This document shows, piece by piece, positions 1-64,000 of a stretch of DNA of 64,000 nt. Within the stretch, counting starts at the first letter, position 1. Each line of letters opens with the position of its first letter. The notes below the pieces were generated by a model. It had not been told where the DNA came from and searched no databases. It saw only the letters and a list, made by a program, of their open reading frames with translations. The position numbers were made by a program, and so were the translations under genes. The stretch covers positions 9,610,001 through 9,674,000 of the forward strand of contig OX597825.1 of the NCBI GenBank assembly GCA_951406725.2, in the 5' to 3' direction. The DNA is from Octopus vulgaris (taxonomy: Eukaryota).

Positions 1-228
1 GCAGGTCTAGCCCCGACACTGAGAGCATCGACGGATGGATGAATGTACATCCACTCTCAGCGGTTGCGTAGGAAGTCGGGGATAAGAAACAGGAAGAAAG
101 AGTAAGAAAAAGTTGGGGGCAAAAGAGTACAACAGGGGTCGCCACCACCCACTGCCGGAGCCTCGTGGAGCTTTAAGTGTTTTCGCTGAATAAACACACA
201 CAACGCCCGGTCTGGGAATCGAAACCGC
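1..228 (-). mobile_element. tRNA-derived SINE fragment (head related to family C), cut by the window edge
   Basis: Minus strand reads gcGGTTTCGATTCCcagaccgggcgttgtg (B-box-like). The head resembles the copy at 62172-62401 (acatcgcccggtcaaggaatcgaaacc). Confidence 0.7.
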
Positions 229-932
229 ACAGTATTGCTGCTGTTTAGCAGGTGGTGTGTAAAAGATACATGACATATGAAGGCTGTCTACACTAATCTC
301 AGACCTCTACCTCCTTCCTCTATTCTTAGATAGAGCTTAGAAATTTCTAGTTGACATCAGGATTTGCAGGTCTAAATGTCTATGGAGTAGGTTTCATCTA
401 CAAACCAGCCAAGAAACCCAAATATTGGTATCAGCACTGATACTGCAAACACATTGTGGAATGTTGTCTTATCATAAAAGGAGAGCTCCGCATGATATAT
501 TTTTTCTAAGTCTCTTATAACATTCTCGGGTCACTATCTTTATTCACTACAACTCCGTATGATATACAGTAATCACTCGCCATATCGCAGTTAACCTATC
601 GCTCCCTCAGTGCATCGCAGATTTCTCTGGCAATCGTGAACTCCTCCGTGTATCGGGGGTTTCTGCGGTCGATAGGTATTTATATTTTTTCAGATTTTAA
701 TTATTTCTGTGGTAAAACAAGCAGTTTCACGCCTAAAAATTAATAAATTAATAAATAAAAATATAGTATAGCACTGCACTGTATAAGACATTAATTAAAA
801 TATATTAAAAGAAAATACGTAGTGTATTGAAGATGAGTAAACAAAGAACTGCACGTGCTGTATGGAAAACGAAACTCGGGAGCCGAGTGTGTGGTGGTGT
901 TTTGAATTTATAATAAAATAAATATATACAAA

Positions 933-1185
933 CTAGCTTAAGGTGACCCGCTCTACGCAAGGGTGAGTGTGTGGTTGTTACTTTCTGTTGCTTCTTTTCT
1001 GTTTCTTATCGCCACATTCTCCCTCTTTGTTTCTCTCTCCCTTCTCTCTTACTCTTCCTTTCTCTCGGTTGGTCAGGCAGGGCTGTGATAAAACGCATCT
1101 CAGCCGTGATTATCTCTCCTTCTTTTCAGACATACTCTCAGAATACATTATCCAGTATGTTCTTTCGCGTTCCGGTATAATATAG
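933..1185 (-). mobile_element. Possible degenerate Helitron-like element
   Basis: A|CTAG at 932-936 is followed by an accc...gggt GC-rich hairpin, resembling a Helitron 3' end on the minus strand. The other end is uncertain. Confidence 0.3.
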
Positions 1186-2639
1186 TTTGAGCAACATTTG
1201 ACTGCTATTTCAGATTGGTCAGGTCATCCTGGAGAGCTCCCTTTTATTTTAGCATCTTGCTAAAAACATTGCCTCTGTACAAGTTATATGTATGAGGAGT
1301 GGGGTAGGAAAGGGGAAATTAAAATCTCTGCAAATATTAATGGATTATTGAAACTATGACGAAATATTAAGCTTGGAGCAATGTAACCATGGAGACGTCA
1401 ACCAGAAATTGCAAGATTATGGAGTAATTGAAACGAAATTGTTCTATTAAGTTTGAACTTGTGTCCCTAAATTAATTAATTGCGGATACTGCCACTAATT
1501 TACGGTGTACCCTCAACAATCATTTAAACAGGGAGTAATATGAAATGGTTTGCCTCGGCCCTTCTCCCCTCTTTTAGTGCCTATCACAAGTCTTTCCATT
1601 CACAATTCTTTGTCAAAATCACTTTGAACCATTTTCAGCCAGGTCGTTTACAATATCCCTTTGTGTATTTTGTATTCTTATGACAAGAGACGAATAATTA
1701 GTTTGGTAACATTAAGTGATCCCGTTAATTCACTTGACCATGGTACCACTACGGCAGCTGTTTTACATTGAATCAAAAAATGTTTTGCATTCAGAAGCGG
1801 GGTCCGTCGAATTCGATCATTGCTTAGACACTTGATCCGTGATATTTCGGTGATTCACAGAAAGCATCCCATTTGTAAACGTTTCCAATATAATCAAATC
1901 ACTCTGTGAGAAGTTATGATTTCGCACCACGCGATAACAACGAAAAGCTATACAGATGATCGATAAATGCAGATTTTAATGTGTAATGAGACTTTCTGTT
2001 GTTTCAAAATCGAGCAATTAAGCAGAGTAGACCCTACTGTGTCAATCCTGTGTTTGATGTCTAATGATACCTGATTCTTTTAATAACATTTAAAATCAGT
2101 TGAAATCAACTCAGAAGAAATTAAAATATAAGCTTATTAATGTTATTTGTATTTATTTGCATCAAGATTAGTTAATTCGCCTCCTGTTGACTACTACTTA
2201 TCTCTTCAATATTTCAATAATGAAACGGAGTGTAAGGAAGCATGCATCATGCGAATCATGTAAATATTCCCCGATCCAAAGCTGTAAACGTACTTTGGAG
2301 TACTTAAATGCTATTTCAAGCTATTTAAGTGATACATGCAATAATACAAATTTTCACAGATTGGCAATGTAATTGCTTTAATATTATGGATGGGTTTTAT
2401 TTCTAGTTAATATCGATCATTTGTTCTGTGCAATAATTCATACGTCAATATTATACCTTTGAATTTATGGATATGTGTAGTGCCTATGCATTCATAACTT
2501 TGTAATGACAGTAATTATAATTTTATTGCCTGTGAACAATAAATGGTTGAATATCTGTTTGTACCGAATGTATGGCGAAAATTAATGATCATCTCAACAT
2601 GGCGGTTCTCGGAATAACGAGAGGGCGTCTTCCCTTTTG

Positions 2640-3070
2640 TTCGATATGCTAAAAAGTACCACCAAAATTTCCCTCAAAGCATTCTGTGTCGTCTTCATGT
2701 AGGATGCATTGGATAAGGTTGACGTCGTCAACTCAATCTGAATGAAAAACAGTGTAGGTACAGTTGAAATGCGTTTATTTGCTGGTCTTCTTAATAAAAC
2801 TAACGACTTTGAGCTAAACTGAAAACAACAACAATCACATGATGGTTCAAAATGCTAGAAGCAGTAGCTAAGTTTCACTTAAATCACATTATAATTTCTT
2901 TAAATTTTTTGGAAAAGGATATATTCGGTAATGTAGACCTAGAGACATTATGTCTGGAAAACAATATGTCTGGAAAACAATAAATGAGATGGTCACTCCT
3001 GAAGAACCATTGAACATAGACCCATTCAGTTAGTGACTTTGAGCTCACAAACAAGCAATAAAAATAACAA
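2640..3070 (+). repeat. Two tandem, highly diverged copies of an old SINE-like repeat
   Basis: Units at ~2645 and ~2852 share tgctaRaa..., gga-cattggataa-gt-gac..., and tgactttgagct plus a (caa)-like tail. A related copy lies at ~52560-52735, and antisense fragments (tttggctgctatttct) at ~31412 and ~37970. Confidence 0.5.
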
Positions 3071-3524
3071 TAATAATTACGCTGTCTTTATTAACACTGG
3101 ACATTTGTCGGTTGTCGATGGAAAATGATACTAAATATATTATCTACTATTGTCAAACAATATTAACCACTTTCCAGAGGTAGATAATTTCATGTGTGTG
3201 CATCGCAGTGAAGCCTATAAATTCTCGCATCTTTGGAGAAGTAGGGGAATCTACAATCTCCGACTCTTATTATTGGAACTATTACTACAAATCATTTTTC
3301 TGGTAATATTACACATTTTCCCTCGAGACTTGGCAGAGAAAAGTGTTGAAATGGTTCCGTTGCAAAAGATAATAGACAAATTCCACTTATGAAATGAGTT
3401 TCCATAACAATTTCATGTCAAGTGCACCAGTAAATATTTCATGTTTACGATGACGCTTATGTAGAGCAATCAAATCTTTTCTACTTGTGCACACAAACTT
3501 ATACATACATATATACATACATAC

Positions 3525-3562
<38 letters not shown>

Positions 3563-3594
3563 ATACACGCACATGTGTGTGGTGTATTCTTTTA

Positions 3595-3830
3595 TTTTCT
3601 CCCCTGTTTTAATCTTTGGACTGTTGCCATGTCTCGGCACTACCTTGGAAGGTTTAGCCGAAAAGAATCAAAACTAATTTATACTTCCAGCTGACACTTA
3701 TTCTGTCCATCACATTTTGCCGAATTGCTAAGTTTCGAGCACGTTAACCAACCAACACAGTCAGCAATCAGTTGGTGGGATGGAATACAAAAACACAAAC
3801 ACAGATACGTACATGTTTGCGTCTGTGTAT
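3595..3830 (-). mobile_element. Old, diverged SINE family A 3' half
   Basis: Degenerate matches to the family A tail (ggactgttgccatg, ttttgccgaattgctaagt). Confidence 0.55.
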
Positions 3831-3886
3831 GAATGTGTGAGTGTGTGTATCGCATGTATTAGTCATATATCTACTCATATATTTCA

Positions 3887-4279
3887 CTAGCAGTATCGCC
3901 CGGCGTTGCTCGGGTTTGTTTGGACCCTTTAGAATTGGAAGTTTTGGAAAAGTAAACAGTTTGTATTACGTAGCTTGTTATTCTATTTAAGTGAACATTT
4001 TTCTGATTGAAATACACCGAAAAATAGCGACACAGCAGTCAAAAAATCGTAAAAAAAAATAGGGATTTTTCATAGAAAAAAAGCACCTTTTTGATGTAAA
4101 TAATTTTTGGTGTTAACATGGTCCGATTTGAATTTTTTTCTTCTACGGAAGGAAGAGCAAGCCTTCTTCTATCATACTTTCAATTTTGGTCTCGCTGCAG
4201 GGTCTCGGAGGAGATAATGTTAGTTGAAGGCTACCGAACCTGCCATACACAGACAACTTCAGCTTTATATATAGAGAGA
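3887..4279 (-). mobile_element. Non-autonomous Helitron
   Basis: On the minus strand: A|TCtctctatatataaag 5' end, 3' hairpin cccgagcaacgccggg then atactgCTAG|T, inserted in an AT target with no TSD. The 3' end is shared with four other copies in the window. Confidence 0.85.
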
Positions 4280-4783
4280 TTTGTGAAATTATATGTGTAC
4301 GCGGAGGTCTGTGTATGTAATGTATTTGATTTATACGTCACAAATCACACCACAATTGTTGATTGTTAAAATGAAAACGGTTCTGAATTTATTCGAGTTT
4401 TGTTTAAAATTAGTGGTAAAAATGTCCGTTCAGTATTGTTTGCGTTATACTGTTCAGCCGTTCACTTCATTGTGTATCATCCAACGTTTTATGACTGTTT
4501 TTACTGCTTACATGTTTAACATATGTGCATGTTTCTTGAGTTTGTCGTATTTAATTCAGCTATTTCCTATGTATGTGTGTATACATCTGTATGTTGATAT
4601 GTTGTTAAAAGTGAATCACTTTCTTCCTACGTGCAGACCCGTTAGTAACTGTGTTGGCTATAAATATGATCGTTAAATATGTTTATAAACATATATAAAC
4701 ACATATACAAGACTGGAGAGGAAGAAAAACGGTTGGTCATTCCTCTAAACAATCATTTCTAATGAACTTTTGACAAAGCAAGA

Positions 4784-5200
4784 GGTGCAGGAGTGGCTGT
4801 GTGGTAAGTAGTTTGCTTACCAACCACATGGTTTCGGGTTCAGTCCCACTGCGTCGCATGTTGGGCAAGTGTCTTCTACTATAGCTTCGGGCCGACCAAT
4901 GCCTTCTGAGTAGATTTGGTAGAGTAGACGGAAACTGAAAGAAGCCCGTCGTATATATGTATATATATATATATATGTATATGTGTATGTTTGTGTGTCT
5001 GTGTTTGTCCCCCTAGCATTGCTTGCCAACCGATGCTGGTGTGTTTACGTCGCCGTCACATAGCGGTTCGGCAAAAGAGACCGATAGAATAAGTACGAGG
5101 CTTACAAAGAATAAGTCCTGGGGTCGATTTGCTCGACTAAAGGCGGTGCTCCAGCATGGCCACAGTCAAATGACTGAAACAAGTAAAAGAGAAAGAGAGT
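4784..5200 (+). mobile_element. tRNA-derived SINE family A, full length
   Basis: A-box-like TGGCTGTGTGG, B-box-like GGGTTCAGTCC, ttgggcaagtgtctt core, internal (TA)/(TG) microsatellite, gtaaaaga tail. Flanked by an aaagcaa direct repeat (4775-4781 and 5201-5207). Confidence 0.92.
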
Positions 5201-5589
5201 AAAGCAATATACGTGTTCTCCTAGCTAATACAGTCTACAAATTCTTTCTGTATATTTGCTTATAAACAGTTATGATTTCTGATGAACTTATAAACAATTA
5301 TGAACTTATTTTACTGCCTATTTTCAACACTTTTATGTAAATGTTTAGACACAAAGCCTCTCTTAACATTTTCTCATCATTGTCAAAGATTCTATTTCTT
5401 AACATTTTCTTATCGTTGTCAAAGACTCTATGGCTGTATTTTCATACATCTATGTTAACAACATTTTTAACACCAGAGGCTACACAAAGCCTTGCACTTT
5501 ACTGTTGAAAATATTTTTCAAACAAAATGAAACCGGTCAAGTCAATAAACATCTTTAAAAGACCTCTGCATTTTCAAATCCTCTTCCCA

Positions 5590-5638
<49 letters not shown>

Positions 5639-5879
5639 GCCGTTTATCCTAGACTAGAATACACATACATGTATTTTATTACCTTTAATATATACATAAT
5701 ATATAATATATACATTACCATAATATATACACATACATGTATTGTATTACCTTTAATATATACATTTGCACATACACACGACACACGCAAACCCATAAGT
5801 ATTAACTATATCTACCTATACATATATTTTCTTCTTCATGGGATATAAGCTATCAAATTACCTCATCAGCGTATTCAAA

Positions 5880-6145
5880 ATGTGCTCGAGGGTTTATGTT
5901 GTATACGAGGTGCACTGTAGTAAATATGGGACATCCTACATTAAGACTACCAACAGAAAATTATTGCACGTTCACATCAAGGAACAAATGTGCAAAGACA
6001 GTTCGATAAAAAAAAAAACACCTCCAAAAGTGTCAGCAGGATTTCTTAGTATCCATCAGAGCCACTGAACGCAATAGAGGCAATCTCAGAATCATGGAGG
6101 CCATCCTTATTAACAAACTGAGACCAGCTATAAACAACAGAAAAA
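5880..6145 (+). pseudogene. Penelope-like retroelement GIY-YIG endonuclease relic
   Basis: ORF 5838-6068 contains VVYEVHCSKYGTSYIKTTNRKLLHVHIKEQ (degenerate VVY-x-C-x-C-x-YIG-x-T-x-R...RIKEH). A downstream frame gives MEAILINKLRPAINNR, typical of the PLE C-terminus. Confidence 0.7.
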
Positions 6146-6207
6146 CGCTATGTGAAGCAGACTGGTTACAATAACAACACAAGTATGGATATGTGCCGTG
6201 TTATTTT

Positions 6208-6337
6208 TTTAACCCCGCCAAAGAGGTTATGTTTTGCCGGAGTTGGTTTGAGAAACTGGGTGATTTTCAGCGTGCGTGTATATGGGTGGAATTAACCGCT
6301 TGACGGAGATCTGCGCTCTCCGAGTGCTTTTCTAGTT
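6208..6337 (+). mobile_element. Helentron-associated non-autonomous element (HINE/DINE-like)
   Basis: T-rich flank, sub-terminal inverted repeats ccgccaaag / cttgacgg, 3' hairpin gcgctctccgagtgc, ending in ttttCTAG|tt. Confidence 0.65.
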
Positions 6338-6549
6338 TGTTTATGTATTTGCTTATTGAACGACATAACGAGCAGACTATATGAAAAATATGAACTATCC
6401 ACGTGACATTCTAATTGTCTTAAAATTTGTTGTAGAACAATCCAGAAGAATGTAATTTGAACCAGTTAAATAAACCCACAGCTTTTCTACCCGTAGCTAG
6501 TTACTCTGTTGCTCTGTTGCTACTCCTAAATATATATATATATATATAT

Positions 6550-6736
6550 CGCCATGATAGATCGGTAGCCACTACACACATATTTTTCCCTCCTTGTTTC
6601 TTTCTGTGTTCCTTTCAGTAGAAGAGCATAGGCTCGAAACGTAAAAGACTTTTTCTATTCCCGAGCTTTAAACTAATACATCTGTTTGTTGTCTACACCA
6701 CCTGTCTTCGTCTTTTGTTTTTTTCGTGAACTCTCC
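6550..6736 (+). mobile_element. PLE pLTR-like repeat (family H1) with a degenerate minimal hammerhead
   Basis: Homologous to 12995-13228 and 30426-30700 (both minus). Motif cttt-cagtagaa-gagc-atag-gctc-GAAA-cg-TA-aaag at 6612-6647. Embedded in (TA)n. Confidence 0.65.
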
Positions 6737-6738
6737 TC

Positions 6739-6795
<57 letters not shown>

Positions 6796-6803
<8 letters not shown>

Positions 6804-7258
6804 TTAGGGAATAAATCCAAACTTACAGGGAAAAATCAGATTTAGGATTGAACCCAATTTTATAGTAAAATATTATATTATATTAAATTAGAGATAAAAC
6901 CACCATTAGGCAAATCATACAATGAAAAATTTAAGCCAATACATAAGATTATTTAATTTATATTATTTAAATATATAACCAAATTATTAAAAAAATATAA
7001 TTAATATAACACTACGATCGTTTCATGGCTGTTAATTTCTTTAAATTTTCGAGTTACAGTCATTCATCAGGTGGTTTAAATATTTAACTTGGCGAGGTTT
7101 AATCATGAAACGATCGTAGTGTTGTATTAATTATATTTTTTTAATAATTTTGTTATATATTTAAATAATATAAATTAAATAATCTTATGTATTGGCTTAA
7201 GTTTTTCATTGTATGATTTGCCTAATAGTGATTTTATCTCTAATTTAATATAATATTT
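6796..7258 (-). mobile_element. AT-rich PLE pLTR-like element with an inverted duplication
   Basis: Near-identical inverted arms at ~6873-7027 and 7104-7256, a hammerhead on the minus strand, and (TA)n on both sides. Confidence 0.7.
7012..7074 (-). ncRNA. Hammerhead ribozyme motif (type I, minimal helix III, long helix II)
   Basis: Minus strand: ccac CTGATGA atgactgt...acagccat GAAA cga TC gtag. Helix II pairs 7 of 8 bp. Confidence 0.65.
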
Positions 7259-8636
7259 ATATATATATATATATATTTATATATAAATACTTTAGCTCTT
7301 TTTTCCAGCACTGAATGTGTTCTAACAACCTCTGTCGTATTCAATGACACTTATAGTTCTTTTTTTTTTGTGTGGGAGGGGGTAAATTGCTAAACAGTTG
7401 CTTAAATTATATATGTGTGTGTGTGTGTGTGCGTGTGTGTGTGTGTATGTACGTATCGTCGTTCACATTTTAATATGTGCATAAGTATATGAAGGTCCGG
7501 GTATGTGCGTTCGCAGATGTGAGTGGTGTCTGCGTATGTCGAAAAAGTAAACCGCTTACGTTTTTTGTTTTTAATTCCGATATAAGTTTGAGATTTCATT
7601 TTCGGATTTTCTCTCTTCTAAAATTGACACGTGTCACGTGAATAATTTATAATGAATACCTAATGGTAATACATCTCCTCTTGACATTTTGCTGTCTGGG
7701 AAAGTAGAATACGATAGAACAATGCACAGCGTAGAAATAATATTTATGCATGTGCCACAGGGTCGTATTACTGCTGTACTGAGAGAGCTAACGGTGTCAT
7801 TAATAATAAGTAGATCAAGCGACTCCACAGAAAGCAATCTGAACGTTTAACAATCGCCACATAATCTCACAAACACACATATATGAAACACTTGTGCATA
7901 AATCACACACATGAGTATACGTCTGCTGAAAGGGCGCTGTGTATAAGTAATTATTTATTTCAAGCAATAGTACGAGAAATAGATTCTGATACGTGACCTT
8001 TCGTGATTAATCAGCTCAAATTACTAAAGTGAGTGAGAAAGAAACAATGGAATATTTTGACATACAGACTCTTCAAGAAGGCAATAGAGTGAAACACACG
8101 CTCGCGCGAACACACGCACACGCACACCGCGCACGTACGTACACACACATAAACGCATAGATACGTACACATACGTATTCAAATATCTGTGTGTTGGTGT
8201 ATCTGAAACAGAATTGTTAAGGTGCGAATAAAGCGTCTTGGCATTTAAATGTCGTGTGGCGTCCTGAGGAAACATTTCTACAAAGTAACCAGCGCAGTGT
8301 TCCAACACCAGAAGCAGCATATGGAGGAAACATATAGACAAAGCTTTTAACGGTAAAGTGAGGTGCAACAGACCTTTGTTTAATCGAAGCACGCTTCACT
8401 GGGAATTTTAACCAATCATGAACAAGCGGAGTAAGCTCAATACACAGCCATGGATATAATGTTTCTCTGAATAGTGATCGAGATTGCTTATTATTCTGCT
8501 ATGCAGCATCATGTCAAGGATAGTGTAATCAAAATAACTTCACAACTCAGAATAAACGGCAGTAAGGTTCGATCTATAGTTATTTTATTTCATCTGAGCT
8601 CCTACAAATGAAACTGTCTACCTATTTGTAGATCTA

Positions 8637-9197
8637 TTAGGTTGTACGGAAAGTTCGTGCCGATTTTTAAAGGAAAGACAAAGGTCAATAAATACTTGCC
8701 ATTACATTTTTAATCAACCAAATGTGAACCATTTTGTTGCACAATGCGTCTCCATCCTTCCTTTAACTTGAAAATACCCTCTTCCCAGAATTGAGGTGGT
8801 TTCATGGCAAAGAATTCATCAAGGTATCTTTTTACCATCATCCAAGGAATTGACATTTTTACCATTAAGACTATTCTGCAGAGACCTGAATAAGTGGAAA
8901 TCCGAAGGAGCAACATCTGGTGAATATGGAGGGTGGTGTAACACATTCCAGCCGAGCTGCAGCAATTTTTGCCCGGCTCCCAAAGCATCAAGTGCCGAAA
9001 ATGAACTTTCTTATCTTCCATCTTAAAGGATTACAGAATTAACACAGGTTATAGGAACATAAACCTTCTTCCACGAAAAGATAGCTTAAACAGTGCTCTA
9101 AATGGAGGTGTAGTCAAATCCTATTTTATGGACTCAACCATGTTCTAAAATAAGTCGAAAGGTAAGCTACTATAAATCGGCATGAACTTTCCGGACA
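8637..9197 (-). mobile_element. Internally deleted mariner transposon
   Basis: TIRs tgtacggaaagttcgtgccgattt (8643-8666) and aaatcggcatgaactttccggaca (9174-9197), TA at the left end. The N-terminal MEDKKVHFRHLMLWE is joined to C-terminal HHPPYSPDVAPSDFHLFRSLQNSL and FWEEGIFKLKEGWRRIVQQNG, with frameshifts. Confidence 0.9.
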
Positions 9198-9199
9198 GT

Positions 9200-9414
9200 C
9201 AGTCCTTTATCGTAGTTCTCAGGGAGGTTCAGTGTGACACAGAATGTGACAAGACTGACCCCTTTGAATTACAAGCACTACTCATTTTTGTCAACTAGGT
9301 GGACGGGAGCAAGTAAAATAGTGTTTCACAAGGATACAATGCGTTGCCGGAATCGAACTCACACCTTACAATCGTGGGCCGACAACCCCTAACCACTAAG
9401 CCACACGCCTTCAC
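9200..9414 (-). mobile_element. tRNA-derived SINE family C
   Basis: Minus strand has A box TGGCTTAGTGG and B box GAGTTCGATTCC. It abuts and apparently truncates the right mariner TIR. Confidence 0.85.
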
Positions 9415-9787
9415 CATATCTCTGTATCGAAATATTTATATGTCTATCTACGAATCTAGCGACCTACACCTACATCGTCTGTTATGATGGTTAAACATTA
9501 AAACAAAATAACAATTAAACTGATATCTTTTTTTCTCTTTTTTCTGTCACATAATTCTGATACGTTGGATGGTGTGTAAGATCCTAACACTCAGCGTAAT
9601 GTCTCTTTCTCAAAACATTGACTAATCTCTCACAATCTCTTATAAAACTCTGACATATATATGATGGGATTCATTATATATTTTTTTTACCTGATTTACT
9701 AGTTAATATGACTCCCTCACAAAGCTACGCCACATTAAACTGCTAAGACGCTATACTTGCACAAGATCTATCAATATATATCTGTGT

Positions 9788-10156
9788 GAAGGCGGCGAGC
9801 TGGCAGAATCGTTAGCACGCTGGATGAAATGCTTAGCGGTAGTTCGTCTACCGTTACGTTGTGAGTTCAAATTCCGCCGAGGTCGACTTTGCCTTTCATC
9901 ATTTCAGGGTCGATGTAATCGACTTAATCCGTTTGTCTGACCTTGTTTGTCTCCTCTGTGTTTAGCCCATTGTGGGTAGTAAAGAAATTGGTATTTCGTC
10001 TGTCGTTACGTTATGAGTTCAAATTCCGCCGAGGTCGACTTTGCCTTTCATGCTTTCGGGGTCGATAAATTAATAAATCTAATCGTACTTGAATAAATCT
10101 AATCGATAGGCCCTCTTCTCAAAAATTTCGGGCCTTGAACCTAGAGTAGAAAGGAA
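9788..10156 (+). mobile_element. SINE family B composite (alpha-tail monomer plus partial beta-tail monomer)
   Basis: Head gaaggcggcgagctggcagaatcgttagc...gagttcaaattcc. The core gcctttcatc-tttc-gggtcgat occurs twice, with two different 3' tails. Confidence 0.9.
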
Positions 10157-10202
10157 TATATATCTGTGTGTAATCGTGCGTGTGTGTGTGTGTGTGTGTG
10201 TA

Positions 10203-10338
10203 CATCTACCAAATCCACTCACAAGGCTTTGGTAGTCCGAGACAATTAGAAAACATTTGGTCAAGATGCCACGCAGTGGGACTGAACCCCGAAACATGTG
10301 GTTGGAAAGCAATCTTTACTACTCAGCCATTCAGGCGC
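10203..10338 (-). mobile_element. SINE family A, 5' part
   Basis: Reverse complement of the family A head and core (caaatccactcacaaggctttgg...gtgggactgaacc). Confidence 0.85.
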
Positions 10339-10802
10339 TTATAAATGCATATATGTACATATATATGTATATGCATACCTACCTACCTACCTACCTTGCT
10401 TCCTTCCTTCCCCCCTTCCTTCCTACCTACCCACAACATTCCGAACAGTCTCCATCTGAGATTCTTTAAATGACTACAATTATCCACTCGGTTGTGTGCA
10501 TCTGAATGGACACATGTAGAAAGAAATACTGCACCAACATCCACGCTCATGCACACACATGCACACAAATGTCTAAGCACTAAAAGGACATGTGCACACA
10601 GAACAGAAATCCAAACGCTTACACCTATACATGATCACACACCAACTCAACCGCATATTTGCAAACCCGGCGAAATCTCTTCTCCCGAAAAGTCTTGTTA
10701 AAGACTTGTTCGAATTCCATTAAGAAGCACTTAAATAAATCAATAAATAAATTAAGGAACTTAAATAAATCTCAAACACAGTTGGTCGGTCGGACCCACA
10801 AA

Positions 10803-10993
10803 TTTTGGCACAAGGCCAGCAAGCTTGCGGGATTACTTCAATTTTTGTTCTCAGTTCTTATTTTGTCGACCCCGAAAGGATAAAAGGTAAAGTGGATCTC
10901 GGTAAAATTTGAACTGAGAACTTAAATGAAGATGCATGCAAAGACGCGAAGCATTTTGCCCGGCGCGTTAACGATTCTGCCAGTTCGCTGCCA
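10803..10993 (-). mobile_element. SINE family B (beta tail)
   Basis: tcgaccccgaaagga...aatttgaact...ttaacgattctgccag, the reverse complement of family B. Confidence 0.8.
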
Positions 10994-11106
10994 TACAATA
11001 AAGCGAAAATATGAAGCGGGCTTAACAGAAATCAATAAATTCAGATAAAACGAGAAGCCACTCTCTCAAATAAAGCCAGTTTGTACGTAAAAGGAAGACG
11101 TACATA

Positions 11107-11281
11107 TCTTTATATATAAAAGTGAAGTTGTGTGTCTGTCTCCTACGATTTAGATTCCTAACTACCCCACATTTTGCGGTGCAGAATATGAAGATGCATG
11201 CTATTTTTTGCTATAACTCTCTAAAAATACTTTATAGTTATTTCCCTTACAAATCTGAGCAACGCCGGGCGATACTGCTAG
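11107..11281 (+). mobile_element. Non-autonomous Helitron, short internally deleted copy
   Basis: A|TCtttatatataaaag...gagcaacgccgggcgatactgCTAG, directly joined to the next copy. Confidence 0.88.
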
Positions 11282-11677
11282 TCTTTATATATAAAAGTGA
11301 AGTTGTGTGTCTGTCTCCTACGATTTAGATTCCTAACTACCCCCACAATTTGCGGTGCAGTTTAAGCAAAACCGGGTATCTTATAGCCGTGATTCATATC
11401 GAGCCCGTCCGGGTATTAGCGCGCGTCTACGATGAGTCTACGATTTTAAAAATAATTTACCATCATTTATTTCCATTTTAATGCATTCTTTCGCTATTAT
11501 ATAAGGGAAGTAACTCTCTAAAAATGTCTACGATGAGTCAACGATTTAAAAAAAAATTTACCATCATTTTTTTTCCATTTTTAATGCATTTTTTTGCTAT
11601 TTTTTGGCTATAACTCTAAAAATGCTTATATAGTTATTTCCCTTACAAACCCGAGCAACGCCGGGCGATACTGCTAG
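11282..11677 (+). mobile_element. Non-autonomous Helitron, long copy
   Basis: TCtttatatataaaag...cccgagcaacgccgggcgatactgCTAG|T. Contains an internal duplication (gtctacgatgagtc...aatttaccatcatt occurs twice). Confidence 0.9.
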
Positions 11678-12209
11678 TAATTTATATATATTTCCTGCAG
11701 TTTCAAAAGTGTTTTAAGAAAATAAGCGCGATACCATTGCCATCTAGTGAAACAACGTTGTTATATTTATTGAAAGGGAGATGAGTTTATAGACGTAAGA
11801 GAAGCAGCCAAAATTTTCGATAAATTTGATATATACGTTCCGTGTGAAATAACTCGCTGAAGTTATCTCTGAGATATCTCTGGAATTAACGCCTATGCAT
11901 AAGATAAATACGAAATTATAACACCTGTTAGAGAACGTGTAGGGATACCAGTAACGAAGGAACACAACCAAGAAATCATCTTTTGTTACAATGGAATATT
12001 TTCCCCGTCCGTTGCACGTCACATACGATTGAGACAAACGAGTAATGTAAACAAAACTTATGATTTTCCAAAATTATTCTACGACCAAATTATTAAAATG
12101 ATAATTTTGGCGCCATGCAGGCTCCTAATTAATCGATAATTATTCTAAACGTGAAACAATATAAAGCATAATTATGTAGAAAGTTGATTAATGCATATTC
12201 GATAATGAT

Positions 12210-12241
<32 letters not shown>

Positions 12242-12282
12242 TACACATATATACACATATATATACACACATATATATATAT

Positions 12283-12337
<55 letters not shown>

Positions 12338-12486
12338 CATGCGACGAAAATAGCAGAAACACTGGTACCCATTCACATAATTTGTATATTTAGAGTACGT
12401 TTATGAATGGATCAATAAAGTGTGTATATGGCTATATTTATATACATACATATATAGGCGCACTTACATATATTCATACATACATG

Positions 12487-12570
<84 letters not shown>

Positions 12571-12816
12571 TATATAGCGAGGGAGGCACTTCCCATAAGA
12601 ATGAATCTGGGCATTTCAGTGTTCTAGCTTCGCTTCGTTCGTAAGGCTGTTGTCTACCCTATCAGTATGGATTAATGTGTGTTTTTTCGCATCTATAAGT
12701 GGTTTAACTGCTATTTCTAGCAATATATGTGCTTGTAGCACGCGCAATCAGAATTCGTGATGGCTAAATTTTGCCTAGGCGGTTTATATTGCGTCCAGTT
12801 GCCCACATTAAATATT

Positions 12817-12890
<74 letters not shown>

Positions 12891-12994
12891 TGTGTGTGTA
12901 TGTGTGATGCGCGCGTGTGTGTGTGTGTGTGTGTGTGTGTGTCAATGTGTATGTATAGTAGTAAATGTATATTTGTCTATATATATATATATGC

Positions 12995-13228
12995 GGAGAA
13001 TTCACAAAGAAACAAAAGGCGAAGACAGGTTGTTTATACGACAAAAAGATGTATTAGTATAATGCTCAGTAAGGGAAAAAGTCTTTAATGTTTCGAGCCT
13101 ACGCTCTTCCACAGATAGGCACACAGAAAGAAACAAGGAGAGAAAATAAAAAATGTGTAGTGGCTAGCGATCTATCATGGTGAAGGCCGGACAAAAGGGT
13201 CACACAGGAAAGCTAGGGAGAAGAGAGC
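12995..13228 (-). mobile_element. PLE pLTR-like repeat family H1 with a minimal hammerhead variant
   Basis: Minus strand CTGTGGA-A-gagc-gtag-gctc-GAAA-cat-TA-aag at 13083-13118. Homologous to the 6550 and 30426 copies. Confidence 0.65.
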
Positions 13229-14438
13229 TTTGTGTATTTATTTATGTAGGAATTATCCATACGCACACATACATATGCGTGTGTGTATGTGTATGCGTGT
13301 GTGTATGTGTACGTTTGTGCGTATGTGTGTGTGCCTTCTACGTGAGTGTGGCGTGTGGAATGTGTGTGAGTGTGTGTGTGTGTGTGAGTGGATCTTATAC
13401 TGATCTTATACTTAGGGTGTCGGTCTAATAATCATAACATAAGTTCAATTTATGGACGGGAAAAGACACTTAATTCCATATTCCGATCTTTATTGAAAAT
13501 CAGAACCAATCAAATACTTTTTCTCGCTCTGGTTTTCTAAGGGGGAAAAAAAAAGAGTGGGATCTTCTGCCAGACAGTTTTACAGTTTCTTGCTCACTCC
13601 TTAGAGAAGATGTATCCAACGACCTTCAATGAAGATCATAGAATATTCTTTTACCCTACAAAGCAATCATAAATTAGGCCAGTACTGAAATGAACAGCTT
13701 AATTTACATTTTGTTCTTTTCAAAGTTCCTCGTCTGTTAAACATGATATAACTTACGTGCATCATAGCGTGAACAAGAATATCTGAAATGAACTGAAAAC
13801 TGTGAGGGGTTTCGGGATGTGTGAAACACATACGTAAATACATTCTTTCGGTGCTAATCTGATTTGTGGTTCGCTTATTTTATAGCTGAGTATTCTATTC
13901 CGTTGATTGATGATAGAAGCCGGGTACGTCGTCGCTAAGGAAAACCCAACAAAGCGTTATTCAATCCGTTAGAAACACCGCTATTTTCGCATATCAAAGA
14001 CATCGAGAAAATGTGGTGGCATTCGTAATTCACTCGGAGTTAAACGCCTTGTAATGTAGGAAATTCGATCAGTATTTCTTTTCGACTCTGCGTTGTGACA
14101 TGCACATATGTGTGTGTGCGCGCGCTTTTATGTACGTGAGTGTGTGTGTGTGTTTGTGTTTGTGTCTGTGCGCGTGTATGTGTATGAGTATGTCTCACAC
14201 CCAGCGTTGGCTTGCTTACTTCCTAATAAATCAGAACAAGAGCCAGATATTAAAAAGTGTACAGTGCACAGGCATGGTCGCAGTCTAATGATTGAAACAA
14301 GTAGAAGATATATAGAAGTATATGTATATATAAATATAGATAGTTATGTCGATAGATAGATATGCATATATATGTATATATATATATACATATATATTTA
14401 TCTATATATAAATATATAAATGCATGTATATGTGTTTA

Positions 14439-14562
14439 GTGGACCAAAAGTCACGCACCTGCATTAAAAATGATTTAATATATATTACATATTCCAAAAA
14501 CAATGCTTCAGATTTAATTATAAATGAGGAATATTTCGGTGCGTGACTTTTGGCCCACCCTG
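14439..14562. mobile_element. Small Tc1/mariner-type MITE
   Basis: TIRs gtggaccaaaagtcacgcacc (14439-14459) and ggtgcgtgacttttggcccac (14538-14558) around an AT-rich interior. Confidence 0.7.
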
Positions 14563-14662
14563 CATGCACGTGTGTATATGTGTATGTGTATGTGTATGTA
14601 TGTATGTATGTATGTATGTATGTATGTATGTATGTATGTATGTATGTATGTATGTATGTATT

Positions 14663-14725
<63 letters not shown>

Positions 14726-15229
14726 GCTCGTCCGTTTAGACGTATGTCTTTGTGTTTATAGGAGCGTGTATGTGAGTGTGTGTATAAAAGACTATATTGC
14801 GAATGACTGTAGTCGGAGAGTTTGCGATACGAATTCGATTCCTCTCCAGCTTTTACGATTCACTTACGTCATTAATGTTCTCGAGAACGGCATGAACATT
14901 ACAAAATTTATTGAGCATATCTTCGTCGATCAATAGCATTGATAGTTTATTGACGGATTCCTTTATTAACTTTATTGCTCTTTTACGTCGTTGCGCAATA
15001 TAATATACATATATTCTCTCTACATAATATCTATAGATAGGTATGAAGATAAATGGATCGATAGATTGAGTGGTAAGTAAATCGATGGAAAGGTAGATAG
15101 CGGGATGGTTACAAGATAGGGAGATAGACTGAGACGGAGACAGAGAAAGAATGCGAGACAGACATAGATACAGAGAGGTTTTAAAATAGGCAGACACACC
15201 TACAGGGGTGTAAAAATAGACAGACAGTG

Positions 15230-15258
15230 AGGTAGATAGACAGACAGACAGGCAGATG

Positions 15259-15340
<82 letters not shown>

Positions 15341-15372
15341 CATACAGATAGGTAGGCAGATAGATAGGTAGG

Positions 15373-15440
<68 letters not shown>

Positions 15441-15455
15441 CAGATAGGTATGCAG

Positions 15456-15486
<31 letters not shown>

Positions 15487-15706
15487 AATAGATAGATAGA
15501 TAGGTAGGTAGGTAGGTAGGTAGGTAGGTAGGTATGTAGGTAGATAGATAGACAGATAGACAGACACACTAGCAGAGAGATATAGATAGAGAGAGAGAGA
15601 GAACAGAGATAGAGAGAGGTAGATATATAGATAGATAGATGACAGATAGACAGACACACTAGCAGAGAGATATAGATAGAGAGAGAGAGACACAGAGTGA
15701 GAGAGG

Positions 15707-15793
<87 letters not shown>
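15230..15793. repeat. Compound (AGAT)n/(AGGT)n/(AG)n microsatellite
   Basis: Read directly. Includes a duplicated ~50-bp subunit (gacagatagacagacacactagcagagag at ~15551 and ~15641). Confidence 0.95.
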
Positions 15794-16068
15794 TCAGGTA
15801 TGTTGGTAGCCATTTATCTAATCGACTATCTTATTTATGACTGCCAGGCCAAACCAGAGTTCACTGTTCTGTGTCGTTATTCTATTACTTCCTTTTAAAA
15901 TGTATCTGTTCTGTCCTGTCTCCTCTTACAAAATTTTCCGTATCATTAACCTCTACATTTTCACTTCTCTATATTTTTCCCGCATTTTTTCTTTTTTTAT
16001 TTTCACTTTCACTTTCCCTTCTCTTTCCTTTCGCTCTCTTTCACAAGAGCAACCACTACTGACACTAC

Positions 16069-16140
<72 letters not shown>

Positions 16141-16804
16141 TGTTCGTTCTTAGGATTGCATTGTCAAATAGCCTTCTTTTCCATCTAATGCCCACAAGAA
16201 GCATCAACGGAAAACAATAAAAGAACTAAAGAACGTTTTTCACTTGCCACACATCAATGTAGCTAATAAATTTCCCTTGGCGAACACCCTGTCAACGAAC
16301 ACGATCTACATGTTGTAAGACAACAAGAAAATGTAGATGGATGACCATAGCATGTGCCATCAATAAATATTAATTATTCAAATTGTTATCTCAGTGCCGC
16401 GAATGTCAGAACAACCTTAAAATGACAACTTCAGAAACCCTCAATGCTTAACAGCCTCTCTAAAATATACAAAGGTTTATGGACCTTATCTTTTCATGTA
16501 CTTCAATGTAATATTTACAATCGTGAGCAGGCTATTGCAGCTTAAAGTATACGGGTTCGTTTATATTTGAATCGCTTCATTTAAAGTCTTTGTTATGGAG
16601 GAATTCAGTCCTTTTAAACTGAAAGCTCTGTCGTGACAGCGGTGTACAATTGTCTGTTGGTTAAAGAGCTGTTTATATGTACACCATACGACGAGACCTA
16701 ATCGTCATTATAACCCTTACACACTCACGAACGCACACAGACACTCACACTCATACACACACACTCATTCACACATATATGTATGTATCTCTCTCTCTCT
16801 CACT

Positions 16805-16887
<83 letters not shown>

Positions 16888-16889
<2 letters not shown>

Positions 16890-17085
16890 TGAGCTGGCAG
16901 AAACATTAGCACGCCGGGCGAAATACTTAGCAGTATTTCGTCAGCTGTTACGTTCTGAGTTCAAATTCCACCAAGGTCGACTTTGCCTTTCATACTTTCG
17001 GGGTCGATTAAATAAGTACCAGTTACGCACTTGGGTCGATGTAATCGACTTAATCCGTTTGTATGTCCTTGTTTGTCCCCTTGTG
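16888..17085 (+). mobile_element. SINE family B (alpha tail)
   Basis: ggtgagctggcagaa...gagttcaaattcc...gggtcgattaaataagtaccag...ttaatccgtttgt. Confidence 0.88.
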
Positions 17086-17105
17086 CGTAGGAAAGATATA
17101 TATAC

Positions 17106-17136
<31 letters not shown>

Positions 17137-17999
17137 TGTATGTATGTATGTATGTATGTATGTATGTATTTATGTATGAATGTATGTATGTATGTATGTG
17201 TGGGGGGAGAGAAAGAGATTATAATATTCGTGATTTGTTGTTTCGATACGTTTATTGATCATTTAAATAGGAAATATGAAAAACAGGGGCTCACAGAACA
17301 ATGTATAAATTAGCTCGCCATATTTAATTTGGTCCCTGTACGCATCTGAGTTAAAACAAATATCAAACGCTTCCTGTGTTTGCATCAATAAACTACAGTA
17401 CTTTCTTTTTAATGTTTGGCCTTTTGCCACTGAAAAGAATTCATTCATATGGTTACTGTCAGGTCCCCATAGTCGTATTTAGCATGACGGACACAGTACG
17501 CTTAAACCGATATAGTGTACGGCAAAGAGGAAGAGCGGTAAATGAGATTATGTAACACTGACGCTTTTTAAAAGACTCTCGTGTAGCCAAATCAACAAAA
17601 TGGCTAGAAAGCAACTAATGATGAGAAACTTAGTGGTCAGTGTGACCCAGCTGCTATAGAACAGCTGGGTATACCTCCAACGCAAAATTCTGACAGCAAG
17701 AATATAATTATGTAAGCACCCTGTTAAGTATACTATTGAAATTCTTATAATTAAAAGGAATTCAGTTTAGCGGATAATTATTTAAGTATAAACTAAACAT
17801 TCAAAAAGCTTGATTTGTGAATAGAAAATGTTGCTTCCGCAGGATTTCCGTCTAACCTCAGGCTGCATGAGTTATTTTCTTTATGAATACTACATTTAAT
17901 TCGTTGTTGGTGTTATTGTTGTTGTTGTTGATGATGATGATGATGATGATGATGATGTTTGTGGTGGTGATGTTGTTGCTGTTGTTATTGGTTTCATTC

Positions 18000-18624
<625 letters not shown>

Positions 18625-18872
18625 GTGTAATGCGGCGAGCTGCCAGAATCGTTAGCATACCGAACATAATGCTTCGAGGCATTTCGTCTGTCTTTACCCT
18701 CTGTAAGTGACAGAATATATAGCGAACGGAATTCAGTCTGAATTACATCTACAACTCTGGACAGAATATGACATTTTTACCTTTTTGGTTTTGTTACCTT
18801 TCGAGAATCAATTGTAGAATGTCAAAGAGTTTATGACACCAAATATATAAATCTATGTGTGGGGGGAGAGTT

Positions 18873-18903
<31 letters not shown>

Positions 18904-18951
18904 AATAAGAAAGAAATAGAGAGAATGTGTGTACTTACAGATAGATAGTTG

Positions 18952-19074
<123 letters not shown>

Positions 19075-19905
19075 GGATACGTACGTAGGTATATACATAC
19101 ATACATATATACATACGTACATATATGCATACATGCATACATACATACATATGGACAAATTTCTTTATTCAGATGTTTTAGTTTAAACAGGCTATGTTAT
19201 TTGTGAGCATTTATTTTGTGATCATGAATCAATCCACTTTATTAATATTGAACAATCTTCAATATTTCCCCATTCATCAGCTGTATTACCTGTCATTTTC
19301 TGCGTACAATCAACATACCTTTCAGGCAGATGAGAGGATGTGTAATAAAATAAAGGATTGAAACCGATTGTGAAAATATTAGAATATTGCTTAAGGTTAA
19401 CCTGTTTCTTTACTCTAAAACAATAATCTAATCACTTTAAGATGATGGGGACATAAGCCAGCATATCTCTGAAACATTCCGGGTCTTGGTGTCACGAGAG
19501 TTTTCTTGATTGTTAAATTACCACGAGTAATGGTAAATTTGTCAGATGATCACATAACATCTGGAATGTTAGGGTTAGTGCTAAGACGAATTAGAGGGCT
19601 GGGTTATCTGTAATGATGCATACAAGGGTATTGATAAATTATAGCTGAAATGGAAGCAGAGAAAAATAAGGAGACAGGAAAATTTCTCCGACCAAGAAGA
19701 AAAGATACAGAGAAAATCCAAAGGATAACTGAATGTAAGGCAAAATAATGAAGCTCTTAGAAATGCACTTTGATACAAAACTGCATAACAAACTGCGATG
19801 TATTGGTTTTTATATGGACACAAAGCATGTTGGTAAATGTTTAAATAAATTTCATCTGAACACAGAAGTAAAGGCAATAGTCTTGCTCAATATATTATAG
19901 GGCAC

Positions 19906-20058
19906 ATTCTGTTGTGCCTGGGGAGAGTCATTTTCTTTTTCGGTGAGTGTGTTAAATAATAAGGCACAAAAAGAAAATGACTCTCCCCAGACACAACAGA
20001 ATATGCTTCAACACACGAACTCATATAAAGAATCTTGCGAACCAAATCCAAAAACGAA
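19906..20058. mobile_element. Short retro-insertion with an inverted terminal duplication and a 12-bp TSD
   Basis: Direct repeat attatagggcac at 19894-19905 and 20059-20070. Inverted arms attctgttgtgcctggggagagtcattttcttttt / aaaaagaaaatgactctccccagacacaacagaat. Confidence 0.7.
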
Positions 20059-20134
20059 ATTATAGGGCACGTTTCATCATAAAAAGATGGGCGAAAGATA
20101 AAAAGAACAAAATAAAGTCATAAACTTGGTAAAT

Positions 20135-20578
20135 ATAATCCTTTCTGTTATAGGTACAAAGCCTGTAATTCATGGGTAAGGGCCAGTCGATTATATTGTC
20201 CCCAATGCTCAACTGGAACTTAATTTATCGACCCCGAAAGGATGAAAGGCAAAATCGACCACGGCGGAATTTTAACCCAGAACGGACGCAATGCCGATAA
20301 CTCAGCGTTTTGTCCGGTGTGCTAACGGTTCTTATTTCTTTATTGCCCACAAGGGGCTAAACACAGAGGGGACAAACAAGGACAGATAAAGGGATTAAGT
20401 CGATTACATCGACCCCAGTGCGTAACTGGTACTTAATTTATCGAACCCGAAAGGATGAAAGGCTAAGTCGACCTCGTAAACGACTTCGGCGGAATTTGAA
20501 CTCAGAACATAAAGACGAAGGAAATGGTGCTAAGCATTTCGTCCCTCGTGCTAACGATTCTGCCAGGTCAACGCCTTG
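20135..20578 (-). mobile_element. SINE family B composite (alpha plus beta)
   Basis: Two ccgaaaggatgaaaggc cores. The alpha tail (gcccacaaggggctaaacacagagggg) is internal and the beta tail is terminal. Confidence 0.9.
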
Positions 20579-20855
20579 AGAACTCTGTAAAAGAGTGACA
20601 AACTAAATACTTTGAAATATAAATATTTCTCGATCAAGCGCCATTTCTGCTACTCTACTGCTTCTAAAACTATTACTAATACTAATATAATTTCTATTAA
20701 AGCCACGATAAGAGAACTTTGGTGGTACAGAACAGTTGATTATAGCAAGCCTAGAATAATGATTCCGGAAGGATGAAGGGTGAATATTTCTTCAGCCCTA
20801 GACCATCTCCTTATCACCCTTACCCGTCTTGTTGCTTAACCACAACAACAGCAGA

Positions 20856-20937
<82 letters not shown>

Positions 20938-21904
20938 TCGAAAGCTAAGATGAAACTAATAATAATGATAAACGTAATTTGCATCAAATAGCTGTAGGCA
21001 CACTTTTTTGTTTTCTACTGGCGGTAATTTTTGTTAACTTATGAAAACAGGTCTGTATAGATTATAATATATTGATAAGAGCTTATAAAACTGAAATATA
21101 TCTCCAACTGAGACCTACCCTCCTGATAAAGACCAGATTTTTCCTCTGAACATAAAAATAATTTTTTATGGGAAATCCTTGAATTAAAATTTCTTGAATG
21201 AATTAAACATTGTTTCTTTAAGAGTTGCCAACAATTACTGTTAGTTCTTTGGCTTATTTTGTTTTAATCTCTTTTCTTTCTCGAAATAAGAGGAAATTTC
21301 ATTTCATTAAAAAAAATGTTTTTGTGTCAGTCGTTCAATGCACCTCCATTTAACTGAATTATCCGAATTCATGTCGTTAACACTTTTTAATTTTTTTTTA
21401 TTTTTTAGTTATTTCTAATTTACAGAATTATGCTTGTCAAAAAACCTCTTTTTCCTACTCGTCAAACTTTTGTCAGCAGATCAAAGCACATTTGAGTTGA
21501 TAAGGCAATGTTGTTGAGTTCGAATAAGATCAAAACATGTCGGTAGCTGTCATCTGGACTACAAACAAACACTTATTTACGAATGAAAATTCAGTCTTAT
21601 GTGAAAACGATTCTGGATTTCTTTGAATCTGTCTTTCTTTTTCTTTGAGAGTCGCAAACATTTTATCATTTCTCCAAATAACAGGAAAATCTTAACTAAA
21701 TAACAATGTTTGCGTACGTATTTCGATACATCGCTAATTGACCCCAATAACACCAAATACGAGACGAACCCATAGGAATAAATAGAATAAAACCACACCT
21801 CACAACAAATCCGAGTTACCATTGAAGGGAACCTTACAAAGAAGGTTATAAAGATCACCGGGTGAATAATAATAATAATAATAATAACAATGGCAGCAGC
21901 ATCA

Positions 21905-22213
21905 ACTCTTTTACTCTTTTACTTGTTTCAGTCATTTGACTGCGGCCATGCTGGAGCACCGCCAATAATAATGATAATCCTTTCTACTAGAAGCACAAGG
22001 CCTGAATTTCTTTTTTTTTCTTTTTTTTGGTGGGTGGGGTAGGCACTATATTCAGTTACATCGACTCCAGTGTTTCGCTGATACTTAATTTATCGACCCC
22101 GAAAGGATGAAATGCAAAGTGGACTTCAGCAGAGTTTGAACTCAGAGTGTGCAGGAGGACGAAATGCCGCTAAGCACTATGCCTGGCATCCTAACGATCC
22201 TGCCAGCTCGCTG
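21905..22213 (-). mobile_element. SINE A 3' tail fragment plus a SINE B (beta) copy
   Basis: ctcttttacttgtttcagtcatttgactgcggccatgctggagcacc (21905-21963), then the family B reverse complement at 21978-22213. Confidence 0.8.
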
Positions 22214-22216
22214 TCT

Positions 22217-22242
22217 TAATAATAATAATAATAATAATAATA

Positions 22243-22280
<38 letters not shown>

Positions 22281-22301
22281 AATAATAACAATAATAATAA
22301 C

Positions 22302-22390
<89 letters not shown>

Positions 22391-22400
22391 TAATAATAAC

Positions 22401-22459
<59 letters not shown>

Positions 22460-22517
22460 TGATGATGATGATGATGATGATGATAATAATAATAATAATA
22501 ATAACAATAATAATAAC

Positions 22518-22567
<50 letters not shown>

Positions 22568-22593
22568 TAATAATAACAATGAATAATAATAAC

Positions 22594-22662
<69 letters not shown>

Positions 22663-22668
22663 GATAAC

Positions 22669-22736
<68 letters not shown>
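22217..22736. repeat. ~520-bp compound (AAT)n/(GAT)n/(AAC) microsatellite
   Basis: Read directly. Accounts for the poly-N/I/L/Y ORFs here. Confidence 0.97.
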
Positions 22737-22738
<2 letters not shown>

Positions 22739-23599
22739 CCAGAGGTTAGCAGCCGGTGTTAGGGCAACAAATGAATTGAAATATATCCATTTAGAAAAAT
22801 TTGATGACCAAACCGTGTATTTCGACTGGAACACCTGACCTTTTTATTTTTCCCTGCCATTATCTAAATTACAAATGCTTTACCAGTGCAAAACTTTGGC
22901 AAAGTCCAGGAACTATTCCGTTGTGAAATTGATTCAGGAGATATCAACGCCATTACACTGACATCAACAAAATTACCAATAATACAAACGCTTCCAGTGA
23001 CACCCACATCCCGAATCAGCCAACAAGAACCGATCAGCTAAGTGGAATACTTTTACACTTTGTATATGTATTGTCGTATGTATGAATACAAATATATATG
23101 CTTGTGTATATATATGTTTGTGTGTGAGTGAGTTTGAGAGCGTGTATAAGGATGCATTGTACGTAAAGGGGGAAAGCCGCGACTTACTGTAGACCAAAAT
23201 AGAATACGTCGATAAATAGATTTACTGATAGATATATAGATTGATTGACTGACATATATTATGTGCGTGTGTGTGTGAGTGTGTGTGTATGTGTGTTGGC
23301 ATGTATGTGTGTGCCTGCACACGTGTGAATATTTGTCTTTGTGTGTGTTTACATAAATACATATAAGCATTTGTCTTTTAAACTTCGTTGCACGTTTATA
23401 TGCATGCAGATAGATAGATATATAGATAGATAGATAAATAGATACATACATACATACATGCATACATGCACGCATTCATACATATATACACACGCGCATA
23501 CATACATGTATATGTGTGTGTGCGTATGTGTGTGCATGAACGTACGTGTGTGCATACATAAATATAGAGATACACACACACACACATATATATATATAA

Positions 23600-23639
<40 letters not shown>

Positions 23640-23688
23640 TATTATATTATAAATATATATATATATACATGCATACACACACACGCAT

Positions 23689-23774
<86 letters not shown>

Positions 23775-25141
23775 GTATATATAATATATATATAAAGCAC
23801 TATAAGTGACCAGGCAAACCCGAACTCTTTACAAGTAAATCATGTTCATAGTTTGTGTGTGTGAAATATAAATGAAAGATCATAAGTGAGTCTCTTGTGA
23901 CAAGTGACCATTTTTAATATAGTGAGATAGGCACAATTACGGTGATGGGCTGCGTTAACGCCCTCTCTCTCTCTTGTTAACACCTTTACCTTCTCTAACC
24001 ATACGCCGCACTTTACACTCTCCCTTTAACCACGTTTATCCTTTTCATCTCCTCAGCCTCTTTACACGGTTCGTTCGCCTCACTAGTTCGCTTTCGCACA
24101 ATATTTTTCATCTCTTTAAGTAGCACAATATAGAAGGCTTTCTAACAAAAACAAAAACATATATAATACAAATACCTACAGACATATTATTTGAATATGA
24201 AATAAGTCAAAGCACTGGGATTACGTTTTAATACTTCAATTCCCTGAATAATATCGACAAATTAACCTTATTATATATAGTTTCTTTTAGTTTTACTTTA
24301 CTTTTCCCCTCTTCAATCATGACTGGTAAAAAAAAAAGAAGAACAGAAGTAAAGATTATAATATAGGAAACAAAACATTATTTAAAAGTGACCAATAGAT
24401 AAAAATATCGAATCATTAATTAATATTGTTAGCTTTTATCTAGAAACAAGTCTCCATATTATTAACAGACAGAGGAAATGGAACGCTACGTTTCTCTTGC
24501 CTTTCCCATGAGCCTCTCTGATGTAAATGACGTGAATTTTTATCAACAGGCTTCTATAACTTGGTGGCAGTCTTCACTGAGTCCTGCTCCAAATTTTCTA
24601 ATTAAATTGCAAATGAACGTTATTAATACTCTTATTTAATAATACTGTTTAATTTATTATTCATCGCTTTAGGAATACATCACGAGTTTTCTTTCTTCTA
24701 AAATAAGGTGTATCTTGGAAATCATTCAAGATTTACAAATGATATGCGAGGTTGTCCTAACAATAATTACAGATTTAGCGTTACGATTTAGTAGAAAGTA
24801 TTACCGTTTATCTTTATAAGAAATCTGTCAATATCTATAGAAACGGTTGAATATTATTGGTTATTATCAATTACAATTACAGCTACCTACAATGATTAGA
24901 CTATTGTCGTGTCGTTTGTGTATTTGAAATTAATGTCAGAATTATGTGCTATGTGATAACCTATCGGCCAAACTTTCGTGGTTTTTGCTCATTGTTATTT
25001 GTATGAGAATCACAGAGACTTTTCTTGGAGAGCTGAAATCGAGATGCCGAACATATTTCTCCTTGGCTTAATCGTGAGAATCGCTACAATGCCTTTTCTC
25101 GACCTGTAAAGACATTAGCTTACGAACAAAGCTTAAATTGC

Positions 25142-25301
25142 TACATTATTTACATTATTTACATTTGACGGATACTTGTCCACATCTTGTTTGTTGTTAA
25201 CACAACGTTTCGGCTGATATACCCTCCAGCCTTCATCAGGTATCTTGAGGAAATTTCGAACCTGCATCCTCATTCTTCAGGTATTTTTCGATGTTATTAT
25301 T
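25142..25301 (-). mobile_element. PLE pLTR-like segment (family H2) carrying a hammerhead
   Basis: Homologous to both arms of the element at 56393-56863. Lies downstream of, and on the same strand as, the GIY-YIG ORF at 25529-26029. Confidence 0.8.
25200..25243 (-). ncRNA. Minimal type I hammerhead ribozyme
   Basis: Minus strand: atac CTGATGA a ggctg gagggtatat cagcc GAAA cg TT gtgt. Intact core, 5-bp helix II, and palindromic aacgtt in place of helix III. Confidence 0.8.
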
Positions 25302-25520
25302 GAGTGAGAGAGCAGTGCATGCCATCAAAGTGACACTGGGGTAAAATATACAAAGTAAAATATACGAACCTGTCTGATAAGGGTACACTAGGTACATGCA
25401 TCACAACCATATGTGTGCGACGTGGTGATCTCATATCAAGATAAACAGCACATGACTTTGCAGGTGGGGCCCAGTTAGAATTTTCTTCTGGTCGAGTAAC
25501 CTATCCCGCTCAAAAGGTCA
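25302..25520 (+). mobile_element. LINE 3'-UTR-like repeat fragment (same family as 18000-18511)
   Basis: Shares acaaccatatg...ttgcaggtgg-gcccagttagaattttcttctggtcgagta-cc--tcccgct. Confidence 0.65.
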
Positions 25521-25528
25521 AAATTTTC

Positions 25529-26029
25529 CTATCCTTTCTTAATACCAGTTCCCATATGCTGTTCATATCTGCATTCGGTCTGCTTAGGAGGTTGTTGTGT
25601 CCTAACATGTGCTGCTTCTTTTAGTTTTAGTATTTTCCAATGGTGTTCTCTGTCTATTATTTTAACTTCATCCCACAGGGGGATGTGGTCTCCATTTTTC
25701 CATACATGATCAGCTATACCCGATTTATCAATATCTCCTCGTGTCGTCGCTTTGCGATGTTCGTCTACCCTTATTTTGAGGGGGAAGCATGTTTCGCCTT
25801 TGTATAACCTACCACAGCTGCATGAGATGGAATACACGCAGGTTTTGGTCATATTCTCTTCTATTGGTGGTTTTACTCGAAGGAGATATTTGCGAAGTGT
25901 TGTATTACTTTTGAATACTGTCCTGATGTCATATGGATCGCATATCTTTTGTATCTTTTCGGAGAGGCCTTTCACATAGGCTAGACAGACTGTGGACAGT
26001 TTATTGGTTTCATCCTCTCTTTTCTTCAT
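25529..26029 (-). pseudogene. Penelope-like retroelement C-terminal GIY-YIG endonuclease fragment
   Basis: 166-aa ORF with LAYVKGLSEKIQKIC...VFKSNTTLR...CVYSISCSCGRLYKGET...LKIRVDEHRK...KSGIADHVW...LKEAAH: linker plus GIY-YIG domain. No RT is visible, so it is 5'-truncated. Confidence 0.92.
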
Positions 26030-28088
26030 ATTTTATATAAGTTTTATACAAGTTTATAAGTTTATAAAAGATTTGATATCCGCACTGGAGATGCCAGTAT
26101 AGGATGAGGATTAGAGCTAAGAGAAGTTGTAATAACTAAAGTCACTGAGGACAATAACTCATCAGTGCAGGTGGAGTATTGCCGGGTTATTGGTTGTTCG
26201 ATGAGTTCGAAGAGTAATAGAAGCAGAGATAGGGGAGCGAGATAGGGGTGCGAGCAGAGAGATTCAAAGCCAGCAAAACTGGATATTTTTGTTTGTGGTA
26301 CCCAGGTGAAATGGTTAATGAGAAGTAGAGTAGATTCTACATATTCGCAGATATCACAGAAGTTTCAACAGCAGATATTAACTTGAGAAAGGGTTAAAAA
26401 TGCATAACTCTGAGTGGAATAAGATGCGCAATTTGCGTGTTAGTTAGGGGCAATGTGCGAGGTCTAAGCTGGAAGGGGGTTCACAAATGTTAAAGAAAGG
26501 AAGAATTGATCAGCAAGTTTAGTTCTGGTTTTGGGCATCTTGCGGAACTGTAAAATTTAATTAATTCCGTATTTAAGAATATAACAAGCTTTTGCATTAA
26601 ATGAAATTTGGATTGAAAATAGACAAAGACATTTCGTTTCCAATTAGAAATTTAATTACTTCTGAACACGTAATCTCTTATTCCAGTAACAATAAAATGA
26701 ATTAAGTCACTTAATACAGAGTTTTTAATAAATTTATTTCGCTCGTGTATCGCAAAACCTAGATTGTTATATGAGGAACCCGAGTGTGATTGACTCTTTC
26801 ATAACTATTCTTCCTGGTATCATTTAATTGAATTGTTATTATTGAAAATCGCTTTCAAGGACTTTATCAATCATATTGACCTTAGTACATATTCAACTGA
26901 GTATTTGGTTTATTGTCACTATTTAACAAAGGACTAGTTGACACAACAAAATTGTTTATACCGTTGTAATGATAACTACACACTTTCTTCTCGTTAAATA
27001 TCTAATTGTTAATAAATTTCTGTCTTTTAAATTCTACCACGACATTGTTGTCTTATAAATTAGCATAAATGTTTCCGAAATCTCGAAATCTCGATGAAGA
27101 GCGTATAAATAGTCACTTAACTCACGTTTAATTGTCTTCAGTGAGTATTATAGCACTTCTAGGGGTAAGCTGCGATCTTTCACAGGTTGAATTCTCGGGA
27201 GTGTTTGGTATTTAACGCGCCAGTGGGAGTAAACTTGCATACCTAGAAATGAAAGAAGGGAAATAGACTACAAAACGAGACCAATCAAGGTATAGCCAAG
27301 TGGACAAAGTGCAGGTAAATGTAGGTGTCTTGGTCATCGAAACAAACAATTATTGATTATCGATCGTGATAGAAAAACCTTCAGCCAGTTCCACTATTGA
27401 GTACCACTCAAGTATATTTCCTATGGAAACCTATTGTTATATTCTTAATATGTATATATCGGTTATCGTGTGTGAAACTTTTAGCAATCAGACATTCTTC
27501 CTTATCAGACAACCGCTCCAAGCGCCTGCTTTGAATATTCTTTTGCCATTTAAATCTTTTCTAATCGGATAATCTCCTTCTACGCGTGGAAGTAAATATG
27601 TGAATTTTCCTTGCTTGCGTGTCATGGTATACGACATTATGTATGAGTGTGTGTCTGTGTATGTGTGTGTGTGTGAGTGTGTGTGAGAGAGAGAGATAGA
27701 GAGAATCTAACAGTATGTGGGGAGAGGTATGTGCGTGTGAGAGAAAGAGAAAGAAACAGTTTACGAATTAATGTTTTTTTCATATGAATAGTGTCTACAT
27801 CAAAACCAGCTTCTCTGTGTATTTGTTTTATTTTTATAGAATCTGTTACATGTGTGTATACGTCTGTTTCTGTATTAAACATATGATAAATGTATATGCG
27901 TATTAGTGTGTGTGTATGTGTGTGCGTGTATGTGTGTGTGTGTCAGTGTGTGTACGTATGTATTTATAAATGTATTTTACATACATCGGCACAAAACATA
28001 CCCGTACATTCATAGATATTCGTACATGTGTATCTGTGTATGTGTGTTTCTGTGCGTCCATGTCTGTCTGTAGCTATATATGTACGTG

Positions 28089-28143
<55 letters not shown>

Positions 28144-28598
28144 GTGTGTTCAGTTCTAAAAGCTATTCTAAAAGATGATAGCTCAGATGCCAATATTAAC
28201 ACAAGACGGTATTGATACAAAAGACACCGCCATCATTATGTTAGTATTGCAATTCCTATTTGTAATGTCCCGCTTGTTGCAATAAGGAAATTATTATTCC
28301 AAGCAGACTTGTTCGGCTTTTCACCGCAGCTTTTCCCAGCTTTTCGTGGCAGAAAGAAATGGATCAGAGAAGCGGCTGACTTCAGTGCTTCCTTTGTCCG
28401 TCTGCTATATTCCCAGCAAAGAATGCGCAGTCTTGAGCGTGGCGCTAATCGCTTGGTTTAAATGGTTCGCCCTAAAAGCAGCAGTGATATTTTCACTTCT
28501 GTGAGCTGTGAAGTGACAGCGCTGTTTGGATTAACTTGAACAAAGGAATGCTATCGATAATTTCTGTTCATAGCTCTGATGAATACATAGTTTCCAAT

Positions 28599-28992
28599 AG
28601 TGGCTGTGTGGTAAGTAGCTTCTTTACCAACCACATGGTTCCAGGTTCAGTCCCACTGCGTGGCACCTTGGGCAAGTGTCTTCTACTATAGCCTCGGGCC
28701 GACCAAAGCCTTGTGAGTGGATTTGGTAGATGGAAACTGAAAGAAGCCCGTCGTGTATATGTATATATATATATATGTGTGCCGGTGTGTTTGTGTGTCT
28801 GTGTTTGTCCCCCTAGCATTGCTTGACAACCGATGCTGGTGTGTTTACGTCCCCGTCACTTAGCGGTTCGGCAAAAGAGCCCGACAGAATAAGTACTGGG
28901 TTTACAAAGAACAAGTCTTGGGGTCGAGTTGCTCGATTAAAGGTGGTGCTCCAGCATGGCCGCAGTCAAATGACTGAAACAAGTAAAAGAGT
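28599..28992 (+). mobile_element. SINE family A
   Basis: Near full-length match to the copy at 4784. Confidence 0.92.
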
Positions 28993-29594
28993 ACGAAAAA
29001 AGAATTTGGTGTTTACCACCGATGGAGTGGTTTGAAAAGTACAGGGCTGTGTAATCCTGAGTGAGCTATCAACAATGTCCACTTCAAATGATATGCAACC
29101 GGATGCTTTCTCTATACTTGACCACTATCACCTTGTAACTGTCCTCTCGGCAGCTTGTTTGATCTTGCTTTTAGAGTCTAGTTTTTGAACTTTATCTGTC
29201 CATGGTCAAAGTACATGACAACCAATAAGAAATGTTTCGAGTTACACGCTTGGTCTGCTAGGGGCGTCTTGTCTCAACTTCTCTGTATTTACTGACTATC
29301 AAGACAAAACAAAGGAAATTGGAGAAATTAAAATTCTTAACATGTCAATATATGTAGACAATGCCACCACAATAGTGTCATACACTACGAAAGTTGAGGC
29401 GGTCCGCAGAAGTCTAAGAAATAGAAGGAAAAAGAAAGAAAAATTAACATGGACAGGTGAGTGACCTTTTAGGTCAACACCCTGAGAGACAAATCCATTT
29501 GGCTAGAGTTTCCATTCTGCTATGTTGCTTCGGTTCTGATTCGGTCTGGAGTGAGTGAATTCTTCCTTATTCATTCTGCGACAAACATGGATAC

Positions 29595-29907
29595 GTGAAA
29601 TTGCGTGACTTGGGGTCAGTTTGGAAACAAGATCACACGCTCAACAATCTCAGATCAGTCCATATGTATATGGTGGCTCACAATGAAATCAGTGACTCTG
29701 AAACACACACACTCACGCTCATTTTCGACATCTATGAGATATTCTCATCTCGTGATCTGTCGGGATCTGGTAAAGGGGTTACTACCAGATCCCGACAGAC
29801 CTCAAGCTACGGGCAGTCTTCTTGACTCCGGACGGTGAACTGGTGGTCCTGGACGTGAGCGGCAGCGAAGGTGGTGCTTTTAGACTAGTAGCCATTTATG
29901 CTCCACT
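29595..29907 (+). pseudogene. LINE (L1/Tx1-like) AP-endonuclease N-terminal relic
   Basis: LRDLGSVWKQDHTLNNLRS resembles the N-x-RGL start of APE. PDGELVVLDVSGSEGGAFRLVAIYAP matches the GR...vYAP strand motif. Frameshifted. Confidence 0.65.
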
Positions 29908-30354
29908 GGAGTTAAAAGGCCCATTCATTCCGGCTAATTCTTTTGGTCTTTTACCACGAATTTCAAGATTCAATGCAATTGACCATATACTTCTTGCTAG
30001 ACTAAACGCTATATTTGTTTTTGTTGTATTTTGGGATACCATAATGTGAGAGTAAATATGTTTAATCTGTTTAATCTGTCAGTCTGTTGTGGATGTCGGT
30101 TTCGATGTTTCAGTCTTATGTGGAGTGGCCGAAAAATTTTGCACAGCCACTTTTGGTGGTCGTCTCGCATCTTACCCTCTTATTCAGAACCCTTAGTACA
30201 AAATATAATGATTAGGTATGGAAATGACTCCAACAGAGTCACTGTTTCATCTCTAAAAAACGTAATGCGAAACATCCATTTATCAGTTGGCAATTAGTAG
30301 AAATTTACAATAGTTTAAATTGACCGAAGACTTTTGCACGGTGCTGTATGTGTT

Positions 30355-30392
<38 letters not shown>

Positions 30393-30425
30393 TGTGTGTG
30401 TGTGTCTGTGTGTGTGTGTGTAGTT

Positions 30426-30700
30426 GGAATTCGCAAAAAAAAAGACAAAATACGAAGATGGGTGTGTAAACAACGAACAGATGTATTATTTAACGCTCGG
30501 GAAGTGAGAGAGTCTTTTACGTTTCGAGCCTACGTTCTTCCACAGAAAGGAACACAGAAATAAACAGGGAGAGAAAATGAAAAAGATTTACTGGCTAGGG
30601 AATAATCATGGCGAATGCCGGACAGAGGTGGTCAGATAGGGGAGCTAGGAATAAGGGAGATAAAAAAAGTAGTGGTGATCCCAAAATGTAGGTGCGCGTG
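30426..30700 (-). mobile_element. PLE pLTR-like repeat family H1 with a minimal hammerhead variant
   Basis: Minus strand cttt CTGTGGA A gaac gtag gctc GAAA cg TA aaag at 30514-30549. Confidence 0.65.
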
Positions 30701-30739
30701 TGTGCATGTGTAGGTGTGTGGATGATGGTGTGGGTTTTG

Positions 30740-30970
30740 TTTTACTTGTTTCAATTTGATCGCAGCCATGCTGGAGCACCGCCTGTAGTCGAACAAATCG
30801 ACCCCAGGACTTATTCTTTGTAAGCCAAGTACTTAATTTATCGATCTCTTTTTTCCGAATCGTTTAGTTACGGGGATATAAACGCACCAAGATCGGTTGT
30901 CAAGCGATGGTGGGAGACAAACACCGACACACCAATACATACACATGCACACACAGACACACACCCCACA
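30740..30970 (-). mobile_element. SINE family A, 3' half
   Basis: gccatgctggagcaccgcc...aaatcgaccccaggacttattctttgtaagcc. Confidence 0.88.
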
Positions 30971-31585
30971 CCCATATATATATATATATGATATAAATTG
31001 GACATGGGCAATCGTTGTATTCTTTTTGTCTTGAGGTTCACAGCCAAACGGCTGGGTGGATTCGCGTGAAAAATGGCACACATGTAGAGACGGGTGCATA
31101 CATTGGAATGCAGTTCGTGTTTTTTCCTATCCCTCATAGTTACCGAGAAAATTAATTAACACTTTTTCCTAATGGAATTCCCCTGTTTGTTCTGCCATTA
31201 AAACAATCACTTGCTCACACGGCCGGCATATACCATTTCGATAGCAACAAGGGAGTACACGATGCCAGTCAGCCAAAAACTTTTGCTATGCTGTCTCTCT
31301 TCTTTCACCTCTTTGTGGGGTTAATAATCTTAATCTTTAGTTACAGTCTCTCATTCAAACTACATAATAGGCAGAATTGTCGGATTAAGACAGTAGGGTA
31401 TTTCAAGAGAGATTTGGCTGCTATTTCTACCAGGTCTAGCTACCATGCAGAGGTCTGAACTTAATTTTCATTCACATATTTGCATTTCAAAAATTTAACA
31501 TAATCTTTTCCATAAATCAACTATCGTAAAAATTTTATACGATGACCTCACATTCTCTATGTATGTGTGTTCACCTTAAAAGAAG

Positions 31586-31685
31586 TCAATCATCACCACA
31601 CACACCTTCACTCACTCACTCTATCTCTGTCTCACCTTCTTTCTCTACAACATACACGTGCAAGCACTCACACACACACACACAC

Positions 31686-31760
<75 letters not shown>

Positions 31761-32222
31761 CATTTCATAAATCTTCTTTCAATTTCTGCTCTCTGCAAAT
31801 AAAATTTTTACGGATATAACTGCTTGCATAAATAGGGATTAATGTATAATTTCTTTCTATGTTCATAATTAAATCAATGTTTTAATGACTAGACAGAGGT
31901 CCAATAGAATAGCTCTAAAGAACAGACTACGTACAAATACATCAATCATCACGGCACACACTCTCACTCACTCTGTCTCCCTTTCTCACCCTCTTTCCCT
32001 CTCACATTTACACGCGCAAGCACGCACGCACACACACACATCTCCATTTCATATATCTTCTTTCAATTTCTGTTCTCTGCAAATAAAATTTTTACAGATG
32101 CAACTGCTTACAAAAATAGGGATCAATGTATAATTTCTTTCTATGTCCATAATTAAATCAATGTTTTAATAAGTAGACAGAGGTCCAATAGAATATCTCT
32201 AAGAAACAGACTACGTACAAAT
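31586..32222. repeat. Local tandem duplication (units 31586-31938 and 31942-32222)
   Basis: Both units start tcaatcatcac and end acagactacgtacaaat. They differ mainly in (CA)n length. Confidence 0.9.
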
Positions 32223-32422
32223 TCGTTCTTCACAACTCCTGAAGCGCTTTTCTGACAAGGGGGTGGAGTCAGAAAATGTTCATACAGCTGGAGGCTCCAA
32301 TAGAAACAGGGACCCGAAATGATAAGGTTGAGAAACGCTGTTATAGATTATGCCTAACCGAAAACGATCACAGCCACATCATCCGAATAGACCCGGTGAA
32401 ACCGGGTTTAGCTGCTAGTATA

Positions 32423-32503
<81 letters not shown>

Positions 32504-32504
32504 C

Positions 32505-32655
32505 ACGGGCTTCTTTCAGTTACCGTCTTCCACAAGGCTCTGGTCGGCTCGAAGCTACAGTAGAAGACGCTTGCCCTGAGTGCCACGCAGTGGGGCTGAA
32601 CCCGGAACCATGTGGTTGGGAAGCAAACATCTTACCACATAGATACTCTTGCGCC
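32505..32655 (-). mobile_element. SINE family A, 5' part
   Basis: acgggcttctttcagtt...gtgccacgcagtggggctgaacccggaaccatgtggttgg...gcgcc. Confidence 0.85.
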
Positions 32656-32964
32656 TATATAAATATATATAGATATATATATGTATATGTATATATATTT
32701 TTTTATACATATGTATATATATGTATGTGTGCATCCCATCTATTCATATATGAGTATGTTTGTGTGCACCCATACATTCATATATATATATATATATATA
32801 TATATACAAATGTATGTATGTATGTATGTATATATGTATGTATGTATGTATATATGTATGTATGTATCTCTGTATCTATGTATGTATGTATGTATGTATG
32901 TATGTATGTATGTATTTATGTATGTATCTATGTATGTATCTATGTATGTATCTCTGTATCTATG

Positions 32965-32996
<32 letters not shown>

Positions 32997-33311
32997 GGAA
33001 ATTCTTTTTCTCACACTACTGCGTTCGCCAGAGAAGACTTGTAAGTTTCCATAAATATCAAGATGCCTTTACGTAAACTTGGTTTTCAGAAAATAGTTAT
33101 TTGCCGGATGATCTCCGTAACATGAAACTTGAGCGGCCAGAAAAAAAATTCAGTTTAGATATACAATAAACTATAGAAGGACTCAGCATTCTTCTTTCAA
33201 CGATAAACCATAATATATGACTTCACATATTTGTAATTATATGTATTTACCTACATACTCATGTGTCGCTATATACATACAAACATAGACACAACATATG
33301 TACATAGTTAA

Positions 33312-33369
<58 letters not shown>

Positions 33370-33372
<3 letters not shown>

Positions 33373-33582
33373 GACCGCGTGTGTATCGTTGGTGATTTTT
33401 TGCCTCAGTCTTCCCTGCCTTGGATCTTTCCTTTTCCTATTTTTCTGACGAAAAGCTCCGCTCGAAACGTTAAATCCACGTTAAATTATTTCTTTCCTTT
33501 CCTAAGCGTCCAATAACACTATACTTGTTCCACGTCCTCGCGTTGTTGTGTTTTCTCTTTGTGTTTTCATGTTTGGATTAAC
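33370..33582 (+). mobile_element. PLE pLTR-like repeat (family H3) with a minimal hammerhead
   Basis: ttt CTGACGA a aagc tcc gctc GAAA cg TT aaa at 33442-33474. A ~210-bp pyrimidine-rich unit between TA-rich tracts. Confidence 0.6.
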
Positions 33583-33610
33583 TATATATCTATCTATCTA
33601 TATACATATA

Positions 33611-33673
<63 letters not shown>

Positions 33674-34089
33674 AACAAGAACGAAAATGCTGCTTTCTTA
33701 AAATTGAGTACATTATAATTTTCCTTTTACATGTTTCGGTTTTTGAAAAACCTTAACAAAAATATGTACTAAAATCGAAAATGTAAAGAGAAAAGAACTA
33801 TTCAAAAAATTAATTTAAATTAAGATTAACATTCATAGTTTACTTTCCTTTTTCCTGCAAGAACACGTGATAGCCTTTGGTTCTGTTAACATAAGTTCAA
33901 CTGAGTGTGACTGCAAATTACTCTCTGTCTTTGTAAATTGAATAGTGTGGTCAAGACTTGTTTTCTGAGGAATGCCTATAGCCGTCGAATAACTAGCAGC
34001 AGTAATAATAATAGTCGCCATGGTGAAGTTGTTCCCCCTGTATACATGTGTGTGCGTGTGCGTGTATTTATAAACCGCCCTTATCTAAC

Positions 34090-34126
<37 letters not shown>

Positions 34127-34150
34127 CATATATACATGTATATATATATT

Positions 34151-34308
34151 TGCTGGTGTGTTTACGTCCCCGTAACTTAGCGATTCGGAAAAAGAGACCG
34201 ATAATATAAGTACTAGGCTTACAAAAAATAAGCTCTGGGGTCGATTTGCTCGACTAAAGATGGAGGTCCAGCATGGCTGCAGTCAAACGACTGAAACAAG
34301 TAAGAGAA
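34151..34308 (+). mobile_element. SINE family A, 3' half
   Basis: tgctggtgtgtttacgtccccgtaacttagcg...ggggtcgatttgctcgactaaag. Confidence 0.88.
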
Positions 34309-34310
34309 TA

Positions 34311-34341
<31 letters not shown>

Positions 34342-35285
34342 GTATGTATGTGTGTGTGTATATATATATATATATAATATATACTCACATGGATATCTAA
34401 ATACGTACATGAGGCATACATAATACATGTATATATAATAGATACAGAAATATACATTAGCTTCAAGCTGAAATTGTATTTTTCGATATGTCATGTTTAT
34501 TGATGATCTTCATTGCTTCAAGCGACAGATGTTTCAAGAAAGCATCGGCTTAGTAGAAGAATGAAGCTTCAACCTGCAGCAAACTTACAAATACATTGTA
34601 ATGAGGATAACCTTTTTCTTGTTTATAGATTCGAATTTTTTTTAAAATATACACATAATATATGTTTCTGCATGCGGGCGTGTGTTTATGTTAAGAATCT
34701 AATTTCACGGTTTAACACATTTCATATCTTGGTCCTATTAAAGCTGCCAATACCGACATCTAAATATTTGTCAACGTGCCTTTTTATCGGACAGAATCTT
34801 TGATACGATCAATAACTAAATCGGGGGATGCAAATAAGTTACTCCAGTGGGAAGAAAAACCGAGTCACGGAAATCCAGTTGTCGAAATTTTTAAAAGAAA
34901 ATGTAATATATTCAAGATATCCAATTCTAAATGTTTTTTTCTTGCACCACAATAACAACAGTTTTGAAAACGATTATTTTTGGTAAAATTGTTCCATCGT
35001 CAGCTAGAATAAACTGGGTATGTTTACGCATACTTTCGGATTTATCATTCAGTCTCTTACAAAATGTATGAGAACTAACGCTTTAATGTTAGAGTGGCCT
35101 GGAATGTCGTTACCAAGTTATAAGAACGGGGAGTGTTTCATTTTTTTTTTCAATATAACAAAATAATAGGTCCAGTATCCAATGGACTTCTCTTTGCAGG
35201 GATCACAGCGGTACTCTCTCCCTTATAGTATACGTGGATAGCAGTGTGGATGGAAGGGATAGATTTATTAATTACAATTTCAATA

Positions 35286-35458
35286 GGCGCAGGAGTGGCT
35301 GTGTGGTAAGTAGCTTGCTAACCAACCACATGGTTCCGGGTTCAGTCCCACTACGTGGAATCTTGGGCAAGTGTCTTCTGCTATAGCCCCGGGCCGACCA
35401 ATGCCTTTTGAGTGGATTTGGTAGACGGAAACTGAAAGAAGCCTGTCGTATATATGTG

Positions 35459-35497
<39 letters not shown>

Positions 35498-35699
35498 TTG
35501 TGTGTCCCCCTAGCATCGCTTGACAACCGATGCTGGTGTGTTTACGTCCCCGTCACTTAGCGGTTCGGCAAAAGAGACCGATAGAGTAAGTACTGGGCTT
35601 ACAAAGAATAAGTCCCGGGGTCGATCTGCTCGACTAAAGGCGGTGCTCCAGCATGGCCGCAGTCAAATGACTGAAACAAGTAAAAGAGTAAAAGAGAGA
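35286..35699 (+). mobile_element. SINE family A, full length
   Basis: ggcgcaggagtggctgtgtggtaag through to the (gtaaaaga)n tail. Confidence 0.93.
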
Positions 35700-38600
35700 G
35701 GTACGTGTTGGATATTTGATGTTGTGATCATAATGTAAATTACTTTTTATGTAAGAATTGTCTGTGGCGAGATGGCTGAAAGAAGTAGTTCGAGTCTACC
35801 TTGTAATTTGGAGAGGGTTGTATGTGTGGGTTTGTGATATCAAGTGTGAACGTACCAATTTCTTTTAAAGACAGGTTGAGGAGGGTGATGCGTCTGCAGT
35901 GAGCTATTTGGGATTTTGTTGGATTTTATAACGCTGAGAAGTTTTTTTCAATTTCCAGATCTTGGGGATTCAATTGTTGGCACGAGTAATTGTGTATGTT
36001 GAGGGCAGTGGTTCCTTCAAGACCAAAATCTTTAAGGATTTTGTCAGGTACTGAAAACTTAGACTTTTTCATTTCACTATGGAGTTTTTGTGTATAATAC
36101 ATGAATGGTATCGATCCATTACTAAATAAAAACAGTCAGTATTTTGATTGTACTGGTCATAGCAAGAGAAATATTTGTATACTAGGTGAAGCCTGACATG
36201 CCAATGTATAGTGGTCACTCGCACAATCAAATAATTTAAAAGACATTACCTACAACACGCCACGGCTTAGAAAACATTTCTAGAATTAAAAATGTAAAAT
36301 TCATCGCTCATTTAGAACTTCTGTTTGCAACAACCACTTGTCACACAATACCTGCTGCATTTCTATAACCGTAACAACACAGTCACATGCTAATGAGTAG
36401 ACACACTCTCACATATCAATAAACAAAATACTTGTTGAAGAGGTGGTTGTGATGGGCCCTAGTGACGTAGCAAATATTTACTGCAATGCTTACATTTTCC
36501 AGTTCTTAGATGTGTGTTTACTGAAGAGGATAAGACGTTTTTTTTTTCTTTTTCTGGTGGCTTATTGGTGATCGAATTTAATGATGATTATAATCTTTTC
36601 CAACACTTGTGGATCCTTTATGACAGCTCAACTCAATTCTTGATCTTCAAACTGGATGTGTCGAGTTATATTACATTAGGAAGATCGAGTAAAAAATAAT
36701 TTCCTGCTACTTTCAGATCTTCACCGATTTATTAAAAGAATTTACATAAAATTTATCATTCGGGATTAATCGCATCTTTTTATTCATATTTGAATTTATT
36801 CAGTATTTTCATTTAATCTTTAAAGTTTTCAAACTAACAAAGATCAAATATCTAATTAAAAGATTAAAGATATTTAATATAAGATAATATAATGATATTA
36901 TTTTATTGTCATTTGCACTAGCTTGGCACATACTTTGAAATTTGCTTCATGCAGAACAAAAGTTAAATATAGAAGATAAAACTGATAACACATCTAACAT
37001 AGATGAAAGAGAGGACGAAAGCTTACGTTATATATTCTGAGTACATACAACTGTTTTCATTTATCTGATCGTTTATGCGCTCATACAAAATTCTCATATA
37101 ACCGGAGTAGTAAATGTTTTTAAAATGAGATATCCTTGACGTTATATCCGATGATCTCAATCCTAAACGCAAAAGATTAAATATTATATCTGAATGATAG
37201 TTCGAGTCCCCAGTGATGATATTTAAAGCTAAAAAGCTATAATATGTATAATATGTATAATATATAATATGTAGGAGTTGGGGATAACGGAGCACAATTT
37301 TCCTAGCAACGAGCACAGGTTTGTTGAGATATTATACAGATCTAAACTGATTTACTTCGTGATTATTAATTCAATTCTACAATTCTTTTCATTGAAATTC
37401 AAACCGCTTAGTTGTTCTTGAATGGAGCAGCAAATAACAGCTAAATTTGATCGAGTCTATCAAATAAGACAGATAAGATAATGAGGTATAGCATTTGATT
37501 AGCTGTTGTCGTCGTATTCATGTTTTTCCGATTGCAGAGTAGGTTGTTCTAATATTTAGGAAGGGAAAAAATGTCTGAGTCAGTGAAAAAACAGCCTGAA
37601 ACCTTCTCTCATTTCTTTCTTCTTATTCCAACTGCAGTCAGAATAGATGCAGTTGATCTTATTACTTCAATAATTGATGTTATTCCGGTTGGTGCTTTAC
37701 TTTAGCTCAGCTCAGTTCTATTTCCCTAAACTTCCAGTTAATTACATTCTGTCTTTAAACGTTACCTCTTTCTTTACCTGCATAATAGATCTTAAGAGTA
37801 CATTATTCAATGTTATTCAACGCTTCATTGCTTTTTATGATAGATTCTTTGTAGAACTTTGTTCCTTCTCTAGTCACTAACTTGATTGAATTATCTGTAA
37901 ACATTTAAGAGTGCATTATACAATATACTGTCCCCTTGTTTGAGGCAACGGTGTGTGTCAGTTGGAGGAGATTTGGCTACTATTTCTGGTATGTAACGCT
38001 GCTCGCAGCACTAATGTTAAAAATATTTAATAAAGGGTTTTAAAATGTGAAAGTTCTCTCGAAAATTCCTGTAAGTGCAAGCAATAAAACCACCTTTCGC
38101 CTGAACCATTGACATAACATATTCTGTTGACATAACATATTGATGTAGTTTGGAATTTTACAGTAAATCTCAATTTTTATGCTTCTATATATTTAAACAG
38201 AATTGATATGTAAATGATGTTAACACTCCCTAAAAATCAGATTGCATTTGTAATGGCTTACCACTATTCTATTTTACACGCTAATGGATGTTCTAATTGA
38301 AATGTTCCACATGGATTTCTTATTTTGTAAAGTTTATCTCTGATCTATATCATTCTGTATTATTCTTTTATATTTAAAATTATTCAATATAATTTTATTT
38401 CATTTTTTTTTTAATGTTCTGATCTTAATTTACAGATTTCCCACCAATGAAGAGCTGACATTCGAGCCCGAATCAAGACACTTTCGTTGAAATTTAGGCA
38501 TCAACGAGGTAGTTATGAATGTACGTATATATTATATCTATGTAAGCCTCGGCAAGCGTAGAGATATAAGTGCATGCCATTACGTGTGTTAATACGTATG

Positions 38601-40222
38601 GTCATGTGAGTACATGACCGTAGATGTTTCTGTATACATAAGCATATGTTTTGTACACACTAAAAGTTAAATTTCTGGAATATCTTTCCGATATTTTCGT
38701 TTACATTGATTCGTATCCATTCTGTTTCCTTTTAATTCGTTTCCTTTCTGTTTCATAAATTCTAACCCCTCAAAAACTAGCTGAATAGTGAGCGTGAATC
38801 AGTTAAATACGTATTCATGTTCCCTTCAAAATCTCAAGTATACATTTAAAGCTGTAGTCTGTGTACATTATCTAAATATTACGCTGTAGATCGCCATAGA
38901 TGCTTTCTTAACATCTACTGGACAACTGATTTCTATTACTGCACCCACTTTCTTTCCACTAGCTTATATTATCATCACTACTTTACTGCGCATACATTTT
39001 ACAAAGATTTTGCCTAGAACAACCCGCCAGCATTCTTTCACATTATAAGTTAACTGTTTATATTTTGAATTTCAGAATATCTTTCTTAGAATTGCATCAT
39101 AAAGTGTTTTGGCCACCACATTATGTCTCCTAGTCAGACAATATTGCCAGTCATGACATTTCCATACAGTTCTTATGATGTGGATCATTTCTTCACTATT
39201 AATTCCACAGAAGCTTCACCATTTTCTCAACTAAGTGTTTTATCTGCATTTCTATCGAGTGTATAAAGCTACTTTGTTGTTATTTCCTCTTTCTCTGGAT
39301 TGTAAAACATATCCTTCAAAGTGAAACGTAATAAAGTGGCAGAAAACAAAAACCATACAAAATACTTAAGTGAATATGGTTACAAAATGGTTAATCAACA
39401 CACATTCCGCTCGTAATAATGAAAGAAATCATTAACGTTAATTCTTACTCTTGTCAAAGGCAAATGAGAAAACAACGAAATCAAAATTGACTAAAATGTC
39501 ACTGAGGATATTTCGTGAGGAGTAAATCTATCTTTTGTAAAAGCATCGACAACTTTAGACATAGTTCCGTATTCTTATCTGTGTAATTAAACGACCTCAG
39601 TGAAGCCTGATCTTAAAAGTATTTACCAGATTTTAGAATGGCAGAAATTATACGTTCTAATGAGAAGAAAATACATTCTAGTACACTTACCTATTTACTT
39701 ATAATACCGTCACCTTGAGACTTTCTGACAATATTGCTAGGCATGACTTTTCGTTGATAATTATAAAGAGTTTCGTCTGAGGTTTTCATGCAGTTCCGCA
39801 GTGCAGCTTCCCTGGGTGTCTAAGCAATGTCATCAACATCAACCAGAATATACTAACTTTCAAGATACTCTCTATCCCAGCTAGATACTTCTTCAATGGA
39901 TGTATTGTGAAACTTGGTAGATACTGTCGATTGAATACGATACATCTAAAGATTAGGAAAATTGATAAACCTCTGCTTCTGTGTTTCCGTTTTCAGTCTA
40001 AAGAATATTTTCTGACGATGCCGTGTGTCTGCAGGCTTTTATCAGCAATAGTCTGGATCTTCTATACTTGTACAATACTCACGTGTAAGCCACGGAATAC
40101 TGAACGCCAAGTGATCCAACGACTGTATTTTCTAGTCCATATGCTTGTGTGTCTCAATATTATATTAATATGATCTGTCTTGCAGCTGTAACTTTAGTAC
40201 CGAGACGGTTTTCTCTTAAAGT

Positions 40223-40356
40223 GTTTCATTTCGAATACGTTTGAAGTTTTTATACTCTGCACTCATCTTGCTCTTGACACACTATTGCGGCTGCTACTGT
40301 GGCCACTAATAGCTATATGTAGACGCGACGGTTTGTTCACAATCAGAACCGTAAGT
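40223..40356. repeat. Unique-looking 134-bp segment, duplicated in inverted orientation at 41941-42074
   Basis: The reverse complement matches 41941-42074 with 5 mismatches by hand count. Confidence 0.92.
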
Positions 40357-41491
40357 AGGCGGCTGTTTTTCTATTTACGGGAATACGTTCTTTGCTTATT
40401 GCTTCTACAGTCATGTCTCTACTGTTCTGATAGTTGAGAATCAAATTATTATTAGTAATCCTCTTCTTGCCTTCAACAAATGATGCTTGCTAGTGTAATT
40501 GTTTTGCTGTGAAATAATTCAGTTCTGAGTGTTTTAGTCTCAATATATTTTCATTCTAGTCTTATAGCCAGCAGAGAAACACAAGTCGTTATTTAGTTCA
40601 TAAGTTCAAAGAAAATCTACTGAATAATTCCAATTCTGCTCGTCGTATTTATAAAGATTTTACTTTCTTTTTTCCGATGTTGTTGATGTTGTCTTCGTGC
40701 CCAACCATGTTGTTTGTATTAATTCTCTGCATAGTGAATACAGGCTTAGAACAAATTCAAGATATAACAATCTTGAGTAAAAGGTGAGCGTAACCGGAAG
40801 AATAAACACTAATTTCGCAAGTCCGGCAGATTAGCTGTCTCATGTACACTAGGAATGGCGATTATCGAAAATTCAATGAATCTTCTCTATGTATGCACGC
40901 TCCTATGTATGAAAGCATGTATCTACATAATCATGTATGCATATGTGTGTGTGAGAGTATGTGTGTGTGTGTGTGTACGTATACGTGTACACATGCATAT
41001 ATGTATATTGTGTGTAGGTGTTCATGTATGTATATCACAGTTTCTCTGTTCTTCTTTAATGGGACAAATAAAGATTTTCCATCTTCTCGGTTCTGGTTAT
41101 TTAATTTGACCAGAATCCCTGTTTAGAATCTGATCGACGGTAGGTTCCATTGTTTGTCTTGACACTGTCATGTCGCCAATTCCAAACTAAAAACATTGTT
41201 CCAAGCATTGAATGGGAGTTCCGCAGGCCGTTGTGCATAAAACTAATTCCAGTACAAATATCGCTTTATACAATTTTCTTATAAATTACTTATCGGAAAG
41301 ATAGTCTTTCCAGAAACTAAGTTACATACTGAATTTTTATTGGTATTTCGTTTACTAATTCACGTTTCGTAGTTCTAGAAAAACGGCGGCTGAAAGAGGC
41401 ATCTGTCTTAACATTGTTGAAGTAGCAAACGAATTGGAATACTGAATTCTTTTACAAAATTTACCATGTGTATTTTCAAAATAAACCATGG

Positions 41492-42630
41492 ACGAGAGTG
41501 GGCTGATAAGTTCATAGGCTGACTATAAATGAGTAATACTAGAGCTGTGAAATCCTGCATGCATTAATTTCAATTCTTCTTGTTCATAACTGCATTGCTT
41601 TTTGGGGGTTTTTTGCAGGTAAATTGATAACTGACTGTTCAAAGAAGACTCAAAAGTAATTAGTAATGACTTATCTTGAAAATGGACAAAATCTGGCATG
41701 GTGGTGTTATCAAATGCCTGCAGGAAAAGTGTATAGTCCACAAGTCCTCAAGTCCTCAAGTCTAGTCCTCATGGTTGTTACACAGAGGGATGACTCCCCA
41801 GCTCTATAAACAGTGCAAAAGTGTGATGGGGGAGGACTGAATTTAAGAGAATAAGTAGAGTCTTGAAGATTACCAAAGGTTTGAACGTCCTGCAACGGCC
41901 ACCACCATTGATCGTGTTCACCACATGGTTATGGATCATAACTTACGGTTCCGATTGTGAACAAACCGTCGCGTCTACATATAGCTATTAGTGGCCACAG
42001 TAGCAGGCACAATAGTGCGGCAAGAGCAAGATGAGTGCAGAGTATAAAAACTTCAAACGTATTCGAAATGAAACCTTGAGAATACTCTGTACAAAGAACT
42101 TAGGATGAAGAAGGTTTCTGCACGGTGGTTGCCACATCTGACACCTGATCAAAAGCGCACCAGCTTGATCACATCACGTTAATATCTGATATTGTTTGAG
42201 GCAGATCTAGCTGGTTTCCTTGAGCGTTTCTTTAATCCATGATGAGAATTGGGTTTATCATTTTGGGCCAGAGGAAAGAGACAACGCATTCAGTGAAAAC
42301 ACTCCTCCTCACCTACTACAAATAATGCAAAGACCCTTTCATCTGCAAGGGATGTGACGGCCTCAGTGTTTTTTTTCTTTTTGATATAAAAGGCATTGTG
42401 TTTTTTGGCCATATACAAAAGTGTCACACCATCATGGAAGAGTATTAAGCCAACTTGCTGAAGCAATTACGAAAGGTTGTCAAGACCAAACACCTATAAA
42501 AACTGATGAAAGGGGGTTTGTTTCATGAAGACAATGCTCCAGCATACAATTACTTCGCTTCAGTTGCTGCTGTGCGTGATTGAGGCTTTGAACTAGTCGC
42601 TCACCCACTTTATTCTCTTGTTTTGGCCTT
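41492..42630 (+). pseudogene. Degenerate mariner transposon, 3'-truncated
   Basis: TIR-like acgagagtgggctgataagttc. Remnant peptides MDKIWH, IDRVHHMVMD, ELRMKKVSARWLPHL (WVPH motif), LFHEDNAPA, and HPLYSLVLA (degenerate YSPDLAP). Confidence 0.85.
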
Positions 42631-43602
42631 TTATATACGTGAGTTTACTGTACTTGAAGGTATGTTACGTTTAAGGCAGAGATCACCAATTTGGTTACCC
42701 CACTGAGTGGCCAAAACCCAAGCTACGCCAACGAATTAGAAGTCTGAGATATAGACAAATAAATTCGAATACTACACCACGCTCCGCCGCTTCTTAAACC
42801 GAACAAATTGCAGTTGGGAGGTGTTTATCACGAGTGAGCGAAACTATTTTGAAGGAGAGAAATCTGATTAAGTTCTACGTAAATCAATAACCATTTCTTT
42901 TTTAAATCTTGTTTCTCTTTGGACAGAACTCGTATAAAATTGATTGCAAACGTGCAAGTTTTAAACTTCACGGCTGCAGTGGTTATATTTGCCCTGAAAG
43001 TACGACAAAAACCCAATTATTCATTTGTACACTTTCAACCAGGAGCAAATGCAATGCACTAAAGTACACACCACAAAGCTCGACTGAAGAGGGAATCAGA
43101 GGTAAATGACATATCTATTTTAAACGCAATTTTCACAAAAGTAAAAAAAAAAGAGAAGATCAGTACCCGATCAGATACAGCTCAGTGCTAATATCTACAA
43201 ACAGAAGACTTAAATCACGCACAAAAATATATACTTAACTGGTAAGATATAAATATAACAGTAAAAATTCAAATTCCGGTAGCAATGTCAACACAAATTA
43301 CATTTACACAGGTCAGTATAAACACCAACCTCATTTTGTCTAAAAGAGGAGACACAGAAGATTTTAGAAACGCCAATAATGTATTTGGAATCTTCACTTT
43401 CCAAACTGAGAAGATCTCGCAAGAATGTATGAAAAAATAAGACAATATAAAAAATATAAAGCTACAAAATTGTCTTTTTTTTTTCAGTACCCGTTTTCAA
43501 AAACCTATTCTGCATACATATAGATGTAAGGTGTGTTTGTCTGTGTGTATATAAGGACAGATGTATGTACACAAAGCATACACACATACATACACATATG
43601 TA

Positions 43603-44377
43603 TATGAGGTCTGTAGAAAAACCAAATTCTCAAAAAAAAGCGTTTATTGTTTTACTCACGATTTAATTTTAATTCGATATGTCTATTCCAGAATAGTCAC
43701 AGCTGCCAATATTTCTTCCACTTTTAGAACGCTTCTTAACGTTTTTATTGCTAGGGTCGCGTTTTATAACGAATTTTTTTTGGCCAGTTTTACTGTCTGA
43801 TAAACACAAAGTTTTAGTGTAAAGTCTAAATTTGAGGATAAAAAAAATTTGCAGGATTTAAATACAGAGTAGACCGAAAAAGGTACCTGATTAACTATGA
43901 CACAGCGTCAGCTGACAACATAAATTTTGCGGCAACACAACCATCTTCAATGGTTTTGGTTAAAATCATATGATGCGAAATGTTATAGCTGCTTACTTAT
44001 TCGAAAACTAAATTTACCTGAAGTCAGGCGTCGATTTTCCCTTATTTTCGCTGTCTGATTGTCGTTGTAGTTTTGGAAATTTATCTAGATTAATTTCATT
44101 TCCAATGGGCATCCTTCTCAATTTGAAACGCTAGAAATACTCAAGACATTGAGCACTCTTCTACCAAATGTACATCCCCTCAAATATCTCTAGATCTATA
44201 AAGTAACTGATGTGATGTATGATGAAACTGAACGTCACAGCACTGCCCCCGGGGGCATGCTGCGTCGGTTGAATGCCTTTCCATTATAAAAGCTCGTTTT
44301 TATTTATTTATCTATTTAATTAATTAATTATTTATTTATTTAATTATTTATTTGTCTATTTATTGTCAGACCTTGTG
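43603..44377 (-). mobile_element. Old mariner-like relic
   Basis: Ends tatgaggtctg / cagaccttgtg. The minus strand near 43915-43940 encodes VAAKF, part of the RRVAAKFVP motif. Confidence 0.4.
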
Positions 44378-44869
44378 AATTACTTTTTCCAGCCGTAACT
44401 GAAATAAACACACATCATTTCATCTAAGAGATGATAGTTGGAAAGCTTTAAAATGTTGTTTGACTTAGTAACATAACTGTTCAAAAAACAAAAAAACTAC
44501 AAACAACTCATATGTATGTAATGAAAGTATACAATTATTAAAAGAAAATTGGTAAAACAAGATACATTTAGCTGCTCCTTCTCTTCGCAAAATCGAGGCG
44601 AAACGTTGGAGAAATGGTAACAACCTCTGCTGCGTCTCATAATAGGGTTACAGTGAAATATTAAGTCAGGTGTAAGAGACAGACATGAATGACATCTCTT
44701 CAACAGATATGATGACGAGTGATGGCTGGGCTAGCTCACTACTTTCATTCGTCTTCTTATCCTTTTCATTGATCAGATCTGATAAGATCTTGAAGAAACC
44801 TATTTGTCATAGCTAAAGAAAGACATGAACAGGTCTGTTCTCAAATGTGGATCACACATTTGTCGATAT

Positions 44870-45793
44870 CACTGGTTCTCAACTGGGGTCCATGTGACCT
44901 TTGAGGGTTTATATAAAATGTTATTGCTATAGATTATGTGCAATAAATTGGTTATGCTTCTACAGTGCACAAAATATTTTAACAATTTTTTGAGTGGCTG
45001 TGTGGTAAGTAGCTTGCTTACCAACCACATGGTTCCGAGTTCAGTCCCACTGCGTGGGACCTTAAGCAAATGTCTTCTACTGTAGCCTCGGGCCGACCAG
45101 AGCTTTGTGAGTGGATTTAGTAGACGGAAACTGGTGTGTGTATGTATGTTTGTGTGTCTGTGTTTGTCCACCCAACATCGCTTGACAACCGATTGTGGTG
45201 TGTTTACGTGGCCGTTACTTAGCCGTTCGGTAAAAGAGACCGATAGCATAAGTACTAGGCTTACAAAAAATAAGTCCTGGGGTCGATTTGCTCGACTAAA
45301 GGCGATGCTCCAGCATGGCCATAGTCAAATGACTGAAAGAAATAAAAGAGTAAAAAGAGTAATTCCTAACAGTATTTAATTCTAAAAATATAACACTGTG
45401 CAAGAACTTTTTTTTCTTCTTTGGTCAGTAAGTATTATTTCCTATTCTGCCCAATACCATAGATTTGCTTGTGAGTTGCGTGACTTTAACCACTTGAGCA
45501 TATCCCTTAATGACTGACAATATATGTATCCCTGATCATAAGCAGGAGGAATGAGGGAGTATCATGGCCATGTGTTGAGAGGGATTATTTGGGGTTGAAA
45601 TAAATGTAACGGAAGCAAAGTTTTATGAAAATATTAGCAAACAAGGAATAACAGTTGCAACCCAAGGACAAAAGTTGTTTTACAAAATGTAATAGGATAT
45701 TTTAAATTTTGGATGGCTATGAGGGTCCAGCCGAGTACAATATGGACCAAAGGGAGTCACAGGTAAAAGAAAAACAAAGGTTGAGAACCATTG
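44870..45793. mobile_element. hAT (Charlie-like) non-autonomous element with nested insertions
   Basis: TIRs cactggttctcaac / gttgagaaccattg. Contains SINE A (44992-45360) and a LINE-UTR-like fragment (~45440-45603). Confidence 0.6.
44992..45360 (+). mobile_element. SINE family A
   Basis: Near full-length match to the other family A copies. Confidence 0.92.
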
Positions 45794-45880
45794 GTCATCA
45801 TGGTCACATATGGATTCACAGAAGTCGGATTTGGTGCATAATCATCCTCAAACCACGAAAATTCCTGACAATGAAATATA

Positions 45881-46190
45881 CCGTATTTGATGGCCTAGAA
45901 GACGCATGCGTGCATAGGCTATAATTTTGTAAAATAAATTACCACTAAAATAATGTTTTAATTCCTCTACTTGCCTGTATAATTTTATGTCATTATCGCT
46001 AATTATAACCACTTTATTGTATCTACATTCGATATAAACATACTGTAGGCGATTGTTCACCAATAGATGGCAGCACACGTTTTGAGCGAGTTTTGAGCCT
46101 ACATTGAGTACAATGGAGGCAGTGGAATATTTAAAACCATTTGGGGGTAAAAAGAAAAAAAAGGTGCCTCTTATAGGCCATCAAATACGG
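45881..46190. mobile_element. Tc1/mariner-superfamily (Tc2/pogo-like) MITE
   Basis: TIRs TA|ccgtatttgatggcctagaagacgca and tgcctcttataggccatcaaatacgg. Confidence 0.8.
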
Positions 46191-46821
46191 TGTGTGTATA
46201 TGAGTGTATGTATATATGTGCATGTGAAACTTCCCGTACGAGATGAGTAAATGTATAAAATGATAAAAGAGTATGCAAATGCCGATTATCTTTACACGAA
46301 GTTATATGAGTTTTCAAAAGGTACAATAATGTGTTTCCGTTAAGTTTTAACGATACTAGGGTCCAAATGTCTGTTTTCTAAGAATCTGTGATTTTCAGAC
46401 GATCGATCCGCTTCATAGATTCTTGTAAGAGGCGGAAATATGAAACCAAATTTTATTGAAACAGTCTTTTGTTAGATACCATTTCAGTGCCGGGGGCGCT
46501 TTTCATTTATCTTATAAAATTATATTAATAACGCTTAACATCGATTTATTGAAAATATCAATATCAATATGTATAAGTGTGTGTGTGTGTGTGTGTGTAG
46601 GTTTATGTGTGTGTGTCTGTGTCTGTGCGAGTGCACAATTGTGTAAATGTGTGTACACAAGTATTTATATATAAATATCTATATATATAAATATATGTGC
46701 ATATGTAATGTGGGTGTGTACACACCTCATATACGTAACTACTTTAAGAATTTCAATATATTATAATCATAAATATACATAAATACATAATATGTGCGTG
46801 TCTGTGTGAGTATGTAATTGC

Positions 46822-46865
<44 letters not shown>

Positions 46866-47274
46866 GGGTGTATACGTGTGCGTGTGTGTGTGTATTTATA
46901 CATACCCGGATATATATACATATATATATACAGGTATACATAAATAAATATATTTATTTACATATATACATATGCATATATATGTATATATATATATATG
47001 TGTGTATTTATAGATATAAACGCATATATATGTTTCTAAATATATGTACATATTTATATACATACGTATACGTGTATGTAAGGATATGTTTTGTGTATAA
47101 ATTTTTGCGTATAAGCAGCTATACACACATACACATGCACTCGCACACACACACACCTCACACCCCACACAGACACACACACCCCACACACACCCACCCA
47201 TATATATATTTATATGTGTGTATATATATGTGTATGTATATATATATATATATATATATTTATATGCATATATA

Positions 47275-47314
<40 letters not shown>

Positions 47315-47584
47315 TATATACATACATACATATACATATATATATCATAGGTTTTACTTTAATGACAGTCCAATCGAATATTTAATAATTCTTTTGATGT
47401 ATTTCAAAACTTCTAAGATAAAATGATTTGCCTTCTTCTCATATATTTTAAAAGGGACACATCTCGATGAAGCTATACCTTCTTTATGCTTGATTTTCCT
47501 AACACAAAGTTTCCTTTCTTTAACTAATCTGGCAATTTTATATTTACCATACGTTAATTCGCATCTATGCAAAACAGAAAAATA

Positions 47585-47645
47585 TGATAATAATAATAAT
47601 GATACTATAGTACACATTGCAAAAATAAATACTACAATAATGATG

Positions 47646-47697
<52 letters not shown>

Positions 47698-47701
47698 CAA
47701 C

Positions 47702-47751
<50 letters not shown>

Positions 47752-47779
47752 TAATAATAATAATAACGATAATAATAAC

Positions 47780-47841
<62 letters not shown>

Positions 47842-47954
47842 TAATAATAACAATAATGATAATAATAATAACAACATTAAAAATAATAATAATAATGATA
47901 ATAATAACAATTATAGCAACATCAAAAACAACAGTAATAATGATAATATGGTGG

Positions 47955-48053
<99 letters not shown>

Positions 48054-48063
48054 TTAATAATAA
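47585..48063. repeat. Compound (AAT)n microsatellite
   Basis: Read directly. Accounts for the poly-I/L ORFs here. Confidence 0.95.
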
Positions 48064-48173
48064 TGTGTATGACGATGGTTTCTTTAATTTCCCCAAGGAT
48101 ACTCAAAGAAGATTGTACTGCAACACACTTATAATTCAAATAAGCAAGTATCAGTAAAATATTGTAGAAATGC

Positions 48174-48234
<61 letters not shown>

Positions 48235-48414
48235 GTGTGTGTGTGTGTATGTGTGTGTGTGAATCTGTGTGTCTGTCTGTGCGAGTGCGCATGGATTTTT
48301 ATGTGATAAAAACGACCGAAAACAACAAAAATCTATACGTATGTTTTTAAAACACACCAGATATAAATGTGTGTACATATATATGCGTGTGTGAGTGTGT
48401 GTCTGTGTGAGTAT

Positions 48415-48485
<71 letters not shown>

Positions 48486-48605
48486 AATGTTTATATATAT
48501 ATATGTATATGTATATATATAGGCATACATGTACATATGTATACTTACAACTATATAGCGAGTGAAAAAGAGCACTATATATCGATACAGAGGCAGATAG
48601 ATATG

Positions 48606-48699
<94 letters not shown>

Positions 48700-49723
48700 G
48701 TTATGTATATATACGTATGCATATATATATTTATATATACATGTATATATGTATATATACTTATATGAATATGTACATCTAAATACATATACACATACAC
48801 ATACATGCATGCATACATACATACATACATACATACACACATACATACATACATACATACATACATACATACATACATACATACATACATACATACATAC
48901 ATACATACATACATACATACATAACCTTGGCGTGAACAGACGTATATTTTGGCGAGGCAGACTTGTCTCTGAATTTTCGATGATTTCTTTTCCTAGCATT
49001 AATGTCCAATTATCAGCCTTTTTAAATACTGTGTATTCTTCAGAATTCATCCATTGAAGAAATCTTTTATTCAAAATCGTAGAGATATTTCTTCTAAACC
49101 TGAATCTGTCCTACTGAGAACGAATGCAAATATGGCTGGAGAAACATTGGCGAAAGCCCATAAATTTAATCATTATAATGCTAGTCATACAAGAAATTCA
49201 AATTAGAAAGTATATTTTCCTTGGAGTTATGATGTGAAAAACGACTTACATAATTGCTATAAAATAGTCAAATACGATCCCTCAAGTCGCAATATAAATA
49301 GAGGACTTCACCCAGAGCGAAATTTTTTCCTAGCAAAACAATTGCAGCAACAAGCGACATTTGGTAGAACGGAATTGGGAAGATTTTGATTGTATTTTTA
49401 TTCTTCACTGAGAGGCAACTTCACAAATAATAAACGAATATATAACAGTTAATAAAGCGTACCTCCGTACAGCATTTATATTATTACGTGCGACAACACA
49501 TCTGAGTACGACAATTACTATATTACCTAAAAGAAGAGCTGATAATCCAGGTCACGTAGCTGCCAATAATTATTGCAGAGGCGACCATGTTGTGATTGTA
49601 GATGCATTGAGGTAAGCGAGTGGAAATATCAAAAGCTAAAACGTATTTTTGATGAAATTTTCAAAGGAAAGATTAATAATTTTTATGACTGTGTTTTGAC
49701 TATATATCGTTTCTAACTAGAAA

Positions 49724-49885
49724 GGAGTGGCATTGTGGTAAGTAGCTTGCTTACGAACCACATGGTTCCGGGTTCAGTCCCACTGCGTGGCACCTTGGGC
49801 AAGTGTCTTCTACTATAGCCTCGGGCCGACCAAAGCCTTGTGAGTGGATTTGGTAGACGAAAACTGAAAGAAACCCGTATATATA

Positions 49886-49945
<60 letters not shown>

Positions 49946-50200
49946 TGTGTGTCTGTGTCTGTGTCTGTATTTGTGTGTGTATGTTTGTGTGTCTGTGTTT
50001 GTCCCTCAACATCGCTTGACAACCGATGCTGGTGCGTTTACGTCCCCGTAACTTAGCGGTTCGGCAAAAGTGACCGATAGAATAAGTACTAGGCTTACAA
50101 AGAATAAGTGGTGGGGCCGATTTGCTCGACTAAAAGCGGTGCTCCAGCATGGCCACAGTCAAATGACTGAAACCAGTAAAAAGAATAAAAGAGTAAAAGA
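49724..50200 (+). mobile_element. SINE family A with an expanded internal (TG)n
   Basis: Full match to family A. Confidence 0.92.
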
Positions 50201-50535
50201 TTAACTGAAAAAAATATCTTATGTACGGAAGACCATCTTCTATGTGGGGTTAGTGAAAGGTGTAAATAAATATACAAGTAAATATAATATAAATATAAGG
50301 TGTAAATAAATATATAGTTTCACTTTTCACCAGCGTAAATTGAAAAGCAAAATAGCAACAAGAGAAGTCTTTAATATAAACTGATATCATGGGATTTGGA
50401 AATGAGTCTCTAATAGAGTATCTTCTGACTGATGACCAGGGATATTCACCCACAAAACTTTCACAACTATACTGGAACAAGTCATCATAAGAGAAGATAT
50501 ATATACACATGTCAGCCATTCATGCAGAGCTATCT

Positions 50536-51003
50536 TTTCTACTCTAGGCACAAGGCCCAAAATTTTGGGGTGGAGGGCCAGTCGATTATATCGACCCCAG
50601 TGCGTAACTGGTACTTATTTAATCGACCCCGAAAGGATGAAAGGCAAAGTCGACCTCGGCGGAATTTGAACTCAGAACGTAACGGCAGACGAAATACTGC
50701 TAAGCATTTCGCCCGTCGCGTTAACATTTCTGCCAGCTCGTCGCCTTCTTAAAGACAGACGAAATACCTATTTCTTTACTACCCACAAGGGGCTAAACAT
50801 CGAAGGGACAAAGAAGGACAGAAAAAGGGATTAAGTCGATCATATCGACCCCAGTGCGTAACTGGTACTTATTTAATCGACCCCGAAAGGATGAAAGGCA
50901 AAGTCAACCTCGGCGGAATTTGAACTCAGAACGTAACGGCAGACGAAATACGGCTACGCATATCACCCGGCGTGCTAACGGGTCTGCCAGCTCACCACCT
51001 TCA
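50536..51003 (-). mobile_element. SINE family B composite (alpha monomer plus full beta monomer)
   Basis: Two near-identical cores (atcgaccccagtgcgtaactggtacttatttaatcgaccccgaaaggatgaaaggc) at ~50590 and ~50845. Confidence 0.92.
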
Positions 51004-51616
51004 TGCAGGGCTATCTTACTCGAAAGAAGCGTAGAAAACCAAAAAGTGATATATTTTGGACTAACATTCAGCATTAACAGCAGATTTTACTTTGAATAAT
51101 ATGTTTTTGCCATACAGGATACGTAACCAACTGCACTAACATTTACTTGAATATCTAATCTGGGTTTCACAAAACCAGAAAGAACACATCTAATTAAGAA
51201 ACTACAGCTACAAGCTATAAAAGGTTTTGTGAAAATATGTTAAGCATTTGAAAAGTTTACCATGTAATAAATGTATATATGCACATGTAGACATGAAAAC
51301 ATTTGTGCGTACATACATGCAGAAGTCAAAACATACATATCCACACAAGTAATTACATCCATACCTGAATACATGTATACGCATGCAAATGCAAGCGCAC
51401 ATACATGTATACTTATAGATATGCATGCCCACTTGAACACACACATACCTACATACATACATTCACGCATACACATATACACACACATACACACACATAC
51501 ACATACATGCACACATACATGTATACTTATAGGTATGCATGCTCACTTGAACACACACACACACCTACATACATACACGCATACATACATAAACAAACAT
51601 GCATATCTACGTACAC

Positions 51617-51661
<45 letters not shown>

Positions 51662-54120
51662 CATACATACATACATACATACATACATACATACATACAT
51701 ACATACATACATACATACATACATACATACAAACATACATACATACATGCAAACATACATACATACATACATACATACATACATACATACATACATACAT
51801 ACATACATACATACATACATACATACATGTGCGATTGCCTCTGTTGCTGCTGTCTAAATTCTAATTTCTTCCTTGATGAGAAAAAGTAACCATAAAACCT
51901 ATAAAACCTACATTACGCTTGTCTACAATTGGTCCTCAAAGAAAATTAAAATAATGAGAACAGAGATCAGCAGGTAAGAGGTCATTGAAAACTCAGGATG
52001 TCTATCAACGTTTATTCTAAGTGACATTCTTACACACTTTCCATAAAATCTACCCGACAAGAATACTCCACTCTTCTCTCGTATCTTCTTTAACGACAAG
52101 GATACGTTTTTCGTTTTCACTTTAAAATGACTTGACTACATAACTTCTAACTTTGTCTATCTCAATACATTAATCCCTGCAGCTACCGAACAGAAATACA
52201 AATAATAATGAAGCATCAAGATGCTAGAACCTGAATCTGATGCTAGCCACTCGGATTCTTCGAAACACCAGGTAAATCTCCTTGAAACTGCGCCTTTGTT
52301 TTCTCGCATAATTTAAAATATAGTCCAGTTTAAGCCCCACCTGAAAAAAAACAGTATGTTAAGGAGAGAATATTATTGATCATAGATAAGGTTGGTCAGA
52401 GTCGATCAGTTGTGGACCTCAACGTGATCGATTTTGTAGTGGTGTAGGTAGTTAAATAGTTGAATGATCTGCCTTGCAAGAAAGATTATAGAATAGCCTC
52501 ACTTATCTAAGTTTCTCGAAGATATATTCCTTCAAATTCCGAGCTAATAAAGGAGCATCGACAGTTAAAAATAGCAGTCGTATCTCGCCCAGATCACATC
52601 CTATCGTCTTCAACTAAAACAGCACATTGAATAATGTAGTCCTTGATGCACTATGTCTGAATGAATGCTGGAAATGTTTTGATTATAAATGTGTTTCATC
52701 ATGGCTGACATGGAGATAAAACACTCTAACAACCAATTGTACACTCATGTCTTTGTGAATAAAATGTTACAGATAACTCCTCTTAGCCATGGTTTCCGAA
52801 AAGCTTTATAAAATAAAAGTCTTTTTTATACAAAGTCAATTAGTATAGAGGAAAACGTTATCAGAAAAGCATTAAAAACACAATATATAACTGATACTCA
52901 TTTTATTGAATCGGCTTCAGTAAAAGACAACAAGGTTGGCAGTGGATTTGATCTCGGGAACTAATTTTTAAAACTTATATTGAAGCGAATCATGTGATAT
53001 ATCAGAATGCATTTTCGTCAAATCTTTGCAACATTTTACATAATTCCAGTAGATATTTATTTTAATTATTAATTAAATCGAAGATTATTTCATTGCAAGT
53101 TTACTATTTGACGGTATTTTACTCTTTAATAGCACCTAAACATTTATAATTTCATTATACATGTTTTCTCCTTTCATTACACATTTTGTTGCCTCGTTTC
53201 CTATACAAACGTTTTGTATTGTTAACATCATGTTTTGCTTTAATGTTTGTTTTCATGCAAATGTGAATATTGATTGCAACTGCATTTAATGACATATTTT
53301 TCTATTTTCGCTACTTTTTTTCCCTCTTCAGGTTAATGTCTTATCTACATTATTTCATATAATTTTCATTTTTACTTTTGTTCTTATGTTTCATTTTTAA
53401 TTAAAATTTCCTTTAAATATGTCCGAACATACGATTGTACGTGTACAAAAGTAAATATATGCGCGTATATGTGTGGGTTTCTATGCGAATATACAGATAT
53501 ATATGTGTGTATCCGTATATATCTATATACCCAACGTATTGCTAGCCTTATATGCGTATCAAAAATTCCGTTATCTTTGTTGTTATTTTCGTTATTACGA
53601 TAATACATAAATTATTATTTTTATTATCATTATTATTCTATCGGCATTATTTTCTTGGTATCTATGTTTATCGATAATTCTGTTAACTTTAGAACATAGA
53701 TAAAACGAAAAACAAAACCCAACAATATTGACAATAAAAATTAAAATTATACAATATTCAATTAATCAAAGATAGTTTATTGTGTTTCATTGATATTTTA
53801 AACTTTTAATAGGTTTACTTTGCAAAAATCGAAAATTCTACTAACAATGATAGGTAAATTTAAAGCTTTTTGTGTCTGTAGAAAAAAATAACATTTAGGT
53901 TTTGAAGTTTAGTGAGGTTGTTAGTAGAAAAATAATTCATGCTGTTACTTTATACATAAATGTAGTTATATGTGTGTGTATATCTGTATTTACGTACATT
54001 ATATGTATGTGCGTATGACTGTATTTATGTATGTATGTATGTATGTATGTATGTATATATATATAGATAGAGAGAGAGGAGAGAGAAAGAGAGGGAAAGA
54101 GAGAGAGAAATAGATAGGCC

Positions 54121-54197
<77 letters not shown>

Positions 54198-55708
54198 GTG
54201 TGCAGACAGACATATAAAGCAGAGAAAAGACAGACTGACAGACATACATTAAATATATATGTATATTATCCGAAATGTAGTGTTATATATCCATCACGGC
54301 TGATTTTACCAATCGGTTTTGCGCTAATAACACAACAATCCGATTATATAACCTTACGCTCATCAGAGTTAGCCGATCAACCGTGGAAATTCCACAGTAT
54401 TCTGAAAACACTAAGATGGAATTTCTAGAGAACCATTTGTATATATATTTTCTGCTGAACTTTTTTCAACATTTGATGCTTTAGAGAGTCCGCATAGGCA
54501 ATACTGAATGCGTGGTGTTAAGAGATAACATCTCTGAAAGTTATATTTCGTGTTATACACTTGTCACCTCTTCTACCTTGATAGGTATTTTCACTTTTCA
54601 TTTTACGTCAAGACTTTAAGTCTACGCAATGGAATGATAAACATAATCTGTTTATAATTTTATTCCGCTATTATATGAATTGAGTTGGTGAAGCTTCAGA
54701 ATATCTTAATACCCGCTATTGCATCCATAGCTTCATGTCAGAGTAAAGATCAAACATTTGGACTTGAAATCACAATCCGTGTGAATTAAGTATGGTAGCT
54801 GGTCTAAAACAAACATATCACAGTAATAGAGGCATAGAAATTGCTGTACTGTTAAAATGTTAGCTTCACAATCATATGTTATTGAGTTTAGTCCAACAGT
54901 GTATCATAGTTTCTTCTACTGTGGCCTCCCGATACTTCAAGCTTAGAGAGAAATTTCGGGAACGGGTGCAGTCTGAAAATCCATCGTACACGTGTGTGTG
55001 AGAGTTTGTGTGTGTTTAGCCTTATACAACTTAAAACCATTGATGTCCATACCGTAACACAGACGTGGACAAATACATATTGACAAAATATGTGACAGAC
55101 TGAAAATAATTGCTGCGGTCGATATGCTTGATATAGACTATTGGACACGATAATGGCTGTAATCTAAAACACGGCAAAAAAAAAACACCCAGTAGATAAA
55201 ACAATGTATATGTATGCGTATATATATTAGAGGAGGTACCCAAAAGTAACAGAAAACGTTTTCTGTTTGACAAACGCGTTGTAGTTCAGGCTTCCGCAAC
55301 TAGAAGCCACTTAGTGCGACCTCCAGGCATCAGTCTGCCGGACAGTGCCGTCGAGTGAAGTCGTACAGCTATGTGATGTGTTTTTGTTTTGCAGTGCGTC
55401 TCCTCTGTTCGTCGATTTTTCCGATAACTGAAACTAAGGAACAGCATGCTTCCGCGAAATTCTGTTTTCTACTGGAGAAAAAATCGGCCGAAACAGTTGT
55501 CATGCTTCAGACAGCTTACAAGGACGATGCTATGAGCAAAACGCAAGTTTAAGAGTGGTTTTCATGCTTTAGGAATGGTCACTTGTCGCTTGAGGACCAA
55601 CCTCATTCAGGGCGACCGACGACCTTCCGAACGGATGAAAGCATCACGAAAATACATGCACTGACCTTGGAGAACCATCGCTGAACAACTGACGAACTTG
55701 TTGATATA

Positions 55709-56062
55709 GGCACAGAAGTGGCTGTGTGGTAGGTAGCTTGCTTACCAACCACATGGTCACGGGTTCAATCCCACTGCATGGCACCTTGGGCAAGGGTCTT
55801 CTGCTACAGCTTCGGGAGAACCAAAGCCTTGTGAGTGGATTTGGTAGACTAAAACTGTATGTGTATGTATATGCTTGTGTGTTTGTATTTGCCCCCCTCC
55901 CGCCCAACATCGCTTGATAACCGATGCTGGTGTGTTTAAGTTCCGTAACTTAGCGTTTCGGTAAAAGAGACCGATAGAATAAGTACTAGGCTAACAATGA
56001 ATAAGCCCTGGGTGTGCTCCAGCATGGCCGCAGTCAAATGACTGAAACATGTAAAAGAGTAA
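55709..56062 (+). mobile_element. SINE family A inserted in the mariner ORF
   Basis: Splits the transposase between ...DELVD and MIGVSWS... Confidence 0.9.
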
Positions 56063-56392
56063 AAAAATTATGATTGGTGTGTCCTGGAGCTTCTGCCAAC
56101 GAATTTCAAGCAGGGAATTGCGAATGAAAAGAGCTGCAGCAAAATTTGTGCCTCAATTGTTCATGGAAGATCAAAAGCAGTCACAACTGGATGCGCGTCG
56201 TGAACTGAAAGAACGGTTGGGGACGAAAGCTGGTGCTGCGGAATTTGTAGATGTAGAAGAGGTGAAGAAAAAATGACGGACGCTTTCAAAGGCATCACTT
56301 CACAAGAGTTCCAGCACTGCTTTGAACAGTGGAAAACGCGTCTGGACCGATGCATTGCTTCACATAGAGAATACGTAAACATGTAAAACTAA

Positions 56393-56629
56393 CATTATTT
56401 ATATTATTTACATTTGACGGATATTTGTCCTCATCTTGTTTGTTGTTAACACAACGTTTCGGTTGATATACGCTCCAGCCTTCTTCAGGGGTCTTGGTGA
56501 AATTTCGAACCTGGGTTCTCATTCCTATGACCACGGGCATATGGCGTAGTGGTTAAAAGCGCAGGATACTAACCCTAAGATTCCGAGTTCGATTCCAAAT
56601 AGTGACATGAATAATAATAATAATAATAA

Positions 56630-56660
<31 letters not shown>

Positions 56661-56863
56661 AAGAAGAAGAAGAAGAAGAAGAAGAAGAAGAAGAAGAAGA
56701 AGAAGAAGAACCCAGGCTCGAAATTTCCCCAAGACACCTGATGAAGGTTGAGGGGTACATCAGCCGAAACCTTGTTTTAACAACAAACAAGATGAGGACA
56801 AATATCCGTCAAATGTAAATAATGTAAATAATATACACAATTCCTCATCTCTTAAATATAGAA
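56393..56863 (+). mobile_element. tRNA-headed, hammerhead-bearing non-autonomous retroelement (family H2) with an inverted 5' copy and a 12-bp TSD
   Basis: TSD atgtaaaactaa (56381-56392 and 56864-56875). Inverted arms ~56394-56519 and 56708-56832. A box TGGCGTAGTGG (56542-56552), B box GAGTTCGATTCC (56585-56596), (AAT)n(AAG)n linker. HHR cores at 56449-56492 (-) and 56734-56777 (+). Confidence 0.85.
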
Positions 56864-57104
56864 ATGTAAAACTAAGTCAATAAAATAATATTGCAAAATT
56901 CCGGTTTCTTTTGGGTATCCACTCGTATATGCGATGCATAATTTACAATATTTTTTTTTTATTAGTCTTACCAATATAAATAGTATACATTTTTCTCTGG
57001 CAGAATACGTCTACGATTTCGTTCTATACATTCTAGATGACATAACAGGTAGGTAAGTAGTATCGTACTATTGTATTAAATATATATATACATACGTTTG
57101 TATG

Positions 57105-57135
<31 letters not shown>

Positions 57136-57637
57136 GTATGTATGTATGTATGTATGTATGTATGTATGTATGTATGTATGAATATATGTATGTATGTATG
57201 TATGTATGTGTATGTATGTATGTATGTATGTATGTATGTATGTATGTATGTATGAATGTATGTATGTATGTATGTGTGTATGTATGTATGTATGTATGTA
57301 TGTATGTATGTATGTATGTATCTATGTATGAGTAGATACCTTTTCAAAATCTGAAAGAAGCAGAATTTAAGATGTAGAATTTAGATATATGGTTATTCAA
57401 ATAATGTCTACATACAAGACAAGTCACGTTTCTTTCAAGTTGTAAAATTATGATGATTTAGAAACTTACAAAAAAAAAACTTGAGTAGTCTTGTAAGTGC
57501 TGTCATATGAATAAACACACATATGTGTATGTACGTTTATATATATATTTGTGTGTGTGTGTGTGTATTAATGTACGACTACATATATGTCGTACCTGTG
57601 TATTTTTGTATGTTCATGTGTTTATAGGTCTGTACAT

Positions 57638-58040
<403 letters not shown>

Positions 58041-59904
58041 CCTATATGCATGCATACTTACATATACGTTTTGATCCTTGCTGCATGTGGAGAAAGAAAC
58101 AATGGCCATGACCTTTGTAGGTCCTTAATGAAGTTAAGGTTGATGCTTCTAACGCCCTCTTAAAGTATTGCAATTAACACTTGTCGAAAATACATGACCA
58201 GAGACCTAACGGGGGTAGTGATTATTGCGGGGTCAGGAACCCCTGTGATAAATGTATCAGTGGGAATAACGTAGCAGATGTGACTTGTGGCTAGAAGATT
58301 CCAAGGGGCAGAGGTCATTATTGTTGTATTACTTGGAATCAAAACCCCGACGGAAGCCCAAACGACAGTACTTTCTATAGTGTCTCATACTATTGCGCCA
58401 TTTTGGCTGAATACCACCATGGTAAAGAATGGCAGCGAAGTGTGTATACGGTGTTGAATGTGTAGTCGACAACACCACACCATATCACTCTGTGTGTGTG
58501 TGTGTATGTGTGTATGTGTGCATGTATGTGTGTGTGGTGTATGTGTGTGTTATGTATGCGTATATATATATAGAGAGAGAGAAAGAGAGTATGTGAGAGA
58601 GAGAGAGAGTGTGTGAGTGATGTTATGAATGTATAAATTTGCATTTATTTCTTTATTTCTTTTTTCTGTCTTTCTTTTTCTCTGCAATCAGGTATAAACA
58701 CAGTCACATACGTATATATATATCTATCTATGTGTGTGTGTGCGTGTGTGAGTGTATGTGTGTGTATATGTATGTATACTGTGTATATATATATATATAT
58801 ATATTTATATCGGTAGATACATAGATAGATAGATAGACAGACAGTTAGATGTGTATATACATATATGAGTGTGTGTATGTAGGTATCTATGTGTGTGTGC
58901 GTGTGTATGAGTGTGTATATGCCTTCCATCTAATCCTTTTCATATTCTATCGCAGACTATTCTTGAAGAATGTATACATTTATATATACCTATACACATG
59001 TGTGCATGTATGCATGGATGCATGAATGATGCATGTATGCATAGTTGTATGTATGTATGCATGCATATGTATATATATATATATATACATACAATCTTAC
59101 GCTTCACATCATGTTTCTGTTCGCCGTTGGAGCCAGTTCTATGGCCAGATATTGAATTGTCAATGAATTTACAGACTGTTGCTTGCTGCCGATCAAAATG
59201 AAAAAAAAAACTACTCTGCTACTGTTTCTCTTTTCTTTTCTTTTCCAGCCCCCCCCCCCTTATGTTTCAGTTTCATATCTGAAACAGTTTTGATGTCCTA
59301 AGATTTAATAATAATTGGGAGCTGATGTTCATTCCAATATTCTACCCTTTCTAATTATACCATCTTCCTCATTCTCATCATTACAACCCCCATCATGATC
59401 ATCATTATTACCCTCCTCCTTACCATCATCATCGTATTCATCATCATCATCATCATCATCACCAGCAACAAGAGCTGCAACGTACCAGTAGAAGTAACAG
59501 CAATATTTACTGCATTGTTGACACTTTCTGTAAGGAATCGGTTTCATATTAAATTTAACCCAAAAAATGTTTATTTAAAGAAAAAGGCTAGAAACTTCAA
59601 TAGAATAAAATAAATCCTCTGTGATGCGTTAAGTTTTATTTGTATTTTTGGAATGGTCTTTTTTTTATTTTTTAGTTAGTTGATTTAAAATTTCTTCAAG
59701 ATTCAATGCGTCACATAAATAATATTCTTGTGTTATAATATTGAAGTTGAAATACTAATATATATAGAGAGAGAAGAAAAAAATGCTTGCTTCTATGTTA
59801 TGTTGTTTGTTTGTAATATTGTTTTTAGATGAATGATCTGTTGTTGCTTTAGTGAACTTGTAATTCTATTTTTCTCTTATTGTTCTTTTCGTTCTTGTCC
59901 TTCT

Positions 59905-59983
59905 AATAATAATAACAACAACAACAACGAAAACAACAACAACAGCAGCAGCAACAACAGCAATAATAATTATAATAATAATG

Positions 59984-60044
<61 letters not shown>

Positions 60045-60109
60045 CAATGATAATAGTAATAGTAGTAATAATAATAATGTTAATGATAATGATGCTAATA
60101 ATATTAATG

Positions 60110-60164
<55 letters not shown>

Positions 60165-60250
60165 TAATAATAATAATAATAATTATAATAATAATAATGA
60201 TAGCTGTAGTAGTAGTGATAGTAGTAATTGTAGTTGTAATAATAATAATA
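59905..60250. repeat. Compound (AAT/AAC/AGT)n microsatellite
   Basis: Read directly. Accounts for the poly-N ORF 59833-60306. Confidence 0.93.
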
Positions 60251-61128
60251 TTGCTCTTTGGTCAAGTCAGCTAAGCATTATTTGTATTTCTGCAATGCAA
60301 GAATGACTTAGTTTCTTGTATTGCTTGCTTTTCCATTTCCTTTTCCTTTTTCGTTTCTTTTTCTTTTTTTGTCATAAAATTTTAAAAATGCACAAAAAAT
60401 AAATTCCTAATAAAACTTTTTTCTCATTGTGTTATGGTAATGCTGATAAATTTTTTTCTAAATAAGAAAAAAAATAATAAAATTAAAAATATCGAGAGAA
60501 AACACGAAATAGTAATAAATTTCTTAGAAAAAATATGATTTCAATTATTTTGAACAGAAATTGCACTCGCTTCCAATAAAAGAGAACTGGCTGCAAGATA
60601 CTATCAAGAAACTATATAAACGTGTCGCTTAATCATCCTTTTGCGAACTTCAATAAAGTTGAGGATAAAAAAAAAAATACGCAATGACGTTGGTTATTGT
60701 TTTACAAAGGTTGTTGTGGAATGTGGGGAAAGACAAATAAAATAGTTACAATAAAACATTACAGAGAGCATTGCTGCAAAAAAGTTTTCTCTAAATATGT
60801 TGTAGTTTATTTTTAAGTTTCATTTTTACTCATTCTTTTTTGTCTGGTTTCTATCTGATATTCCTACTATCTTAAATATTTTCTCCGCCAGTCCTAGAAG
60901 TTTTCAACTCACGTTCATAATAAAGGTTTTGTATTGTGTAGTTTCATAAAAACACGCGTACTAATTTGTTACTTAGACACAAAGGTACTAAATACATAAG
61001 AGGGTGGAGAATAAGTTAAGAGATTGTGTTACGATTGCGTAACTTTTCTCCAAAAGTATTTTTCACGTGACTGATGTGAATTGGTCGGTTGATTTGGTTG
61101 ACGTCTCTCACATCCAATGATATATTAA

Positions 61129-61503
61129 TCTCTCTATATATATAAACGGCAGTTTGTCTGTCTGCGTGTCTGTGTGTCTGTTAGATTGTACCCTCACCCT
61201 GACCACGGCTTTCAACCGATTCTGATGAAACTTGACACACACATAGCCCAATGTCATAATTCAAAACTAACGCAGCGAAAAGTTTGAAAAGTTCCCCCAG
61301 TTCTGAAAAAAATCGATAAATTCGACATGGGGTCGAGAATCAGAAACACAAACCACAGACTGTCTAGGGGGTGCAACTCGACCTTTTTAACTCTCAAAAA
61401 AAATTTACCATCATTTTTTTGCTATGTTTTGGCTATAGTTCTCTAAAAATGCTTTATAGTTATTTCCCTTACAAACCCGAGCAACGCCGGGCGATACTGC
61501 TAG
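61129..61503 (+). mobile_element. Non-autonomous Helitron with a different 5' and internal region
   Basis: A|TCtctctatatatataaacggc...cccgagcaacgccgggcgatactgCTAG|T. Confidence 0.88.
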
Positions 61504-61614
61504 TAATTCATATGCGAATATAAGTGATTTTAGTGATTACTGCTTCTCTAACGACAGTTCAATAAAGACCTAGCAGGAAAGTAAAGAGACATCGGTCGAA
61601 ATAAGTGAAAGATA

Positions 61615-62012
61615 TCTTTATATATAAAAGAGAGGTTGTGTGCTGTCTGTCTCCTACGATTTAGATTCCTAACTACTCCCACATTTTGCGGTGCAGTTTA
61701 ACCAAAACCGGGTATCTTATAGTCGTGATTCATATCGAGCCCTTCTGGGTATTAGCGCGCGTCTACGATGAGTCTACGATTTAAAAAGAAATTACCATCA
61801 ATTTTTCTCATTTTTAATGCATTTTTGGCATATATAAGGGAAGTAACTCTCTAAAAATTTATTATTAAATCTCAGAACGTAAAAAGCTACAGTAACACCC
61901 CCCCCCCTTTGTGGTTAGCCATATTGAGATGGCTATTATACTTTACATCTCTAAAAATGCTTATATAGTTATTTCCCTTACAAACCCGAGCAACACCGGG
62001 CGATACTGCTAG
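61615..62012 (+). mobile_element. Non-autonomous Helitron
   Basis: A|TCtttatatataaaag...cccgagcaacaccgggcgatactgCTAG|T. The 5' half matches the copy at 11282. Confidence 0.9.
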
Positions 62013-62171
62013 TCACTGATTAAATTAAAATAAGTTTTGTGGATTCGCTTTTAGAACATAAGTAGCGCTCGAATCATGGTACGCTGATTAGATACTGTAA
62101 CAATAGCTTCTACTCAAAATATATCGTATATAAGATACTACGCACTGATATTCCTAAAAAAAGAAAAAATG

Positions 62172-62401
62172 TTCCTTCTCGAGCCATGCCAGTTTCCCAG
62201 TTTCAATGGTGTAGAAATCCCCCACCTGGGCGGGACGCCGGTCCGTCGCAGGATTAATCATTTTTGCCAGCTGAGTGGACTGGAGCAACGTGAAATGAAA
62301 TGTTTTGCTCAAGAACACAACACATCGCCCGGTCAAGGAATCGAAACCACAACCTTACGATCATGAGTTCAACACCCTTACCACTAACCACGTGCCTCCA
62401 C
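62172..62401 (-). mobile_element. tRNA-derived SINE family C
   Basis: Minus-strand B box GGTTTCGATTCC. The central tgctccagtccactcagctggcaaaaatga is shared, diverged, with the copy at 9200. Confidence 0.85.
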
Positions 62402-63248
62402 TAGTGATATTCATAAGTGGTCATGACTAACTTCAGATATTATCGACTACAAATTTCATTTTGTAGATTATATAAATGTCAACTTTTGCAGCTCGTCCTT
62501 AGAAAATCACCCATACTTCCATTACTTCACCTCAGCTTCTATAACCATCATATAATTCCTCGGGTAAATAGAAACAACAGAAAATATTGTTACGAGGTAG
62601 GATCACCATCAGTGTTTGCTTCATTAGGAGGAAACCTCAATTAATCGAATAATAAAACGTTTCGCGAACAGTGAGAATCAGAACGATGGCATACATATTC
62701 ATTGATAATACGTTCGGGAAAATTCGAAAGTGAATTTGAATATCGCTTTTTGTATTTCATCATTGGAAAGCAGCTTCTTCCGGATGACTGTGTTTATCCC
62801 ACACTCGATTCGTTAGCTTAAGGGGACGTTAGGATACTTAGTGTTACCGCATAGTTCTGTCTCTTGAGTCACGACTACTCCGGATTAATGAATTTAACGA
62901 ATTATTTGCTGACGCTGCCAAAGAATAATAAACTTCCATGAGCGAGGGGAACAGTGAGAATTAGTACGATAAAATATATTCATGATTAATGCGTTCCCGC
63001 TCTATTTTTCATATTAATGCGCTTTTCCTACGATTTATGGACAATTAACTAATAATATACATAGATAAACAGAGAAAGAGAGAGTTTGATAACACAGAGA
63101 GAGATATATACATTTATGTATATATATATATATATATATATTCATATATGTGTGTGCATACTTCCATCTATATGTATGTGTATGTATGTATATATATATG
63201 TATATATATGTATATATATGTATATATATATATGTGTGTATATATATA

Positions 63249-63289
<41 letters not shown>

Positions 63290-63484
63290 ATATAAATATG
63301 TATATATAGATATACATATATACATATATGTGTATATATACACATACATACATATATACACACACATACATATACATATACTAGGGTGTTAGGAAATACC
63401 TACAGTGCTAGAAGTAATAGCTAAACCGCTGTAATGCTGTAGTTAACGCACTAACGGGGATAATTACCGTTGGAAAAATGCCGA

Positions 63485-63553
63485 TCGAGAGTTTTTAATA
63501 CTGATGCGTCAGTTTCGGCAATTTCCATTGCGTCATCAGTTAAAACCGCTCGA
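63485..63553 (-). ncRNA. Type I hammerhead ribozyme, antisense copy
   Basis: Minus strand: tcgagcggttttaa CTGATGA cgcaat ggaa attgcc GAAA ctga cgca tcag TA ttaaaaactctcga. C.C mismatch at the base of helix II. Confidence 0.75.
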
Positions 63554-63722
63554 ACGTTCGGTTCTTTCCGGACTCGCTTCGCCATTAGTATTTGAAACAT
63601 TACAAACTGCTGTTTATATTAATTTTATATATACACATTAACGAATTACTAAATCATCCAATAATTTGGATAATGAAAACATAAATACTAATGACGATGC
63701 GAGTCCGGTGAGAGTCAAACAT

Positions 63723-63791
63723 TCGAGCAGTCTTAACTGATGAGGTAACGAAAATTGCCGAAACTGACGCGTCAGTATTAAGAATTCTCGA
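63723..63791 (+). ncRNA. Canonical type I hammerhead ribozyme
   Basis: tcgagcagtcttaa CTGATGA ggtaa cgaaaa ttgcc GAAA ctga cgcg tcag TA ttaagaattctcga. Intact core and all three helices, with an internal loop in helix I. Predicted GUA cleavage after 63777. Confidence 0.9.
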
Positions 63792-64000
63792 TCGGCACTT
63801 TTCGGACGATTATGGTCCCTGTTAATGTATACGATTTCATTTATGTGCGTTAACTACAGTATTAGAGCGGTGTAACTCTTATTTCTAGCAATGTAGGTAT
63901 TTCCTAACACTTATCACATTTAGTGACATTTGTAATTCTCTTTGTTGGTGAAACATTGAAAACTGCTGTTTACATTAATTTTACACACACACACACATAT

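Follow-up and report, generated by a model that had tools for sequence, protein, structure and literature searches.

Anatomy of the locus

The window analysed here (the whole stretch of 64,000 nucleotides of Octopus vulgaris contig OX597825.1, positions 9,610,001 to 9,674,000 of the forward strand) carries at its right-hand edge a 356-nt repeat unit with a type I hammerhead ribozyme motif, preceded by an inverted and truncated copy of the arm that bears the motif. From left to right, the insertion runs microsatellite, A′ (minus strand), R1, S, A, B, R2, (CA)7.5 and window end, and comprises the following features:

63104..63379, no strand: (TA/CA)n microsatellite that forms the left flank and was probably the target site (TRF period 2, 138.5 copies, 63104-63380)
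63380..63593, minus strand: A′, inverted 5′-truncated copy of the hammerhead arm, 85% identical to A
63493..63545, minus strand: degraded hammerhead that keeps its core but has a C in place of G10.1 and one break in the helix III palindrome; the cut would follow 63499
63593..63637, plus strand: R1, first copy of the direct repeat, beginning at the inversion junction with 1 letter in common
63638..63682, plus strand: S, AT-rich spacer with a small hairpin by folding, GC 0.22; follows R in other copies
63683..63914, plus strand: A, hammerhead-bearing arm (pLTR-like), with its inverted copy A′ at 63380-63593
63731..63783, plus strand: type I hammerhead, with helix I at 63731-63736/63778-63783, CUGAUGA at 63737-63743, helix II at 63744-63759, GAAA at 63760-63763, palindromic helix III at 63764-63775 and UA at 63776-63777; predicted cut after 63777
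63915..63948, plus strand: B, candidate Penelope-type 'tail' of 34 nt with a small stem-loop, missing from A′
63949..63993, plus strand: R2, second copy of the direct repeat, at which either a further unit begins or the insertion reaches its 3′ end
63983..64000, no strand: (CA)7.5, which may be the microsatellite of the right flank or, if the tandem goes on, an internal tract that has expanded

A preliminary description of this DNA had reported a direct repeat that brackets one plus-strand hammerhead and sets a period of 356 nt, and both observations hold. Specifically, 63593-63637 and 63949-63993 agree at 39 of 45 letters with a start-to-start distance of 356, and exactly one plus-strand hammerhead (core at 63737, predicted cut after 63777) lies between the copies. 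The R core, that is, the 34 nt outside the microsatellite, is identical at 31 of 34 letters between R1 and R2; among 200 dinucleotide-shuffled versions of 63383-63985, no 34-nt pair exceeded 24. Upstream of the repeat the likeness of R1 and R2 ends (10/33 letters identical), R1 terminates in a TA/CA tract, and downstream of the aligned microsatellite of R2 the window has 2 letters left. The ends of the repeat do not lie at the predicted ribozyme cut and are at least 172 nt away from it.

With its 356 nt, a GC content of 0.34 and a longest stop-free frame of 71 codons, the unit falls within the size and composition range of non-LTR retrozymes (~170-400 nt, GC below 45%, non-coding). No RT or GIY-YIG ORF was found in the unit, and the 12 frames of at least 60 codons in 60300-64000 are, by eye, short or microsatellite-derived; we do not file the locus as an autonomous Penelope-like element (PLE). 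Across the window, GC ranges from 0.25 to 0.43 per 2 kb and long frames are nearly all microsatellite translations. Both B (63915-63948) and the R core measure 34 nt, and the tail could be either. From the predicted cut to the tail end the distance is 171 nt; it is ~90 nt in a second hammerhead family of the window (described below) and 85-92 nt in the anole element (PMC11167929), in both cases about half of the value here.

The left half of the insertion, A′, had been omitted from the preliminary description. Aligned as 63386-63593 against 63683-63910, it agrees with A at 176 of 208 letters plus one 20-nt indel, transitions accounting for 22 of the 32 mismatches. The two arms are oriented head to head with their 5′ ends facing, so that 63380-63593 and 63683-63914 display the inverted, 5′-truncated copy at the 5′ end that marks Penelope-type insertions. 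The 5′ end of A′ is the first letter of R1, the single letter common to both, and its 3′ end at 63380 abuts the 277-bp TA/CA tract. By eye, the last six letters of A′ (63385-63380) are those that follow 63910 in other copies of the family. The inverted copy ends 34 nt short of the start of the direct part, because in other copies the six letters matching A′ follow 63910 and are separated from R by 34 more. No target-site duplication abutting both ends was accepted, an 11-letter word in common not lying at the left end and the right end being cut by the window.

The minus-strand hammerhead has kept its core, with helices II and III weakened, and at 63532 the aligned contigs mostly carry the canonical letter. 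Among the best 40 of 275 letter rows, 18 differences are listed for the plus arm, 4 of them inside the indel; at the remaining 14, A′ carries the majority letter 11 times and the letter of the window 3 times. For the inverted arm, 9 differences are listed, one of which was dropped (share under half), and the plus arm carries the majority letter at 7 of the other 8. Judged by these letters, each arm has drifted privately; the copy is old and decayed, and probably inert. Mismatches between A and A′ number 7 in the 53 letters of the hammerhead zone versus 25 in 155 elsewhere, the zone being no better kept; no selection on the ribozyme was seen at this locus, a core free of mismatches being not significant in so few letters.

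A dispersed family with a head-to-tail unit

Part of the studied stretch is present in 20 of the 24 sequencing runs listed, and half of its words in none, small shares being disregarded; no RNA holder is listed among the 24 runs searched, X19 being RNA by guess. Contigs from four runs, namely the DNA runs X1-X3 and X19, were aligned at 80% likeness, giving 1527 (X1), 1330 (X2), 1426 (X3) and 103 (X19) contigs, most of them less than 95% alike. These 1330-1527 contigs per DNA run identify a dispersed multi-copy family. Within the window there is no second copy of the unit, and weak matches to the stretch occur at 12698 and 7291. The details that follow, like the letter differences above, rest on the best-supported rows of each alignment table, their numbers being stated with each result.

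Sequence resembling B stands before 63593 in the loose ends of 21, 30 and 29 contigs of X1-X3 (best 24 of 1017), the consensus there being equal to 63919-63948 at 26 of 30 letters by eye. Behind R2, among the loose ends listed, S-like sequence follows in 18 contigs of X1 (24 of 30 letters, by eye) and in 2 contigs of X19. One joint, among the best 15 of 209, runs 40 letters from 63910 to 63593. The best 32 of 5037 pieces include some with the order R-S-A (63593-63856, 63593-63831 and 63604-63883) and others with the order R-S-A-B-R (63612-63963, records 20 and 28), the latter two being only ~83% alike and therefore derived from other loci. With B before R, S behind R and pieces that read R-S-A-B-R, the family is therefore built of R-S-A-B units joined head to tail, and at the direct repeat unit n runs into unit n+1.

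Among the same 32 pieces, no contig extends across the entire stretch or across the inversion junction, and none carries two hammerheads. As no piece listed crosses 63593, the inversion looks particular to this locus, a hole of this kind in itself proving nothing.

Aligned depth at 63866-63907 is several-fold above that of the rest of the unit, and this segment has a weak match at 12698-12730; the peak probably reflects a short motif common with a more abundant repeat. Pattern scans of metagenomes returned 0 loci and then 4, with matches ending at 18-22 letters, and a viral scan returned 4 loci with matches of 19-28 letters, whose 100 displayed letters lack a hammerhead core. The matches of both scans were taken as chance.

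The hammerhead, its predicted folding and other repeats of the window

The plus-strand motif has the hallmarks of a type I hammerhead, with the CUGANGA, GAAA and UH core, three helices and an open helix I. Helices I and II comprise 6 bp and 5 bp, respectively, and helix III is a 12-nt palindrome (up to 6 pairs). No other motif of this quality occurs on either strand of the window, and 30 block-shuffled windows yielded 0. In some aligned contigs 2 letters are missing at 63768 or 63770, within the helix III palindrome (63764-63775), and palindromy would persist in them. At gathering score, Rfam found nothing in the window (0 hits); the 46 weak hits in 62000-64000 included no hammerhead family, were mostly miRNA models placed on the long hairpin and the microsatellite, and were rejected.

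In the folding model, which includes no tertiary contacts so that its probabilities are weak evidence, the active monomer fold has a probability of 0.001 in a 91-nt piece and of 0.006 in 63593-63998 or the circular unit. The active fold is predicted to be rare because the core pairs with the helix III palindrome, and its modelled probability is near zero when the inverted arm is present in the same RNA. For two 74-nt copies the best predicted dimer fold is a double hammerhead; for two 91-nt copies it is not. In a transcript through 63380-63910, the arms are predicted to pair as a hairpin of ~208 bp, masking both hammerheads (-300 kcal/mol for 63380-63993). Animal retrozyme circles, some mussel ones excepted, are described as mostly predicted to leave the ribozyme free (PMC7229834).

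A second, unrelated hammerhead family lies at 56381-56875, with inverted arms at 56394-56519 (minus) and 56707-56832 (plus) that are ~90% identical, a 31-nt tail confined to the direct arm and, flanking the whole, a direct repeat of 12 nt. Between the arms are a short piece that looks like a SINE by eye and an (AAT)(AAG) tract. A third copy of this family (25145-25264, minus) is located ~270 bp 3′ of a 166-codon frame (25532-26029, minus strand), for which the nearest Atlas clusters have GIY-YIG in 12-18% of their members; a Pfam scan of this ORF found 0 families. Positions 25145-26029 are probably a 3′ fragment of an autonomous Penelope-type element. The anatomy of this second family, together with its copy 3′ of a GIY-YIG-like frame, suggests that PLE-type insertions are common in this DNA. 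Elsewhere in the window, a CTGANGA with a downstream GAAAC at 33445-33490 (plus) failed the helix filters and is perhaps the remnant of a third family, and two nearby repeats at 61440-61502 and 61957-62012 have near-identical 3′ segments by eye.

Models of the insertion and comparison with known elements

Published accounts of PLEs describe partial tandems, an inverted 5′-truncated copy at the 5′ end and a tail of 30-40 bp (Craig 2021, PMC8557442), head-to-head as the usual orientation together with a 31-bp tail (Arkhipova 2013, PMC3846280), and hammerheads in the pLTRs, with opposite-strand pairs 100-700 bp apart (Cervera 2014, PMC4209133). A PLE protein was reported to cut and extend both target strands, with two RT start sites that bound the tail (Frangieh 2024, PMC11167929); its targets are AT-rich, and in vitro uncut RNA is the main template and ribozyme cutting is not needed. 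Non-LTR retrozymes have been defined with mussel units of 350-390 bp and with PLEs named as candidate movers (Cervera and de la Pena 2020, PMC7229834), and they have been argued to derive from pLTRs in a preprint whose argument, from 31 vertebrates, 3 insects and a coral, is co-occurrence and sequence similarity (Li, Clavereau and Pollet 2026, bioRxiv 10.64898/2026.07.22.740005).

Our results suggest, with reasonable though far from complete confidence, that the locus is a decayed insertion of an ORF-less PLE derivative that resembles non-LTR retrozymes and depended for its movement on a PLE protein acting in trans. Which enzyme acted, where it primed and what it copied are deduced from the anatomy of the insertion. 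By analogy, the element would behave like a non-LTR retrozyme or a non-autonomous PLE, such elements having been described from many animals. Under this model, the 356-bp repeat would derive from the terminal repeat of a PLE, and its more-than-unit-length RNA, either a read-through multimer or a circle, would be bound by a PLE RT-endonuclease that nicks both strands of the TA/CA tract and primes twice. The first cDNA would yield the direct part, R1-S-A-B-R2 and perhaps more; the second would start 34 nt upstream of the unit boundary, as far as start sites can be placed from one locus, and yield the inverted part. The two cDNAs would be joined head to head, after which both arms would drift. 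No autonomous partner retrotransposon sharing the unit sequence was found within the 64-kb window. The bolder proposal that the locus preserves the trace of two priming events by a Penelope-type protein, at sites 34 nt apart on a circular RNA of retrozyme size, seems to us unlikely; in it, the direct part would begin exactly at one start site because reverse transcription made complete laps, and the inverted part would begin at the other.

A sub-case of the main reading, which we hold tentatively as a possibility, is that the family is an expressed retrozyme and that reverse transcription ran around its small circular RNA more than once, the tandem continuing past 64000 with a second plus-strand hammerhead near 64095. 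The preliminary description had likewise proposed, for the redundancy around its ~356-nt, retrozyme-sized unit, either reverse transcription of a small circular RNA or a tandem array running off the window. Of this, the period survives as the head-to-tail unit of the family, which is of retrozyme size, and the origin from a circle is no more than one possibility: PLEs make partial tandems and short extensions, the repeat ends lie well away from the cut, and the window has one same-strand hammerhead. Release of a monomer needs two, so that none can be cut out of the visible sequence. For tandems like these a circular template has been hypothesized (PMC4209133, PMC7229834), and the R-to-S junction in the two contigs of X19 would agree with it if that run is indeed RNA; the B-R-S junction is present in the DNA runs too and is therefore no proof of a circle. 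Elsewhere in the family a short TA/CA tract closes R before S begins, so the terminal (CA) tract, with 2 letters after the aligned part, could be internal; against this, it resembles the left flank, as expected for an insertion that ends at R2. As a circle, the unit is predicted to fold with a stability not clearly above that of shuffles (z -1.4, 56% paired), and uncut RNA is what the PLE uses in vitro (PMC11167929).

It is unlikely, in our judgement, that the unit never moved alone and that the locus consists of pLTR fragments of an autonomous PLE, the junctions being short truncated copies stacked in tandem. PLE insertions are usually 5′-truncated and tandem (Goubert 2022, PMC8969392; PMC8557442), and record 22 (3413 letters) extends ~3.1 kb upstream of 63620 into what may be an element body or plain flank; yet many contigs from three runs have the same start point, R after B and then S, whereas random truncation should vary, and no ORF lies within or beside the unit. 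Quite unlikely, too, are two insertions at one microsatellite, a 5′-inverted A′ plus R1, of the twin-priming kind, directly upstream of a 5′-truncated S-A-B-R2. The difference between the arms at 32 of 208 letters plus the 20-nt indel could mean two source copies, and a TA/CA tract stands at the end of R1; however, in the family S normally comes straight after R, so no second event is needed, and the divergence of R1 from R2 (3/34) is indistinguishable from that of the arms (Fisher p 0.43). A local 45-bp duplication, the alternative named in the preliminary description, or an assembly artefact beside a fold-back, for which the AT-rich and microsatellite-dense surroundings might speak, is very improbable, and as the origin of the repeat the duplication is refuted: other copies carry the segment in both contexts with the same neighbours on both sides, and the two arms, at 85% identity and with an indel between them, are unlike the identical arms of a fold-back read.

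By itself, the locus is one decayed repeat among many. An ORF-less, retrozyme-sized unit with apparent marks of Penelope integration, namely the inverted copy and the 34-nt offset, is of modest value, the enzyme that moves animal retrozymes being still a hypothesis in print (PMC7229834; Li 2026 preprint). If the bolder proposal of two primings on a circle is true and the same end positions recur family-wide, they would be direct genomic evidence of PLE enzymes moving circular animal retrozymes; such retrozymes would here carry a long-palindrome, dimer-prone hammerhead. Our literature search, with most subscription journals and repeat databases outside its scope, found no cephalopod hammerhead repeats of this kind, and the family may already be catalogued; it found no work that pairs retrozymes with inversion or tail signatures. 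An octopus repeat annotation counts Penelope-like families, ribozymes being absent from its main text (PMC13282606).

Like the mussel and other metazoan non-LTR retrozymes described in PMC7229834, the octopus family has a non-coding, head-to-tail unit of 356 bp with a GC content of 0.34, one type I hammerhead and dispersed copies. It departs from them in the one visible same-strand hammerhead, in the inverted truncated copy within the insertion and in helix III, a 12-nt palindrome here versus 1-2 bp there. This helix is also longer than in the animal PLE or retrozyme hammerheads described in PMC4209133, in which a large helix III is attributed to fungal and protist elements and not to animal ones. 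With the retrozymes of Li 2026 it shares the proposed origin from a pLTR and movement by PLE enzymes, monomeric offspring being common there; by contrast, inversion and tail signatures do not appear to be used in that account, and the two consecutive hammerhead units required for its 'active' class are not visible here. The plant LTR retrozyme, with a type III hammerhead inside each LTR (Li 2026), differs from the type I motif between 45-bp repeats found here. Anatomical parallels are also shared with the pLTR ends of endonuclease-bearing PLEs (PMC8557442, PMC3846280, PMC4209133, PMC11167929), namely a terminal-repeat hammerhead, a partial tandem, a probable AT-rich target, a head-to-head inverted 5′-truncated copy and an offset of 30-40 nt that may correspond to the tail, from which the octopus locus is set apart by having no RT or GIY-YIG ORF, a hammerhead that is complete rather than minimal and a longer distance from cut to end.
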